This document shows, in pieces, positions 1 through 64,000 of a stretch of 64,000 nt of DNA. Within the stretch, counting starts at the first letter, position 1. Every line of letters begins with the position of its first letter. Source of the DNA: Candidatus Eiseniibacteriota bacterium (GTDB taxonomy: Bacteria; Eisenbacteria; RBG-16-71-46); assembly GCA_041483195.1 (NCBI GenBank), contig JBGPFC010000007.1:1-64000 (forward strand). Direction: 5' to 3'. Position numbers and translations under genes: made by a program. The notes beneath the pieces are model-generated. The model saw nothing but the letters and a program-made list of their open reading frames with translations. It was not told the origin of the DNA and searched no databases.

Positions 1-131
1 ACCCGGCGCGGCGCCGCGGCGCGCGCAAAGAACCCGGCGCGCTTCCAGCGCCAGGCGGCGCGCGGGCCGCGATGAAACTCACAGCCGGGATTGGGACAGA
101 AGGGGGGCGATCGGGGGCTCGCGATCGGCAT
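1..131 (-). CDS. 5' part of a putative transposase-like protein with an N-terminal zinc-ribbon motif (runs off the window edge)
   Basis: Not in the ORF track. ATG at 131 reads MPIASPRSPPFCPNPGCEFHRGPRAAWRWKRAGFFARAAAPRR. The CPNPxC-xFH start resembles the N-terminal Zn ribbon of IS1-like transposases. Only 43 codons are visible. Confidence 0.45.
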   Translation of the reverse strand, partial: MPIASPRSPPFCPNPGCEFHRGPRAAWRWKRAGFFARAAAPRR

Positions 132-206
132 GCGCGATCAGCTCTGCATCCCCCGCGCCAGCTGCATTCTTCGGAGCACAACCCAAGTAGCGCGGCGCCG
201 CGGGGC

Positions 207-1388
207 TCACGTCCCTGGCGAACGCGTCAGGCCCTCGATCCACTCGAGCTTCTCGCGGTACTGCTCGGCATCAGGCGGCCGATGGACCATCACCGGGTGC
301 GGCATCGCGAAGAACGCGCCGTCGCCGCGCATCGCCTGCCCGCCCCCCACCTCGATGTAGCAGAAGCCCCGCCCATCGATCGCCGCGGTCGCCGGCTCGC
401 CCAGCACCGATGCCGCGATGCGCTGCGCCAGCACCTCCCCCTGGGCGGCCGCGAACACGCCGGCCTTGGGCAGCGCGAGCGGCATCGCCGGATCGAAGCG
501 GCCCGGCAAGCGCACGCTGTTGAGGTCGCCGATCGCGTACACCTGCGGCGCGACTCCGGGCCTGCTCACCTCGAGCGTGGCGGGATCGACCTCCACCCAT
601 CCACCGCTCTCCGCGAGCCCCGCATCGACGACGATCCGCGGAACGCGGTGCGGAGGAATCGCGATCAGGAGGTCGTAGGTCGTCTCGCTCCCGTCCTCGA
701 AGCGAACCGCGCGCCGCGCGCCGTCGATCCCCGCGGCCTTCGAGAGCGGATGGAAGCCGATGTCGCGCGCGGCGAGCGCCTGCTTCACGACGGCTCCGAT
801 CTCCGGGCCGGCCGTCATCATCGGGGCCCGCTCGACCGTCCACACCTCGAGCGTCGTGCGCCCGCGGATGCCGCGCCGCTCGAAGGCGTCGTGCAGCAGC
901 ATCGCGGCCTCGTAAGGGGCGGGCGGGCACATGAAGGGCACGCGCGGGATGAGCAGCACCACGCGCCCGCCGTCAAACGCTTCGAGCGCGGACCGCAGAC
1001 GCTTCGCGCCGTCGAGCGTGTAGAACGTGTGAGCCGCGGAAGCGAGCCCCGGCACGGCGCCGGGGTCGAGCTCGGCGCCGAGTGCGAGCACGAGGTGGTC
1101 ACACAAGAGCCGCCCGGTCGCGGTCTCGGCCTCGCGCCGCGCCGCGTCGATGCCGAGCACTTCGGCCCTCACCACGGTGACCCCGTCTGGCACCAGCCGC
1201 GCCCGCGGCACGCTCACGGCTTCAGCGCGGCGCTCGCCCAGCATGACCCAGGTCTTGGCCGCGCCCACCACGAAATCGGGCGAGCGATCCACCAGCACGA
1301 TGCGATGCTCGTTCGGCAGGCGCGCCCGGAGCGCGCGGGTCAGGGCGAGGCCGCCGAAGCCTCCTCCGAGGACGAGGGTGGTGGTCAT
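207..1388 (-). CDS. FAD-dependent oxidoreductase, sulfide:quinone oxidoreductase/flavocytochrome c family
   Basis: MTTTLVLGGGFGG Rossmann motif, CPPAPYE, VYAIGD, LPKAGVFA and GFCYIE (the two SQR-type cysteines). Start moved to the ATG at 1388. Confidence 0.85.
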   Translation of the reverse strand: MTTTLVLGGGFGGLALTRALRARLPNEHRIVLVDRSPDFVVGAAKTWVMLGERRAEAVSVPRARLVPDGVTVVRAEVLGIDAARREAETATGRLLCDHLVLALGAELDPGAVPGLASAAHTFYTLDGAKRLRSALEAFDGGRVVLLIPRVPFMCPPAPYEAAMLLHDAFERRGIRGRTTLEVWTVERAPMMTAGPEIGAVVKQALAARDIGFHPLSKAAGIDGARRAVRFEDGSETTYDLLIAIPPHRVPRIVVDAGLAESGGWVEVDPATLEVSRPGVAPQVYAIGDLNSVRLPGRFDPAMPLALPKAGVFAAAQGEVLAQRIAASVLGEPATAAIDGRGFCYIEVGGGQAMRGDGAFFAMPHPVMVHRPPDAEQYREKLEWIEGLTRSPGT

Positions 1389-1529
1389 CCGTTTTCTCCG
1401 CAACGCGGGGTGGGACCTAGGGGGGTCAGGCGGCCCGCACATTAGGCGCGTGGCCCGCGCGCATCAAGCACCCGCCACGCCCGCCGGCGATTCCCGCCCC
1501 GGAGATCTTCGCACTTCCCTCACGTCGGC

Positions 1530-1548
1530 GAATTGGACTATCATTATT
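1530..1548. promoter_or_regulatory. AT-rich Fur/PerR-box-like site between the divergent SQR-like and OmpA genes
   Basis: The minus strand reads AATAATGATAGTCCAATTC, matching 13/19 of the Fur consensus GATAATGATAATCATTATC. It is conspicuously AT-rich for this region. Confidence 0.35.
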
Positions 1549-1648
1549 GTCCTTCACTCGCGCGTGGACGGGTGTGCCCCATGGGGTCCACACCGGTCGC
1601 GAACCATTGACAGTGTCCCGGCGATGCCGGTATCGCGCGAGGTATGAA

Positions 1649-2344
1649 GTGAAGACGACTGCTGCGCTGCTCTCCGCCCTGACGCTCGTGGCCCTGATCG
1701 CGAGCTCCGCCCCCGCCCACCCGCGCGCGAACGCGCCCCTCACCGATCCCGCGGCCCCCGGCTATTCGTGGCCCGCCGTCGACATGGATCGCGATGGCGT
1801 GTTCGACCGCGTGGATCGCTGTCCCTGCACCCGGCCCGGGGTCGAGGTGGACCACTGGGGATGCGACATGAAGTCGAGCGCGCCCCCCGGACGAACGCGG
1901 GGCCAGGGTGAGATCGAGGACGAGCTCCTGAGCGGCGGCACCATCACGCTCGACGACGTCTTCTTCCGCACCGACAGCGCGCGGCTCCGCAAGCACGCGC
2001 GCACCATGCTCCGGGACGTCGCGGCCGTCATCCGTCGCAATCCGCGGCTCAAGTTCGAGGTCGGCGGCCACGCCGACCGGCGCGGCACCGAGAAATACAA
2101 TCGCGAGCTGAGCCGCAAGCGGGCGGAGGAGGTGCGCCGCTTCCTGACGCAGGACGCGAAGGTGCGCACCATGCAGCTCGCGGTGCGCCCCTACGGCGAG
2201 ACGCGCCCGGTGACGCCCGAGCGCAACGCGAGGGAGCTGCAGGCCAATCGCCGCGTCGAGTTCCGTCTGCTCAATCCGGAGGCGCTCCCCCGCGGGGCGC
2301 GGATCGCGCAGGCGCCGAGCCTCCTCGCCTACCTCTCCCGCTGA
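1649..2344 (+). CDS. OmpA-family peptidoglycan-binding protein with a thrombospondin type-3-like Ca-binding repeat
   Basis: GTG start after GAGGT. Signal peptide, DMDRDGVFDRVDRCPCT repeat, and OmpA C-terminal motifs VFF, GHAD, NRELSRKRA, GETRP and NRRVEF. Confidence 0.9.
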   Translation: MKTTAALLSALTLVALIASSAPAHPRANAPLTDPAAPGYSWPAVDMDRDGVFDRVDRCPCTRPGVEVDHWGCDMKSSAPPGRTRGQGEIEDELLSGGTITLDDVFFRTDSARLRKHARTMLRDVAAVIRRNPRLKFEVGGHADRRGTEKYNRELSRKRAEEVRRFLTQDAKVRTMQLAVRPYGETRPVTPERNARELQANRRVEFRLLNPEALPRGARIAQAPSLLAYLSR

Positions 2345-2473
2345 TCGAACCACCCGAGGCGGCGCGTCCTCCCCCCGAGGGCGCGCCGCTCGCGTTTCCG
2401 CATCGACGGCGGTGCGCGCCCTGCCCTAGTATGCCGCCTTCCTCGTGTGCGTCCCGGAGACCCAGGCCCACCC

Positions 2474-3679
2474 ATGACGTCCATCGCCCTCGAATGGCTC
2501 CACCTGCTCGCCCGCTGGACCCACGTGATCGCGGCCATCATGTGGATCGGCGACTCGTTCCTGTTCATGTGGATGGACAGCAGCCTCGCGCCGCCCTCGC
2601 GTCCGCGCGCCGGGGCCGTGGTGGGCGAGCTGTGGATGGTGCACAGCGGCGGATTCTACGAGGTGGTGAAGCGTAAGGTGCTCGCGCCCGGCGAGATTCC
2701 GGCCTCGCTCCACTGGTTCAAGTGGGAGGCGTACACGACCTGGATCAGCGGGTTCCTCCTGCTCGGGATCGTGTACTACATGGGCGGCGGTGTGTACCTG
2801 CTCGACCGCAGCGGACCGGGGCTCGGTCTGGGCGCGGCGATCGCCCTCAGCCTCGCGCTGCTCGCGATCGCGTGGCTGGCGTATGACGCGCTGTGGAGCT
2901 CGCCGCTCGCGCGCCGCCCCGCGGTCGCGGGGCTCGTCTCCTTCGCGCTGATCGTGGGCGCCGCGCTCGGGCTCACGCGCGTCTACAGCGGGCGCGCGGC
3001 GTATGTGGAGTTGGGCGCGATGCTCGCCACCGTGATGGCCGCCAACGTGTGGCGGCGCATCATCCCCGCGCAGAGCCAGATGCTGGCCGCGGCGCGCGCC
3101 GGCCGCGAGGCCGACGCATCGCTCGGCGCGCGCGCCAAGGTGCGCTCCACGCACAATCACTACCTCACGCTGCCGGTGGTGTTCACCATGCTCAGCAATC
3201 ACTTCCCATCGACTTACGGCAACCGGCTCTCATGGCTGGTGCTGGTGCTGCTCGTGGTGTTCGGCGCGTCCGTGAAGTACGTGATGAACTTTCGCGCGCG
3301 CAGCAATCCGTGGTTCGTGGCGGCGGCCATCGCATCGCTGGCCGCGGTCGTCTCGCTCACGGTTCCGGCCCGGCATGGCGCCGCCGCGCCGGCGCGGGCC
3401 GGCGCGGGCGTGAGGTTCGCGACCGTCCACGCGATCATCGAGCGCCGGTGCGTGACCTGTCACGCCGCGAAGCCGTCGAACCCGTCATTCACGGAGCCGC
3501 CGAGCGGGATCATCCTCCAGGACCCGCGACGCATCGCGAGCCTCGCGGCCCGCATCCAGGTGCGCGCGGTCGAGACCAGGACCATGCCGCTCGGCAACCT
3601 CACCGGCATGACCGACGCCGAACGCGACACGCTCGGGGCGTGGATCGCGCAGGGCGCGCACATCGACGGCGAGCGCTAG
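2474..3679 (+). CDS. puuD: Urate hydroxylase PuuD (membrane domain plus C-terminal cytochrome c)
   Basis: RWTHVIAAIMWIG, GELWMVHSGGFY, LHWFKWEAYTTWISG, RSTHNHYLTLPV, CVTCH heme motif and MPLGNLTGMT. Confidence 0.9.
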   Translation: MTSIALEWLHLLARWTHVIAAIMWIGDSFLFMWMDSSLAPPSRPRAGAVVGELWMVHSGGFYEVVKRKVLAPGEIPASLHWFKWEAYTTWISGFLLLGIVYYMGGGVYLLDRSGPGLGLGAAIALSLALLAIAWLAYDALWSSPLARRPAVAGLVSFALIVGAALGLTRVYSGRAAYVELGAMLATVMAANVWRRIIPAQSQMLAAARAGREADASLGARAKVRSTHNHYLTLPVVFTMLSNHFPSTYGNRLSWLVLVLLVVFGASVKYVMNFRARSNPWFVAAAIASLAAVVSLTVPARHGAAAPARAGAGVRFATVHAIIERRCVTCHAAKPSNPSFTEPPSGIILQDPRRIASLAARIQVRAVETRTMPLGNLTGMTDAERDTLGAWIAQGAHIDGER

Positions 3680-5694
3680 GGCCCGCGCACCGCGACCGCC
3701 CAGTACACGGTTTGCTGCGCTTCGCCGTTTCCCACCATGCGCGCGCGAACCCACAGGACGTTCCCCGGGTGGGCCACCAGGTTGATGTCGTCGCGCTTGA
3801 ACACGCCGTCGTGCTGGACGTCCGCGTACACCAGGTTCTGGTCCTTATCCAGCAGTCTCAGCTCGATGACATTGTGGGTGTCGACCCGGTTCCCCTGCTC
3901 GTCGACCTCGAGGCGCTCCGGCCACCACGCCGCGGCCTCCACGTGGAACTGGCCGATGCCGCCGATCGAGACGGGGATGTCGACCTGTTCGCCGTCGATC
4001 AGCGAGATCTTTCCGAAGTGGAGCTGTCCGGGCGGCCGCAGCACGATGCCGCCCGCGCCCATCTTCGGATCGAATGGCGACGTCTTGCGGCCCGCGAGGA
4101 TCAGCTGCGCGTACACGTAGCCCGGATCCCTGACGCCGGCGGCGTTCTTGAGCCAGCCGCGCAGCAGCGCGGCAGCCCCCGCGACGTATGGCGCCGCACC
4201 GCTCGTTCCGGTGAATGAGAAGTAGAGCCCCGGTCCCCCGTTGTCCGCGGTCTCGGTGTTGGTCGGGCCCATGACGTCGGGCTTCACGCGGTTGTCGGCG
4301 GTCGGCCCCCAGTTCTGCGCGGTGATGGGCTCACCGGATGTGAACCCGAAGTCGTACGCCCCCACGCCGATCACCTTGCGCGCGTACGCGGGCGCGGTCA
4401 CGGTCCGGTAGGTGCTCCCGTCGGCGCCCAGATGCTTGTTCCCGTTCGGCGCGATCACGGCCGCGCCGGAGTCGAACGCGTGGTCCGCGGCGATCGAGAT
4501 CGCGCACAGGTCGGTCGAGTCGGTCTGGATCTCGGCGCAGATCACACGCCTCAGGTTGCTCACCGCGTCCTGCATCCCGTGCAGCCCCGCGGTGGAGACG
4601 TAGGTCGGCGGGCAGCCTTCGTATACCCGGAAGCAGTCCAGAGTATTCCGCGTCACGCCCCGGTAGCGACCGCCGTTGGCAACGCCGCCGGTGATGATGG
4701 CGGCGCTCGCCGTGCCATGCGCGTCGGCGCACGTATCCTCCGCATTCATCGCGGGCTTCTCCGGATCCTGGGTGATGCAGTCGGCGAGCCCGTTGACGCA
4801 ATCGCCCTTGATCCCGATGTGGGACGGTTCATCGGGCGGCGGGGTCAGCAGCTCGTGCCCGAAGAACACGCCGGTGTCGAGGAGGCTCATCGGGACGGAC
4901 GGCACGCCGAGGTCGAAGTAGGGGTCGCTCCCGATGCGATGTCGTCCGACGATCACCTCGTCGCCCGAGTTCGGCGTGGGCGGACCACCCCACGGTGGCG
5001 GCTCGCCTGCGTTGCGCGGCTCGACGTAGAGCACGTCGTGGCGCGCGGCGAGATTCTCGACCGCGCGCAAAGGCATCTCCACGCGCATCGCCTGCACCAG
5101 CCAGAACCGCTCGAGCACGCGCGCCTCGAAGCGGCGCCCGAGGTCGGCCTCGTCGGCCCGGTACTGGCTGTCGCGCGCGGCCGCGATCCGGTCGATCAGC
5201 GCGCGCGCGGCGTCGAGGGCGCCGGACTTTCCGCGCGCGGCGGCATCGGGCTCGGGGAACCGCGGGATCTCGACGCGATCGCGAAACGTGACGAGCAACT
5301 CCTTGCGCGTGGAGCCGAGGCTGTCGGCCAGCCAGCGGCGGAGCACCGGGTGGATGTGCGAGGGCGCCGTGGCCGCGATCGCCGGCCGGGACGGTGCGAT
5401 GCGGGCGCTGGTCACGCGCGAGTAGGCCGACCGCGGCAGATCCCGCACCGTGAACGCCGCCGCGCCGGTACTGCCGGGGCGTGAGGAGTAGATCTTGTCG
5501 AAGGGGTCTTCGCCGGGCCGCGCGCGCGCGACGGGCCGAACGCTCGCGCATCCGCTGATCGCGAGCCCGAGCGCGAGCAGCGCGAGGACCGCAGCCCAGC
5601 CTATCGTCGCATCGCCGCCGTCCAGTACACGTCCTGCGGGCCGAACGGCACCAGCTCCCCGATGATCTCGAGCTTCCACGTTCCTCCCGCCCAT
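3676..5694 (-). CDS. S8 (subtilisin-like) serine protease, probable lipoprotein (paralog 2); start uncertain
   Basis: Catalytic triad SLLDTGV / AHGT / GTSGAAP, KPDVMGP and lipobox LAISGC. The nearest in-frame ATG (5694, after AGGTGG) lies inside the upstream gene. Confidence 0.85.
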   Translation of the reverse strand: MGGRNVEARDHRGAGAVRPAGRVLDGGDATIGWAAVLALLALGLAISGCASVRPVARARPGEDPFDKIYSSRPGSTGAAAFTVRDLPRSAYSRVTSARIAPSRPAIAATAPSHIHPVLRRWLADSLGSTRKELLVTFRDRVEIPRFPEPDAAARGKSGALDAARALIDRIAAARDSQYRADEADLGRRFEARVLERFWLVQAMRVEMPLRAVENLAARHDVLYVEPRNAGEPPPWGGPPTPNSGDEVIVGRHRIGSDPYFDLGVPSVPMSLLDTGVFFGHELLTPPPDEPSHIGIKGDCVNGLADCITQDPEKPAMNAEDTCADAHGTASAAIITGGVANGGRYRGVTRNTLDCFRVYEGCPPTYVSTAGLHGMQDAVSNLRRVICAEIQTDSTDLCAISIAADHAFDSGAAVIAPNGNKHLGADGSTYRTVTAPAYARKVIGVGAYDFGFTSGEPITAQNWGPTADNRVKPDVMGPTNTETADNGGPGLYFSFTGTSGAAPYVAGAAALLRGWLKNAAGVRDPGYVYAQLILAGRKTSPFDPKMGAGGIVLRPPGQLHFGKISLIDGEQVDIPVSIGGIGQFHVEAAAWWPERLEVDEQGNRVDTHNVIELRLLDKDQNLVYADVQHDGVFKRDDINLVAHPGNVLWVRARMVGNGEAQQTVYWAVAVRGP

Positions 5695-7586
5695 GTTCCA
5701 CCTGTCGTTTGAGTGTTCGCGGCGCTCGTGCGCTGGAACACGCCGGTCACACCGTCGCTCGTACCCCTCACGTTGCCGAGGGGATCGAGCAGGAACAGTT
5801 GAATCACGTTGTGGCTCGGGACCCGATTTCCGGCCGCGTCGATCTTCAGCTCCTCGGGCCACCATAGAGCGGCCTCGATGCGCTGGATGCCGGGCTGCGT
5901 GATCTCGATCGGAACGTCGACCACCGACCCGGACCCGATCGTCACCTTGCCGAAGCACCCCCAGCCGCTGGTGGGCAGCTCGATCGGACCCGCGCCCACC
6001 TTGGGATCGCTGAACGGAAAGGGCTGACGCCCCGAGAGGATCAGCTGCGCGTAGATCTGCCCCGGGTCCGTGATGTTCGCCGCCCACTTGAGCCAGTTGC
6101 GCAGCAGCGCGGCGGCACCCGCCCCGTATGGCGCCGCGCCGCTGGTGCCCGTGAAATTCCAGTACTGAGATGGCGTGATCGAGCTCGTCGCGGAGCCGCG
6201 CGCGGTTTCGGTGTTGCTGGGCGCCTGGATGTCGGGCTTGGCGCGGTTGTCCCAGGTCGGCCCCCAGCTCTGCTGGAGGATGGTCGCGGAGGGAGTCAAC
6301 GTGACCTCGTAGCCGCCGACGCCGATCACCTTCCGCGCGTAAGCTGGAGACTTCACCATGGTGCCGGTACCCGTGCTGGGCGAGGTCTTGTTGCCGTTCG
6401 CGGCGATCACCACCGCACCGGCATCGTATGCGTGGTCCGCGAAGATAGCGATGGCGCTCAAGTCGGTCGAGTCGGCCGCGACCTCGGCGCAGATCACGCG
6501 ATCCAGATTGCTTACGGCATCCTGGAACCCGTGCAGCACGGCGGCTGAGTTGAGCGTGGGCGGACACCCTTCGTACACGCGGAAGCAATCGAGCGTGCCC
6601 GCGGTGACGCCGCGATAGGAATCGCCACGCACGTCGTTGCCGACCATGATCGCCGCCGACGAGGTGCCGTGCCCGGTGCCGCATTGCTCCGCCGGGTCGA
6701 ACGGCTTGAGCGGGTCGGGCGTGACGCAGTCGCCGTGTCCCAGCGGATCGACCTTCGAGTTCACGCAGTCGCCCCGTATCCCGATGTGATTTCCGGTCAG
6801 GAGCAGCTCGTGCGTGAACTGCACGCCGGTGTCGAGCAGACTCATCCAGCCGTAGGAGCTGATCGGGGGCCAGGCGAAGTACTGATCGCTCGCGATCCGC
6901 CCGCGCGCGATCGCCACCTCATCGCCGGTGCTCGGCGTCGGGCCGCCCTGGGGCGGCGGCTCGCCGCTGTGCACTGGCTGGATGTAGATCACGCCAGGGC
7001 GATTGGAGAGCGGGGTCACCTGATCGAGCGGCAACACGACTCGCAGCACCTGCCCCAGCCAGAAACGCTCGAGCACCTGAGCGCCGAAATGCTGCACGAG
7101 GTCGAGCGAGTCCGTGGTGTAGCGGGAAGCGCGGCGCCCGAGCAGTGAGTCCCTCATCGCCGCGGCGTGAGCCAGCGCGGTCAGGTTGGGAGGCGCGTTG
7201 CGCGGGAGCGACATGTCGGGTTCCGGGAAGCGGCGAACCACGACGCCGTCCTCGAAGGTCACGAGCAACGTGTCCTGTTTGGTCCCGAGGCTGTCGATCA
7301 GCCACTGCGACAGCAGTGGATGGAGGCGGCTCGCGTGCGGGCCGGGCGCAGGGCCGGACCTGCGCGTCGGGCGGGCCGGCCGGTAGGCCGAACGCGGCAA
7401 GTCACGCGTGCGGCGCGCGGAGGTCGCGCCCGCGTCGAAGCGCGCTACGGTGATCCGGTCGTACGGATCCTCGCCGGGGCGCGCGAGGTGGCGATGGGAA
7501 GCGCAACCGGAAATAGCCAGCCACGACGCGCACGCGACGAGTCCCAGTACGCAGCGCGGCGTGCCGCGCACGAAGCCATGCAGCAT
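5601..7586 (-). CDS. S8 (subtilisin-like) serine protease, probable lipoprotein (paralog 1)
   Basis: RBS AAGGAGG, lipobox LAISGC, triad SLLDTGV / GHGT / GTSGAAP, and KPDIQAP. Confidence 0.9.
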   Translation of the reverse strand: MLHGFVRGTPRCVLGLVACASWLAISGCASHRHLARPGEDPYDRITVARFDAGATSARRTRDLPRSAYRPARPTRRSGPAPGPHASRLHPLLSQWLIDSLGTKQDTLLVTFEDGVVVRRFPEPDMSLPRNAPPNLTALAHAAAMRDSLLGRRASRYTTDSLDLVQHFGAQVLERFWLGQVLRVVLPLDQVTPLSNRPGVIYIQPVHSGEPPPQGGPTPSTGDEVAIARGRIASDQYFAWPPISSYGWMSLLDTGVQFTHELLLTGNHIGIRGDCVNSKVDPLGHGDCVTPDPLKPFDPAEQCGTGHGTSSAAIMVGNDVRGDSYRGVTAGTLDCFRVYEGCPPTLNSAAVLHGFQDAVSNLDRVICAEVAADSTDLSAIAIFADHAYDAGAVVIAANGNKTSPSTGTGTMVKSPAYARKVIGVGGYEVTLTPSATILQQSWGPTWDNRAKPDIQAPSNTETARGSATSSITPSQYWNFTGTSGAAPYGAGAAALLRNWLKWAANITDPGQIYAQLILSGRQPFPFSDPKVGAGPIELPTSGWGCFGKVTIGSGSVVDVPIEITQPGIQRIEAALWWPEELKIDAAGNRVPSHNVIQLFLLDPLGNVRGTSDGVTGVFQRTSAANTQTTGGTWAGGTWKLEIIGELVPFGPQDVYWTAAMRR

Positions 7587-7729
7587 GCGGCCTCCTTATG
7601 TCAGGGCAGCTGCCAACACCGAGATCGCGGGCGACGGCCCGCCCGGCGCCCTGGGTGACGAGCGCCGGGATCGGGCCGCCTCAGCCCCACGATCCCGAGT
7701 CGATCACGCGGAAGCGAAGCCTCCCGAGC

Positions 7730-8131
7730 CTAGGGGTCCGCGATGATCGCCGGCGTATCCGGCCCCTGATTCGGCGGGGTGATCGGGGGATCGATGTCGT
7801 AATCGTAGCCACGCTGCTGCGCGGAGGAGAAGACCGTGAACCATTTCGACTTCTTCCCGGCGTTGATCTGGATCGGACCTGGCGCCTCGACGAACGGCCA
7901 CAGCTGGAAGGTGAGCGTGTGGCCACGCACGTCCTTGTTCCACCAGCGAATGCGATCCTTCCCCTTCTCGCTCAGGCGTGGGAACTGCGGATCGACCGTT
8001 CCGTCTGCGCGCAGCTCGACGGTGACGTCATTGCGGGGCGGCGGCGGCGGGGGCGGCGGCGGTATCGGTGGTTTGGGCTTGTGCGGCTTGTGCGGCCTGT
8101 GCTTCTTCGGCTTCGGCGTGTTCGGACTCAT
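7730..8131 (-). CDS. Small hypothetical protein: Lys/His/Pro-rich N-terminus and a beta-rich domain
   Basis: ATGA overlap with the kinase stop and RBS GGGGGAG. KPKKHRPHKPHKPKP and poly-Pro are followed by a predicted beta-sandwich ending PAIIADP. Confidence 0.75.
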   Translation of the reverse strand: MSPNTPKPKKHRPHKPHKPKPPIPPPPPPPPPRNDVTVELRADGTVDPQFPRLSEKGKDRIRWWNKDVRGHTLTFQLWPFVEAPGPIQINAGKKSKWFTVFSSAQQRGYDYDIDPPITPPNQGPDTPAIIADP

Positions 8132-10728
8132 GCGGCTCCCCCCTTTTCGTGTTTCGCTTCGTGAATCACCCCCGCCTGCGCGGGGCCTTCCATCATGATT
8201 TGCCGGAACTCAGGGTCCTCACGGAGCGGCGCGAGTTCCGGATCGCGCCGCAATTCCTCCACTCCGTATCCGGCTCGAACCGCCTCGCGCAACCGCGCGA
8301 GCGCTTCCTTCCGATCGCCGAGCTGATAGAACACGTGGCCCGCCCGCACCAGGCAATCCGCGCGATCGGGCGCGAGCGTGAGCGCCCTCCCGATCGCCTC
8401 GCGAGCCTCGCGCTCGCGCGCGCGATTCGCGAACCAGCCCGCGAGCCGCGCCCAGGACTCGGGCTCTTCGGCGTTGCGCTCGAGCCGCTCCCGCATCAAT
8501 GCGATCGCGCGATCCAGCGCGGCATCCGCCTCGGGGCCGCGGCCCGGCATCCAGTGGAAAGCGTTCCCGAGATTGCCCCAGCCCAGCGGATCGGAGGGCG
8601 CGAGCTCGGTCGCCTTGGTGAAGGCGGATGCCGCCTCGTCGTAGCGCCCGAGATAGAAGAAGGTCGTCCCGAGATTGCTGAAGGCCACGGCGTTCGGGTT
8701 GATCTTCAGGGACTCACGATACGCGCACACCGCCTCCTCGAAGCGATCCAGGCGGTAGTAGAGATTTCCGAGGTTACGCCGCCCCTTCGCGTTGTCGGGC
8801 GTGAGCTCGACCACGCGCTGCCAGGGCTCGAGCGCCCGATCGTAGCGGCCTCCCACGAAGTGGAGATAGCCCAGGCGGCTGTATGCCCGCCAGTCGTCGG
8901 GCTGACTCTCGATTGCGCACCGGCACGCCTCCTCCGCCGCGCTCATCTTCCCCTCGTTGGTATACACACCGGCCAGCCCGAGGCGGGCGTCGATCAGATC
9001 CGGGCGTTGCTCCAGGGCCCGGGCGTACTCGGCCTCGGCCTCCGCGTGCAGCCCGGTGGCGAGGTGAAGATCTCCGAAGGCGAGCAGCACCTCCGCGGCG
9101 TCGGCATCGAGCAGCCGCGCCCGCTCGCACTCGCTCGCGGCCCGCGCTTCCCAGATGCGCTCCCGCGTGAGCTGGTACTTGCCGATGTACGCGCGGGCGA
9201 GGGCCGCATGGAGCGCGGCGCTGTCGCCCTCGCTCGCCATCAATTGCTCGAGCAGCCGGATCGCCCCGTCCACCGAGGCCTCGTTGTCGTATCGCCGCAG
9301 GTAGCCGAGCGCCTGCGCGAGGCGCTCGCCCGCCGCCGGATCGCGCGGGCGCGACGCGGGCGTGGCCGCGGCCTTCGCGGCGGGCAGGTCGAGCGCGCGG
9401 GTCACGCCGCTCACGACTCGATCCTCGAGATCGAACGGCGAGAACGCTGAACCGTCCGCCACCCCTCCCGCGAGCTGCGCGCCGCCCTCGGGATCCAGCA
9501 CCGACCACGTCACGCGCAGCTGAGAGCCGGAGCGCGCCACGGTGCCGCGGAGCAGCGCGTTGGCTCCGAGCGCGCGCGCGAGCGATCGAACGTCGGCCTG
9601 GGACGCGGAGACGGGCGCGGACGACGGGATGACGTGGACGCGCCCACCGGCGAGCGCCGCGCACAGCGTGCCCGACAATCGGGAGGCCAGTGACTCGATC
9701 GCGCCATCGGCATCGGCCGCGGAGCCCGCGCGCTCGAACGGCAGCACCGCCAGGAACAGCGGGTCGGGCCGCGCGGCCGGAACGCGCGGAGGCGAAACCG
9801 AACCCGCCGGCGCCGGGTCCGGCTCCGCCGCGCGGGTCACCGCCGCGGGTTCGATGTGCGGCGTCTCGAGCGCGGAGGCGCGCAACGCCGCGATCATCTC
9901 GGCGGCGGACGGATAGCGTGCACCGGGATCGCGCGCGATCGCGCGCAGGACGACGCACTCGAGCGCCGGTGGAATCTCGGGTCGCCGTTCTCGGGGCGGA
10001 CGCGGCGGCTCGTTGAGCGCGGCGTAGAGCATCGCCTCCGGCCGCTCGCCGGGAAACGGGTATCCGCCGGTGAGCGCCTCGTAGAGCACGATGCCGAGCC
10101 CGTAGAGATCGCTGCGCGCATCCGCTTCCTCGCCGCGCGCGACCTCTGGCGACATGTAGGCCACGGTGCCCATCGTGCTGCCCGAGGTCGTGAGCCGCGA
10201 GCTGCCGAGCGCCAGCGCGAGGCCGAAGTCGAGGACGTACACGCGGCCGTCGCGCGCCACCATGATGTTGCGGGCGGTGACGTCGCGATGGATCACCCCG
10301 CGCGTGTGCGCGTGCCCGAGGGCCTCGGCGGCGGCGGCCACGATGCGCACCGCCTCCGGGACCGGCATGAGGCGCCTCGTGGCGATGGCGTGCACCGTCT
10401 CGCCGTCGATCAGGGAGAGCGCGATGTAGGTGCGGCCCTCGGCCTCGCCCGCGTCGAACACGGCGACGATGCCCGGATGATCGAGCAGCGCGGCCGCCTG
10501 CGCCTCGTGGAGAAATCGCCGGCGCGCGTGGGGCTGGCCGGCCAGCGCGTCGTCCAGGATCTTGAGCGCCACCGTCCGCCCGAGCAGCGTGTCGCGCGCC
10601 TTCCAGACGGTCGCGAGTCCGCCCTGGCCGAGCGGGGCCTCGACGCGGTAACGCCCGAGCGTGCGCCCGATCAGCTCGGCGCTGCGGGGAACCGATGCGG
10701 GGTCCGGTGAACTCGAGGGGGCGGACAT
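8128..10728 (-). CDS. Hanks-type Ser/Thr protein kinase with a TolB-N-like domain and TPR repeats
   Basis: LGQGGLATV, VALKIL, HRDVTARN, DFGLA, GTVAYMSPE and SDLYGLG, then LAVLPFE and multiple TPR repeats. Confidence 0.92.
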   Translation of the reverse strand: MSAPSSSPDPASVPRSAELIGRTLGRYRVEAPLGQGGLATVWKARDTLLGRTVALKILDDALAGQPHARRRFLHEAQAAALLDHPGIVAVFDAGEAEGRTYIALSLIDGETVHAIATRRLMPVPEAVRIVAAAAEALGHAHTRGVIHRDVTARNIMVARDGRVYVLDFGLALALGSSRLTTSGSTMGTVAYMSPEVARGEEADARSDLYGLGIVLYEALTGGYPFPGERPEAMLYAALNEPPRPPRERRPEIPPALECVVLRAIARDPGARYPSAAEMIAALRASALETPHIEPAAVTRAAEPDPAPAGSVSPPRVPAARPDPLFLAVLPFERAGSAADADGAIESLASRLSGTLCAALAGGRVHVIPSSAPVSASQADVRSLARALGANALLRGTVARSGSQLRVTWSVLDPEGGAQLAGGVADGSAFSPFDLEDRVVSGVTRALDLPAAKAAATPASRPRDPAAGERLAQALGYLRRYDNEASVDGAIRLLEQLMASEGDSAALHAALARAYIGKYQLTRERIWEARAASECERARLLDADAAEVLLAFGDLHLATGLHAEAEAEYARALEQRPDLIDARLGLAGVYTNEGKMSAAEEACRCAIESQPDDWRAYSRLGYLHFVGGRYDRALEPWQRVVELTPDNAKGRRNLGNLYYRLDRFEEAVCAYRESLKINPNAVAFSNLGTTFFYLGRYDEAASAFTKATELAPSDPLGWGNLGNAFHWMPGRGPEADAALDRAIALMRERLERNAEEPESWARLAGWFANRAREREAREAIGRALTLAPDRADCLVRAGHVFYQLGDRKEALARLREAVRAGYGVEELRRDPELAPLREDPEFRQIMMEGPAQAGVIHEAKHEKGGAA

Positions 10729-10923
10729 GAATGGATCGCTCCGCGCTCCGCGGCTCGCGACGGGGGATCGGCGGCCGCAGAGAAGAAAACCCTAAGTCTC
10801 TCGGCGCGCGCAGGTCAAGGCGTGGCCCGGGCTCCGATCCTAGGCCCGGCCGCCCGCATCGAGGGTTCGACGGATCGCCCCCGCGGCGTGGCCCCGGGCA
10901 CGTACTCTGCTACGATGCGCTGC

Positions 10924-12312
10924 ATGCTGCTGCCCATCTTCGCGCTGCTGGCGGGACTCGCAAATGCGGCGGCGTCCGCGCCCCCGCCCGCGACCGGCCC
11001 GGCGCCGACGACGCATGGGGCCTGCGTGTTTCCCTTCATCGCCGACGACTACGCGAAGGCGATCGCCGAGGCCCGGGCGCGCAAGGTCCCGCTCTTCATC
11101 GAATCCTGGGCGCCGTGGTGACACACGTGCCGTTCGATGCGGGCCTTCGTCTTCACCGACAGGTCCCTCGCGCGGCACGCCGGACGGTTCGTCTGGCTCG
11201 CGATCGACACCGAGAAGGCGAAGAACGCGGCGCTCACGAAGCGGCTCGCAGTCCACGCGCTGCCCAGCTTCTTCATCCTCGATCCCATTAGCGAGGCCGT
11301 CGCGCTGCGCTGGGTAGGCGGGGCAACGCCCCCGCAGCTCGAGAAGATCCTCGACGACGGGAACGCGGCGGTGGCGGCCGCCCAGCGCGGCGCATCGAGC
11401 CCCGCTCTGATCCCGGGCGGCGCGAGCGCGGAGGCTGATGCCGCGCTCGCGCGCGCCGACCGCCTCTACGGAGCGGCCGACTACCCCGCCGCCGACTCGG
11501 CATTCGAGGCGGCGCTCGCGATCGCGCCCGCGGGCTGGCCGCAACTCGGACGCGCGACCGAGTCGCTGCTCTACGCGCTTCAGGAGAGTGGCGGCGAGGC
11601 TCGATGCGCGGCGCTCGCGCGCGAAGCTTTCCCCGGGCTGCGGCACACCCCGTCCGCCGCGAACCTCGCGGGCAGCGGGCTCGAGTGCGCGCTGGGGCTC
11701 GACGCGGGCGTCTCCGGGCGCGACTCGCTGATCGCGGCGCTCGAAGCCGATTGCCGCGAGGTGCTCGCCGACACCGCGCTCGCGATCGCGGCCGACGACC
11801 GCTCCGGGCTCTACATCAGCCTGCTCGATGCGCGGCAGGACGCGAAGGACGAGGCGGGCGCGAGGCAGGTGGCGCTCGCGTGGTCCGCCTATCTCGACGG
11901 CGTGGCGGGGCGCGCGCCGACGCCGGAGGCGCGCGCCTCGCTCGACTCGCACCGGCTCTCCGCCTACCTCGAGCTGGGCGAGCCCGAGCGCGCCATCCCG
12001 ATGCTCGATGCCTCGGAGCGCGATGCGCCAGACGACTACAATCCGCCCGCGCGGCTCGCGATCGCCTATCGCGCGATGAAGCGATGGGACGATGCGCTCG
12101 CAGCGTCCGACCGCGCGCTGCTCCATGCGTACGGCCCGCGCAAGCTCGGCATCCTCCAGGTGCGCGCCGACATCTTCAACGGGCGCGGCGATCCGGCGAC
12201 GGCGAAGCGCACGCTGCGGGAGGCGCTCGATCTGGCCGAGTCGTTCGCGCCCGGTCAGCGCTCGGAATCCACCATCGGCGTGCTCAAGAAGAAGCTCGCC
12301 GCGATGCCATAG
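10924..12312 (+). CDS. Exported thioredoxin-fold/TPR protein, putative selenoprotein (in-frame UGA at 11119-11121, UxxC motif)
   Basis: The two track ORFs (10822-11121 and 11137-12312) are in the same frame. Readthrough gives PLFIESWAPW-U-HTCRSM, the thioredoxin WCxxC site. A signal peptide follows the ATG at 10924 (alternative start 10915). Confidence 0.8.
11126..11179 (+). other. Candidate SECIS-like stem-loop directly 3' of the UGA
   Basis: CGTGCCG (11126-32) pairs with CGGCACG (11173-79). GGGCCT pairs with AGGTCC (one G-U). GTC/GAC closes the loop TTCACC. Confidence 0.5.
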
Positions 12313-12326
12313 CCGGGGCGGACCCC

Positions 12327-13253
12327 GTGCGAGGCCCGCGTCCGCCGCTGCGGCTCTCCCCCGCTTCGGAGTACTCGGCCGATGCGATGGCCGCGCTCTT
12401 CAACCGCTGCTACGCCGGCTACTACGTTTCCATCCAGCTCGACGGGCCGGGCTTCTCGAACATGCTCGCGTGGTTCGACGTGAGCCCCGAGGATTCGCGC
12501 GTCGGCAGCGAGGGCGAACTCGCCGTCGCGTGCGCCATGCTCGCGGTGCGCGATCGTCGCGGCTGGATCGCCGGCATGGGGGTCGCGCCCGAGGCGCGCG
12601 GCTCAGGGCTGGGGCACGCCATGATGGAGGCGGTGATCGGGCGCGCGATCGCGCGCGGGCTCGCGAGCGTGGATCTCGAGGTGCTCGAACAGAACGAGCC
12701 GGCGATTCGCATCTACGAGGCGCTGGGATTTCGCGACCGGCGCCTGGTCGCGTTCTGGGGCCGCGACCCCGCGCCGCCTCCGCCCCCGCCGCGGCGGGCC
12801 GCCCTCGTGGTGACTCCCGCCTCGGTCGAGGACTGCCTCGCGTGCCACGGCGCGCTCCACGCCGCGCGCCCCGCCTGGCAGTGCGACGCGCCTTCCATCG
12901 AGCACGCCGCGGGCCGGCTCCGCGCGCTCGCGGTGCGGGACCGCGGCGCGATCCGCGCGTGGATCGTGTATCGCGCGGAGGCAGGCGCGGTGCGCATCGC
13001 CGACATCGCGGCCGCGGATGAACCCATGGGCGAGCCGGGCGGCGCGTCGGCAGCTTGCGAGGCGCTGCTGCTGGAGTTGATCGCGGCCCACCCCGCGGCC
13101 TCCATCACCCTGCTCAATCTTCCCGCGGCTCATGCCGCGGAGCCCGCGCTCACCCGCCTCGGGTTCGGCGTGCGCCTCTCGCAGCGCGAGATGACGCTCG
13201 CGCTCGCCGCGCCCCGGGGAGCGGACGGTCGCGCGGCTACGCCTCCTGCTTGA
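12327..13253 (+). CDS. GNAT-family N-acetyltransferase (two GNAT-like halves)
   Basis: GWIAGMGVAPEARGSGLG acetyl-CoA motif and LEVLEQNEPAIRIYEALGF. Start is GTG 12327 or ATG 12387. Confidence 0.85.
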   Translation: MRGPRPPLRLSPASEYSADAMAALFNRCYAGYYVSIQLDGPGFSNMLAWFDVSPEDSRVGSEGELAVACAMLAVRDRRGWIAGMGVAPEARGSGLGHAMMEAVIGRAIARGLASVDLEVLEQNEPAIRIYEALGFRDRRLVAFWGRDPAPPPPPPRRAALVVTPASVEDCLACHGALHAARPAWQCDAPSIEHAAGRLRALAVRDRGAIRAWIVYRAEAGAVRIADIAAADEPMGEPGGASAACEALLLELIAAHPAASITLLNLPAAHAAEPALTRLGFGVRLSQREMTLALAAPRGADGRAATPPA

Positions 13254-14187
13254 TGCGGGGATCGAGCGTCATGTAGAGCAGGTCCACCACCAGGTTCGCG
13301 ATCACGATGAAGAGCGCGGCGAACAGCACCGTGCCCATCACCATCGGGAGATCGCGCTGGCGGATCGCGCGCCACGCGAGCCCGCCGATGCCGGGGATGC
13401 CATATACGGACTCGGTGAGCACCGCCCCGCCCAGCAGATACGCGAAGTCCATGCCGAGCATGGTGACGAGCGGGAGCAGCGCGTTGCGCAGGATGTGACG
13501 GCGCACCACGTCCCCGGGCGGGAGACCCTTGGCCCGCGCGGTGCGCACGTAGTCGAGACGCGAGACCTCCAGCATCTGCGAGCGCGTCATGCGCGCGTAC
13601 CACCCCGCGTAGAGCAGCGCGAGCGTGACCCACGGCAGCACCAGGTGATGCGCCCAGCTCAGCACCCCCGCCTCCCCAATCGTCTGATAGTCACCCAGCG
13701 GGAACCAGCCGAACTGGTCCGCGAACACGCGCAGGAACACGAGGCCCAGCCAGTACGCCGGCGCCGAGATCCCGAACAGCGCGAGCACCATCGCGAACCG
13801 GTCCCAGAGCGAGCCGGGCTTCAGCGCGCTCAGGATGCCGAGCGGGATCCCGAGCAGCAGCCAGATCGCCACCGCGCCGATGCTGAGCGAGAGCGTCTTG
13901 GGAAACGCCTGGCGAATTGCGTCGGCCACCGGCTGCTGGCTCACGTAGGAGAATCCCCAGTCGCCGCGCGCGGCGTGTCCGAGGAAGCGCGCGAACTGGA
14001 CGGGCTTCGGCAGGTCGAGCCCGAGGTCCTTCTCGATCTTCGCGATCGTCTCCTTCGACGCGTACTTGCCGGCGATCAGCGCAGCCGGGTTGGTGGGGAC
14101 CGCGAAGAAGATCACGAACGTCGCCGCGCTCACGATCACCAGCACCACCACGCTCCAGAGCAGGCGCCGCACCAGCTGCGCGGTCAT
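13237..14187 (-). CDS. Peptide/nickel ABC transporter permease (OppB/DppB-like)
   Basis: GLDLPKPVQF, GDWGFSY, DYVRTARAKGL, HILRNALLP and RDLPMVMG. ATGA-coupled to the upstream permease. Confidence 0.92.
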   Translation of the reverse strand: MTAQLVRRLLWSVVVLVIVSAATFVIFFAVPTNPAALIAGKYASKETIAKIEKDLGLDLPKPVQFARFLGHAARGDWGFSYVSQQPVADAIRQAFPKTLSLSIGAVAIWLLLGIPLGILSALKPGSLWDRFAMVLALFGISAPAYWLGLVFLRVFADQFGWFPLGDYQTIGEAGVLSWAHHLVLPWVTLALLYAGWYARMTRSQMLEVSRLDYVRTARAKGLPPGDVVRRHILRNALLPLVTMLGMDFAYLLGGAVLTESVYGIPGIGGLAWRAIRQRDLPMVMGTVLFAALFIVIANLVVDLLYMTLDPRIKQEA

Positions 14188-15149
14188 CGCGTCCGCCGCG
14201 CGCTCGATCCGGGATCGAGCGCATCGCGCAATCCGTCGCCCACCAGGTTGAAGCTCACCACTGTCATCAGGATGGCGAGCCCCGGGAACAGGGTGATCCA
14301 CCACGCGACCGTGTAGAAGCCCATCCCCTCCTGGATCATGTTGCCCCACGACGGCGTGGGAGGCCGGATGCCGACGCCGAGAAACGAGAGCGCGCTCTCG
14401 AGCAGGATGTTGCCAGCCACCGACAGCGTCGCGAACACGATCACCGGGCCCGCCAGGTTCGGCAGCAGATGGCGCGCGAGCAGCGCGGCGTCGCTGGCGC
14501 CCAGCGCGCGCGCCGCCTCGATGAAGTCGCGCTCGCGCAGCGAGAGCACCTCGGCGCGGATGATGCGCGCGAGGTAGGTCCAGTTCACGAGCGCGAGGAT
14601 CAGGATCACGATCCACACGCTGCCCTGCCGCAGCACCGAGGCGAGCGCGATCGCGAGCAGCAGCACCGGGATCGCCATCATCGCGTCAACGAACCGCGAG
14701 ATGATCATGTCCGCGGTGCCGCGGTAGAACCCCGCCAGCAGTCCGCCCGCGAGGCCAAGCGCGAGCGCGAACAGAGTCCCCATCAGCGAAACGAACAGCG
14801 AGACCCGCGCCCCGTAGATCAGCCGCGCGAGCACGTCGCGGCCCAGCAGGTCGGCGCCCAGCCAGAAGCGCGGGTTGGGGCCGAGCGGCAGGCCGTCGTC
14901 CGACACCACGTCGACCGCGCGGCCCGCGATCGTGAGCGGGGTCGTCATGTGCAGCTCGAACGCCGACTGGTGCAGCACGCGCGGCACGATCCAGGGCGCC
15001 GCGACCGCGAGCAGCGTGAGGACCGCGAGGAACGCGAGGCCCGCCATCGCCCACCCGTCCGCGAGGAACCGGCGCATGACCTGGAGTCCGGGCGAGGCGT
15101 CGGCGGCCACCGCATCACGGATCTGCGGATCGAGCGCGGTGACGGTCAC
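14184..15149 (-). CDS. Peptide ABC transporter permease (OppC/DppC-like)
   Basis: LGADLLGRDVLARLIYGARVSL, FIEAARALGAS, LSFLGVG and PPTPSWG. GTGA overlap with the binding-protein stop. Confidence 0.92.
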   Translation of the reverse strand: MTVTALDPQIRDAVAADASPGLQVMRRFLADGWAMAGLAFLAVLTLLAVAAPWIVPRVLHQSAFELHMTTPLTIAGRAVDVVSDDGLPLGPNPRFWLGADLLGRDVLARLIYGARVSLFVSLMGTLFALALGLAGGLLAGFYRGTADMIISRFVDAMMAIPVLLLAIALASVLRQGSVWIVILILALVNWTYLARIIRAEVLSLRERDFIEAARALGASDAALLARHLLPNLAGPVIVFATLSVAGNILLESALSFLGVGIRPPTPSWGNMIQEGMGFYTVAWWITLFPGLAILMTVVSFNLVGDGLRDALDPGSSARRTR

Positions 15150-16882
15150 GGGCGCGGCTCGATCCGCGCGGCGAGCGGCGCGGCCCCGGCGGGTCGCTTC
15201 AGGTAGAGATCCTCGAGCCTGAGGATGCGCGTGATGTGCCGGTACCAGCCGCCGAGGCGCTGGCTGTAGAGCCGGCTCTCGTACACGTGGACGAGCGGCA
15301 TGACCGGGGCGCGGTCCATCACCATGCGGTCCACCTGCTGCCACAACCGCGCGCGCGACGAATCGCCGGGAGTGACCATCGCGCGCTCGATGAGGGCGTT
15401 GACGTCGGCGTCGTCGAACAGGCTCAGGTTGTTGTTGAAGAGCGCGGCGATGCGATGGCCGTTGAGCAGCGTGTCGAAGAAGTTCGAGGGATCCACGTAG
15501 TCCGCGGTCCACGCGTACCACCCGAACGGCACGTGATACGCGGTGTCGCCGGCCATCGACGTGTAGCCCACCGCCTCGCCAACGTCGAGCTTCGCGCGGA
15601 TGCCCGCCTCCGCGAGCTGCTGCTGCAGCACGGCGAGGATGCGCGGGTAGGGCTCGGTCGTGATGCCGAACAACGTCACGTCGATCCCATTCGGGTATCC
15701 CGCCTCGGTCAGCAGCCGGCGCGCGCGAGCGATATCGGGTCCCTCGTAACGGTGCAGTTGCACGGCGCCCGGCATCCCGGGCGGCAGGAACTCGCCAGCC
15801 GACACGGCTCGCCCCGACCACACCTTGATCAGCGCCCGGCGGTCGAGCGCCCAGCCAACCGCCTGCCGCACACGCACATCGTTGAACGGCTTGATCCTCA
15901 CGTTGAAGTACAGATAGTCGGTCTCGAGCCCGTCCGCGATGTCCACCTGCCCGCGCCAGAGCGAGTCCGCGCGCAGACGCACCGCCTCGGCGGCCGGGAC
16001 CTCGAAGAACCCGCCGTCGGCCTGCCCGCGACGGATCAGCGCCACCGCGTTGGTCGGGCTCACCCCGAGCCGCTCCTCGATGGTATCGAGCCACGCCGGG
16101 GTTCCGCAGTAGTCAGGATTGCGGACCAGCAGCACCCGATGGCGCGGCGTGAACTCCGCCACCTCGTAGGGACCGGTCGCGACGGTGTGCTGGGAGAAGG
16201 TCGTGCGGTAGCGCTCCGCGACCTCGCGCGGCACCGGGGCGGTGAAGGTCATCGCGATCAGGAACGGGAAGATCGGGTCGCGGTGCTCGAGGCGTATGTA
16301 CAGCGAATCGCCGCGCGCGATCACGCCCGGCAGCACGCTGTCCTTCCCGGCGATCACCGCGCGCGCGCCGACGATGTTGCGGTAGAAGCTCACCCCCGGC
16401 GAGTTCACCCTGAACAGACGCTCGAACGCGTACTTGCAGTCCGAGGCCTCGATGTGGCGGTGGAGCGGAGCACCGAATCGCGCGTCCGCGCGGAGCTTCA
16501 TGCAGTAGAGCGTGCCGTCCTCGCGCACCTCGGGGACCCGTTCGACCAGGTCGGGGACGATTCGCGCGCCGGCCGTGCCCGGTGCGCTCGCGTAGTCGAT
16601 CAGCGTGTGGAAGACCGCCTGCGTGACCGGCGCCGAGTACGTTCCGTAGGAGAGCGCGGGGTCGAGAAAGTCGGGATCCTCTTCGCGCACCAGGACGGCC
16701 TTGCCGCCGCGGCGCGGCGTCCCGCCGGCATCGGGCCCCGGTGGATACGCGAGGTCCGCCGCGCGATGGTTGCAGGCGACGCACGCGGCGCAGGCGATGA
16801 TCGCGAGCAGCAGCGCCGCCGCGCGCGACGGGAGGCGCGGCGGCACACGCGGAGCGGGAAGTTGCGCGAGAGTTTCGGGCAT
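15146..16882 (-). CDS. Peptide ABC transporter substrate-binding protein (family 5), probable lipoprotein
   Basis: Cys-containing signal, LDPALSY, VATGPY, PFNDVRVRQAV, ARRLLTEAGYPNG and WTADYVDP. Confidence 0.92.
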   Translation of the reverse strand: MPETLAQLPAPRVPPRLPSRAAALLLAIIACAACVACNHRAADLAYPPGPDAGGTPRRGGKAVLVREEDPDFLDPALSYGTYSAPVTQAVFHTLIDYASAPGTAGARIVPDLVERVPEVREDGTLYCMKLRADARFGAPLHRHIEASDCKYAFERLFRVNSPGVSFYRNIVGARAVIAGKDSVLPGVIARGDSLYIRLEHRDPIFPFLIAMTFTAPVPREVAERYRTTFSQHTVATGPYEVAEFTPRHRVLLVRNPDYCGTPAWLDTIEERLGVSPTNAVALIRRGQADGGFFEVPAAEAVRLRADSLWRGQVDIADGLETDYLYFNVRIKPFNDVRVRQAVGWALDRRALIKVWSGRAVSAGEFLPPGMPGAVQLHRYEGPDIARARRLLTEAGYPNGIDVTLFGITTEPYPRILAVLQQQLAEAGIRAKLDVGEAVGYTSMAGDTAYHVPFGWYAWTADYVDPSNFFDTLLNGHRIAALFNNNLSLFDDADVNALIERAMVTPGDSSRARLWQQVDRMVMDRAPVMPLVHVYESRLYSQRLGGWYRHITRILRLEDLYLKRPAGAAPLAARIEPRP

Positions 16883-17076
16883 GGAGCGAGCGCGCATTCT
16901 AACCGGGCCGCGGGGCGCGGGTCACGGCCTATGCGCGAGCGCGGCGGGCGCGGCGACCGGCGCGAGCCCCGAGTCCGGCAGGCCGCCGCGGCTGGCCTTC
17001 AGCGCGCGGCTTGGCTAGTGTGCGCGGTCCAGGGTTCTCGTCCGGCCGCGCGGTCCACCTCATTCACGGCGATCTC

Positions 17077-17985
17077 ATGAACGGACTCATCCCCCGCGCG
17101 ACGCCCGCCGCCCTGCTCGCGGCCTTCATCGGTTGCTGCCTGGTCTGGGGCAGCACCTTCATGGTGATCAGCGTCGGGGACGAACAGGTGCCGCCGTTCT
17201 GGGCGGCGGCCATCCGTCTCGCCCTGGCGTGCGTGCTCCTGACCGCGATCACCCGGCTCTCGGGTCAGCGGCTGCCGCGGGGAGCCGCGGCGCGGGCCGC
17301 CGCGACCTTCGGGTTCCTCAACTTCGGCCTGGGATTCTGCCTGCTGTACTGGGGCGAGCAGACCGTCCCATCGGGATTGGCCGCCGTGCTCTACGGCACC
17401 ATTCCACTCACCACCGCGCTGCTCGCGTGGGGATGGGGGCTCGAGCGTCTGATCGCCGTCCGCGTGGCCGGGGCGATCATCGCGTTCGCCGGCGTCGCCT
17501 CGATCTTCTCGGGACAGATCGGCGGGCGCGCGGCTCCGCTTTCGATCGGGGCGCTGTTCTGCGCCGCCACGCTCGCCTCCGTCTCGGGCGTGGTCCTCAA
17601 GTCGGGGCCGCGGCAGAGCCCGATCGGGGCGAACGCGGTCGCGGCGGCCGTGGGGTTCATGGTGTGCCTGGCCGCGAGCTTCCTGGCGCGCGAGCCGCAC
17701 GCGTTCCCGGCCACGTCGCGCGGGCTGTTCTCGATCATGTATCTCACGCTCGCGGGATCGGTGGGAGCGTTCGTGCTCTACGCGTGGCTCGTCAACCACT
17801 GGGCGCTGACGCGCATCAGCTTCATCTCGGTGGTCGTGCCGATCGTGGCGCTGGTCTTCGGGACCACGCTCCGGCACGAGCGCCTGACGGCGGCGCACTG
17901 GATCGGATCGCTGCTGGTGCTCGCGGGGCTGCTGCTCGCGCTCCTGGGCGGCCGCGGCGGCGCGGACTCCGCGAGGACCCCGTGA
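17077..17985 (+). CDS. EamA/DMT-family transporter
   Basis: LVWGSTF, VPPFWAAAIR, VPSGLAAV and YLTLAGSVGAF, with about 10 hydrophobic segments. Confidence 0.9.
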   Translation: MNGLIPRATPAALLAAFIGCCLVWGSTFMVISVGDEQVPPFWAAAIRLALACVLLTAITRLSGQRLPRGAAARAAATFGFLNFGLGFCLLYWGEQTVPSGLAAVLYGTIPLTTALLAWGWGLERLIAVRVAGAIIAFAGVASIFSGQIGGRAAPLSIGALFCAATLASVSGVVLKSGPRQSPIGANAVAAAVGFMVCLAASFLAREPHAFPATSRGLFSIMYLTLAGSVGAFVLYAWLVNHWALTRISFISVVVPIVALVFGTTLRHERLTAAHWIGSLLVLAGLLLALLGGRGGADSARTP

Positions 17986-18554
17986 GCGGGCGGCGCGCGC
18001 TCCGGCTGCTCGCGGCGCTGGGGCTGGCGGCGTGCGCGGCGTGCGGCGGCTCGCATGCGCCGCGCGCGGCAACGCCGGAGCGGACGCCCGCCGCGGCGCC
18101 GCCGCTGGCCGCGGCCGGCGCGGAGCGCGTGCTCGAAGCGGTGCGCGCCCCCGGCGCGCGTGCGGTGATGCTCAACGTCTGGGCCACCTGGTGCGCACCG
18201 TGCCGCGAAGAATTTCCGGACATCGTGCGCCTCGCCCGCGCGTACCGCGCGCGCGGGCTGCGCCTGGTGCTGGTGTCCGCCGATTTCGAGGACGGCGCGG
18301 GAGCGGCTCGCGCCTTTCTCGCCGGGCACGGGGTGGACGTGCCATCCTTCATCCGGACCGGCGACGACATGCGGTTCATCAACGCGATCGAGCCCTTCTG
18401 GAGCGGTGCGATCCCCGCCACGTTTCTCTACGACGGCGCGGGACGCAAGCTGGGCTTCTGGGAGGGCCGGCAGACCTATGCGACCCTCGAGTCGGCCGTG
18501 CGCAAGGCGCTCGATGAAGCGCCCTCACATGATTCCACGGAGGTCAAGCGATGA
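17982..18554 (+). CDS. TlpA-family thiol-disulfide oxidoreductase, probable lipoprotein
   Basis: GTGA overlap, LAAC lipobox-like signal, LNVWATWCAPCREEFP and WSGAIPAT. Confidence 0.88.
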   Translation: MSGRRALRLLAALGLAACAACGGSHAPRAATPERTPAAAPPLAAAGAERVLEAVRAPGARAVMLNVWATWCAPCREEFPDIVRLARAYRARGLRLVLVSADFEDGAGAARAFLAGHGVDVPSFIRTGDDMRFINAIEPFWSGAIPATFLYDGAGRKLGFWEGRQTYATLESAVRKALDEAPSHDSTEVKR

Positions 18555-19192
18555 AGCTGACGATGAAGACGGTGGTCCTCGGTTCGGCGATGATCGGGTG
18601 CGCGGTGGCGGCGTTCGTCGCGCCGGGCCGGGCCGACGATGCGCCGCGCGCGCTCGCGCTCGGGCAGCCCGCGCCCCGGGCCGCCGTGAAGATGATGAAC
18701 GTGGACGGACGCGCCCTCAGCATCGCGGAGGAGGCCGGGCGCAAGGGCACGCTCGTGATCTTCATGTGCAACGCGTGCCCGTGGGTGAAGGCCTGGCAGA
18801 CGCGCATCGTCGAGCTCGGCAACGGCTGCGCGAAGCGTGGCATCGGGGTGATCGCCATCAACTCGAACGATCCCGGGACCGTCCCCGAGGACGACTACCC
18901 GGTCATGCGGAGCAACGCGAAGGCGCACGGGATGACATTCCCCTACGTGGTGGACGCGACTTCGGACGTGGCGCGCGCGTTCGGCGCCACGCGCACCCCG
19001 GAGGCCTACCTGTTCGACGCCGCGGGCCGGCTCGTCTACCACGGCACGGTCGACGACAACGCGCATCAGCCCGAAGCGGTGAAGGCGCGCTACCTCGCGG
19101 ACGCCGTCAACGCCGTGGCCGCGGGAAAGAAGGTGGCGGTGGCGGAGACCAAGTCGCTGGGCTGCAGCATCAAGTTCCGGCCACGCGGTTGA
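18551..19192 (+). CDS. Exported redoxin (AhpC/TSA, thioredoxin-family)
   Basis: FMCNACPWV, IAINSND, FGATRTPE, YHGTVDD and GCSIK. Confidence 0.9.
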   Translation: MKLTMKTVVLGSAMIGCAVAAFVAPGRADDAPRALALGQPAPRAAVKMMNVDGRALSIAEEAGRKGTLVIFMCNACPWVKAWQTRIVELGNGCAKRGIGVIAINSNDPGTVPEDDYPVMRSNAKAHGMTFPYVVDATSDVARAFGATRTPEAYLFDAAGRLVYHGTVDDNAHQPEAVKARYLADAVNAVAAGKKVAVAETKSLGCSIKFRPRG

Positions 19193-19246
19193 CGCTCGAT
19201 TCATGAGAGCCGCATTCCGAGCGGCCCAAACGCACCGAAAATTCTC

Positions 19247-19275
19247 TTGCCTTGCGGCCCCGAGGTGGAGATAGT
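19247..19275 (+). promoter_or_regulatory. Putative sigma70 promoter of the cold-shock gene
   Basis: TTGCCT-17 bp-GATAGT, about 190 nt upstream of the start. Confidence 0.4.
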
Positions 19276-19463
19276 CATGCGCGTCTTCGGCAGAAGGTGG
19301 ACGTTTCATCGAGCGTTCAACGCCGCCAGGGACCTTCCTGGCGGGTTTTGTTTGCTCGCGATCCTCCTGTTCGAACCGCCGGTCGCAGTGACCGGACGCA
19401 GCCGTCGCGTCATGGCGGCAATTTACAGAGGGCCGTCGCGCCCTGCTTTCAAGGAGTATGTCT

Positions 19464-19664
19464 GTGGCTCGTGGCACGGTGAAGTGGTTCAACGAGGCGA
19501 AGGGATTTGGATTCATTTCCCAGGAGGGTGGAGAGGACGTGTTCGTGCACTTCTCGGCGATCCAGGGCGAGGGCTTCAAGACGCTCGCCGAGGGCGAAGC
19601 CGTGGAGTTCGATGTCACCCGTGGTCCGAAGGGACTGCAGGCGGCCAACGTCCGCAAGGCCTGA
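19464..19664 (+). CDS. csp: Cold-shock protein
   Basis: [24 protein letters not shown] and [19 protein letters not shown] lies 7 nt before GTG 19464; ATG 19458 is too close to the RBS. Confidence 0.97.
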
Positions 19665-19706
19665 AATTGTCACAAAGGTTCGCCCGAGGTACCACCTCAC
19701 GCACCG

Positions 19707-19730
19707 GGGCGGCGCTCACGCGCCGCCCTT
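19707..19730 (+). terminator. Hairpin after csp
   Basis: GGGCGGCGC-TCAC-GCGCCGCCC-TT, a perfect 9-bp stem. Confidence 0.55.
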
Positions 19731-19822
19731 CGCGTTGGCCCCGGAACCTGGCTCCATCCCCGGGGCCGCGGACCTCGCGGGCCGCGGCGGACTAGGGCCG
19801 CCGCGACCGCATCCTGGAATCC

Positions 19823-22147
19823 ATGCTCCGCCTCGTGAGTCGCTACGCGCGCTGGCTGCACACCCGCTGGCCGGCCGGAACCGTCGAGAAGCTCCCCGAG
19901 GTGCGTGCGGACGGCAGCACCAGGGTGCCGGGGATCTACGTCGCGGGCGATCTCACCGGCATCCCGCTCCTCAAGTTCTCGCTCGACTCGGGGGCGCGCG
20001 CGGTGGACGCCATCGCGTCCGACCCCGCGCTGCGCTCGGATGCCCCGGGGCCGGTTGGACTGCTCGACCTCGTCATCATCGGCGGGGGGGTATCGGGACT
20101 CGCCGCCGCGATCGAGGCGAAGCGTCGAGGGCTGGCGTTCGCCGTGCTCGAGAGCGCCGAGCCGTTCTTCACCCTCGTCAACTTCCCGAAGGCCAAGCCG
20201 ATCTACACCTACCCGCGCGAGATGACGCCGGCCGGCGGACTCCAGGTGCACGCCGACGTTAAGGAGGCGCTGCTCGACGAGCTGAACGCGCAGGTCGCCG
20301 CCGCCGGGATCGAAGTGACGCGCGCGCGCGCGCAGCGGGTGGAGCGTCGCGGTGGATTCCTCACGGTGCACGTCGCCGACGCCGCCCCGCGGGTCGCGCG
20401 CCGCGTGCTGGTCGCGATCGGACGGAGCGGCAATTTTCGCCGGCTCTCGGTGCCGGGGGAAGCGCTGGGCAAGGTCTACCACCGGCTGCACGACCCGAAG
20501 GATTTCACGGGGCGGCGTTGCCTGGTGGTCGGCGGAGGAGACTCGGCGCTCGAGACGGCGATCGCCCTCGCGGGATGCGGCGCCGACGTGACCCTCTCCC
20601 ATCGCAAGCCGGAGCTCGCGCGGCCCAAGCCCGAGAACATCGCGAAGCTCGAGGCGCTCATGCGCGACCCGATGGCGGAGGTCGCGGTCGAGCACCCGAC
20701 CTCCGAGCTCGTGACCAGCGCGGCGGGGCCCTATCTCGGAGTGCCGCACCCGCCCGGCCGCCTCACGCTGCGACCCGGCACTCACGTGAAGTCGATCGGC
20801 GAGCGCGAGGTGGTGCTGGCCGGCGGTGACGGAGTCTCCGAGACGCTCGCGAACGACGTCGTGTTCGCCATGATCGGACGCGAGGCGCCGCTCGAGTTCT
20901 TCCGCCGCTCGGGCGTGGCGATCGCGAACGAGATGACGCCGCTTCGCCGGGTGGGGCTCGCCCTGTTCCTGGCGTTCTGCGGCTGGCTCTACAACTGGAA
21001 GTCGGGCGGCGCGATGTCCGACCTCTGGTATCGGAACCACTGGTTCCCGACCAATCTGGGAGCGCTGCTCGCCGCGGCGGGGGGCGCGATCGCGTCGGCA
21101 GCTGGAGACCCGCACACGCTGCTCGGCACGCTCGCGATCAGCGCGTCGGGGCCCTCGTTCTGGTACACGCTCGCCTACTCGATCGTGGTCGTGACCTTCG
21201 GCGTGCGCCGCATCCGGAGGCGGCGGACGCCATACGTCAGGGCGCAGACCCTGACGCTCATGGCGGTGCAGGTGCTCCCGCTGTTCCTGATCCCCGAGAT
21301 CATCCTGCCCCAGCTCGGCTACCACGGACTCCTGCCGCGCCCGCTCGCCGACGCGTTGTTTCCGGCTGTGACCTACGGACACGGACGCGAGTACTGGCGG
21401 GCCTACGGGCTCATCCTCGCGTGGCCGCTCGACGTCTACAACATATTCACCCACGAGCCGCTGTGGTGGTGGATCGCGATCGGTTTCGTCCAGACCTGCG
21501 TGCTCATCCCGCTCGGGATCTACTTCTTCGGCAAGGGCGTCTATTGCGGCTGGATCTGCTCGTGCGGCGCGCTGGCCGAGACGCTGGGCGACACGCACCG
21601 CCACAAGATGCCGCATGGCCCCGGGTGGAATCGCCTGAACCTGATCGGGCAGGGGGTGCTCGCGGTCGCGGTGCTGCTGCTGGGGGTGCGGATCGCGGGT
21701 TGGATCCTGCCAGACGGCAGCTGGGCCGACCGCGTGTTCGAGCCGCTCAAGGCGCAATACAAGTGGACCGTGGACGTTTTCCTCGCCGGCGTCGTGGGCT
21801 ACGGAGTCTACTTCTGGTACTCGGGCCGCTTCTGGTGCCGGTTCATGTGCCCGCTCGCCGCGCTCATGCACATCTACGCGCGCTTCAGCCGCTTCGCGAT
21901 CGTGCCCGAGAAGAAGAAGTGCATCTCGTGCAGCGCGTGCACCACGATCTGCCATCAGGGGATCGACGTCATGAGCTTCGCGAACAAGGGCGTGCCGATG
22001 CAGGATCCGGAATGCGTGCGTTGCTCAGCCTGCGTGGAGGCCTGCCCCACCGGGGTGCTGCGGTTCGGGCAGGTGCGCCGCGACGGCAGCCTCATCACCA
22101 TCGACTCGCTGACGGCGAGCCCGGTGCTGATGCGCGAGGGACGCTAG
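19823..22147 (+). CDS. Fusion of a TrxB/YpdA-like FAD oxidoreductase and a membrane 4Fe-4S (NapH/RdxA-like) domain
   Basis: IIGGGVSG and VGGGDSALE. TM region with YCGWICSCG and WCRFMCPL. C-terminal CISCSACTTIC and CVRCSACVEACP. Confidence 0.85.
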   Translation: MLRLVSRYARWLHTRWPAGTVEKLPEVRADGSTRVPGIYVAGDLTGIPLLKFSLDSGARAVDAIASDPALRSDAPGPVGLLDLVIIGGGVSGLAAAIEAKRRGLAFAVLESAEPFFTLVNFPKAKPIYTYPREMTPAGGLQVHADVKEALLDELNAQVAAAGIEVTRARAQRVERRGGFLTVHVADAAPRVARRVLVAIGRSGNFRRLSVPGEALGKVYHRLHDPKDFTGRRCLVVGGGDSALETAIALAGCGADVTLSHRKPELARPKPENIAKLEALMRDPMAEVAVEHPTSELVTSAAGPYLGVPHPPGRLTLRPGTHVKSIGEREVVLAGGDGVSETLANDVVFAMIGREAPLEFFRRSGVAIANEMTPLRRVGLALFLAFCGWLYNWKSGGAMSDLWYRNHWFPTNLGALLAAAGGAIASAAGDPHTLLGTLAISASGPSFWYTLAYSIVVVTFGVRRIRRRRTPYVRAQTLTLMAVQVLPLFLIPEIILPQLGYHGLLPRPLADALFPAVTYGHGREYWRAYGLILAWPLDVYNIFTHEPLWWWIAIGFVQTCVLIPLGIYFFGKGVYCGWICSCGALAETLGDTHRHKMPHGPGWNRLNLIGQGVLAVAVLLLGVRIAGWILPDGSWADRVFEPLKAQYKWTVDVFLAGVVGYGVYFWYSGRFWCRFMCPLAALMHIYARFSRFAIVPEKKKCISCSACTTICHQGIDVMSFANKGVPMQDPECVRCSACVEACPTGVLRFGQVRRDGSLITIDSLTASPVLMREGR

Positions 22148-22154
22148 CGCACGC

Positions 22155-24839
22155 TCAGTCGCCCGGGAGCTCCGCTCCCTTCGCCACCCTCACCTCGAGC
22201 GTCTGCTTGAGCGGCCTGTCCTTGCCGCGGGTGAGCGTGACGGTGTAGGTGCCGGGCCGGACGAACGCGGGCTGATTGCTCCACTCCGGGCTGTCGATCC
22301 GCTGCTTGGGTTCGCCCTGCAGGTCCCACACGACGCGATGCAATCCCTGGGTGCCGGGGCCGGTGAGCGTTCTCAGCACGGTGCCCGCGCTGTCCGCGAC
22401 GCCGATGCTCACGCCCTCACCGGTCCAGTCGCGGACGAAGTAGTTCAGGTAGGCGCCGAACGGCGGGTTCTTCGCGGTGTACACGCGCTGTCCCCACACC
22501 CCTCCGATCGTGCGATGCAGATAGGCGGTCGCGGGCCGCGGCACGAAGAACGTGACGGAATCCGCGAGCGTGCCGGCGGTCCAGCGCTCGTAGGGCGTGA
22601 TGTCGTCCAGCACGTAGACGCTGCGGCCGTGCGTGCCGATCACGAGATCGCGTTCGCGCGGGTGGATCACGATGTCGTCCACCGCCACGGTCGGCAGCCC
22701 CTCGCCGAGCCTGACCCAGTGGGTTCCGCCGTCGAGCGTCATCCAGATGCCGAATTCCGTGCCCGCGAACAGCAGCTTCGGATTCGACAGGTCCTCGCGC
22801 ACCACGTTGACCGGCGCGGTGCGCGGCAGGTCGCCCACGATCGACTGCCAGCTCTTGCCGCCGTCGCGCGTGACCAGCAGGTACGGATCGAACACGTTGG
22901 TGCGATGGCCGTCGATCGCGAGATAGGCGGTGTTCGCGTCGTGATGCGAGGCCTCGATCCGGCTCATGTAGAGACCGGACGGCACGCCGCGGAGATTCGC
23001 GGTGAGATCACTCCAGTGGGCGCCGCCATCGCGGCTCACCCAGAGCTTACCGTCATCGGTGCCGGTCCAGATCGTGCCCTTCGCGACCGGCGACTCGGCG
23101 AGCGTGACGATGGTGCAATGGGTCTCGGCGGCCGATCCGCCGGTCACCATCTTGTCCGGATCGCGGGTCGTGAGGTCCGGGCTCGCGAGCTCCCACCGGT
23201 CGCCGCGCTCGATCAGGCGGAACAGGTGATTGCCACCCAGCCACAGCACGCTCGGATCGTGCGGCGAAACGATGAACGGCGAGTTCCAGTTGAAGCGGAA
23301 CGCCGGCTCGCCTTCCTTGGCGGAGGGCCTCAGGTTCCGCTCCTTGCCGGTGCGCAGGTCGATGCGCTGCAGGTAGGCGCCCTGCGACTCGTAGTACACG
23401 ACGTCGGGATCGCCGGGATCCACCGCCACGTGGAAGCCATCGCCGCCGCCGAGGCAGAACCAGTCATCGTTCAGGATCCCGTTGTGCTCCTGGTCGCCGA
23501 TGAACGGCTCGGGCTCGAAGCGGGTCTTGCTCGGCCCGCCCCAGCTCTGGTTGTCCTGAAGCCCGCCGTAGATCCAGTAGGGATCGCGGCTGTCCACCGC
23601 GAGGTTGTAGAACTCCCCGAGCGCGAGGTTGTTGATGAAGTCCCAGTTCTTCGCGCGATCGTCGCTCACGAAGATCCCGCCGTCGGTGCCCAGCATCACG
23701 TGGTCGCCGTTCGCGGGATCGATCCACATCGCGTGGCAGTCGGGGTGCAGGTTGCGCGCGCCCCCCGCGCGGAACGAGCGCCCGCCGTCGTCCGAGATCC
23801 AGAGGTCGGTGCCGAGCAGGTACACGCGGCGCTCGTCATTGGGCTGCACGCGGATCTGGCTGAAGTAGAACGGTCGCGGCGTGTAGGGGCTCAGGCGCTC
23901 CCAGTGCTCCCCGCCGTCCGCGCTGCGGAACACGCCGCCCGAGCGGCTCTTGTCCTCGAACGCCGCGATGTGGCCTCCGAGGTCGGACTCGATGACCGCC
24001 ATCACGACCTTCGGATTCTTGCGATAGACATCGAGGCCGATCCGGCCCGTCTCGGCCGGCAGTCCGTTCGTGAGCCTGGTCCACGAGCGCCCGCCATCCG
24101 TGGTGCGGTAGATCCCGCCGCTCGCCCCGCCGCCGGTATACGACCACGGCGTGCGCTGGCGCGCGTAGAGCGCGGCGTAGAGCACGCTCGAGTTGGACGG
24201 ATCCATCGCCAGGTCGCAGGCGCCCGTGCGCGCGTCCACCTTCAACACCTGGCTCCAGTGCCGGCCCCCGTCGGTGGTCTTGAACACGCCACGCTCCGGG
24301 TTCGCGCCCCACAGCCGGCCGAGGGCCGCGACGTAGACTGTGTTGCTGTCGGCGGGATCGGTCACGATCCGCGCGATGGTTGTGGTCGCATCGAGCCCCA
24401 GATGCTCCCAGTGTCCGCCGCCGTCGAGCGAGCGATAGACGCCGTTGCCCCACGACGAGGAATTGCGACTGTTCGCCTCCCCGGTGCCGACCCACACCAC
24501 GTCGGGGTTCTTCTGCCAGACCGCCACCGCGCCCACCGACGCGACGGCCTCGTGGTCGAACACCGGGCTCCAGGTCGTTCCCATGTTTGTGGTCTTGAAC
24601 ACTCCACCGGTGCCGAGCGCCATGAAGAAGGTCGCCGGCCGCTTCTCGACCGCCGCGAAGCCGGAGACCCGGCCTCCCATGTTCGCGGGGCCCACCGAGC
24701 GCCAGGCGATGTCGCGCACCAGCCTCGGCTCCAGCGCGACCGGCGAAGCCGCGTGTTCCGCCGCGAGGGCGGACGAAAGGCAGGATGCGAGCAGCAGCGG
24801 AGCCGCTGCGAACGACGGAATAATGGCGGGCCAGCGCAT
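22155..24839 (-). CDS. Secreted VPS10/sortilin-like beta-propeller (BNR/Asp-box repeat) protein
   Basis: WRSVGPANMGGR, repeated SxDGGxxW Asp-boxes, GGLQDN, GGGDG and GTHGRS. Confidence 0.9.
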   Translation of the reverse strand: MRWPAIIPSFAAAPLLLASCLSSALAAEHAASPVALEPRLVRDIAWRSVGPANMGGRVSGFAAVEKRPATFFMALGTGGVFKTTNMGTTWSPVFDHEAVASVGAVAVWQKNPDVVWVGTGEANSRNSSSWGNGVYRSLDGGGHWEHLGLDATTTIARIVTDPADSNTVYVAALGRLWGANPERGVFKTTDGGRHWSQVLKVDARTGACDLAMDPSNSSVLYAALYARQRTPWSYTGGGASGGIYRTTDGGRSWTRLTNGLPAETGRIGLDVYRKNPKVVMAVIESDLGGHIAAFEDKSRSGGVFRSADGGEHWERLSPYTPRPFYFSQIRVQPNDERRVYLLGTDLWISDDGGRSFRAGGARNLHPDCHAMWIDPANGDHVMLGTDGGIFVSDDRAKNWDFINNLALGEFYNLAVDSRDPYWIYGGLQDNQSWGGPSKTRFEPEPFIGDQEHNGILNDDWFCLGGGDGFHVAVDPGDPDVVYYESQGAYLQRIDLRTGKERNLRPSAKEGEPAFRFNWNSPFIVSPHDPSVLWLGGNHLFRLIERGDRWELASPDLTTRDPDKMVTGGSAAETHCTIVTLAESPVAKGTIWTGTDDGKLWVSRDGGAHWSDLTANLRGVPSGLYMSRIEASHHDANTAYLAIDGHRTNVFDPYLLVTRDGGKSWQSIVGDLPRTAPVNVVREDLSNPKLLFAGTEFGIWMTLDGGTHWVRLGEGLPTVAVDDIVIHPRERDLVIGTHGRSVYVLDDITPYERWTAGTLADSVTFFVPRPATAYLHRTIGGVWGQRVYTAKNPPFGAYLNYFVRDWTGEGVSIGVADSAGTVLRTLTGPGTQGLHRVVWDLQGEPKQRIDSPEWSNQPAFVRPGTYTVTLTRGKDRPLKQTLEVRVAKGAELPGD

Positions 24840-24906
24840 GGACGATCTCCTCGACGGGCTCAGGGGACGTTCGCGCGAGCGGACGGAGCATGCGCCGCGA
24901 CTCGCG

Positions 24907-25428
24907 TTACTTCACGTTCAACAGCTCGAGCTCGAAGACCAGCGTCGCGTTCGGCGGGATCGGGCCGCCCGGGGTGCCGGTCGCGCCGTACCCCAGGGCG
25001 GGCGGGATGACCAGCCTGCGCTTGCCTCCCACGCGCATGCCGCGTACGCCTTCGTCCCAGCCCTCGATGATGTGTCGCGGCTGCTCGCCGATGGTGAACG
25101 AGAGCGGCCTCCCCGAATCCAGCGAGCTGTCGAACTTGGTTCCATCGGTCAACCAGCCCGTGTAGTGCAGGGTCGCCACCATGCCGCCCTCTGCGATGGC
25201 CCCATCACCCACCTTGAGATCCGTGATCTTGAGCCCATCCGGCATCGTCTTCTCGGCGCTCGCGCCCTCGCCGCCGGTCACAGAGCCCGCGATCGCGCTC
25301 GAAGCCGCAGGGGTCGCGCCGCCCGCCGCGGCTTTCGAGGCGGAAGAGGCCGAGCCGGTGCCGGAGCCGGACTGTTGACAACCCGCCAGTACGAGCGCTG
25401 CGGCGATCCAGAGTGTGGCCCGCTTCAT
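24907..25428 (-). CDS. FKBP-type peptidyl-prolyl isomerase, lipoprotein
   Basis: LAGC lipobox, HYTGWLTDGTKFDSS, IEGWDEG, IPPALGYG and IPPNATLVFELEL. Confidence 0.95.
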   Translation of the reverse strand: MKRATLWIAAALVLAGCQQSGSGTGSASSASKAAAGGATPAASSAIAGSVTGGEGASAEKTMPDGLKITDLKVGDGAIAEGGMVATLHYTGWLTDGTKFDSSLDSGRPLSFTIGEQPRHIIEGWDEGVRGMRVGGKRRLVIPPALGYGATGTPGGPIPPNATLVFELELLNVK

Positions 25429-25587
25429 GGAGTGTCTCCTTTCGAACGGTGAAGGGAATACCGGTGAATGAGGGCGGACGTTGCCACAATCGGGCGGAGG
25501 CTTTCAATCCCGGTCCGCGGGCGGGCGCGAGCGGTGGTGCGCGGGTGGCCCTCCGGACCGTGGCACGGGCGGGCCCGAGCTGGCGGT

Positions 25588-25614
25588 TAAGTCCGGGCCA
25601 CGCGGGGCCGATGA
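25588..25614 (+). promoter_or_regulatory. Sigma28 (FliA/SigD/WhiG)-like promoter
   Basis: TAAG-N15-GCCGATGA, compared with the consensus TAAA-N15-GCCGATAA. Confidence 0.45.
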
Positions 25615-25700
25615 TCCATTGCGGAGATGGGTTCCGACCGGTCGTCGCCACGAGGGCGACGTCCCACCCCCTCACCGCCCAGCGCCGGAGGAGACTCACA

Positions 25701-26150
25701 GTGGCCGATCTCAACAAGGTGGTCGCGCATTCCTTGACCGGGAAGATCCTGAAGGGAACGACCCAGGATTTCTTTCCCAATCGCCCGCTGTTTCACGTCC
25801 AGCCGGTGGACGGTGGGCCGTCTGTCGAAATCCGCTGCAAGTCGCTCAAGGCGGCGTTCTTCGTTCGTGACTTCGAGGGCGATCGCCAGCGAAAGGATCT
25901 GCGTGGCTTCATCACGGGCCCGGCCGAGACGGCTCAGGGCAAGAAGCTCGCGGTCCGGTTCAAGGACGGGGAGCTGCTGTGCGGCTATTCGCTCTCCTAC
26001 TCGCCGGAACGGGACGGGTTCTTCATGTTCCCAGCGGACCCGGGGAGCAACAACCTGCGCATCTACGTCGTCACCACCTCGACGGTCGAGGTGAAGGCCG
26101 GCCCGGCCGCCGAAGCGCTCGCCGAGCGCTCGATGAACGACGCGGCCTGA
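25701..26150 (+). CDS. Hypothetical protein with two internal repeats (DUF6982-like)
   Basis: GTG after GGAGGAG. Repeats KVVAHSLTGKILKGTT..F and KLAVRFKDGELLCGYS..F. LKAAFFVRDFEG. Confidence 0.75.
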   Translation: MADLNKVVAHSLTGKILKGTTQDFFPNRPLFHVQPVDGGPSVEIRCKSLKAAFFVRDFEGDRQRKDLRGFITGPAETAQGKKLAVRFKDGELLCGYSLSYSPERDGFFMFPADPGSNNLRIYVVTTSTVEVKAGPAAEALAERSMNDAA

Positions 26151-26167
26151 TCGGGCGGCGCGCCGCG

Positions 26168-26199
26168 AGGAGCGACCTCACGGAACGGGGTCGCTCCTT
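26168..26199 (+). terminator. Hairpin after the DUF6982-like gene
   Basis: AGGAGCGACC pairs with GGTCGCTCCT (10-bp stem). It abuts the -35 box of the next promoter. Confidence 0.55.
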
Positions 26200-26226
26200 G
26201 CCGTTTCGGGCGAACTTGGATAGGGT
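26198..26226 (+). promoter_or_regulatory. Sigma70-like promoter for the 33-aa ORF
   Basis: TTGCCG-17 bp-TAGGGT. Confidence 0.5.
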
Positions 26227-26270
26227 GCGTGGCCGCGCCATGCGAGCGCGCACCCGAACCCAGGAGTGAC

Positions 26271-26372
26271 ATGACATCCTTCAAGCACCGCCTGCACCGC
26301 AAGCGCGCAAAGGTCAACGCCAAGAAGAAGAAGGCCAAGGCCCGCGCCGCCGCGCGCAAGGCCCGCCGCTAA
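26271..26372 (+). CDS. 33-aa Lys/Arg-rich small protein (small ribosomal-protein-like)
   Basis: AGGAG RBS at 26262-66. Sequence MTSFKHRLHRKRAKVNAKKKKAKARAAARKARR with GC3-biased codons. Below the ORF-track size cutoff. Confidence 0.75.
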   Translation: MTSFKHRLHRKRAKVNAKKKKAKARAAARKARR

Positions 26373-27172
26373 GGTTTCCCCGCCGTCCCCTTCGATCCGC
26401 GCAGCCAGTGGATGTACCCCCACAGCGCGTCCACGTCGCCCGCCTCGAGGTGTCGCTCGTAGGCCGGCATGTGCAGCACCGCGCGGCGCAGGAAGAATTG
26501 CGCGGCCGGATTCCCCTCGAAGCGACGGCTGACTCCCCGCTCGACCCACTCGCCGAACTCCCCGCGGCTGGTCACGAGCTCCGCGAAATCGCCGCCGTCC
26601 CAGGATGGCACGTAGCCCTTGAGTGAACCGGGATTGGGCCGCGCGAGCCGGCCGCCCGGGCCATGGCATCCGGAGCACCCGAGCGCCTCGCTGCGATCGA
26701 GACCGCGTTTCGCCAGCGAGTCCTCGGGGGCCGGCTCTCCAGCCATCGCCTCGACGTAGGACGCCAGGTCCTCGATCGCGCGCGCACCGAGGCGCTTGCG
26801 GAACGCCGGCATGCGCAGCGTTCCGCGCGCGCGCTGCTCGCGCCAGCTCTGGCTGTTCGCCTTCGAGGCCGGCACGCCGTCCCGGATCCACTCGCGGATC
26901 TCGTCGCGCGTCTTCGCGAACATCATGACGTCGCCTTCGAAATTGGGAACGGTCTTGTCCGAGCGCCCGGGATTGGCGGCGCCGCGCACGCCCTCGAAGG
27001 TGTGGCAGCCGAAGCAACCCGTGCTCAGCGCGAGCCGGCGGCCACGCTCCGCGGGGGGCAGCGCGGGCCGAATCGCCGCGGCCGCCGCGAGCGCGAGGCC
27101 AAGCGCGACGACGACCAGCAGGGGGCGGAGGCGCATGCGTGGATCGGGCGCGTGGGCTCTAAGCCATCCCAC
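26369..27172 (-). CDS. Diheme c-type cytochrome (two repeated domains)
   Basis: CFGCH and CSGCH, each followed by NPG and MPA(F/Y). Signal peptide present. Alternative start 27136. Confidence 0.88.
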   Translation of the reverse strand: MGWLRAHAPDPRMRLRPLLVVVALGLALAAAAAIRPALPPAERGRRLALSTGCFGCHTFEGVRGAANPGRSDKTVPNFEGDVMMFAKTRDEIREWIRDGVPASKANSQSWREQRARGTLRMPAFRKRLGARAIEDLASYVEAMAGEPAPEDSLAKRGLDRSEALGCSGCHGPGGRLARPNPGSLKGYVPSWDGGDFAELVTSRGEFGEWVERGVSRRFEGNPAAQFFLRRAVLHMPAYERHLEAGDVDALWGYIHWLRGSKGTAGKP

Positions 27173-27191
27173 GCGCCCGGGTGCGGGAGCG

Positions 27192-27614
27192 CTACTTCGC
27201 GGAAGCCGCGGCGGCGGCCTTCACTTCGGTCACGTCGATCGAGCGCATGCCCGCGCGCTCCGAAACGACCCCCGTGATCTCGACCATCGCCGCCATCATG
27301 TCCTTGCACTTGTTGAACGGGTCGGCGTTCTCGTGGTTCATCGTCAGCAGATAGAGCTTGCCGCCGTCGGTCAGCAGGCCCATCGGCATGCCGCCGGCGA
27401 CGCACTTGGTGGCGCAGCTCTTGTGCTTCTCGCCCTTCGCCTCGTGGCCCATGTAGCAGCCCATGTCCACCAGCTCACCCTTGAGCGTCATCGCCTTCGG
27501 GCCGGGATGCATCACCATCTTCGCGTCGCCCTTCGCCGTGGTGTCGTCGGCCTTCACGGCGACGGTGAACGCGACAGCGCTCAGCACTGCCAGCACGCTC
27601 AGTACACGCTTCAT
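27192..27614 (-). CDS. Exported Cys/His/Met-rich small protein (predicted OB-fold)
   Basis: RBS AGGAGG, signal peptide MKRVLSVLAV, and GELVDMGCYMGH...HKSCATKCVAGGMP. Confidence 0.8.
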   Translation of the reverse strand: MKRVLSVLAVLSAVAFTVAVKADDTTAKGDAKMVMHPGPKAMTLKGELVDMGCYMGHEAKGEKHKSCATKCVAGGMPMGLLTDGGKLYLLTMNHENADPFNKCKDMMAAMVEITGVVSERAGMRSIDVTEVKAAAAASAK

Positions 27615-27803
27615 TGCGAGTCCTCCTGATGGATCGAACGGCTGCGGCACACGGCGGACGAGCGGCTCCATCGCCCACATCGTCACGACGGATACTTCCG
27701 AAACCCGGGTTGCGCAAGCGGAGATTGGACGGCGGACCAGACCTTGACCGCGCTTTGACAGCCCGGGCGCCGTGGGTCGGCCGAGATCGTCCGCGCGGCG
27801 AGC

Positions 27804-28532
27804 CTAGGTCAGCTCGAGATAGCGCAGGTCGAGCGGGCCGAACAGGCCGCCCCCCTGCCCGCCGAACAACTCGTTGCCGCGGCGCAGCGCCTCGCTCGCG
27901 ATGTCCACCACCGGGAGATTTAGCTCGTCGACCGCCGCGATGCGGGGCGTGGTGGGCAGGGCGTAACGCTCGCTCGCGAGATAGTCCTCGAATTCGTCGA
28001 GCGTCCACGCGAACAACGCGTCCACCTCCCACACCAGGCGGACTTCCTTCCCGCGCGTGATGTCGGGCGGGTCGTCGGGCCCGGCGGCGCGGAGCCGGCC
28101 GACCGCGCAGCAATCGCAGCCGAACCAGAATTCGAGCTCCCCGGTCAGCTTGAGGTTTTCGGCGATGCGGGCTTCCGCCGGAGCATCCTTCCACACGTTG
28201 CTCAGCAGCTCACTCACTGCGAACTGGAACCGGAGCAGCGCCCGCGGATCGTCGTTCGCCGCGCCCCGCAGTCCGGTCGCGAGCACGCGGAGATTGCGGA
28301 TCGCCTCGAGACGCACCCACGGCGAGCGGCGGTTGCAGAGCGCGGTGAGGTTCTTGAGCGTTCCGTCGAGCCGCTCGCGCACCAGGCTCAGCACTTCGGC
28401 GAAGGTCCCATCGCCCTTCTCGAGAAAATCCACGGTGCGCCGCATGGCCTGGTTGAGCGGCAGATAGGCCGAGCGCAGCGTGGACCAGTCCTCGGTCAGC
28501 CGTTGCTTGGCGATGACGTCCCAATCAGCCAT
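27804..28532 (-). CDS. Hypothetical protein
   Basis: RBS GGAGGG, ordinary amino-acid composition, helical N-terminal half and a GCDCC motif. Confidence 0.7.
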   Translation of the reverse strand: MADWDVIAKQRLTEDWSTLRSAYLPLNQAMRRTVDFLEKGDGTFAEVLSLVRERLDGTLKNLTALCNRRSPWVRLEAIRNLRVLATGLRGAANDDPRALLRFQFAVSELLSNVWKDAPAEARIAENLKLTGELEFWFGCDCCAVGRLRAAGPDDPPDITRGKEVRLVWEVDALFAWTLDEFEDYLASERYALPTTPRIAAVDELNLPVVDIASEALRRGNELFGGQGGGLFGPLDLRYLELT

Positions 28533-28699
28533 GACGAACCCTCCGCGAGATCGAGCGTGGCCCTGAGCGCCGGACCACGCGGCAGGCGGCGAGTATAGCG
28601 AAGGGCCGCGCCGCGTCCAATCGCGCGGCCCGCGCGCGGCGCCGGGTCGCGGCGGGCGGAGGTTCGGCCGCTCTCGATCCGCACGTCACCCCCGCGACC

Positions 28700-29785
28700 T
28701 CACGCCGGAAGCGGCGCCGGGATCTCGACCGCGATGCGCGCGCCGGCGGCGCTCGAAGCTCGGGCGGCGTCGAGCGCGCTCTGCACGGCGACCGCTTCGT
28801 CGAACCCGGGCTCCATCGCGCGCTCCCCGCGAATCGCGGCGTGCAGCCGCTCGATCATCACCGCGAACGGCGCGACCAGCGCCGGATCGCCCGCGCGCGG
28901 GGACAGCTGCAAGTCATCGGGAATCGTCACCTCGGCCGGCTCCTTCCCCGCGACCAGGTGCCAGAGCCGGTAGCCGGCCTCGTCCCATCGCAGCGAAGAC
29001 TCGCTGCCGTGAATCTCGAAACGCTCCCAGCGATACGGCGCGCACCCGTTGAGGTCGACGAGCCCGGTGGCCCCGTTCGCGAAATCGTAGTGCACGGTGC
29101 ATGCGTCGTCGGCGGTCGCGATCCCGGCCTGCGGCTGGTCCGCGGTCGGGCCGCGCTGCGGTTGCTCGACGCGCACCGAGGCGAGTGCGCCCCGCGGCTC
29201 GCCGAAGAACAGGCGCAGGCAGTCGGTGTGATGGGAGCCGAGCGCGCCGAGGATGCCGCCCCCCCGTTCGCGATCCGAGAGCCAGCTCATGCCGCGCGAG
29301 GACGGGAGCGGCCAGATCGGGTAGCGCCCCAGGATCTCCCCGCGCCGGGGCACCCCGATCGCGCCCCGTCGCACCATCGCGAGCGCCATCCGGCGCGCCG
29401 GGAAGAATCGGAACTCGTGGTTGATCCCGGCGACCCGGCCGCGCGCCCCGGCGCGGTCGCGCATCTCGGCGGCCTGGAATCGATGGAGCGCTGTGGGTTT
29501 CTCGCACAGCACGTGAGACCCGCCATCGAGCGCGGCGATCATCATCGGGTGGTGGAGCCACACCGGCGATGCCACGCTCACCAGGTCGGGCTTCACCTCG
29601 TCCAGCATTCGCCGCCAGTCGGCGAACGCGCCGTCGATCCCGAGCTCGCCCGCCGCCCGGCGCGTCTTCTCATCGCTCGAACCCGCGATCGCGACCAGCG
29701 CGAAGCCGGGGTGGCGCTGGAACGCCACCGCCTGAACGCTACGACCGAACCCGGTGCCGATGACGGCGACGCGGAACACGTCCAT
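28700..29785 (-). CDS. Gfo/Idh/MocA-family oxidoreductase
   Basis: VIGTGFG, HVLCEKP, NHEFRF and GGGILGALGSH. Confidence 0.93.
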   Translation of the reverse strand: MDVFRVAVIGTGFGRSVQAVAFQRHPGFALVAIAGSSDEKTRRAAGELGIDGAFADWRRMLDEVKPDLVSVASPVWLHHPMMIAALDGGSHVLCEKPTALHRFQAAEMRDRAGARGRVAGINHEFRFFPARRMALAMVRRGAIGVPRRGEILGRYPIWPLPSSRGMSWLSDRERGGGILGALGSHHTDCLRLFFGEPRGALASVRVEQPQRGPTADQPQAGIATADDACTVHYDFANGATGLVDLNGCAPYRWERFEIHGSESSLRWDEAGYRLWHLVAGKEPAEVTIPDDLQLSPRAGDPALVAPFAVMIERLHAAIRGERAMEPGFDEAVAVQSALDAARASSAAGARIAVEIPAPLPA

Positions 29786-29926
29786 GCCCGACCCTCCGTG
29801 CTATGCTGAGCGCATTGTCGACTGCGGTTTCATGGGTCCGCCGCGCGGCGAAGCCGGGCGCGGATCCGTACGCGACATACCGATCGGCCGGCGCGGGCGC
29901 CGGCCGTCATCCGCGGAGGATACCCG

Positions 29927-31072
29927 ATGCGCGACCCGCGCAACGCGCGCCTCGCCCAGGTCATCGTGCGCCACTCGACGCGCCTCGAGCCCGGCGAAGC
30001 CGTCATGATCGAGGCGTTCGACGTTCCCGACGACCTCGTGCTCGATCTCATCGACGCCACGATCGAGGCGAAGGCAATTCCGATCGTGGTCACCCGGAGC
30101 AACGCGGTGCATCGCCAGCTGCTGCGATCCGGCACCGAGGCGCAATTCAAGCTGCAGAGCGCGGTCGAGCTGTTCCAGATGCAGCAGGTGCAGGCGTACG
30201 TCGGGCTGCGTGGCGCCCGCAACAGCTCTGAGCTCTCGGACGTCCCCGGCGATCGCATGGGGCTCTACACCCGCACGGTCGTGCAGCCCGTGCATCTCGA
30301 CTACCGCGTGAACCGCACCAAGTGGGTGGTGCTGCGCTATCCGACGCCCTCGATGGCGCAGCAGGCGAACATGAGCACCGAGGCGTTCGAGGATTTCTTC
30401 TACCGCGTCTGCACGCTCGACTACGCGCACATGGCCGAGGCGATGGTGCCGCTCGAGGCGCGCATGCGGCGCACCGACCGCGTGCACATCAAGGGTCCCG
30501 GCACCGATCTGCGCTTCAGCATCAAGGGAATCGGCGTGGTGCCGTGCGAGGGACGGCGCAATCTTCCCGACGGCGAATGCTTCACCGCACCGGTGCGGGA
30601 TTCGGTCGATGGCACGATCACGTACAACACGCCATCGCTCTACCTCGGCACGACGTTCACGCAGCTGAGCTTCACGTTCGAGGGCGGGCGCATCGTGAAG
30701 GCCACCGGCGACCCGCAGCCGAGGCTCGACGAGGTGCTGGGCACCGACGAGGGCGCGCGCCACATCGGGGAATTCTCGCTGGGTTTCAACCCCTACATCC
30801 TGACGCCGATGAAGGACACGCTCTTCGACGAGAAGATCGCGGGCTCGCTCCACTTCACGCCGGGACAGGCCTACGTCATCGCCGACAACGGCAACCGCTC
30901 GCAGGTGCATTGGGACCTGGTGCTCATCCAGCGGCCCGAATACGGCGGCGGCGAGATCTGGTTCGACGGCGAGCTGGTGCGCAAGGACGGGCGCTTCGTA
31001 TCGTCCGAGCTCGACGGGCTGAACCCGGAGCGCCTGACGGCGCGCGCGCCGCAGGAGATGGTCGCGAGCTGA
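29927..31072 (+). CDS. M29-family aminopeptidase (AmpS/AmpT-like)
   Basis: MAQQANMSTE, GPGTDL, NLPDGECFTAP, DEGARHIGEFSLG, LFDEKI and SQVHWDLV. Confidence 0.95.
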   Translation: MRDPRNARLAQVIVRHSTRLEPGEAVMIEAFDVPDDLVLDLIDATIEAKAIPIVVTRSNAVHRQLLRSGTEAQFKLQSAVELFQMQQVQAYVGLRGARNSSELSDVPGDRMGLYTRTVVQPVHLDYRVNRTKWVVLRYPTPSMAQQANMSTEAFEDFFYRVCTLDYAHMAEAMVPLEARMRRTDRVHIKGPGTDLRFSIKGIGVVPCEGRRNLPDGECFTAPVRDSVDGTITYNTPSLYLGTTFTQLSFTFEGGRIVKATGDPQPRLDEVLGTDEGARHIGEFSLGFNPYILTPMKDTLFDEKIAGSLHFTPGQAYVIADNGNRSQVHWDLVLIQRPEYGGGEIWFDGELVRKDGRFVSSELDGLNPERLTARAPQEMVAS

Positions 31073-31085
31073 CGCGCGAACGCCG

Positions 31086-32786
31086 CTAAGGCCGCAACAG
31101 CACGATCCGCGCGGTCCGCACCGCGCCCGGCGTGGTGAGACGCGCGAAGTAGATGCCGTGCGGCAGGCTGGCGCCGCGCGCGTCGCGCCCGTCCCACGCG
31201 ATGACGCTGGCACCGCGCGGCAGGTCGCGTGAGACCAGCGTGCGCACCCGGCGCCCCTGCACGTCGAACACATCGAGCCGAGCCGGGGCCGCGTCCGGCA
31301 GATCGGCGAGCAGCGCCGTCCCCGCGCCCAACATTCCGTTGCGCAGAATGCGCAGCTTGGGCCCCGGCCCGTTCGCGTCTCGACCCTCCGGATCGCTCAT
31401 CGCCGTCGGATCCGGCGTGGGCTCCGGAGGTGGCGGTGGTGGAGGCGGTGGCGGTGGTGGCGGCTCCGGCGCCGGAAGCACTCGGAGCTCGGCGGTCTCG
31501 CAGGTGCGGTCACGGAGCCGCAGCACGATCTCGACGCCCGTGCTGTCGACGCTGCTGTCGGCGAGCCCGACCGTCCACGTGAACTTCGTGGTGTCCGCGT
31601 CGAGCGGAATATCGGCCGGCAGGCCCAGGTCACCCGGCGGGATCGCGGTTTCGAGTCCGGTCGAATCCCTCAGGAACGCGTCGATCTGAGCCGAGCGTCC
31701 ATACCAACCGCTGGATTGGATCAACAGCGTGAGGTCATCCCCCGCCCTCGCGAGCGGCAGGGACCAGGTCATGTGCTGGACGTGGAGCAGATCGGGCTGC
31801 GTGAGCGTGAAGCCCCAGTCCGGGTCCCAGACGATCCGCATCAGCTGGATGACCTGGCCGTTGACCACCCCGAAGTACTCCACGTCGCCGTCGCGGAAGT
31901 ACTCGGACGCGAACCACGATCGCGTGTCGACGTTCAGCATGTTGGAGAGCCGCCCGCGGTAGGTCCACCCCGCGAGACCGCCGAGCGGATCGGAACTGGT
32001 GGCGAAGCTGAGCGGCTGCCCGGAGCTGGTGGTGAAGAAGAGATACGAGAGCCCGGCGTGCTCGAACAGGTGCGGGGACTCGACGAGGTCGTTGTAGCTG
32101 TACGCCGTATAGGTGATCCAGAGCGGGCCGAGATCGGTCCAGCGCGTGAAGTCGCCGTCTGAGGCCGCCACTGCGGCGACCATCGAGGCATGGTCGCTGT
32201 CGGGCGCGGTGCTGTAGAGCATGAGCCAGCGCCCCGGCACGGATGGATCGGGCATGACGAATGGATCCCTGAAGGGCGCGCCCGAGGTGGTGTCGCACCA
32301 GCACCACGGCACCCCGTCGCAACCGAGGACCGGCTGATCCATGCGATTCCACTGCACGAGATCGGTGGAGGTCGCGACGCCGATCCGCTGGTGGAGCCCG
32401 AAGCTCCCGGGCCCGTCGGCGACCCCGGTGTAGAAGAGGTAGTACACACTGTCGCGCTCGACGATGCTGGGCGCCCACACGTGGCTGCTGTCCCATCCGC
32501 TGTCGCTGACCGCCATGACCGGCTCGAGCTGGGTCCACTGGTAGAGGTCGTTCGACACCGCGTGGCCCAGATCACGCTCGGTCAGGTTCGAAGGCAGCGA
32601 GGTGTTGTTGCGGATGTAGAACAGGTGGTACGTCCCGTCGCGCTTGACGAGCGTGAAATCCTTGGCTCGAATGGGATAGGGTGCCACCATCCACGACGCC
32701 CACGAGGGGTCGGCGTTCAGAACGCCGAGCCAGCTCGCGACCATCGCGACCATGAGCCGGAGGCGGGGCGGGGAAGCCAGGTTCAT
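31086..32786 (-). CDS. Secreted GH32/GH43-like five-bladed beta-propeller with a poly-Pro linker and FlgD-Ig-like C-terminal domain
   Basis: YHLFY, GHAVSNDL, VWAPSI, FRDPF and ESP. C-terminus has RLDVFDVQGRRVRTL...WDGRD...GIYFARL. Start uncertain. Confidence 0.82.
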   Translation of the reverse strand: MNLASPPRLRLMVAMVASWLGVLNADPSWASWMVAPYPIRAKDFTLVKRDGTYHLFYIRNNTSLPSNLTERDLGHAVSNDLYQWTQLEPVMAVSDSGWDSSHVWAPSIVERDSVYYLFYTGVADGPGSFGLHQRIGVATSTDLVQWNRMDQPVLGCDGVPWCWCDTTSGAPFRDPFVMPDPSVPGRWLMLYSTAPDSDHASMVAAVAASDGDFTRWTDLGPLWITYTAYSYNDLVESPHLFEHAGLSYLFFTTSSGQPLSFATSSDPLGGLAGWTYRGRLSNMLNVDTRSWFASEYFRDGDVEYFGVVNGQVIQLMRIVWDPDWGFTLTQPDLLHVQHMTWSLPLARAGDDLTLLIQSSGWYGRSAQIDAFLRDSTGLETAIPPGDLGLPADIPLDADTTKFTWTVGLADSSVDSTGVEIVLRLRDRTCETAELRVLPAPEPPPPPPPPPPPPPEPTPDPTAMSDPEGRDANGPGPKLRILRNGMLGAGTALLADLPDAAPARLDVFDVQGRRVRTLVSRDLPRGASVIAWDGRDARGASLPHGIYFARLTTPGAVRTARIVLLRP

Positions 32787-32936
32787 GTTGGCCGGACTTT
32801 CGATCGAGCGTGGAGCGGGAACACAACCGGTACTGGGACCGGCGACCGGAGTATCGGCCGCCACTCGTCACCGAGTCAACGCATTTGCGCGCAACGCGCT
32901 GTCAGGCAGCCTTCGACTCGCACGACAGGGGTGGGC

Positions 32937-34880
32937 GTGATCCAGCTGCAGAAACTCCGTTACTCGATCGGCGATCGGGTGCTCTTCGAGGACCTGGACT
33001 GGGTGCTCGCACCGGGCGACCGCGTGGCGCTGGTCGGGCCGAACGGCGCGGGCAAGACCACGCTCATCCGCGTGATGCTGGGCGAGTACCAGCCGGAATC
33101 GGGCGCGCGCGTGCTCGCGCGCGGCACGCGGCTCGGCTACCTGCCGCAGGAGGCGGCTGAGCGATTCGACGGCACGGTGCTCGACCGCGCGATGGAGGCG
33201 CATCGCCACCTGCTCGGCATGCGCGAAGAGCTCGACGCCCTCCACCAGCGGCTCTCCGGGATCCGCGCCGAGGACGCCGATCTCGAAGCGCTGCTCGAGC
33301 GCGCGGGCGAGCTGCAGCACCACCTCGAGCTCGGCGACGAGCACGCGCTCGAGCCCGAGGCGCGGCGCGTGCTGACCGGTCTCGGATTCTCGAGGCGCGA
33401 TCAGGACCGGCCGCTGGCGGAGTTCTCCGGCGGCTGGCGCATGCGCGCGGCGCTCGCCGCGCTGCTGCTCACCGACCCCACGCTGCTGTTTCTCGACGAG
33501 CCGACCAACCACCTCGATCTGCCCGCGATGGAGTGGCTCGAGGACTACCTCGAGGAATTTCACGGCGGGCTGGTGGTGGTCTCGCACGATCGCGTCTTCC
33601 TGGACCGCGTCGCGACCGAGGTCCGCGAGCTGGACCGCGGCACGCTCAGCGACTATCCCATGAAGTTCACGCAGTACCTGGAGGAGCGCGAGCTGCGCCG
33701 CGAGCGGCTCGAGGCGCAGAACGCGCAGGTCGAGAAGCGCATCGCCGAGCTGTCGCGCTTCGTCGAACGCTTCGGCGCGAAGAACACCAAGGCCGCGCAG
33801 GCCCAGAGCAAGCGCAAGATGATCGCGCGGCTCAAGACCGAGCGCGTGGTCATCCCGCACCGCGCGAAGAGCATCCGGTTTCACTTCCCCGACCCGCCGC
33901 ACGCCGGGCGCACCGTGGTCCGCCTCAAGGACGTGGCGTTCGGATACGGCGAGGCCGACGTGTTCGCGGGCGCGCGCCTCGAGATCGAACGCGGCGACAA
34001 GGTCGCGATCGTCGGCGCGAACGGCGCGGGCAAGACCACGCTGCTGCGCGTGATCGAGGGACAGCTCGAGCCCCGCGCCGGCGAGCGTGAGACCTATCCC
34101 CATACGAAGCTCGCCTACTTCGCGCAGCACGCCGCCGAGACCCTCGACGCCACCCAGACGGTGCTGGGCGCGGTCGAGGACGTGGCGCCCGCGGAGTGGC
34201 GGCCGCGGCTGCGGAGCCTGCTCGGCAACTTCCTGTTCTCGGGCGACGACGTGTTCAAGCTGTGCCGCGTGCTCTCGGGCGGCGAACGCCAGCGGGTCGC
34301 GCTCGCACGCATCCTGATGGCGCCCGCGAATCTCATCCTGCTCGACGAGCCCACCCACCACCTCGACCTGGCGGGCAAGGAAGTGCTCGAGGACGCTCTC
34401 GAGCAGTATCCGGGGGCGATCGTGGTCGTGACCCACGACCGCTCGCTGATGGCCCGGCTCGCGACCCGCATCATCGAGGTCAACGACGGGCGCGTCGTGC
34501 TCTATCCGGGCGGCTACGACGACTACGAATCGGCGCGGCTCGCGCGCGTGGCGGGCGCCGTCCCGCCGCGGGCGGACGCCACGCGCGAGCAGCCGCGGGC
34601 GGCCGTGAAGCCCGCGGCGCCCGCGACGCCCCCCCGGAAGCAGCCGGGCCGCGGGACGGAGCGCGCCGCCCGCGGTGGGCAGCCGAAACGCGACAAGGAG
34701 CTGCTGCGCATCGAGCAGGACATCGAGGCCCGCGAGGCGAAGCTTCGCGCGCTCGAGTCGCAGCTCGCCGATCCCGACATGTACCACGATGGCCCGCGCG
34801 CGAAACAGCTCGTGACCGAATACGAGCGACTGCGCGCCGAGCTGGACTCGCTGTGGGCCCGCATGGCGGAGCTGGGATAG
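32937..34880 (+). CDS. ABC-F family ATPase (YheS/Uup-like)
   Basis: Two ABC domains (GPNGAGKT, FSGGW, LDEPTNHLD; GANGAGKT, LSGGE, LDEPTHHLD), no TM segments, and a C-terminal coiled domain. Confidence 0.95.
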   Translation: MIQLQKLRYSIGDRVLFEDLDWVLAPGDRVALVGPNGAGKTTLIRVMLGEYQPESGARVLARGTRLGYLPQEAAERFDGTVLDRAMEAHRHLLGMREELDALHQRLSGIRAEDADLEALLERAGELQHHLELGDEHALEPEARRVLTGLGFSRRDQDRPLAEFSGGWRMRAALAALLLTDPTLLFLDEPTNHLDLPAMEWLEDYLEEFHGGLVVVSHDRVFLDRVATEVRELDRGTLSDYPMKFTQYLEERELRRERLEAQNAQVEKRIAELSRFVERFGAKNTKAAQAQSKRKMIARLKTERVVIPHRAKSIRFHFPDPPHAGRTVVRLKDVAFGYGEADVFAGARLEIERGDKVAIVGANGAGKTTLLRVIEGQLEPRAGERETYPHTKLAYFAQHAAETLDATQTVLGAVEDVAPAEWRPRLRSLLGNFLFSGDDVFKLCRVLSGGERQRVALARILMAPANLILLDEPTHHLDLAGKEVLEDALEQYPGAIVVVTHDRSLMARLATRIIEVNDGRVVLYPGGYDDYESARLARVAGAVPPRADATREQPRAAVKPAAPATPPRKQPGRGTERAARGGQPKRDKELLRIEQDIEAREAKLRALESQLADPDMYHDGPRAKQLVTEYERLRAELDSLWARMAELG

Positions 34881-34886
34881 CGCCCT

Positions 34887-34902
34887 GGTAGTGGTCTAGT
34901 TT
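34887..34902 (+). repeat. Left terminal inverted repeat
   Basis: GGTAGTGGTCTAGTTT, with the GGTA start typical of IS1-family ends. Confidence 0.95.
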
Positions 34903-34952
34903 GAACACGCGGCCCCCTTCCCAAAACGGGCGTGACGTGCCACATTACGTGC

Positions 34953-35189
34953 ATGCCTGCCCGCGCAAGAAAACGCCCTCGCGATCCGAACCGGCTCGCC
35001 TTCCAAGTCGTTCAGGAAGCTACCAAGCAAACCCCAGTGGCCCCGGACACGAGAAATCCGGCCGCCGTGGCCTTGTCGAAACTCGGAGCCTCCAAGGGCG
35101 GGATGGCCCGCGCCGCGAGCCTGTCGGTCGCGCGGAGGCGGGCCATCGCCAAGAAGGCGGCTTGGTCGCGGTGGGGCAAGAAGAAGTAG
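34953..35189 (+). CDS. Small basic KGG-motif protein (passenger, possible nucleic-acid binder)
   Basis: KRPRDPNRLA...NPAAVALSKLGASKGGMARAASLS..RR.IAKKAA..RW. Extended -10 TGcCACATT lies 6 nt before the ATG. Confidence 0.8.
   Translation: MPARARKRPRDPNRLAFQVVQEATKQTPVAPDTRNPAAVALSKLGASKGGMARAASLSVARRRAIAKKAAWSRWGKKK
34954..34971. promoter_or_regulatory. Operator-like palindrome, copy 1
   Basis: TGCCTGC-CCGC-GCAAGAA. Confidence 0.55.
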
Positions 35190-35228
35190 GATGTGGCGCG
35201 GTTGAGAACCAATCGAAAGGGGAAAAGC

Positions 35229-35375
35229 ATGGCTAAGAACGAGAAAACCTCTTCGGAGGTTTCCAAGGCAGCCAGTGCCATTTTGCGCGCCCGCAACTCC
35301 ACCAAGAGGGTGAAGAGCGTGGCCGGTTCGGCACTCACCCAAGCCCCGGACAAGGGGAACAAGAAGAAGCCCTGA
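35229..35375 (+). CDS. 48-aa basic hypothetical protein (passenger)
   Basis: RBS AAGGGG. Sequence MAKNEKTSSEVSKAASAILRARNSTKRVKSVAGSALTQAPDKGNKKKP. TGATG coupling to the next gene. Confidence 0.7.
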   Translation: MAKNEKTSSEVSKAASAILRARNSTKRVKSVAGSALTQAPDKGNKKKP

Positions 35376-35632
35376 TGCGGCTGGTGCTCGTGGAATGGCT
35401 GGATTCATTCGGTTGCTCGGCAACGTGGGAGCAGCTTGATGGCTGCTCCCCGCATCTTTTGACGTGTCGATCTGTCGGCTGGCTTATCCACGACGGCGAC
35501 GACTGCAAGGTGATTGTCCCGCACGTTTCGCAGCCCAATGAGGGGTGCGGGCAACAAGGCTGCGGAGACATGACGATTCCCACCCGCGCGATAGTCAGGA
35601 TGGCCGACCTGTCCGAGTCCTCGGCGGCCTAG
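35375..35632 (+). CDS. 85-aa Cys-rich hypothetical protein (passenger)
   Basis: LVLVEWLDS..W...CRSVGWL...MTIP..AI pattern, translationally coupled to the previous gene. Confidence 0.7.
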   Translation: MRLVLVEWLDSFGCSATWEQLDGCSPHLLTCRSVGWLIHDGDDCKVIVPHVSQPNEGCGQQGCGDMTIPTRAIVRMADLSESSAA

Positions 35633-35648
35633 CTCGATTCTTTCTTGC

Positions 35649-35677
35649 TTGACTTTGCCTGCCCGAGCAAGCATCAT
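35649..35677 (+). promoter_or_regulatory. Transposase promoter containing operator-like palindrome copy 2
   Basis: TTGACT-17 bp-CATCAT with the ATG 6 nt downstream. The spacer holds TGCCTGC-CCGA-GCAAGCA (35656-35673). Confidence 0.6.
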
Positions 35678-35683
35678 GGCTAC

Positions 35684-36508
35684 ATGAACAGGTTGAGTGT
35701 TGAGGAGCAGGTTCGAATCGTGGCGGTGCTGGTCGAAGGCAACAGCCTTCGGGCAACGGCGCGAATCACCGGCTTTGCCCGCATGACGATTGAGAAGCTC
35801 CTGCGCGATCTCGGCTCGGCGTGCGCCGAGTATCAGGACGTGACGCTTCGCGGCCTGCCTTGCAAGCGCATTCAGTGCGATGAGATTTGGAGCTTCATCT
35901 ACGCGAAGCAGAAGAACCTGCCCGAGAAATTCGCCAAGGAGCCCGGCTACGGCGACACATGGACGTGGACGGCGATTTGTGCGGACACGAAGCTCGTTCC
36001 GTGCTGGCTGGTTGGCCCGAGAAACAAGCGCGCCGCTCGAGAATTCCTCTTCAACCTGTCGGTGCGGATGCGTGGCCGCTTTCAGTTGACTACTGACGGC
36101 CACACCGCCTACCCGGATGCCGTCGAGCGTGTCTTTGGCCATGAGATTGACTACGCGACGCTGACCAAGATTTTCGGGACTGACCCCCAGAACGAAGCCC
36201 GCTACAGCCCGGCGCACCTCACCGGCACGCAAGCCGCAATTATCAGCGGCGATCCGAACCGACGGCACATCTCCACAAGCTATGTCGAGCGGCAAAACCT
36301 GACCATGCGCATGAGCATGCGCCGGTTCACGAGGCTCAGCAATGGATTCAGCCGCAAGGTCGAGATGCACCAGCGTGCGATCGATCTCCACTTCATGCAT
36401 TACAACTTCTGCCGCATCCATCAGACGCTGCGCGTGACCCCGGCCATGGCGGCGGGCGTAACCAACCGGCTTTGGGATGTGGAAGACATCCTCGCCCTGC
36501 TCGACTAG
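35684..36508 (+). CDS. IS1-family DDE transposase (single ORF, HTH plus catalytic domain)
   Basis: LVEGNSLRATARITG HTH, IQCDEIWSF, WTWTAI, LTTDG, STSYVERQNLTMR and HYNFCRIH...TPAMAAG. Confidence 0.93.
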   Translation: MNRLSVEEQVRIVAVLVEGNSLRATARITGFARMTIEKLLRDLGSACAEYQDVTLRGLPCKRIQCDEIWSFIYAKQKNLPEKFAKEPGYGDTWTWTAICADTKLVPCWLVGPRNKRAAREFLFNLSVRMRGRFQLTTDGHTAYPDAVERVFGHEIDYATLTKIFGTDPQNEARYSPAHLTGTQAAIISGDPNRRHISTSYVERQNLTMRMSMRRFTRLSNGFSRKVEMHQRAIDLHFMHYNFCRIHQTLRVTPAMAAGVTNRLWDVEDILALLD

Positions 36509-36517
36509 GAGGAGCAC

Positions 36518-36760
36518 ATGAACAATCGCCAACGCCTTGCGTTTGCTCTCGCCTGCTGGATCGCGTGCGGGCTGATTCTGGCTCCCTGTGACCGGGCGAC
36601 CAGCCACTTTTTCAACCTCCCGGACGGCTACTATCCGAACGACATGGCGATGCTGCGATCCGGCTACGCGCCGATCGCCCGGACGGTGGATCTGGTGATC
36701 GCCGCGCTTCTCGGCGGAGCCGGGCTCACGGTGCTGCTCGGTTGGAAAAAATCGAACTGA
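36518..36760 (+). CDS. Small two-TM membrane protein (passenger)
   Basis: RBS GGAGGAG and two hydrophobic stretches. Confidence 0.65.
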   Translation: MNNRQRLAFALACWIACGLILAPCDRATSHFFNLPDGYYPNDMAMLRSGYAPIARTVDLVIAALLGGAGLTVLLGWKKSN

Positions 36761-36764
36761 TCCA

Positions 36765-37619
36765 CTAGCCACCTTTGACTCTTCTTTTCTCAAAGTATTT
36801 GGCCATTGTTTCTCTAGCCCCCCGCTCCCCTCTTTGAGCAGCCATCCGTTCCCGCCTATATAGTCGGTCGAGGTCCTTCACCATTGGTGAGTCCGGGCCG
36901 TCGAGCCCTCGATTTCCGTCGTGGCCGATAGAGAACACGTCGGTGGCCCGCCCGACACCAGGAGCGATCTCGCCGCGCTTCTTCGCGAAGAACACGGACA
37001 CAAGGGCGGCAGAGGCGGCCACTTCTCGCGTGTGGCCTTGGAGCATTAGGTACGAGTTCGCGTGCCAGCCGCCCGTTCCGATTGCCGCGAACCCAACCGA
37101 GTCCTCGCAACTGGGTGCGCCGCGCTTACCGATGAAGATGTGGGCACCAGTCGCGTCTACGCCGGCAATGATGCACCCGACTTCCAAGTCGTAGTCCTTG
37201 GCCGACTCGGCTAGACCACCAATCAGCATCTCGACAAGTCCAGCGCTCAAGTTCTGCTGCTGCTGGTTAAAACTCTTCCACGTGAGCCCGTACGGGCCGA
37301 GAATGTCTGCCTCGGCCTTTGCCCTGTAGGCTGCGGTGGCGAGTCGCCCATAGGATTCAGCTACCCACCCCACTTCTGGATCGCTTGCTTCGTCGCGAGT
37401 TGCGATCAGGCTCCGAAGCTGGCTGAAGATGCCGGACTGGATCGACACGTTCCCCGCAACCATTGCGACCAGCGATTGACCGAGCCATTCGAGTTTGGAG
37501 CGTCGAGGCTCGAACTCTATGACATCCGAGGTCAACATCTGATCGGAGGCACCTAGGACCCAGTCTTGGTATTTGGTTTGGCTGCCAAACCTGCACAGCG
37601 CTGCGACGCAGACCGTCAC
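36765..37619 (-). CDS. Proteasome beta-subunit-like Ntn-hydrolase (passenger)
   Basis: GTG after AAGGAAGG gives M-TVCVAA (Thr1). Also VLGASD, SKL, MVAG, IIAGVD, FAAIGTG and APGVG..TD. Confidence 0.78.
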   Translation of the reverse strand: MTVCVAALCRFGSQTKYQDWVLGASDQMLTSDVIEFEPRRSKLEWLGQSLVAMVAGNVSIQSGIFSQLRSLIATRDEASDPEVGWVAESYGRLATAAYRAKAEADILGPYGLTWKSFNQQQQNLSAGLVEMLIGGLAESAKDYDLEVGCIIAGVDATGAHIFIGKRGAPSCEDSVGFAAIGTGGWHANSYLMLQGHTREVAASAALVSVFFAKKRGEIAPGVGRATDVFSIGHDGNRGLDGPDSPMVKDLDRLYRRERMAAQRGERGARETMAKYFEKRRVKGG

Positions 37620-37694
37620 AACCGGACCCTTCCTTCGTGGCGGCGACAGCGTCCTGCGCGGTTTGCGCGACGGCCTCAGCCGCGGAAAGGGGCG

Positions 37695-37727
37695 AGCATA
37701 GTCCGTGCCTACGTGCCCGCGCAAGCA
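37695..37727 (-). promoter_or_regulatory. Promoter of the proteasome-like gene overlapped by operator-like palindrome copy 3
   Basis: Minus strand TTGCGC-18 bp-TATGCT. Plus strand TACGTGC-CCGC-GCAAGCA at 37710-37727. Confidence 0.5.
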
Positions 37728-37741
37728 ATCGGGCTGATTTG

Positions 37742-37757
37742 AAACTAGACCACTACC
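37742..37757 (-). repeat. Right terminal inverted repeat
   Basis: AAACTAGACCACTACC, followed by the AGCGCCCT target duplication. Confidence 0.95.
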
Positions 37758-37772
37758 AGCGCCCTCCCCGGA

Positions 37773-37801
37773 TTGACGCGCGTCTCCCGCCCCGCTAACG
37801 T
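37773..37801 (+). promoter_or_regulatory. Sigma70-like promoter of the BMC gene (probably leaderless)
   Basis: TTGACG-17 bp-TAACGT, ATG 8 nt downstream, no Shine-Dalgarno sequence. Confidence 0.55.
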
Positions 37802-37809
37802 GCCGCGGC

Positions 37810-38445
37810 ATGGCCGACGTCACGCTGCGCAGCTACATCTTCCTCGACAGCCTCCAGCCGCAGCTCGCGGCGTTCATCGGCACCACCGCCCGCGGGTTCC
37901 TGCCGGTGGCGGGTGACGCATCGATGCTGATCGAGACCGCGCCGGGCCTGATCATCAATCGGATCACCGACGTCGCGCTCAAGGCGACGCAGTGCACGCC
38001 CGCGATCATGGTGGTCGAGCGCGCGTTCGGGTTGCTCGAGATCCACCATCGCGACAAGGGGCAGGTGCAGCTCGGCGGGCAGGCGGTGCTCCAGTACCTC
38101 GGCATCGACGAGCACGACCGGATGAAGCCACGCGTGGTCTCGGACCAGGTGATCCGAGCGGTCGAGCCCTATCATGCGCAGGTCATCAACAAGACGCGAT
38201 ACGGCGACATGCTGATCGCCGGCGAGAGTCTGCTCATTCTCGAGACCGAGCCGGCGGGATACATCGCGTTCGGCGCGAACGAAGCGCTCAAGGCGGCGCG
38301 CGTGAAGCTGATCGACGCTTCGTTGTTCGGCGCCTACGGGCGGCTCTACCTCTCCGGCCCCGAGGCCCAGATCGACGCGGCACGCGACGCGGCGCTGCGC
38401 GGGCTCGGCACGGTCACGGGCCGGGAAGCGAAGGGCAGCGTCTAG
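37810..38445 (+). CDS. Bacterial microcompartment tandem-domain shell protein (BMC-T, CcmP/CsoS1D-like)
   Basis: [45 protein letters not shown] and [10 protein letters not shown]. Confidence 0.9.
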
Positions 38446-38518
38446 CGCGCCCGCGGCGGCCGCGATGCCGCCGCGGAGGGGCCCGCCGTCACCCTCCCGC
38501 GACGCCGTGGCCCGGGGC

Positions 38519-39724
38519 TCAGAGGTATCGCAGGGCCCCGAATCCCGCGCGCTCCTTGAGCAGGCGATACCCGCGAGCGAGCGGGAACATGATCGCCATT
38601 CCCGCGATCCAGACCAGCGCGTATCGCAAAGCATCGTGGCGCGGGGCGAGGTGCAGCCCGGCGCGGCCGATCACCTTGTAGACCGCCAGGTGGAGGACGT
38701 AGACGAACAGCGGCGCCTGGCCGAACACGACGAGCCAGCGCCCCGGGCCGCGATCGAGCGGCACCTTACCGCTCCAGAGCAGCGCGAGCGCGAAGGCGGC
38801 GAGCCCCAGATTGAACGCCATGAAATCGAGCCCCGGCGGCCCCTTGCTCATGATGAACAACGCGCCACCGCCGTGCGGCGCCAGCCGCGTGGCGAAGGTC
38901 CCGTATCCGAGATCGAGCCCGAGCGCGAGCCACGTCAGGAGCGACACCACGCCCATCGCGGCCCAGGTGAGCGGGCGCCGGAGCACGGGCCGCCACAGGT
39001 TCCGGCCGAGCGCGTACCCGATGCCCATCGGCGCGATCCAGCCCAGCACCGGAAACGCGACACCCGGCGAATGTCGCATGTCGTACGCGAGCCACATGCG
39101 AGCCCCGAGCCCGCCGTGGGCCAGCGCGCCGTGGGCGTTGGCGAGCAGCCACGGGTAGCCCGCGAACAACGCGAGCATGGACGAGACGAGAACCAGCGGC
39201 GGCAGGAATCGCAAAGCGGACATGAGCACCATGCTCACCGCAAGGGCCGAGAGCAGCTCGAAGTCGTAGCCGTACTTGAAATGATGGACGCGCGCCCACA
39301 GCAGCGGCATGACGGTGATCTCGATCGCGACCAGCACCGCGGCTCGCACCAGCAGGAACCGGGTCGTCGGCCACTCCGAGCCGAAGCGCCAGCGGTTGTG
39401 CTCGGCGAGCAGGGCGATGCTGATCCCGCTCAACAGCCAGAACATCGGGGCCGCGACGTTGGTGAGGAGCCCGATGATCTCGTACGCCGGCCCTCCCATC
39501 GCCGTCGGTCGCCCGGCGTAACGCTCGGCGACCACGTTGATGCGCGTGAAGAACGCGGAATGGTCGAGCGCCATGAGCGCCACCGCGAGCCCGCGTGCGG
39601 CGTCGAGCGCGAGGACGCGATGCGGTCGCGCGGTCGAAGGCGCGGCCGCCGGCGTCGCGGCCGGCCGGCCGGGGACGTGCTCGGGCTCGCGATGATCGCG
39701 GGCGGCGGTGGAATGCTGGGCCAT
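38519..39724 (-). CDS. DUF1624 / heparan-alpha-glucosaminide N-acetyltransferase-like membrane protein
   Basis: LDAARGLAVALMALDH, AAPMFWLLSG, KGPP and FGQAPLFVYVLH. Confidence 0.85.
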   Translation of the reverse strand: MAQHSTAARDHREPEHVPGRPAATPAAAPSTARPHRVLALDAARGLAVALMALDHSAFFTRINVVAERYAGRPTAMGGPAYEIIGLLTNVAAPMFWLLSGISIALLAEHNRWRFGSEWPTTRFLLVRAAVLVAIEITVMPLLWARVHHFKYGYDFELLSALAVSMVLMSALRFLPPLVLVSSMLALFAGYPWLLANAHGALAHGGLGARMWLAYDMRHSPGVAFPVLGWIAPMGIGYALGRNLWRPVLRRPLTWAAMGVVSLLTWLALGLDLGYGTFATRLAPHGGGALFIMSKGPPGLDFMAFNLGLAAFALALLWSGKVPLDRGPGRWLVVFGQAPLFVYVLHLAVYKVIGRAGLHLAPRHDALRYALVWIAGMAIMFPLARGYRLLKERAGFGALRYL

Positions 39725-39823
39725 GAGGGTCGCTCGCAGGACGAACGCATGCGCCAGCCGCCGGCGCTCGCGGCCCACGAGGCCGGTCCGGGGCGGTGCC
39801 TAGAAGTTTTCGGCAGGCCCCGG

Positions 39824-39904
39824 CCGGGAGTTGAGCACGGGCCAGAGGGCCCGGGTATTGAGCACGGGCCTCAGGGCCCGGGTACTGAGCCCGGGCCCGA
39901 GCGG
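39824..39904. repeat. Three degenerate 27-bp tandem repeats, intergenic
   Basis: CCGGGAGTTGAGCACGGGCCAGAGGGC / CCGGGTATTGAGCACGGGCCTCAGGGC / CCGGGTACTGAGCCCGGGCCCGAGCGG. Confidence 0.85.
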
Positions 39905-39920
39905 CTCGCTCAGCGGGCGG

Positions 39921-40754
39921 TTACCACAGCTCGCCCTGCGGCCACAGCGATTTCGCGTCGACCGGGATCAACCCGAGACGCCGCTTCATCTCGTTCGCGC
40001 TGGCGGGCGAGTGACCGGCCCAGTGGTTGTTGAAGTAGCCGAACACCTCGCGCACCGCGGGCAGCACCCGGATCAGATCGCGCTCCCATGCGTCGAACGC
40101 GTCGGCGCGATCGATCTGGACGCGGTCGTAGGTCTCGATCTCGCGCCGGTCACCGAGCCAGCGCAGGTAGAGGAAATCGGCGGTCACGTCGGTGAGCCGC
40201 GGCAGCTCGCGCCATTGCGTCCAGGCCAGGGCCGCGTGCCGCGCGCGCAGCAGCTCCGCGGTGGCGGGCACGTGCCAGGATGCGTTGCGGAATTCCATCG
40301 CGAGCCGCACCGCGGCGGGCGAGGCCGCGAGGAAGCGATCGAGCAGTCCGACGTTGCCGGCCTCCCGCGTGAACTCGGCGGGCATCTGCACCAGCAGCGG
40401 CCCGAGCTTCTCCCCCAGCGGCTCGAGCGCGCGCGCGAAGGCCTGCATCTGTTCCCCGACCTTCGAGAGCCGCGCGGTGTGGGTGATGGCCTGTGGCACC
40501 TTCGCGGCGAACCGGAAATGCGCGGGAGTGTGCCGGTCCCACGAGCGCACCACGGAGGCGCGCGGCGGATGGTAGAAGGTGGTGTCGAGCTCGACGGTGT
40601 CGAACACCCGCGCGTAAAACGGCAGGTAGTGTTCCTGCTTCGACCCCGGCGCGTAGAACACGCCGATCCAGTCGGGGTATGACCAGCCCTGCGTTCCCAG
40701 GTGGATCGCGGCCCCGGCTGCGGCGCGAGCGACGCGCGCCTTGCCCGCGCTCAT
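39921..40754 (-). CDS. DUF72 (YecE-like) protein
   Basis: GTQGWSYPDW, FDTVELDTTFY, FRFAAKVP, EFRNASW, YLRWLG and YFNNH. Confidence 0.92.
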   Translation of the reverse strand: MSAGKARVARAAAGAAIHLGTQGWSYPDWIGVFYAPGSKQEHYLPFYARVFDTVELDTTFYHPPRASVVRSWDRHTPAHFRFAAKVPQAITHTARLSKVGEQMQAFARALEPLGEKLGPLLVQMPAEFTREAGNVGLLDRFLAASPAAVRLAMEFRNASWHVPATAELLRARHAALAWTQWRELPRLTDVTADFLYLRWLGDRREIETYDRVQIDRADAFDAWERDLIRVLPAVREVFGYFNNHWAGHSPASANEMKRRLGLIPVDAKSLWPQGELW

Positions 40755-41737
40755 GGCTTCCGCGATCCGCGATGGGCCGCGCCGGCCACTCGATGGGCCG
40801 CGCCGCGCGCGAGCGAGGCGACGGCGTGCGCGGAGACCGCGGCGCCGGACCTCGCCCCCTCGCCCAGATTCGCGAGCGTGCCCTCGCCGAGATACCGGCC
40901 GAAGAATGCGAGCACGCGCCGCTCGTACTCGGCACCGTGCAATCGCCACGCCTGGTTGTGACCCTCCGGCAATAGCCAGATCTCGTCCTTCGCGCCGGCC
41001 GCGCGCCAGAGATCCCGGGCCTGCTCCGGCGCGAAGCGATCGTCCCGCAGCGCGTGGATGAAGAGCAGCGGGCGGCTCCTCAGCGACTCGGCGGCCGCGA
41101 TCGCGTCGAGCGCCCCCGGATCGTATCCGGTCAGCACGCGGCCGCCCGCGCGCGCCAGCGCGGCCGCCGGCCAGCGGGGCACGTGGGCCCAGCGCTCGGT
41201 CGCGTCCTCGATCGCGCGCGCGCCGGTCGCGAACGGGCAGTCCGCGACCACGGCCGCGATCTCGGGATGGCGTGCGGCGAGCCACAGCGCCACGCTGCCA
41301 CCCAGCGATTCGCCGAGCACGCCGATGCGATCCCGCCGCAGCGCGGGATCGCGCTCCACCCATTCGAGCGTGGCTTCTGCGTCGATCGACTCGTAGTGGC
41401 CGAGGGTGGTGGGCTTGCGATCGTGCACGCGCGACGAGCGAAAATCCACGGTGACGACCCCGTAGCCCGCGCGCAGCAGGAACGCGGCATAGCGCCAGGC
41501 GCGGGTGTGGTCGCGGCCGTACCCGTGAAACAGGAGGACGACTTCGCGGCGTGTTCCCCCGAACACCCAGCCATCGATCGTGTCGTCTCCCACCGGGATC
41601 GACACGCGCCGCGCGGTGCGATCGAGGTCGACGGCGCCGCCGAGGTCTCGCGGCACGCCGGGATAGAGCGCGAGCCACGCCGATGCAGCTGCGAAGATCG
41701 CGAGCGCCGAGATCGCGAAGAACAGGAAGCGTTTCAT
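40751..41737 (-). CDS. Alpha/beta hydrolase with N-terminal anchor
   Basis: FHGYG, GESLGG nucleophile elbow, DDRF and GHN. Confidence 0.9.
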   Translation of the reverse strand: MKRFLFFAISALAIFAAASAWLALYPGVPRDLGGAVDLDRTARRVSIPVGDDTIDGWVFGGTRREVVLLFHGYGRDHTRAWRYAAFLLRAGYGVVTVDFRSSRVHDRKPTTLGHYESIDAEATLEWVERDPALRRDRIGVLGESLGGSVALWLAARHPEIAAVVADCPFATGARAIEDATERWAHVPRWPAAALARAGGRVLTGYDPGALDAIAAAESLRSRPLLFIHALRDDRFAPEQARDLWRAAGAKDEIWLLPEGHNQAWRLHGAEYERRVLAFFGRYLGEGTLANLGEGARSGAAVSAHAVASLARGAAHRVAGAAHRGSRKP

Positions 41738-41769
41738 AGGTGATGCGCCGGGGCGCTCCCGCGCCCGGA

Positions 41770-42912
41770 TCAGCGCGCGAGCGTGAGCCCGCGCGGCCCC
41801 ACGTATTCGGACTGGGGACGGATCAGATGGTCCTCTGCGTGCTGCTCGATCACGTGCGCGCACCAGCCGGCGACGCGCCCGCACGCGAACATCGCGACGA
41901 AGCTCCGCGGCTGGAGCCCGAGCGACTGCAGCACGAGCGCGGTGTAGAACTCGACGTTGGTCTTGAGATTGCGGCCGGGCTTGTGCTCCTCGAGCACGCG
42001 CAGCGTGGTCTGCTCGACGGCGCGGGCGAGATCGAACAGCTTGCGATCGTGCAGCACGGCGTTGCCCATCTCCTCCGCCGTCTTGCTCAGCACCTCGGCG
42101 CGCGGATCGCGCACCTTGTACACGCGGTGCCCGAATCCCATGATGCGCCTCCCGGCGGCGAGCTCCTTCTTGATCCATGCCTCCGCGTTGTCCGCGCTGC
42201 CGATCTCGACCAGCATGTCGAGCACCGGGCCCGGGGCACCACCGTGCAGCGGGCCCTTCAGCGCGCCCACCGCGCCGGTCACCGCGCTCACCATGTCGGA
42301 GCGCGTGCTGGCGATGACGCGGGCGGCGAAGGTGGAAGCGTTCATGCCGTGGTCGATCACCGTGACCCAGTAGGTGTCGAGCGCGCTGGCCGCGAGCGGA
42401 TCGGGCTCGCTGCCGTGCACCATGTAGAGATAGTTCGCGGCGAGGCCCAGATCGGCGCGGGGCGCGATCGGCTCCTTCCCCGCCGCGATGCGGGTGTGCG
42501 CAGCAACGATCGTCGGGAATCGCGCCGCCAGCATCATGGCCCGCGCGAGATCGGCCTCGCGCGCGATGTCGTCAGGATGCGCGATGTCCAGCGACAGCGT
42601 CGCGCAGGCCATGCGCAGCGCGTCGATCGGCGAGGCCTTGGCGGCCGATCGGATCACCTCGAGCGTGGTCGCGGGCAGGGCGCGCAGCGCGGCCATCTCG
42701 GCACGCAGGCCCGCAAGCTGCTCGCGCCCCGGCAGCTCGCCTTTCCACAACAGGTAGGCCGCTTGCTCGAAGCTCACCCGGCCCGCCAGCTCCTTGAGCT
42801 CGTAGCCGCCGATGATGAGGACGCCGCCGACGCCGTCCACGTGGCTGAGGCGGGTCTGCGCCGCGACGACGCCGTCGAGTCCGCGGGGCGCCGGGGTGGT
42901 GGTGCCTGCCAT
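41770..42912 (-). CDS. Citrate synthase (short type II / methylcitrate synthase family)
   Basis: GLDGVV, DHGMNASTF, GPLHGGA, GFGHRVYKVRDPRA and NVEFY. Confidence 0.95.
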   Translation of the reverse strand: MAGTTTPAPRGLDGVVAAQTRLSHVDGVGGVLIIGGYELKELAGRVSFEQAAYLLWKGELPGREQLAGLRAEMAALRALPATTLEVIRSAAKASPIDALRMACATLSLDIAHPDDIAREADLARAMMLAARFPTIVAAHTRIAAGKEPIAPRADLGLAANYLYMVHGSEPDPLAASALDTYWVTVIDHGMNASTFAARVIASTRSDMVSAVTGAVGALKGPLHGGAPGPVLDMLVEIGSADNAEAWIKKELAAGRRIMGFGHRVYKVRDPRAEVLSKTAEEMGNAVLHDRKLFDLARAVEQTTLRVLEEHKPGRNLKTNVEFYTALVLQSLGLQPRSFVAMFACGRVAGWCAHVIEQHAEDHLIRPQSEYVGPRGLTLAR

Positions 42913-43006
42913 GCATCGCTCCTTTCGTGGCGGGATCGGGAAACGGATCGAACGCGACTATCGCATCGCACGGGCGCGGCGGGCAACCGCACCCCGGGCC
43001 GCGCGT

Positions 43007-44206
43007 TCAGCTCACGCCGCGAATCACCAGCGGATCGTCCGAGCGGCCCTCACGCGCCGCCCAGCGGAAGTAGACGACGCTCATCACGCCCCAGTAGAAC
43101 AGTCCGCCCGGCACCCACATGATGAGCCCGCCCAGACGCTGATCGTCCACCGCCGACATGCCCCACAGCCGGGGCGCGAACGTGTACCAGTCGTACAGTG
43201 GCCGGGCCGCGAACGTGATGGGCGCGGCGACCGCCATCATCGGAATGCCGAGCAGGAACAGGTAGAGCATCTGCCCGCCGGGATTCAGCGGGCGCTCCAC
43301 GGCATCGCCACCGGCCACCGGCCACCACATGAGCACGGCGGTCGCCATCACCATCAGGTGCATGACGATGTGGAAGCCGTGCTCGCGCATCATCAGGTTA
43401 TAGAGCACCGGCACGTGCCAGATCGAGAACACGATGATGTAGAGCACGAATCCGGCCGGCACGGCGCCGAAGGTATTCCAGAGTCGCGCGAACGGGCGGG
43501 ACTCGAGCATGCGACGCCAGAGCCACGGGGGGATGCCGAGGATGAACAGCGGCGGGAACACCTGCGCGAGGAGCAGGTGCTGCACCATGTGGGTGCTGAA
43601 GAGGTAGAGATCGCTGAGATCGTGGAGCGGACCGTCGAGGGAGACCAGCACCACCACGAGTCCCGCGAGGAACGTTGCGGCGCGCCCGGACTCGAAGCGG
43701 CCATTGGGCGCGCCGAGACGGCGGCGCAGCGGCCCCAGCGCCAGCAGGTGGAGGGCGGCGAGCAGCCCGCATCCCAGCAGCACGCTCCACTCCCACCGCC
43801 ACGGCCAGAGCGCAACGCGTGGCGCCGGCTGATCGCGGAACGGATACACCGCATTGATCGCGATCGCCGCAGCGCCCGCCCGCCGCCACACGTGCGCTCG
43901 AATCGCGAAGGTGTCGCCGAGCGCGTCGAGGAATCCCTGCCTGGGATCCTCCCAGTGGTTCTGCCCGATGATGGTGTAGAGCTTGCGCTGGCGGATGTCG
44001 AGGAAGTACATGCCCTGCTCGACCCGGCCGCTCACCATCGCGCACTGGCGCTGCGCGACCCCCTGCATGCCGTGCTGGAAGATGCACACCGGGTCCACGA
44101 ACTCGCCGACCAGGTAGATGCTGTCGGGATTCGCGTCGCCGGGGCCGGCCCACGCCGGCGCGGCGAGCGCGCACACGAATCCCAGCGTGATGAGCAGCTG
44201 GCGCAC
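43007..44206 (-). CDS. Cytochrome c oxidase assembly factor (Caa3_CtaG) fused to an N-terminal exported Cys/His domain
   Basis: GTG after GAGGA. LFSTHMVQHLLL, WHVP, HIVMH and DQRLGGLIMWVPG. N-terminal GEFVDPVCIFQH...CA. Confidence 0.85.
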   Translation of the reverse strand: MRQLLITLGFVCALAAPAWAGPGDANPDSIYLVGEFVDPVCIFQHGMQGVAQRQCAMVSGRVEQGMYFLDIRQRKLYTIIGQNHWEDPRQGFLDALGDTFAIRAHVWRRAGAAAIAINAVYPFRDQPAPRVALWPWRWEWSVLLGCGLLAALHLLALGPLRRRLGAPNGRFESGRAATFLAGLVVVLVSLDGPLHDLSDLYLFSTHMVQHLLLAQVFPPLFILGIPPWLWRRMLESRPFARLWNTFGAVPAGFVLYIIVFSIWHVPVLYNLMMREHGFHIVMHLMVMATAVLMWWPVAGGDAVERPLNPGGQMLYLFLLGIPMMAVAAPITFAARPLYDWYTFAPRLWGMSAVDDQRLGGLIMWVPGGLFYWGVMSVVYFRWAAREGRSDDPLVIRGVS

Positions 44207-44288
44207 GTTCAAGGTCCTCGGTCGATGGCGGGCCGCCGGCGGTCGCCGGGTCCGGGCCGGCATTGTAGTCGAAAATCGCACGGCGCGA

Positions 44289-45926
44289 TCAGTCCCCGCC
44301 GCTCAGCTCCTCGATCAGCGCGACCGGGCTCAGCGTTTCGCCGGTGGCCCGCTTCAGCGTCTCCCGCCAGTCGAAGAGACGCCCGCTCCGATAGAGCTTC
44401 GTCTTCAGGAATGATCCGACCTCCGGGCTCGCGACGTAGCGCTGCCACGCGCCGGCTCCACCCTGCAGCACCGTCCGCAGGATGTGGCGTTGGAGCTGCG
44501 AGGCCATCATCTCCCCGAGCATGTAGTTGTGGTAGTAGACCGGAGCGATGCTGAAGTGGATCTTGCTCGCCCAGTCGGGCGCGTGGCGTCCCTCCGGGCG
44601 TTTGAGCCACTGGAAGCGCTCGACCAGGTCCCACCACAGCGTCTCAAGATCTTGCCCTGGATCGCGATAGAGCGCGCGCTCCATGTGACACATCACCAGG
44701 CACCAGCGGGTCTGCACCAGCAACTGGCCGCGGATCGAGCGCGCGACCGCCGCGGCCTTCTGTTGCGCTTCGCTCCCATCCACCCCCGCGTAGCGTGCGA
44801 GCCACGCCGCGTTCTTGGTGAGCCGCCCGAACAGCATCGCGCTCGCCTCGGTGCTCAGCGTGTGCGCAGGGGCCCGAAGCAGGAACGGCAGAGCGGCGTC
44901 GATGTACTTGTCGTACACCGCGTGCCCGAACTCGTGGAGCATGGTGCCCATCCAGCGCTCGTTGGATTTCAAGTTGCAGAGCACCCGGATGTCGGGACCG
45001 TGGTCGACGGAGAGGCAGAACGCGTGCTGGCATTTCCCCGGCTTCTCGTAGAGGTCGGCCCGCGCGAGGAGGTCGTCGATCTCGAAGCCGACCGCCTGGT
45101 AGAAGGTCCGGGTCAGATCCTCCAGCGAGCGGCCCGCGAAGCAGGGATCGAGATCGACCTCGGCGGCGGGCGCCTCCTGGAAGAAGGGATCGCTGTAGTG
45201 CCAGGCCCTCAGCTCTCCGGGCGCGACGCCGAAGCGCCGGGCGAGGCGCTCGTCGAGGTCCCCCTTGTAGCGCTCGAACAGCGGACGCGTGCCGTGATCG
45301 AGCGCCTCGAGGATCGCGAACAGCTCGCTCTCGTCGAGCTCATCGAGGGTGAGCCTCATCGAGTAGTAGTTGTCGAACCCCAGATCGCGCGCCGACTGGT
45401 TCCGCAGCGCGACCAGCGCGAGCAGCTCGCCGCGCACTTCGCCCCCGATCTGTTTCGCGGCCTCCCACGCTCGGCGGCGCCGCGCCGAGTCGTCGGAGTC
45501 GCGCAGCACGTCGTGCAGCTGATTGTCGGTCACGCGATCGCCGTCGAGCGTCGCGCGGAAATTGTTGAAACGGCTCTCCAGGCTCTTCTCGAGCTTCACC
45601 ATGCGACCGATCAACTCGGGCGGGATCTGATGCGCCTGGAACTCGTGAAGCAGCAGCACCAGCTGGCGCTGGAGCCGCGGCTCATCCACCCCGCCCGCGC
45701 CCCGCAGCGCGCGCAGCGTGCGATAGGGCTCCGGGCGCGCGAAGATCATGCGCAGCTCCGCGTCGAGCCGCGCGCTCTCCGCCTCGTGCACGGGATCGCC
45801 GGTGATGTTGGCCTGCCACACCGCTTCGTTGTGGCGGCGATGCAGGGGCTCGACCTCGCCTACCAGGTCATCGATCAGCGCGGCGAGCGCGGTGCTGCGG
45901 TCTTCCGGCGAGGCGTACTCGGGCAC
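44289..45926 (-). CDS. M3/M2-family zinc metallopeptidase
   Basis: HEFGH, TEASA, KCQHAFC and HFSIAPVYYHNY. Confidence 0.9.
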   Translation of the reverse strand: MPEYASPEDRSTALAALIDDLVGEVEPLHRRHNEAVWQANITGDPVHEAESARLDAELRMIFARPEPYRTLRALRGAGGVDEPRLQRQLVLLLHEFQAHQIPPELIGRMVKLEKSLESRFNNFRATLDGDRVTDNQLHDVLRDSDDSARRRRAWEAAKQIGGEVRGELLALVALRNQSARDLGFDNYYSMRLTLDELDESELFAILEALDHGTRPLFERYKGDLDERLARRFGVAPGELRAWHYSDPFFQEAPAAEVDLDPCFAGRSLEDLTRTFYQAVGFEIDDLLARADLYEKPGKCQHAFCLSVDHGPDIRVLCNLKSNERWMGTMLHEFGHAVYDKYIDAALPFLLRAPAHTLSTEASAMLFGRLTKNAAWLARYAGVDGSEAQQKAAAVARSIRGQLLVQTRWCLVMCHMERALYRDPGQDLETLWWDLVERFQWLKRPEGRHAPDWASKIHFSIAPVYYHNYMLGEMMASQLQRHILRTVLQGGAGAWQRYVASPEVGSFLKTKLYRSGRLFDWRETLKRATGETLSPVALIEELSGGD

Positions 45927-46100
45927 GAGGGAGTCTCCGGGGCGGGTTCGAAGCCTGCATCGCGTGAACCGCGGGACGAGACGGTCCCGGGTCCGCCGCG
46001 ACGATTACGCGAAGGCGCGGCATTATAGATGGGGGTCCGCCGCCGACACAATCCGCGCGGGCGCCGCGAAGCGCCCCGCGAGAAGCCGCGGCTCCGGGCC

Positions 46101-46931
46101 CTAGTCCTCGCGCGCCCCGGCGCGCGGCGCGACCAGCGTGCGATAGAACCGCGGGCGCCGCGACCGGAACAGATGCGTGATGGCGGTCAGCGACTTGTCG
46201 CGGGACAGCGCGAGATCCGCGGTCACGGCATGCGCGCCGGTCTCGCGCTTGCCGGCCCGCGCCAGCACCTCGCCCCCCGGCGCGACGATCTGGCTGCGGC
46301 CGGTGAATGGCACGCGTCCACCCGCGCGATGCTCGATGCCGGTGCGGTTCGCGGTCACCGTGAACACGCGGTTCTCGATCGAGCGGGTGAGCATCGCGGT
46401 CTGCGCGTTCGCGAACACCAGGTTCGACGGATGGGCGATGACGTCGGCACCGAGCAGCGCGAGCGTGCGCGCGGCCTCCGGAAACCGCCAGTCGAAGCAG
46501 ATCATGAGCCCCACCCGCGCCGCACCCACGCGGTGCACAGACCACGGCAGGTTCCCGGGCGCGAACCACTCCTGCTCGCGCTCGAACAGGTGGAGCTTCC
46601 GGTAGACCGACTTCACCCCGCCCGGTCCGACCAGCAGCGCGCTGTTGTAGAAACGCCCGCGGCTGCGCTCGGGAAATCCCGCGACGTAGTGGCGGCGCTC
46701 GCGCCGCGCGGCCGCGATCAGCGCCCGCGCGGTGGGCCCGCTCGCGGCGTCCTCGGCGAGCGCTTCGACCTCGGCGTGGGACGAGAACACGTAGCCCGAG
46801 CTCCACAGCTCGGGCAGCACCATGAGGTCGGCATCGACCGTCGCCGCCAGCGCCAGACCGCGCTCGAGGTTTTCCGCGGTACGCCCGAAGCGCGGCGCCC
46901 CCTGCGCGAATGCCACACGAATGCTCGCCAC
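46101..46931 (-). CDS. Carbon-nitrogen hydrolase (nitrilase family)
   Basis: VLPEL, YRKLHLF and ICFDWRFPE (Glu-Lys-Cys triad). Confidence 0.93.
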   Translation of the reverse strand: MASIRVAFAQGAPRFGRTAENLERGLALAATVDADLMVLPELWSSGYVFSSHAEVEALAEDAASGPTARALIAAARRERRHYVAGFPERSRGRFYNSALLVGPGGVKSVYRKLHLFEREQEWFAPGNLPWSVHRVGAARVGLMICFDWRFPEAARTLALLGADVIAHPSNLVFANAQTAMLTRSIENRVFTVTANRTGIEHRAGGRVPFTGRSQIVAPGGEVLARAGKRETGAHAVTADLALSRDKSLTAITHLFRSRRPRFYRTLVAPRAGARED

Positions 46932-46975
46932 GCGCGCACCGTAGCCGGTTCGCGCGGACCCGACAAGCCGCGCGC

Positions 46976-47500
46976 TCAGCCCGCCAGGCGGTCGATGGTG
47001 CTGTCGCCGCCGGTCAGCGGGGCCCCCGCGCTTTCGGCGAGCCCGAGTTGCGCGACCGATGCCGCGTTGAGCAGGTGCACACCGCTGGAGGTCAGCAGCA
47101 CGAAAAAGCCGGAGCCGAGCTGATTCATGTAGTCCGAGACGCGCTGACTCTCGCGCTGCAGCGGCATCCACACCCGGCCCATGAGATTCGTGCCGTCCAC
47201 CAGCAGTAGCTCGACCTCCTCCTCGCGCCACGGCAGGAAACTGCGCGAGTAGACGTCGCTCTGGATCACCGTGCGGCCGATCGTGACGCGGGTCAGCGCA
47301 GCCTTGTTGAAGAGATGCGAGCGCCCCTCGTCCCCGATCGCGACCGCGAGGAAGCGCGCCGACTCGTTCAGCTTCTCGACGATCGTCTGGTGGCGATGGT
47401 TCTCGGCGTCGAGATCGAGGAAGATGTGGCCAGGGACGCCATGCAGCGTGTTCGACCACAGCGTCACCGGCACGCGCCGCTTCGGAATGTAGTGGTCCAT
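46976..47500 (-). CDS. Hypothetical protein with two internal repeats (DUF6812-like)
   Basis: RBS GAGGA. Repeats G.IFL..IVEKLN..FLAV and G.VWM..VSDYMN..FFVL. Confidence 0.7.
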   Translation of the reverse strand: MDHYIPKRRVPVTLWSNTLHGVPGHIFLDLDAENHRHQTIVEKLNESARFLAVAIGDEGRSHLFNKAALTRVTIGRTVIQSDVYSRSFLPWREEEVELLLVDGTNLMGRVWMPLQRESQRVSDYMNQLGSGFFVLLTSSGVHLLNAASVAQLGLAESAGAPLTGGDSTIDRLAG

Positions 47501-47826
47501 GAATGTCCTCTCGGCGCGACCCGCGTCGCACGGCACGATTCCCGGCGCTCCGCCGGGCAGGCCCGCCCGATCTTCGAGCGGTCGGCTGAAACCTGGCGGC
47601 GCGGAATCGGCCACCACTAAGCAACACCTCGGCCGGAGCGCATCAGGGATCCGGGGCCCGCCGGGCCCGCCGCCAAGTCGCGGCCGGCGCGCGCGGGACG
47701 CGTGCGAAGCTGCGCGGTCACGGCGGGATGTTCCCCGCGCGCGTTGCGAATCGCACGGCACCGGCGCCGCACGGGCCCCCTTCTGCACGGCGGGCCGTGC
47801 CCGGCACCTCTGCTACACTGACCGCA

Positions 47827-49179
47827 ATGCTCGAGCGCGCCCAGACTCATGCCCGCCGGCTGCGGCCCGAGGACCGGCCTCGCGCGCGTCCCGGCCCCTG
47901 GCTCGCGTTGTTCGCGGCGGCGCTGCTGGTCCGGGTGCTGTACGTGTGGATCGCGGCCGGCCCCGCCGCGACGCCCTCCTCGGACGCGCTCGAGTACGAC
48001 ACCGTGGCGTGGAATCTGGCGCGCGGCGCGGGCTTCGCGCTCGACGGAGCGGGTGGGCACTACCCCACCGCGTTCGTGCCGCCGGTCGTGCCATGGCTCG
48101 TGAGCCTCACCTACCGCGCATTCGGCCACCACTATTTCTTCGCGCTCCTGCTCCAGTGCGTGCTCGGCGCGGTGGTTCCGCTGGTGCTCGCGAGCTTCGG
48201 CGGCGCGGTGTTCGGCGGGGGCATCGGGCTGCTCGCGGGGTGGCTCGCGGCGCTCGATCCGCTGCTGGTGTTCTTCTCCGGCTACCTGCTCACCGAGACC
48301 ACGTTCACCGCGCTGCTGCTGGTCGCGCTCGCCGTGAGCGCGGCCTGGGTCAAGACCCCGCGTTCGGGCCGCGCGCTGGGCGTTGGGCTCGCATGGGGCG
48401 TCGCCTCGCTCGCGCGCCCGACCGCGCTGCTGCTGCCGCTGGTGGTCGCGTTCTGGGGGTGGGTGCCGCTGGGGCTCACGGTGCCAACGCGTGAACGCGC
48501 GCGGCAGATCGCGCTGCTGCTGCTCGGGCTCGCGCTCGCGATCGGACCGTGGACGATTCGCAACGCCCTCACGCTGCACGCCTTCGTCCCGGTCACGACC
48601 GGGGGCGGACGCGCCTTGCTCGACAGCAACAACCCGATCGTGTGGAGCGATCCCCTGATCCGCGGCGGCGCGATCAGCACCACGCACGTCGAGCCCTATG
48701 CCCGCGACGCGGCGGGTCGCTCGGAGGCCGCAGCCGACGCGATCGCGCGAAGCAGCGCCCTCGAGTTTCTGAGCGGCCATGTGCGCGAGTGGCCGGCGAT
48801 GGCGCTCGCCAAGCTGCGCCGGTTCTGGCGCGTCACCGCCGAGGGCGGCGGCACCGGCACGTGGCAGCGGCAGGGCTCACCGCTCGGCGGTCTCGCGCGC
48901 CGCATCGATCCGCTCGCGGCGTGGTCGTTGCTCGTGCTGCCGTTCGCGCTCTGGGGCGTCGCACGCACGCTGTCGGGGCCACGCCGCTGGTTTCAGTCGC
49001 TGTCCCTGCTGGTCGTGATCTACTTCACGCTGCTCTCGCTCGTCTTCTGGGGCGCGCTTCGGATGCGCGTCCCGGTCGAGCCGCTGATCGCGCTGTTCGC
49101 GGCCGTGGGATTCGAGGACGCGCGGCGCCGCGTGCGCACCCGCGCGCGCGGGCTGCGCGTGATCGAGGGCCGGCGCTGA
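47827..49179 (+). CDS. GT-C fold glycosyltransferase (ArnT/PMT-like)
   Basis: DALEYD..AWNLARG, LLTET, PWTIRN, RMRVPVEP and many TM segments. TGcTACACT lies 7 nt before the ATG. Confidence 0.82.
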   Translation: MLERAQTHARRLRPEDRPRARPGPWLALFAAALLVRVLYVWIAAGPAATPSSDALEYDTVAWNLARGAGFALDGAGGHYPTAFVPPVVPWLVSLTYRAFGHHYFFALLLQCVLGAVVPLVLASFGGAVFGGGIGLLAGWLAALDPLLVFFSGYLLTETTFTALLLVALAVSAAWVKTPRSGRALGVGLAWGVASLARPTALLLPLVVAFWGWVPLGLTVPTRERARQIALLLLGLALAIGPWTIRNALTLHAFVPVTTGGGRALLDSNNPIVWSDPLIRGGAISTTHVEPYARDAAGRSEAAADAIARSSALEFLSGHVREWPAMALAKLRRFWRVTAEGGGTGTWQRQGSPLGGLARRIDPLAAWSLLVLPFALWGVARTLSGPRRWFQSLSLLVVIYFTLLSLVFWGALRMRVPVEPLIALFAAVGFEDARRRVRTRARGLRVIEGRR

Positions 49180-51059
49180 ACCGCACGGCCGCCATTCCAC
49201 CGGACGCCGGCGCGGAGCGCGGGGCGCTGGCGCTGTGGGCGGCGCTGGTCGCGCTCACGCTGATCCGCGCGCTGTTCGCGCTGCTGCCGTCGATGTTCGG
49301 CTGGGGGCTCAACTATTCGCGCTTCATGGACCCGGCCGCAGCTTGGGCGCTGTGGGCGGTCGGCGCCATGGCCCTGCTGCCTCCGCTCGCGCGACGCGCG
49401 ACCGCCCGGCTCGAGGCGCCGGGCGCGACCATCGCACGCGCGAGCTTCCTCGCGTACGCGATCCCCGCGCTCGCCGGCGCCGCGCTCGTGCTCACGTTTC
49501 CGGATCGCGTGTGGTTCGTCGGCGACTTCCTGCTCCGGGCCGGCATCCTGCGGGAACCCGAGGGCTTCACGCGCACGTTCCCGCAGGCGCTCCCGCTCGA
49601 CGTGTTCATGCACTACACCCTCCCGCGCGCGGCGGGCGCCGCGTGGCACGTCGATCCCAATCAGGTGGCGCGCGCGCTCGGCGTGCTCGAGGTCATGGCG
49701 CTCGCCGCGCTCGCCGTGCGCTTCGCGCGCGGGCTCGCGCTCACCGGCGGGGCCGCGATCGCCGCCGCCGCGGTCGTGATGTTCGGCGGCTACTTCACGC
49801 TGTATACCGGGTACGGCAAGCCCACCATCGAAGTGTGCCTCGCGACCGTCGCGGTCGGCGTGTTCGGCATGGACATGGTGCGTCGCGATCGTTCCATGCT
49901 CGCGACCGGCATCGCGATGGCGGCGGCGATCTGCGTCCACCGCGCCGGGCTCAGCCTCCTCCCAGGCTTCGTCGCGGCGTGGGCGTTCTGGTGGGTGGCG
50001 CACGGCCGGCGCGGCGCCTGGAAATCGCCGCGCGTGCTCGCCGCGCTCGCGGTGCCGGTCGCAGCTTTCGCCGCGATGGCGCCGCGCCTGGTCCGGCTCT
50101 TCCTCGGCTTCGATGTGGCCGTCAACTTCCGCTCGGTCGAGGTCGAGCAGCAGGGGGGCGTGCTGCGCGCCGCGCTCGCCCCGCTCAAGCTCATGGACGT
50201 CGCCAACGTGCTGACGCTCCTGTGCCCGCTCGCGCTCGTGGTCCCCGTGCTGCTGGTCGCGCGCGGGCGGCGCGCGCCGCGGGGCCGCGAGGCGCTGTGG
50301 CTGGGATGCCTCGCGCTGGGATTCGTGCCGTCGCTGTTTCTGGTCTACGTCACGCAGGGTCCGTTCCGCGACTGGGACGCGTTCGCGGGCGCCGGCGCGG
50401 CGTGCTCCCTGCTCGCCGCGTGGCTGATCGGCGAGACGCTGCGCGCGGCGCCGCGGCGCGCGTGGCTGGCCGCATCGGTCACGCTCGCGGTGATGATCCC
50501 GACGCTGCAGGTGCTCATCTCCCAGCACGACCTCGATCGTGGAGTCCGGCGCGCGCGGGCCTTCATCGCGGAGCGGCCGGGCCGCACCTGGTCCCAGCGG
50601 GTCGCGACCTGGGATTTCATCGGGCTGCGCAGCCTGCGCGTCGGGCGCTGGGGCGACGCGGCACGCGCGTACGAGATGGTCTCGACCGAGGCGCCGCATC
50701 CACGCGCGTTGCTGCTGTGGGGCACGGCCGCGATCATCGATCGCGACGAAGCGGGAGCGCGCCGCGCGTTTCACACGCTGCTCGCGCGTGACCCCGAGAA
50801 CCCCGAGGGCAGGTTCGGCCTGTGGATCGCCTCGAGCCTGCTGGGCGACACCACCGAGGCGCGCGCCGCGCGCCGAAAGTTGGACGGCTACGCGGTGGAC
50901 GGCCCCGAGATGGCGCGAATCGTCGCGCACCTCGAGCACTATCCGCCCCTGTGGGCGAGCATGCGCGCCGCGGAGGCACGAGCCCCGGGGCGGGCGCTCG
51001 AGCCGCCGCGATCGCCGGGCGCGGCGCGCCCGCCCGCCTCACCTCGTCGCGTCGAGTGA
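49176..51059 (+). CDS. Polytopic membrane protein with a TPR-like C-terminus (possible CTG start)
   Basis: Hydrophobic open frame beginning at a CTGA overlap with the upstream stop, after GAGGG. Contains RDWDAF. Confidence 0.7.
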   Translation: MNRTAAIPPDAGAERGALALWAALVALTLIRALFALLPSMFGWGLNYSRFMDPAAAWALWAVGAMALLPPLARRATARLEAPGATIARASFLAYAIPALAGAALVLTFPDRVWFVGDFLLRAGILREPEGFTRTFPQALPLDVFMHYTLPRAAGAAWHVDPNQVARALGVLEVMALAALAVRFARGLALTGGAAIAAAAVVMFGGYFTLYTGYGKPTIEVCLATVAVGVFGMDMVRRDRSMLATGIAMAAAICVHRAGLSLLPGFVAAWAFWWVAHGRRGAWKSPRVLAALAVPVAAFAAMAPRLVRLFLGFDVAVNFRSVEVEQQGGVLRAALAPLKLMDVANVLTLLCPLALVVPVLLVARGRRAPRGREALWLGCLALGFVPSLFLVYVTQGPFRDWDAFAGAGAACSLLAAWLIGETLRAAPRRAWLAASVTLAVMIPTLQVLISQHDLDRGVRRARAFIAERPGRTWSQRVATWDFIGLRSLRVGRWGDAARAYEMVSTEAPHPRALLLWGTAAIIDRDEAGARRAFHTLLARDPENPEGRFGLWIASSLLGDTTEARAARRKLDGYAVDGPEMARIVAHLEHYPPLWASMRAAEARAPGRALEPPRSPGAARPPASPRRVE

Positions 51060-52463
51060 GCGCGCGCCCGCCCGTCCGAGATCGACGCCGTTCACGCGCG
51101 CATTTCCCCAGTCGGCGCCCGCGAGGTAGCGGACGCGGATCCCCTGCCGGGCCCATGCTCGCAGCTCCTCCGCCGTCGCCACGTACGCGTACTCGACGCG
51201 GCCGTCGAGCTTGCCGCCGAGCCTCACGCGGACTTGAGGCAGCCAGTCGTACGCGATGACCACGGCGCGGCCATCGAGCGCCCGCGCGCGCTCGAGGCTC
51301 CGCTCCACGTAGCGCATCCCCTGCTCGCGGCGTTCGCGATCGGCGAGCACCGGTCCCGGAACCAGTCTCAGCGCCACGCTCCGCCCGAATACGCGCATCG
51401 CGACCGTGCCCCGGCCCGACGGCGGCTCGCCGAACATCCCCGGCTGACTCAGCTTGAGGAACCAGGGCGAGAGCAGCAGCGCGAGACAGACGGCCGCAAA
51501 CGCGCGACGCGAGAGCCATCCGCCGAGAACGATCATCACCATCGGCACGACCGGCAGCAGGTAGGCCGCCTTGATCGGGAGCCGCAGATAGATCGCGGCG
51601 TAGATCGCGATCCCGCTCGCGCACGCCGCGAAGATCAGGGGCGGCATCGGGCCGGAGGCCGCGGACTCCAGCGATGGCCGCTCCCCGCGCGCCGCGTGGA
51701 ACACGACGACCAGGGTCAGCACCAGGACGCCCGGAACTCCCCACAGATCGGCCGTCGCGTTCTTGAGCACGAGCGCTGCGGCCGGATAACCATACTCGTA
51801 GAAGCGCAGGAACCGGGGACCGTACGTGAACAGGACCGGAAGAAATGCCACTGCGCCCGCCCCGACCGCCGTGATCAACAGGACGGCGATCGAGCGCCGC
51901 CGCGCGCCGCGAGGGACGGCATGTGCCAGCGCCAGCGCCAGCGGAACCAGCCAGCCGACCGACGGCATTCGCGACGCGATCGCGAGACCCGCGAGCGAGC
52001 CCGCCGCGAACGCGCGGCCGCGCACCGCGCAATAGAGCGCGGCGAGGTCGAACCCGAGCGCCCACGCGTAGTCCATCGCGGTGACGCTCGCGAGAAAGAC
52101 GGCGGGCGCCGACGCCAGCGCGAGGCTCGCGAGCAGCGCGTCACGCACCCGCAGGGTGCGCAGCGTGAGCGCGAAGCAGCCCGCGCCGATCGCGCAGAGG
52201 AGCGCTGACGCGCCGTTCAGCGCGATCGGCCCGCCCCGCCACAGCCACGCCGAGACGAACTCCTGGAGCGGATAGCCCGGGAACCGCGAGGCCTCGTACT
52301 GACCGGTCAGCGCGATGACGCGCGCGGCCCACGCCGCCCGCCAGGCGTCGGGGTCGGCGCCGTATCCCGCGCCCAGGAATGGAAGGCGCGAGAGCAGCAC
52401 GATGAGCGTGACGAGCGCGAAGAGCCAGGGGCCCTCGGGCTCCCGCAGCGGGCGCAGGTTCAC
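51039..52463 (-). CDS. Polytopic membrane protein, GT-C-like
   Basis: GYGADPDAW, SRFPGYPLQE, MDY and many TM segments. Confidence 0.72.
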   Translation of the reverse strand: MNLRPLREPEGPWLFALVTLIVLLSRLPFLGAGYGADPDAWRAAWAARVIALTGQYEASRFPGYPLQEFVSAWLWRGGPIALNGASALLCAIGAGCFALTLRTLRVRDALLASLALASAPAVFLASVTAMDYAWALGFDLAALYCAVRGRAFAAGSLAGLAIASRMPSVGWLVPLALALAHAVPRGARRRSIAVLLITAVGAGAVAFLPVLFTYGPRFLRFYEYGYPAAALVLKNATADLWGVPGVLVLTLVVVFHAARGERPSLESAASGPMPPLIFAACASGIAIYAAIYLRLPIKAAYLLPVVPMVMIVLGGWLSRRAFAAVCLALLLSPWFLKLSQPGMFGEPPSGRGTVAMRVFGRSVALRLVPGPVLADRERREQGMRYVERSLERARALDGRAVVIAYDWLPQVRVRLGGKLDGRVEYAYVATAEELRAWARQGIRVRYLAGADWGNARVNGVDLGRAGARSLDATR

Positions 52464-52476
52464 GCGTCCTCCTCGC

Positions 52477-54804
52477 TCATGGCGCCGGCACCCGCACCGG
52501 CCGCCGCTCCCAGCGCTTGAACGCGGCGTCCATCACCGCCTCGGCCGGCTTCCCGCGCGGAGTGAACGACGGATCGAGCGGCCCTGAGGCGTCGGGCGAG
52601 CTGAACCATTTCCACACCAGCGCTCCCGCCACCCATTCGCAGCCGTCGAGCGCGCCGAACGCCGCCTCGTAGCATGCACGCTGGGTCTCGAGGTCCGGAG
52701 CGCCGCTCCGCTCTTCCCATGGGCGCACCGGAGCTTCCGCGAACGGCGCGTACCCGATCTCGGCGAGCAGCACCGGGCGATGCGCGCGCGCTCCGACCGC
52801 GCGCAGCGTCGCGAGCGCCTTCGTGGCCCCCGCGCGCAACGCCGGGACCGATCGGGTGGGGGCGCTCGAGAGCGGCGCGTAGAACGAGACGCTCACCAGG
52901 TCGAGGGCGTCCCAGAACGCGATTCCCTCGAACTCCGGCCCCCAGTTGGCGCCGTAGGTGAGCGTGCCGCCGTAAACGCGGCGCACGTCGGCGATCAGCG
53001 CGCGCCAGCGATCGGGATCGCGCAACGAGGCGCTCACCAGCTCGTGCCCGACGAACAACCCGTCCACCCCTTCGCGTTCGGCGAGCAGCGCATAGTGGAG
53101 GATGAACGCACGGTACTGGTCGAAGAAGCGCGGCCATCCGGCCGGGCCGAACTCGAGGTCGCCGGTCCAGCCGCGGGTCCAGAGATGAGGCGCGAGCCAC
53201 ACTCGCATGCCGATCGCGCGCGCGTGGGCCGCCGCCTCGACGATCGATTCGTCGCTCTCCTCGTCGGCCCCGGCCCCGGCGCTCGGGAAGATCTCGGGCG
53301 TGTGCGGCGAGGGCAGGTAACCGAAGGGCGTGAGCGACACCCAGTCCACCCCCATCCGATGGAGGCTCGCGAGCTCACCCGCGCAGCTCGCCGAGAGGTA
53401 ACCGCGTTCCATGCTTACCGAGTGCGCGAGGCACACGCCGCGCTGAAAGCCGTCGGCGGGCCGCCACGGGCGCGGGCGCGCGCCCGCGGGACGGCGCTGT
53501 CCCGCGCGTGCGAGCGAATCGGCGAGCGCCGCGTAGCGCCGCTCGACCCGCGCGGGATCCAGACCGGCCGCGCGGCAGAGGCTGTCGAGGGCGCCCGGCG
53601 GCCGCGCGACCAGCAGCGCGCGCAATGCGCCTCGCCCGCGCGCTCCCGCGCACTCGAACGCCGCTCCCGCGAGCAGCGCGCGCGCGGGAACCCACACCAG
53701 CGGGGAGCGCCACGTGGATCCGCCGACGGCGGCCTCGCGCGCCGTGGGCAGCAGCCGTCCGAAATACAGCCGGCTCACCGCGCGCTCCAGCGGCTCGCCA
53801 TCGAACGCGCCCGCCAGCCAGGTCGAGGCCGGCTCGAGGTATGGCGCGTCGGGCGCCGCGCCCAGCGCGCGCAGTCGCAGCGCGGCCACCGACCACAGAT
53901 CGAGCGAGCCGCGGCCGAATGGCAACGCGGCATGCGCTCCGCCGACTTCGAGGTGCTCGGGGCGCGTGTCGCGCGTGAGCACGCCCTTCTCTTCGAGCGA
54001 GCGGTAGAGCGTGAGCGTGATCGTGCCAGGCGCCGCGAGCCCCGCGCGATCGAGCCGATCGAGCAGCGCGGCGGCGGCGGCCGCGACCGGCGCCGCGACC
54101 GCGAGATCCGGAGGGGCGCGCAGCTCGAGCCCGCCGCTTCGCACGATCCGCAGGCCGGACGCGAACCGCTCGCGGTCCCGCTCGCGATCGTGGTCGAGCG
54201 TCGGATCGTACCGCCACGGGCTCGTGGTGGATTGCGCGAAGCGGCCCGAGCGCGCCAGCTCGCCTTCGCGATAGATCCTCCAGTCGTCCTCGCCGAAGAA
54301 GAACCCACCGCCCCGTCGCACCATCGCGCCGGGTGAATTGCCGGCGACCAGCAGCAGGAAGCGCTTCGGATCGAGCGGATTGGGATAGACGAGGTGGATG
54401 ACGTCGCCGGGCCGGTCGTAGCTGCGCCCGAACCAGCGGAACTGGCGCTCGTCGAATTGGACCGGAAAGGCCGGCGCGAGCCGCCGCGTCCACTCGTTTT
54501 CGCGCGGGCCACCGATCAGGAACACCAGCGCCCCGCCGATGGCGCGCGCGTCCACCTCGCGGTCGGCGCGCACGCTCGCGCTGTCCCCGCCGAACAATCG
54601 ACGCGCCACCGCGAGCGCCCGCTCGCGCAAGACGGGCGCCGCCGCCGCATCGAGGGTGCCGTACACGAAGAGCCGGCGGGAGCGCTCGGAGAGCGACAAC
54701 TCCATCTGTTCGCGCGTGAGTCGCGGCGGCGCGAGGTTCAGCGCGGCGGCCGGCCCGACCCACAGCATCAGCGCCGCGAGGACCAGCGGCCGCGAGCCGT
54801 GCAT
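52477..54804 (-). CDS. Secreted protein with a C-terminal GH113-like TIM barrel
   Basis: WVSLTPF, LAPHLW, VGHEL, LTYGANW, FWDALD, VLLAEIGY, WKWF and FTPRGKPAE. Confidence 0.82.
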   Translation of the reverse strand: MHGSRPLVLAALMLWVGPAAALNLAPPRLTREQMELSLSERSRRLFVYGTLDAAAAPVLRERALAVARRLFGGDSASVRADREVDARAIGGALVFLIGGPRENEWTRRLAPAFPVQFDERQFRWFGRSYDRPGDVIHLVYPNPLDPKRFLLLVAGNSPGAMVRRGGGFFFGEDDWRIYREGELARSGRFAQSTTSPWRYDPTLDHDRERDRERFASGLRIVRSGGLELRAPPDLAVAAPVAAAAAALLDRLDRAGLAAPGTITLTLYRSLEEKGVLTRDTRPEHLEVGGAHAALPFGRGSLDLWSVAALRLRALGAAPDAPYLEPASTWLAGAFDGEPLERAVSRLYFGRLLPTAREAAVGGSTWRSPLVWVPARALLAGAAFECAGARGRGALRALLVARPPGALDSLCRAAGLDPARVERRYAALADSLARAGQRRPAGARPRPWRPADGFQRGVCLAHSVSMERGYLSASCAGELASLHRMGVDWVSLTPFGYLPSPHTPEIFPSAGAGADEESDESIVEAAAHARAIGMRVWLAPHLWTRGWTGDLEFGPAGWPRFFDQYRAFILHYALLAEREGVDGLFVGHELVSASLRDPDRWRALIADVRRVYGGTLTYGANWGPEFEGIAFWDALDLVSVSFYAPLSSAPTRSVPALRAGATKALATLRAVGARAHRPVLLAEIGYAPFAEAPVRPWEERSGAPDLETQRACYEAAFGALDGCEWVAGALVWKWFSSPDASGPLDPSFTPRGKPAEAVMDAAFKRWERRPVRVPAP

Positions 54805-55484
54805 CAGCGGCGAAGAACGCTGGCGACCCTGAAGCGGAAGGTGTACGTGCGGGGCTGGTTCTCGATCAGGAACACGAGGCTCACCGCGAACTCGCGATCC
54901 GAATACTGGAGCGCGCTCGCGTCCTCGGGAAGGAGCGGACGGTGCGGCTGCTCGCCGAGATCGACGTCCGAGTCGTCCACCAGATAGCTGATCGGGAACA
55001 TGTAGTCGCTGTAGCGTTGCAGGCCGGGGATCTGGGTCTGCGCGAGCGTGCGGTAGCGGTCCTGCCAGCGCGTCGGCGCGTGCGCGATCTTGCCGGAGCT
55101 GCCGAGCGGATCGGTGAAGGCACAGCGATCCCAGTCGATCCAGGCGGGACGATCCTGCCGGTTCTCGACCTGAAAGAACAACGCGGCCGGGGTCGGGCGG
55201 AAATAAAAGGAAAGCTCGCGGTCCTGGAAGGTGAAGCGATCGGAACCGGGCTCGACCTGGCGGAAGCGGTACCGATAGAGCGCGCCGGGAGACCCGGGCA
55301 GCGCGCTGACCGAATCGGCGGCGCCGTTGACGATGGGCGCGGGGCCGGAGCCTTCGGGCGCCGGGACGCCGCCCGCACGAGGCGGCGGCGCGGAATTTTC
55401 AGGCGGCGGGCTGGACGAGCACCCGGTCCCGATCGCCGCGACCGACGTCACGGCTGCGGCCAGCAAAACGGAGGGCCAACGCAC
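54804..55484 (-). CDS. Hypothetical lipoprotein
   Basis: GTG start, IGTGC lipobox-like signal and TGATG coupling to the downstream gene. Confidence 0.72.
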   Translation of the reverse strand: MRWPSVLLAAAVTSVAAIGTGCSSSPPPENSAPPPRAGGVPAPEGSGPAPIVNGAADSVSALPGSPGALYRYRFRQVEPGSDRFTFQDRELSFYFRPTPAALFFQVENRQDRPAWIDWDRCAFTDPLGSSGKIAHAPTRWQDRYRTLAQTQIPGLQRYSDYMFPISYLVDDSDVDLGEQPHRPLLPEDASALQYSDREFAVSLVFLIENQPRTYTFRFRVASVLRR

Positions 55485-55586
55485 GGCGCGAGACTAAAGG
55501 CCGCTCCTCCGCAGCGTCAAGCGCCTAGGAACATCTTCCGCGCGCCGGGCGTCACGCGGGTCGCGCGCGGCGCCCGGCACTTGGGC

Positions 55587-55940
55587 TCAGAGCGTGAAGC
55601 GACGGGTTTCCTTCAGCACCGCGGCGCTCTGAGTGCCGAGGGTGAACGCCGCGCGGAACGTGCCCTCGACTCCGACGCGCGCGCCATCGCGCGGCGCGCC
55701 GCCTTCCTTCGTGACCACCCGGAGCTTTCCGGTGCCGTCGCTCAGCTGGTAGGTGCCGTAGCCGAGCACGCTCATCGCCTCCGAGACGTCGCCCGCGATG
55801 CGCACGACCTGTCCGTCGAATCGGCCCGGATCGTCGAGCAGCGTCTTGATCGGGGTGGTGGCGATTTCGTGCTTGCAGGATGTGAGCGTGAGCGCGCCGA
55901 ACGCGACCAGCACGGCGACGAGTCGAACCGCGAGTCTCAT
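55587..55940 (-). CDS. Small OB-fold lipoprotein
   Basis: RBS AGGAG, LTSC lipobox, and VRIAGDV, YQLSDGTGKLRV, VGVEG. Confidence 0.78.
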   Translation of the reverse strand: MRLAVRLVAVLVAFGALTLTSCKHEIATTPIKTLLDDPGRFDGQVVRIAGDVSEAMSVLGYGTYQLSDGTGKLRVVTKEGGAPRDGARVGVEGTFRAAFTLGTQSAAVLKETRRFTL

Positions 55941-56066
55941 GAGGTCTCCTGAGCTGGGGCCCGGGCTGGCCGGGGTGGTGGATCGATGGGGAGTGCGCGA
56001 CAGGCTAGCGACGGCGATCGGTGCGCGCAACTCGCGGGCTCGATCCCCGCGGCCAGCGCGCGCTCT

Positions 56067-56978
56067 TCACGCCCCGCCGCGAGCGCGCAGCGCCCGGGCC
56101 AGCGCGGCGTCGAGGGTCGGGGCGCCGAAGCCGAAACCGGTCTCGAGCAGACGCTCGGGGACAGCGCGTTGGCTCGCGAGCAGCAGCGCGTCCGCCCGCT
56201 CGCGGCCGAGCAGCAGCCGCAGCGCGAATCCCGGAGCCGCAAGACGCGCCGGCCGATGGAGGGCGCGGCCCAGCGCCCGTGCGAAATCGCGCTGGGTGAC
56301 GGGCTGCGGCGAGACCGCGTTGACCGCGCCCGCCAGCGCGTCGTTGGCGAGCACATGGCGCACCGCGGCGATCAGGTCGTCGAGCGCGATCCAGCTCACC
56401 CACTGACGGCCGCTGCCGAGCGGCCCGCCCAGACCGAGCCGGAACGGGGCGATCAGGCGCGGCAGCGCGCCGCCGGCCCCATCGAGCACCATGCCAATCC
56501 GAAGCCGCACCACGCGCACGCCCCGGGCTTCGGCGGGCGCGGTCTCCGCCTCCCACGCCTGCGCCAGATCGGAGAGGAAGCCGCGGCCCCTGACGCTCGA
56601 CTCGTTCAGCAGCTCGTCGCCGCGGTCGCCGTAGTAGCCGACGCCGGAGGCCGAGATCAGCACCCGGGGCGGGCGGGCGAGGGCCGCGATCGCACCGGCC
56701 AAGAGCCTCGTGCCCGCGACCCGGCTGTCGCGGATGCGCGCCTTCTGCGCATCGGACCAGCGCCGCTCGCCGACGCTCTCCCCCGCGAGATGGACCGCGG
56801 CGTCGGCTCCCTCCAGCGGTTCGCGATCGATCGTCCCCGCGACCGGGTCCCAGCGCACGTCGTCCGGGCCGCGCGGCACGCCGCGCGACACCCGGAGCAC
56901 GCGATGGCCTTCCCGCCCGAGCGACGCGGCCAGCGCCGACCCCAGGAATCCGCCGGCGCCCGTCAGCAGCAGCTTCAT
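56067..56978 (-). CDS. TIGR01777-family NAD-dependent epimerase (YfcH-like)
   Basis: TGAGGFLG, HLAGE, SASGVGYYG and GSGRQWVSWI. Confidence 0.93.
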   Translation of the reverse strand: MKLLLTGAGGFLGSALAASLGREGHRVLRVSRGVPRGPDDVRWDPVAGTIDREPLEGADAAVHLAGESVGERRWSDAQKARIRDSRVAGTRLLAGAIAALARPPRVLISASGVGYYGDRGDELLNESSVRGRGFLSDLAQAWEAETAPAEARGVRVVRLRIGMVLDGAGGALPRLIAPFRLGLGGPLGSGRQWVSWIALDDLIAAVRHVLANDALAGAVNAVSPQPVTQRDFARALGRALHRPARLAAPGFALRLLLGRERADALLLASQRAVPERLLETGFGFGAPTLDAALARALRARGGA

Positions 56979-57002
56979 GGTCGGCGCCCGCCGCGCACGA
57001 GC

Positions 57003-57773
57003 CTAGCTCTTGTTCTTCTCCATGCTGGTCATGAAGGAACGCAGGAAATCGACGGGGACCGGGAAGACGATCGTCGAGCTGTTCTCGGTCGCGATCTCGG
57101 CGAGCGTCTGGAGATAGCGCAGCTGGATCGCGGCGGGCTCCCGCCCGATGACGGCGGCCGCCTCCGCCAGCCGCGCCGAGGCCTGGTACTCGCCCTCGGC
57201 GTTGATGACCTTCGCGCGGCGCTCGCGCTCGGCTTCGGCCTGGCGAGCGATCGCGCGCTGCATCTCCTGCGGCAGGTCCACGTTCTTGACCTCGACGGTC
57301 GAGACCTTCACCCCCCACGGCTCGGTCTGCCGGTCGATCACCTGCTGGAGCGCCTGGTTCAATTTCTCACGCTCGCTCAGCAGCTCGTCGAGCTCCTGCT
57401 GTCCGAGGATGGAGCGCAGCGTGGTCTGAGCGATCTGCGAGGTCGCGTACAGGAAGTTCTCGACCTGCACGATCGCCTCCTGCGCCGAGACCACGCGGAA
57501 GTAGATCACCGCGTTCACCTTCACCGATACGTTGTCCTTGGTGATGATGTCCTGCGGAGGCACGTCCATCGTCACGGTGCGCAGCCCCACCTTGACCGCG
57601 CGATCGATCACCGGCCACAACAGAATCAGCCCGGGCCCGCGTTCGCCGACCAGCCGCCCGAGGCGGAACACGACCAGCCGCTCGTACTCGCGCACCACGC
57701 GAATCGCGTTCGCGAGCACCACGATCACCAGAAACACCAGGAACACCGACAGCACCGCGACCTGTCCGAACAT
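57003..57773 (-). CDS. SPFH/stomatin-like (slipin) protein
   Basis: [34 protein letters not shown] and QLRYLQTL. Confidence 0.95.
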
Positions 57774-59101
57774 CACCGAGCCTCCTTGGCCAGAGGGCGC
57801 ACCCGCAACGTGAGCCGGTCGACGCCCGTGATTTCCACTTCGTCCCCCGCTTCCACCATCTCCTCCGTCACCGCCTGCCACAGCTCTCCGTTCACGCGCA
57901 CCAGTCCCGTCGGCCCGAGGCGCTCGACCGCGAACGCACGGCGGCCGCGCATGCCATCGGATCCGGTTTGCACCGGGCGCCGCTGCGCGCGGAGGCCGGC
58001 GCCCACCACCAGCAGGAAGAACGCTGCGGTCGCCAGCGTGACGCCCCCGATCATGCTCCAGGAGAGCCGCGGGCTGCCCGACTGAAACAGGATCAGCGAT
58101 CCCAGGATCATCGAGAGGATTCCGCCGGCCGCGAGCACGCCGTGACTCACGACCTTGATCTCCGCGATGAAGAAGACGATCGCGAGCACGATCAGCGCGA
58201 CTCCCGCGTAGTTGACCGGCAACGTCGAGAGCGCGAGAAACGCGAGGATCAGGCAGATGCCTCCGACGACGCCGGGCAGGATCGCGCCCGGGTTCTGGAG
58301 CTCGAACAGCAATCCGTAGAACCCGAGCATCAGCAGGATGTAGGCGACGTTGGGGTCGGCGATGGTCGCGAGCAACCGCTGGCGGAATCCGGGCTCGATG
58401 CGATCGTACGGCAGGCCCTTGACCGCCAGCACGTGGCTCTCGGCTCCGCGTCGCCACGCGTGGCCGTCGGCCTTCGCGAGCAGCTCGGGCAGCGTCGCCG
58501 CGATGAAGTCCACGACGTGCAGATCGACCGCCTCGGTCTCGTCCACCGCGACCGCCTCGCGCACCGCCTTCTCGGCCCACGCCGCGTTGCGCCCGCGCTG
58601 CGCCGCCACCGTGCGCGCGAACGCCGCAGCGTCGTTGGTGGCCTTGCGGGCGAGCGTCGAGTCCATCGGGCCCTGCATGCTGATGGGCGTCGCGGCGCCG
58701 ATGTTGGTGCCCGGCGCCATGGCGGCAACGTCCCCCGCCATGGTCACGAACACGCCGGCCGACGCCGCGCGCCCGCCGCTGGGGGTGACCCATGTGATGA
58801 TGGGAACCTGGGAGGCGAGCATGCGCTTCACCATCTCGCGCATGCTGCTCTCGAGACCGCCCGGCGTGTCGATCTCGATCACGAGCGCCGCGTAGCCTTC
58901 GCGCTCGGCGCGATCGACCGCGTGAATCAGCGCCTCGGAGGTGACGGGCGAGACCGGTCCCTCGAGCTTCATGACCAGCACCCGGTCCCGGCTGGCCGGC
59001 GCGGACCGCGAGGGCGGCGCGATCGCTAGGCCCATCATCAGGACCGCGACCCCCGCCGCGATCCCCGCGACGCCTCTCACGGCTGGCATCCGCGCGCTCA
59101 C
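57773..59101 (-). CDS. nfeD: NfeD-family membrane-bound serine protease (long form)
   Basis: [24 protein letters not shown] region and C-terminal OB domain (GELWQA). Adjacent to the SPFH gene. Confidence 0.93.
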
Positions 59102-60339
59102 GCTTCCGCCTTCACGTTCCGGGAGGCGCCGCGGCGCGCGATCGCGGCGCGCCACGCCTCCAGATACTTGAGCCCGCTGCCGGTGTTGAAGATCACCGCC
59201 CGTTGCCCGCTTGTGACCTCGCCGCTCGCGCGCAACTGGCGCAACGCCGCGAGCGTCGCCCCGCCCTCCGGGCAGGCGAAGCATCCTTCCGCCTCGGCCA
59301 GCTCGGCCATTCCGTCCAGCATCTCCTCCTCGCTCACGCTCACCGCCCCGCCGCCGGTCTCCCGGATCGAACGCAGGATCAGCTGGTCGGCGAACGGCGC
59401 GGGAACCCGCAGACCGCTCGCGACGGTGGACGCGTTCTCCCAGGGCGCGATGGTCCCCGCGCCCTGCGCGAACGCACGCACCACGGGCGCGCACCCGCTC
59501 GCCTGCACCGAGATCAGCCGCGGCAGCGCGCCGTCGATCCACCCGAGGGAGCGCATCTCCAGAAACGCGCGCCACATCCCCACCAGCCCGGTCCCGCCGC
59601 CGGTAGGATAGAAGATGACGTCGGGAGGACGCCAACCCGACTGCTCCGCGATCTCGTATCCCAGGGTCTTCTTGCCCTCGAGGCGGAAGGGCTCCTTGAA
59701 GGTCGCGACGTTCCACCACTCGGCGGCGGGCGCCCAGGCCGCGAGCGCCTTCCCGGCGTCCGAGATGGTCCCGGGCACGCGCATCACCTCGGCGCCGAAC
59801 GCGCGCTGCTCGATCAGGAAGGCCTCGGGTGTGTCCTCGGGGATGGTGATGCGGCAGCGCATTCCAGCTGCGGCCGCGTATGCCGCCGCCGCGCTTCCCG
59901 CGTTGCCGGCGGAGGGCAGCGCGATCGCGCGGATCCCCCACGCCGATGCGCCGTTCACGGCGAGCGCGAGGCCGCGCGCCTTGAAGGACTGCGTGGGATT
60001 GGGGGATTCCTCCTTGAGCCACAGCTCCCCGAGCCCCAGTTCCGACGCGAGCCGCGGCAGCGGCAGCAGCGGCGTGCCACCCTCGCCCAGCCGGACCGCC
60101 TCGAAGTCCGGCGCGAACGGAAGCACGGCCCGGTAGCGCCAGAGATCGGTTCCGTAGCGCGCGAGATCTTCACGGCGCAGCCTCCGACCGATGCGCTCGA
60201 GATCGTAGCGCGCGACCAGCGGGCGGCGGCACGCCGCGCAGGTCGAGCGCGGAGCGCCGAGATCGCAGCTCGCGCCGCAGGCGGGGCACTCGAGCGCGAG
60301 CAGCTGCTCGTTGAAGGGGGAAGCCGAAGCGCGGGTCAT
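59098..60339 (-). CDS. thrC: Threonine synthase (PLP-dependent)
   Basis: N-terminal CxxC pairs, [37 protein letters not shown] and NTGSGLKY. Confidence 0.9.
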
Positions 60340-60455
60340 CCCCCGCAGCATACAGGAATCCGGGGGTCTCGGCCGGACGGCGGGGAGGCGCACGGTTCCG
60401 GCCGCGCGGCGCGCGGGCGCGCGGCCGGTGCGAGGATCCGCCCCGTTCCGCGCGG

Positions 60456-61415
60456 TCACCCGCGCGCGATTTCCTCCTCGAGCTCCGCGCGCAGCTTGAG
60501 GAACGACTGCATGCGAAGCGGCGCGACGTCTCCCGCCACGACCGCCTGCCGGAGCGCGCAGGCGGGCTCCGTAACGTGGCGGCAGTCGCGAAACCGGCAG
60601 GCGCCGATGAAGCGGCGGAACTCGGGATAAGACTGTTGGAGATCGTCCGGCCCGATCCCCCACAGCCCGAACGCGCGCACGCCCGGGGTGTCGATGACCT
60701 CGAATCCCGGCTCGGGACGGAGCAGCAACGCAGCGGTCGTCGTGTGGCGGCCCTTGCCGGTCTTCGCGTTGACGTGACCGGCGAGCAGGCCGATCCCCGG
60801 CGTCAGCGCGTTCAGGAGCGTGCTCTTCCCGACTCCGGAGTGCCCGATGAACAGCGTGCGCAGGCCGCGACACGCCTCCCGCAGCGCTTCGATCCCCGCT
60901 CCGCTCTTCGCGCTCACGACGTGGCCCGGGTAGCCGGCCCGTTCGTAGGCCGCGACGATCGTGCGCGCATCCGCCGACTCGCCCAGGTCGCACTTGTTGA
61001 GGACGAGCCGCGCGGGGAGTCCGCAGTGTTCCGCCTGGCACAGCACGCGATCCGCGAGACCGGCGCTGAAGGGCGGGTCCGAGAGCGAGGCGACCAGCGC
61101 GACCTGATCGAGGTCGGCGGCCACGACCTGCTCGACCGGGCGCGTCCCGGCCGCTCGCCGGCTGTACGAGTTGCGCCGGGGCGCGACCTCGGTGATCACG
61201 GGGCGACCGCCCGTCTGCTCGACCTGGACGGAATCTCCGACCACCACCGCGTTGCCGAGCGCCTTGCGCGGCCCCATCAGCTTGCCGCGCACGGTGGCCT
61301 CGCTCAGGGTTCCGTCCCCGGCCTGGAGCACGCACGATCCGAAGTCGACCCGCACGACGACCACGGGCCCGATCGCCCCCGCCGCGCCTTCGCGCGCGCC
61401 GCCCGTCAGGTCCAC
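60456..61415 (-). CDS. rsgA: Ribosome small subunit-dependent GTPase RsgA
   Basis: NKCD, GHSGVGKST, GRHTT, DTPG and CRFRDCRHVTEPAC. Start approximate. Confidence 0.95.
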   Translation of the reverse strand: MDLTGGAREGAAGAIGPVVVVRVDFGSCVLQAGDGTLSEATVRGKLMGPRKALGNAVVVGDSVQVEQTGGRPVITEVAPRRNSYSRRAAGTRPVEQVVAADLDQVALVASLSDPPFSAGLADRVLCQAEHCGLPARLVLNKCDLGESADARTIVAAYERAGYPGHVVSAKSGAGIEALREACRGLRTLFIGHSGVGKSTLLNALTPGIGLLAGHVNAKTGKGRHTTTAALLLRPEPGFEVIDTPGVRAFGLWGIGPDDLQQSYPEFRRFIGACRFRDCRHVTEPACALRQAVVAGDVAPLRMQSFLKLRAELEEEIARG

Positions 61416-62836
61416 GCTCCCGCCCGGTCGAGGGGCAGGGTGATGGAGAAGGTCGCGCCCTGCGCGGGCGGACTCTCCGCGACGATCTTGCCGCCGTGGT
61501 TGGTGATGATGCGATACGAGGTCGAGAGTCCGAAGCCGTGGCCCTGCGGCTTGGTGGTGAAGTGCGGCTCGAAGATGCGCGAGAGGTTCGAGGCCGCGAT
61601 CCCGGTGCCGGTGTCGCTCACCGTGACCCGGATCAGCTGCGCGCGCTCGTCGCAGCTGCTCGTCACGCCGATGATCTTCCGCGCTCCGCCCTTCTCGTTC
61701 ATCGCGTCCGCCGCGTTCAGGAACAGGTTGAGGAACACCTGCTGCAGCTGCCCGGGGTCGGCGCGCAGCTCCGGCAGCGGCTCCATGAGGCGCAGGTCCC
61801 ACTCCACGCCGTCGAACCGGTTCTGCGAGCGCACGAACTCGACCGAGCGCTGGAGCAGCGCGTTCACGTCAACGCGCTCGATGTTGAGCTCCGCTCGCGA
61901 GAAGTCCATCAGCCCCTTGGACAGCGCTTCCATGCGATTGGACTGCTCGAGCACGATCTGCGCGTGACGCCCGACGTGCTCCCAGCGCTGCTTCTCGGCG
62001 TCCTTGAGCAGCATCTGGGCGCGGCCGCTGATCGCGACCAGCTGGTTGCGCAGCTCGTGGCCGATCTCCGCCGCCATCTCTCCCTTCGCGGCCATGCGCT
62101 CGCTGTGGATCAGCTGCTTCTGCGCGTTGCGGATCTCGATCTGACGCCGGGTGGATTCCTTGATCATGCGCAGCGGCGCGTAGAACAGGAGCACCCCGAT
62201 GTACCCGATGGATTTGTACGACACCACCATGAGCGGACTCAGGAAGAGGGACGCCATGTCGTCGAGCAACCGCTCGGCGTAGAACCAGTCCTCGCGCAGC
62301 ACGCGCAGGTATGGCCGCTCCGTGGACCACGCGATCGCGACCGCGACCAGCGCGCGATTCACGAGCAGGTAGCCGGCGAACAGCCCGAGGATCGGCACCG
62401 CCATCCGGATCGCGGTGCTCGCTCCGGCCGGCAGCCCGCCCACCGACTCGAACCCCGACAGCGGCCCGCCCAGGAGCGCGAACACCCAGCAGGCCACCCA
62501 GAGCGTGATCGCGATCTGCGCGGCGTTGAACGCCGCACGCACCCAAGGCTTGCGCTGCACGAACAGCTCGGCGAGCAGGCTCGAGGCCGCCGTGATCCAC
62601 ATCGCGGGGCTCTGGCCCCACAGCATCGCGGTCGCGAGGTTCGCGGTGGAGGCCATGCTGAGCGTGCCCGCGCCGGACAGCGTGGAGAGCCACATCGTCT
62701 CCGAGAACACGCAGAGCAGGACCCAGAGCGTGTAGTGCCACCAGCGCGCCTCGAGATCGTGCGGCGCGTGGAGGGCGAGCAAAGCGCACGCCGCGACGAT
62801 GACCGCGGCGACGTAGATCCTCAGCCGCGCTTTCAC
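61406..62836 (-). CDS. Membrane sensor histidine kinase
   Basis: About six N-terminal TM segments, GHELRN, QVFLNLFLNA, DTGTG, FEPHFTTK and GFGL. GTGA overlap with the epimerase gene. Confidence 0.92.
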   Translation of the reverse strand: MKARLRIYVAAVIVAACALLALHAPHDLEARWWHYTLWVLLCVFSETMWLSTLSGAGTLSMASTANLATAMLWGQSPAMWITAASSLLAELFVQRKPWVRAAFNAAQIAITLWVACWVFALLGGPLSGFESVGGLPAGASTAIRMAVPILGLFAGYLLVNRALVAVAIAWSTERPYLRVLREDWFYAERLLDDMASLFLSPLMVVSYKSIGYIGVLLFYAPLRMIKESTRRQIEIRNAQKQLIHSERMAAKGEMAAEIGHELRNQLVAISGRAQMLLKDAEKQRWEHVGRHAQIVLEQSNRMEALSKGLMDFSRAELNIERVDVNALLQRSVEFVRSQNRFDGVEWDLRLMEPLPELRADPGQLQQVFLNLFLNAADAMNEKGGARKIIGVTSSCDERAQLIRVTVSDTGTGIAASNLSRIFEPHFTTKPQGHGFGLSTSYRIITNHGGKIVAESPPAQGATFSITLPLDRAGAWT

Positions 62837-63858
62837 GCGCTCGCGCCCCGCACCGGTTCCGCCCCGAGCCCTGGCCGCTCGGAGAGCACGATCCGTCCGC
62901 GCTCGCGAGGCGCCCCGTCGAACGGATCGCGCGCGAGCAGCCAGTGCCCGTCGAGGTCGAGGACGTCCGCGAGCGGCGCGAGCTGCGCGGCGGCCGAGAG
63001 CGCGAGGCTCGACTCGATCATGGAGCCCAGCATCACCTTCATCCCGAGCGCGCGCGCCGCGTGAATCATGCGCCGCATCTCGCTCAGGCCCCCGGTCTTC
63101 ATCAGCTTGAGGTTCACGCCGTCCACGCGCCCCGCGAGGTTCGCGAGGTCGCCCAGGTGATGGCAGCTCTCGTCGGCGAACACCGGGATGCCGCAGCGCT
63201 CGCGCACGGTGCGCAGGCCGTCGAGGTCTTCGCGCGGCACCGGCTGCTCGACCAGCTCGATCCCGAGCGGCTCGATCTGGCGCAGCACGCGCACCGCGTC
63301 GGTCGCGTTCCACGCCGTGTTCGCGTCCACCTGAATCGCGCCGGCGTAGCGCGCCCGGATGCGGCGCAGGTTGTCGACGTCGCCCGGAGCGCCGAGCTTC
63401 ACCTTGATTCTCGGGAAATCGATCACGGTCTCGAGCTTGCGTTCCATCTCCTCCGGGCCGGCCATGCCGAGCGTGACGCACGAGACGGGGACCGCCCCGG
63501 GATCGAGGCCGAACAGCTTCCACACCGGGAGCGAGAGCCGCTTGCCGATCCAGTCATGGAGCGCCATCTCGAGCGCGGCGTGCGCGGCGCCGTGGCCCCG
63601 CAGCACGCTTGCGAGACGCCGGTCGATCGCCTCGAGCGCGAACGGATCGTCCCCCAGGTGCGGCGCCCAGGTGTCGAGCGCCGCCTCGACGAGCCGCCGG
63701 GTCTCGCCGTAGTAGTGCGAGGGCGACGCCTCCCCCAGCCCGGTCAGCCCCTCGTGCTCGATCCGCACCAGCGTGTTCGCGTGACCCTTCGCCGTCGAGA
63801 CCGCGATGCGGAACTCGAAAGCGGTCGCGAGGTCGAGCGGTTCATGGCTGAGGCGCAT
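62833..63858 (-). CDS. L-Ala-D/L-Glu dipeptide epimerase (enolase superfamily)
   Basis: KVKLG, VDAN, VEQP, ADES, NLKLMK and DLDG. Confidence 0.93.
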   Translation of the reverse strand: MRLSHEPLDLATAFEFRIAVSTAKGHANTLVRIEHEGLTGLGEASPSHYYGETRRLVEAALDTWAPHLGDDPFALEAIDRRLASVLRGHGAAHAALEMALHDWIGKRLSLPVWKLFGLDPGAVPVSCVTLGMAGPEEMERKLETVIDFPRIKVKLGAPGDVDNLRRIRARYAGAIQVDANTAWNATDAVRVLRQIEPLGIELVEQPVPREDLDGLRTVRERCGIPVFADESCHHLGDLANLAGRVDGVNLKLMKTGGLSEMRRMIHAARALGMKVMLGSMIESSLALSAAAQLAPLADVLDLDGHWLLARDPFDGAPRERGRIVLSERPGLGAEPVRGASA

Positions 63859-64000
63859 GGGTCCCCCGTGTGAGCGCGAGCACCGCTTCGGCGAGCGGCG
63901 CCGCCCCGAACCGCACCGGATCGGTCGCGGGAAGCGAGAGCTCGCGCCCGGCCGCTTCGCACGCCGCTCGCGCGGCCGGCTCGTCGAGCCCCAGCGTGTT
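63842..64000 (-). CDS. 3' end of a DUF1611-family protein (partial)
   Basis: NTLGLDE...ELSLPATDPVRFGAAPL. DUF1611 genes typically lie next to dipeptide epimerases. Confidence 0.7.
   Translation of the reverse strand, partial: NTLGLDEPAARAACEAAGRELSLPATDPVRFGAAPLAEAVLALTRGTHAPQP

Follow-up and report, generated by a model that had tools for sequence, protein, structure and literature searches.

The locus lies in a 64,000-nt stretch of contig JBGPFC010000007.1 of a Candidatus Eiseniibacteriota bacterium (assembly GCA_041483195.1), which we call the window. Between the genes of an ABC-F ATPase and a BMC-domain protein it holds an intact IS1-family element of 2,871 bp (positions 34887-37757). 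The left terminal inverted repeat, GGTAGTGGTCTAGTTT (34887..34902, plus strand), is complementary at 16 of 16 bases to the right one (37742..37757, minus strand), and both ends read GGTAGTG, which fits the GGnnnTG start of the IS1 family. Immediately outside, the 8-bp target site duplication AGCGCCCT occurs in two matching copies (34879..34886 and 37758..37765). The ABC-F reading frame ends at 34880 with the stop codon TAG, whose last two bases are taken up by the left copy. With up to 3 mismatches the window contains 2 matches to the repeat where 0.04 were expected, and 2 were reached in none of 100 shuffles. The G+C content is 0.58-0.63 within the element and 0.67-0.76 outside it. A preliminary description of this locus had reported the perfect 16-bp repeats and the 8-bp duplication, including its overlap with the ABC-F stop codon, and our measurements confirm both.

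The element is present once in its own genome, a 96.8%-complete, metagenome-derived assembly of 93 contigs. The origin and fragmentation of this assembly would speak for an artefact, or a chance repeat pair around unrelated genes. Misassembly of the segment is unlikely because contigs of runs other than X1, the possible source of this DNA, bridge both junctions without differences: the left junction is bridged by contigs of runs X2, X3 and X4 and the right one by contigs of runs X2, X3 and X6, with identical letters in those pieces. Furthermore, the end motif is far above chance, and the same or nearly the same ends are found in 48 related elements, 41 of which have an exact duplication of 7-10 bp, mostly of 8 bp. 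Artefact and chance pairing together are thus extremely improbable. The preliminary description had named misassembly as a refutation and had proposed the search for an empty ABC-F/BMC site in relatives. Such a site was seen in three genomes (G003, of the same genus, G015 and G006), where the BMC gene starts about 60-105 bp past the ABC-F stop and the spacer is free of the element; in G015 it reads ...TGAGGCGCCCTCCC..., and the window without the element would read ...TAGCGCCCTCCCC.... None of the 40 relatives searched carries the element at this site. The segment 34887-37757 is thus confirmed as an IS1-family element that inserted recently and carries passenger genes, as had been described, and its single copy, its lower G+C content and the empty site in relatives bear this out. 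One contig of run X6 diverges to other sequence exactly after 37757, where the right inverted repeat ends.

Six intact and tightly packed ORFs fill the element. On the plus strand lie orf1 (34953..35189, 78 aa), orf2 (35229..35375, 48 aa), orf3 (35375..35632, 85 aa), a single-ORF IS1-family DDE transposase (35684..36508, 274 aa) and orf5 (36518..36760, 80 aa, with two hydrophobic stretches). A gene for a proteasome-like Ntn (T1-type) hydrolase of 284 aa follows on the minus strand (36765..37619), convergent with the transposase gene. This gene content agrees with the earlier account, apart from three starts that we refined. The frame of orf1 is open from GTG 34932, and ATG 34953 is its most likely start by family alignment; the transposase start was set to ATG 35684 by family consensus; and the hydrolase starts at GTG 37619, giving the N-terminus MTVCVAA that is common to its family, and not at 37823, which is outside the element. 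Scans of 34500-38200 for tRNA genes and Rfam families found nothing. The promoter and terminator scan returned one promoter-like site, TTGACT-17-CATCAT (35649..35677, plus strand, 5' of the transposase gene), where 0.6 were expected, which is not significant; the third copy of a motif TGCCCG(C/A)GCAAG (repeat D2) falls in its spacer. A 35-bp stretch that spans the start of orf1 (34941-34975) recurs at 37697..37731 on the plus strand as a direct, not an inverted, copy that is 77% identical (repeat D1, scoring 31 in the window element, where shuffles reached at most 21). As a family-wide binding site this subterminal repeat was rejected, since none of 52 other elements beat its own shuffle control and the window element is the only one of 53 to show the repeat.

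The transposase matches PF03400 (E 7.6e-8, 33.2 bits, above the cutoff of 24.1). It also matches NF033558 of NCBIfam at E 5.3e-15, but with 55.9 bits, under the curated cutoff of 100. At least 8000 relatives were found, with E<=0.001 for all 8000 that were scored, and source records name relatives 'IS1 family transposase'. The N-terminal region is HTH-like. Of the acidic residues, D66 and D138 do not vary among 44 sequences, and E202 is kept in at least 90% of them. The motifs around these residues, CDEIW, TDGH and ERQN, resemble those of IS1 InsB. Members of the IS1 family have terminal inverted repeats beginning GGnnnTG (ISfinder) and duplicate 8-9 bp of target, and classical IS1 is about 0.77 kb long. 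The window element shares with the family the PF03400 DDE transposase, the GGnnnTG ends and the 8-bp duplication. It differs from classical IS1, in which insA and insB' are joined by a -1 frameshift, in that its transposase is one uninterrupted ORF of 274 aa and insA is absent. The classical type is therefore ruled out, which places the element in the single-ORF branch; we take the single-ORF and the passenger-carrying (ISMhu11-type) IS1 subgroups of ISfinder to be the closest groups. At 2.9 kb, the element further departs from IS1 in having an unrelated, conserved orf1 at the place of insA and a cargo slot between orf1 and the transposase gene.

We compared the window element with relatives found by their transposase in metagenomes (55-64% identical among the matches listed; the closest transposase relatives, P0054-P0060 at 75-80% identity, lie outside this set). 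A matching pair of ends was present at 48 of 80 such loci, giving elements of 1.9-4.8 kb with the end consensus GGTAGTGGGTCAGTTTGAA. Only the transposase and orf1 are constant; orf1 occupies the left end of 46 out of the 48 whatever the cargo, and the remaining content is exchangeable. The variable cargo occupies two slots, one from orf1 to the transposase and one from the transposase to the right end. orf1 is a constant part of the IS lineage and not one of the passengers among which it had been counted earlier. The protein is basic, with invariant positions D11, A16, G45, G49, A69, A70, R73 and W74, and its model has three helices (pLDDT 81.8, with a low pTM of 0.37). No Pfam family was assigned to it (best single-member E 0.004; the commonest family matches 4 of 44 members at E >=0.069), and the search for a PDB relative gave none (best E 2). 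Its position, conservation and charge, taken by themselves, would suggest a DNA-binding accessory protein or regulator; if so, it would represent IS accessory proteins of a new type.

We typed the cargo of the related elements by searching 71 cargo ORFs against Pfam and 69 against PADLOC. The sister slots hold Rosmer, PD-Lambda-2-like, dGTPase, SoFic, SieB, MazF, HicB, Fic, NYN, ClpP-like and aspartyl-protease genes, and many cargo proteins are without a Pfam match. The two relatives with the same inverted ends as the window element, L100 and L115, carry Rosmer instead of its cargo (RmrA and RmrT by PADLOC, with RmrA at E 2.6e-70 in L100). PADLOC also found PD-Lambda-2_B in L089 (E 6.6e-44), dGTPase in L103 (E 1.5e-119) and SoFic in L125 (E 2.7e-42). 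The defence or addiction flavour that had been proposed for the cargo is plausible, because the same slots in relatives hold known defence and toxin-antitoxin genes. The proposal of a coherent, self-contained five-gene system fared differently. In that explanation all five accessory genes, orf1, orf2, orf3, orf5 and the one for the hydrolase, would travel together as a single unit for proteolysis, defence or addiction, as could be supposed from six intact, closely packed ORFs, the orf2/orf3 overlap and the start of orf5 10 nt past the transposase gene. However, none of 52 other end-defined elements has the gene set of the window element, the hydrolase gene occurs without orf2, orf3 and orf5 in five of them (L095, L105, L117, L150 and L158), orf1 accompanies any cargo, and orf5 is an orphan. 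Variable cargo among homologous elements is what the preliminary description itself had named as speaking against such a system; the coherent system is therefore largely refuted and very improbable, and the element itself is not affected.

Among the small cargo genes, orf2 is lysine-rich and matches phrog_5079 (E 8.8e-11), and its stop overlaps the start of orf3 (TGATG). The Cys-containing product of orf3 belongs to a small phage-type family (phrog_25889, E 7e-4). Both are variable cargo: outside the window element the pair was found in one other element only, L152, with homologues that are 52% identical for orf2 and 37% identical for orf3 (L152:4142-4396). The nearest Atlas clusters of orf3 are viral (score 0.93), which we note as a lead only. 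orf5 has a GGAGGAG ribosome-binding site, and an index of 5.8 billion proteins returned only orf5 itself and none of the profile libraries searched contained a family for it. This makes orf5 an orphan, and the frame is possibly not a genuine gene.

The model of the hydrolase (pLDDT 95.8, pTM 0.90) has the alpha-beta-beta-alpha proteasome fold, and the best Foldseek matches are 20S proteasome subunits at E ~2e-10. Foldseek gave at least 500 matches; the 46 that were listed are without exception subunits of proteasomes, with target TM-scores of 0.6-0.8 and about 13-17% identity to the solved chains among the matches listed. In a profile search against PDB sequences, each of the 60 matches listed likewise bears the name of an alpha or beta subunit of a proteasome (best E 1.2e-4). 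The hydrolase of the window itself falls under the Pfam reporting level and reaches E 0.0035 with TIGR03634; PF00227 is precomputed on many family members. In an alignment of 47 sequences, T2 and D26 are nearly invariant and K42 and G56 are invariant, so that the equivalents of Thr1, Asp17, Lys33 and Gly47 are kept; in the profile alignment to 5fmg_I, the family D and K fall on the GAD and SK positions of that chain. From these positions we infer that the mature N-terminal Thr would be exposed after removal of Met1 and that the protein is predicted to be an active peptidase. It resembles HslV, Anbu, BPH and the 20S beta subunits in fold, N-terminal Thr and Asp/Lys/Gly catalytic positions, and differs from them in being borne by a mobile element and in that no AAA+ unfoldase gene adjoins its gene. 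A three-copy complex prediction scored 0.13 against a mark of 0.42, a value that has no bearing either way on oligomerisation. PADLOC-DB 2.0 models matched none of the six element proteins, the hydrolase included, at E<=0.1.

Orphan prokaryotic proteasome homologues were catalogued by Fuchs, Alva and Lupas in 2021, including PHI (helical insertion) and WPH (widespread), with a coiled-coil H5 predicted for WPH, ACC and some PHI (PMC8665760). By these descriptions the hydrolase would be like PHI or WPH in its proteasome beta-like core lacking a propeptide and in its occurrence in bacteria and archaea. The model suggests a further likeness, with helices 114-123 and 126-146 beyond H1/H2 (residues 114-146) and a 39-residue C-terminal helix (245-283) comparable to H5. 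Transposons go unmentioned in the main text of PMC8665760.

The hydrolase family comprises 1957 representative clusters at E<=1e-3, spread over many phyla and usually found outside IS1-type elements. In the phylum of the host it is present in 1 of 206 genomes, that of the window, and the hydrolase is therefore foreign to the host lineage. Within the 48 elements, 5 (L095, L105, L117, L150 and L158) have the gene at the right end on the minus strand, convergent with the transposase gene, and in L117 it is the only cargo besides orf1 and the transposase. From the other side, IS1-type ends surround the gene in 4 of 68 genome loci of the family. Among these, L005, which was found by the protease query, has it at the right end on the minus strand once oriented with the transposase on the plus strand, L031 has it at the left end on the plus strand, and L026 and L068 have it inside IS1-type ends without a transposase gene; one further locus of the 68, L053, is an element with different ends. 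Solitary copies have neighbours that include restriction-modification genes, integrases, resolvases, HipA, SieB, NYN and an IS1595 transposase, and many copies are flanked by housekeeping genes. A quick tree shows the IS-borne copies in scattered positions, with 8 label changes of which at least 4 are forced by well-supported branches; shuffles gave a mean of 9.4 label changes, and 46 of 500 were as low as 8. This scatter points to recurrent capture and not to a fixed partnership. With tblastn at E<=1e-5, the hydrolase had 0 matches in 50,697 phage and 72,556 plasmid records. It is present in 4 IMG/VR contigs, with no IS1 transposase, orf1 or IS1-type ends nearby.

The element is likely to be a transporter IS (tIS) whose cargo modules are independent of one another, with the hydrolase as a single-gene passenger. 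It would be an autonomous member of the single-ORF transposase branch of the IS1 family. Its insertion, probably recent, would have used a staggered 8-bp cut in the spacer between the ABC-F ATPase and BMC-domain genes of a sediment bacterium. The constant machinery consists of the DDE transposase and of orf1, a putative accessory protein or regulator whose gene lies about 65 bp in from the left end and is placed like insA of classical IS1 with an unrelated sequence. The two slots hold three independent modules here, namely orf2 with orf3 as a small phage-type pair, the orphan membrane-like orf5, and the hydrolase, whose gene reads inward from the right end and may work as a stand-alone gene. 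By association only, the hydrolase is probably a conflict or defence-type passenger; judged from the cargo in the same slots of sister elements, it would act against phages or other mobile DNA, or else help to keep the element stable.

Two other roles were weighed for the protease. It could serve the transposon itself, with turnover of the transposase, orf1 or a host factor timing transposition and proteases being favoured as cargo. Peptidase-type cargo is indeed frequent, in 16 of 48 elements with Pfam, PADLOC or protease cluster support (21 of 48 if clustering alone is accepted), the types being proteasome-like (6 elements), ClpP (3), M78 (3), aspartyl (2) and SDH-type (2, of which L153 is outside the 16); the hydrolase gene is also fixed in position and orientation beside the right end. 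However, most elements of the family are without a protease, most members of the hydrolase family lie outside any IS, and the M78 cargo proteins match the known defence components RmrA and PD-Lambda-2_B, so we regard a service to the transposon as unlikely. The protease could instead be the toxic half of an addiction pair that stabilises the element and be inhibited by a small neighbour, for instance orf5 or orf3. MazF, HicB and Fic modules in sister elements would fit such a role, as would the convergent placement of orf5, which abuts the 3' end of the hydrolase gene with a 4-nt gap; but no small partner is conserved beside the gene across elements and genome loci, and L117 has none, which makes an addiction pair quite improbable.

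The cargo of most transporter IS is a single gene or consists of resistance genes, and larger islands, prophages and Tn7-like elements are the usual explanation for the mobility of defence genes. PMC9330008 and PMC7986276 have passages that name tIS, IS derivatives carrying passenger genes, without a description of cargo. The window element is like them in having non-transposition genes (orf2, orf3, orf5 and the hydrolase gene) within inverted ends, and its lineage differs in the two slots, the defence or toxin-antitoxin-type cargo and the constant accessory gene. Our literature search, which left ISfinder/TnPedia and most subscription journals outside, found no account of this IS1 branch or of a transposon-borne proteasome-like gene. 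Mobile insertion cassettes are transposase-less derivatives bounded by IS ends. L026 (2,477 bp, duplication GAGACGTA) and L068 (1,528 bp, duplication GGCAAGAA) resemble them, with ends of the same type, the hydrolase gene and no transposase gene; the window element differs in being autonomous.

A more far-reaching reading, which we put forward only tentatively, is that this IS1 branch, defined by orf1, the transposase and the ends GGTAGTGGGTCAGTTTGAA, is a widespread shuttle, undescribed as far as our search shows, for one- or two-gene immune or addiction modules, and that the hydrolase family is a new stand-alone anti-phage or abortive-infection protease. If true, a very common environmental IS1 lineage would ferry small defence and toxin-antitoxin modules between phyla, and its cargo slots would act as a guilt-by-association filter. 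Uncharacterised cargo sits alongside Rosmer, dGTPase, SoFic and SieB, and the proteasome-like, ClpP-like, SDH-type and aspartyl proteases as well as the Pfam-less proteins would become testable defence candidates. The anti-phage genes of sister elements in the same slots hint at a role for the orphan protease family. A stand-alone, horizontally mobile Thr-protease lacking an unfoldase partner would be an accessible model for that family, and the anti-phage reading would give a first functional handle on an uncharacterised proteasome homologue catalogued in 2021. Two of the 75-80% identical transposase relatives, P0054 and P0055, have contigs equal in length to those of the proteasome-like hits P0003 (4374 bp) and P0025 (3339 bp), respectively, so that the two genes of each pair may lie on the same contig.

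The element at 34887-37757 (2,871 bp) is ordinary in kind, an IS1-family transporter IS (tIS, an IS that carries passenger genes), and what it adds lies at the family level, namely a constant small gene (orf1), cargo slots of defence type and an orphan proteasome homologue that has been captured repeatedly. ISfinder lists both single-ORF and passenger-carrying IS1 subgroups. The preliminary description of an intact IS1-family element with passengers was borne out, the element being real and intact. At 34879-37765 we read, in order, the duplication AGCGCCCT, the left end GGTAGTGGTCTAGTTT, the interior, the right end AAACTAGACCACTACC and the duplication AGCGCCCT again. The same pair of inverted arms was recovered by a repeat finder. 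With up to 3 mismatches allowed, the 16-mer end occurs at only 2 places in the 64-kb window (0.04 expected), and none of 100 shuffles had two. The upstream gene is of ABC-F type, with two ABC_tran domains, ABC_tran_Xtn and ABC_tran_CTD. Since its stop codon TAG is at 34878-34880, the duplication takes in the final two bases of this gene, which confirms what had been noted before about the target site. Transposition would proceed as in IS1, by a staggered 8-bp cut. The downstream gene (37810-38445) has a BMC-domain match slightly below the Pfam cutoff (24.1 versus 24.5 bits). The adjacency of the ABC-F gene and this BMC-domain gene is conserved across the host family and order (relatives L071, L074 and L080), and through the insertion the BMC gene has lost contact with about 45 bp of the spacer that originally preceded it.

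The element is of foreign origin and inserted recently. It is single-copy in its own genome (93 contigs, 96.8% complete), and its G+C content is 0.58-0.63 compared to 0.67-0.76 in the flanks. A DNA search of 40 relatives matched both flanks and did not find the element. The flank matches are roughly 45-90 bp apart in five relatives' genomes (G003 of the same genus, G015, G010, G006 and G019). At the three junctions that we read (G003, G015 and G006), the ABC-F stop runs straight into a short spacer, after which the BMC gene begins, and G015 has GGCGCCCTCCC where the window has its target. Unrelated sequence of about 0.6 kb separates the two genes in a fourth relative, G018. The sole interior match among the relatives is a 67%-identical stretch of transposase gene located elsewhere in the unpublished genome G026, on which no other result here depends. 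Out of 206 genomes of the phylum, only the window's own has the proteasome-like gene (E≤1e-10), and nine, again including its own, have the transposase type, with identity of at most 62%. Junction bridging was counted with other public sequencing runs, excluding X1 as the possible source run. Contigs of X2, X3 and X4 bridge the left junction and those of X2, X3 and X6 the right one, with no differences, and none of the contigs joins across the element. One X6 contig diverges from the window sequence immediately past 37757, a hint of a copy in another context.

Five genes of the element are on the plus strand. These are orf1 (34953-35189, its start picked by family alignment and the frame being open from 34932), orf2 (35229-35375), orf3 (35375-35632, whose start overlaps the orf2 stop), the transposase gene (35684-36508) and orf5 (36518-36760). 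The 274-aa transposase scores over the cutoff for PF03400 and under it for NF033558 (E 5e-15); its residues D66, D138 and E202 are conserved, and it is a DDE transposase of IS1 type. The proteasome-like gene is on the minus strand (36765-37619) with a GTG start at 37619, upstream of which is GAAGGAAGGG; its frame stays open beyond the element, to 37823. The motif MT(V/I)C(V/I)A corresponds to this GTG and is present in 16 of 17 aligned homologues, in 14 at the called start and in 2 behind a short leader. We also observed that a 35-bp segment spanning the orf1 start (34941-34975) has a direct copy with 77% identity immediately inside the right end (37697-37731). The core of this repeat, TGCCCG(C/A)GCAAG, is at 34954-34969 and 37710-37725 and has a third copy at 35656-35671, in the spacer of a promoter-like site that precedes the transposase gene. 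The 35-bp direct repeat did not turn up in any of the other 52 elements, and the three sites may be a set of operators or a relic of rearrangement.

In the protein index, at least 8000 sequences are related to the transposase. A metagenome scan with the transposase gave at least 80 loci, those listed having 55-64% identity and not including the relatives at 75-80%. End pairs of the same kind, with consensus GGTAGTGGGTCAGTTTGAA, were found in 48 of the 80 listed loci, the remaining 32 being mostly too short for both ends. Among the loci listed, these end-defined elements are 1,884-4,846 bp long, and 41 of the 48 have an exact duplication of 7-10 bp. Together with the window's element and four found via the protease gene (L005, L026, L031 and L068), they make up the 53 elements compared here. 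Clustering of their ORFs left two constant genes, transposase and orf1. The transposase is present in 51 of the 53 (not in L026 and L068), and 46 of the 48 transposase-selected elements have orf1 immediately inside the left end. L082 and L104 lack orf1, and L084, L099 and L132 have it in truncated form. Being constant across elements, orf1 is part of the IS and not cargo. Its product is basic, with invariant D11, A16, G45, G49, A69, A70, R73 and W74, is modelled as three helices and has no relative in Pfam or PDB. It may act as a DNA-binding accessory protein or regulator. Some cargo ORFs (L088:2847-3992 and its counterparts in L094 and L099) encode P63C-domain proteins of about 375 aa. Their tail is like the orf1 C-terminal motif GGxKGGxARA...RW, and because of this tail they clustered with orf1.

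Beyond transposase and orf1, the content varies throughout the 53 elements. L100 and L115 have ends identical to those of the window's element, and orf1 copies 70% and 69% identical to its orf1, respectively; despite the identical ends, they have no cargo in common with it. The orf2/orf3 pair recurs once, in L152 (52% and 37% identity), where the two are convergent, and for orf5 no relative was found. The preliminary reading of the five accessory genes as one self-contained system is therefore not supported, as cargo is modular across elements. Passenger-carrying IS are an established concept (PMC9330008 and PMC7986276). Pfam annotation of 71 cargo ORFs identified MazF (two elements), HicB, P63C, Fic, NYN, DUF3800, HARE-HTH, nSTAND1, M78/ImmA-IrrE with HTH, HATPase with DUF4325, HD with HD_assoc and SieB, as well as proteases, namely ClpP (three elements), an SDH-type ClpP-like protease (two), an aspartyl protease (two) and a PF00227 proteasome protein of another kind (L159). 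Screening of 69 cargo ORFs with PADLOC identified Rosmer RmrT and RmrA (L100 and L115), PD-Lambda-2_B (L089), dGTPase with PDC-S45 (L103) and SoFic (L125). A two-gene minus-strand module recurs between orf1 and transposase in L089, L112, L121, L152 and L153. One of its products has about 160 aa and matches no Pfam family, and the other has about 380 aa. The larger protein matches PD-Lambda-2_B (E 6.6e-44) and weakly Peptidase_M78 in the L089 copy, the other four being assigned by clustering only. In L005:5256-11774 an insert of 3.5 kb, which encodes a transposase of rve/Mu-C type, interrupts the transposase gene of IS1 type.

A word-indexed search returned 52 relatives of the proteasome-like protein, many with PF00227, and the family comprises 1957 representative clusters at E≤1e-3, of which 153 also pass E≤1e-30. 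Conserved in it are T2, D26, K42, G56 and the motif GFAAIGxG. In the profile-to-PDB alignment, D26 and K42 align with the positions of Asp17 and Lys33 in a proteasome beta2 chain. The AlphaFold model has a pLDDT of 95.8 and a pTM of 0.90, and the Foldseek matches listed are all 20S proteasome subunits (E about 2e-10). Features beyond those of a canonical subunit are additional helices in residues 114-146 and a C-terminal helix of 39 residues. In its extra helices and its bacterial-plus-archaeal range the protein resembles the PHI or WPH proteasome-homologue clusters of Fuchs et al. 2021 (PMC8665760), a likeness of features; transposons are not mentioned in the main text of that paper. Removal of Met would expose Thr1, and the protein is probably active as a peptidase. 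Its association with the cargo of the sister elements suggests a role in conflict or defence. Alternatively, though less probably, the protease may assist transposition or act as an addiction toxin.

Among the loci listed, the protease gene is present in five of the 48 transposase-selected elements (L095, L105, L117, L150 and L158), in all of which it comes last, is on the minus strand and converges with the transposase gene, an arrangement shared by the window's element. L117 (2,133 bp) has only orf1, the transposase gene and the protease gene, and the latter is therefore a single-gene cargo. The protease query gave 68 genome loci from many bacterial phyla and some archaea. Matching IS1-type ends were found in the four elements that joined the comparison through this gene, ends of another type enclose it in L053, and further loci have mere fragments of a transposase gene or orf1 nearby. 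At the other loci the neighbours are either housekeeping or mobile/defence-type genes, an IS1595 transposase gene adjoining the copy in L046. In L026:5961-8437 an IS3-type transposase gene splits the proteasome-like gene. A quick tree was prepared from 62 copies with ORFs of at least 200 aa, shorter, decayed copies being dropped. The ten IS-borne copies are scattered on it (8 changes of label, of which well-supported branches force at least 4; 46 of 500 shuffles were as low), and the window's copy is on a long branch, which makes its placement unsure. The tree is at odds with taxonomy; for example, the proteins of L032 and L033 are identical and their genomes are assigned to two phyla. Each of these two genes (L032:5836-6648 and L033:6022-6834) is beside an identical patatin-like neighbour, and the genomes, labelled Candidatus Binatia and Pirellulales, are apparently from sister samples; the identity reflects either a very recent transfer or a binning error. 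A different mobile context was observed in L013:135-3040, where perfect inverted repeats of 114 bp enclose the protease gene together with a gene for a large serine recombinase.
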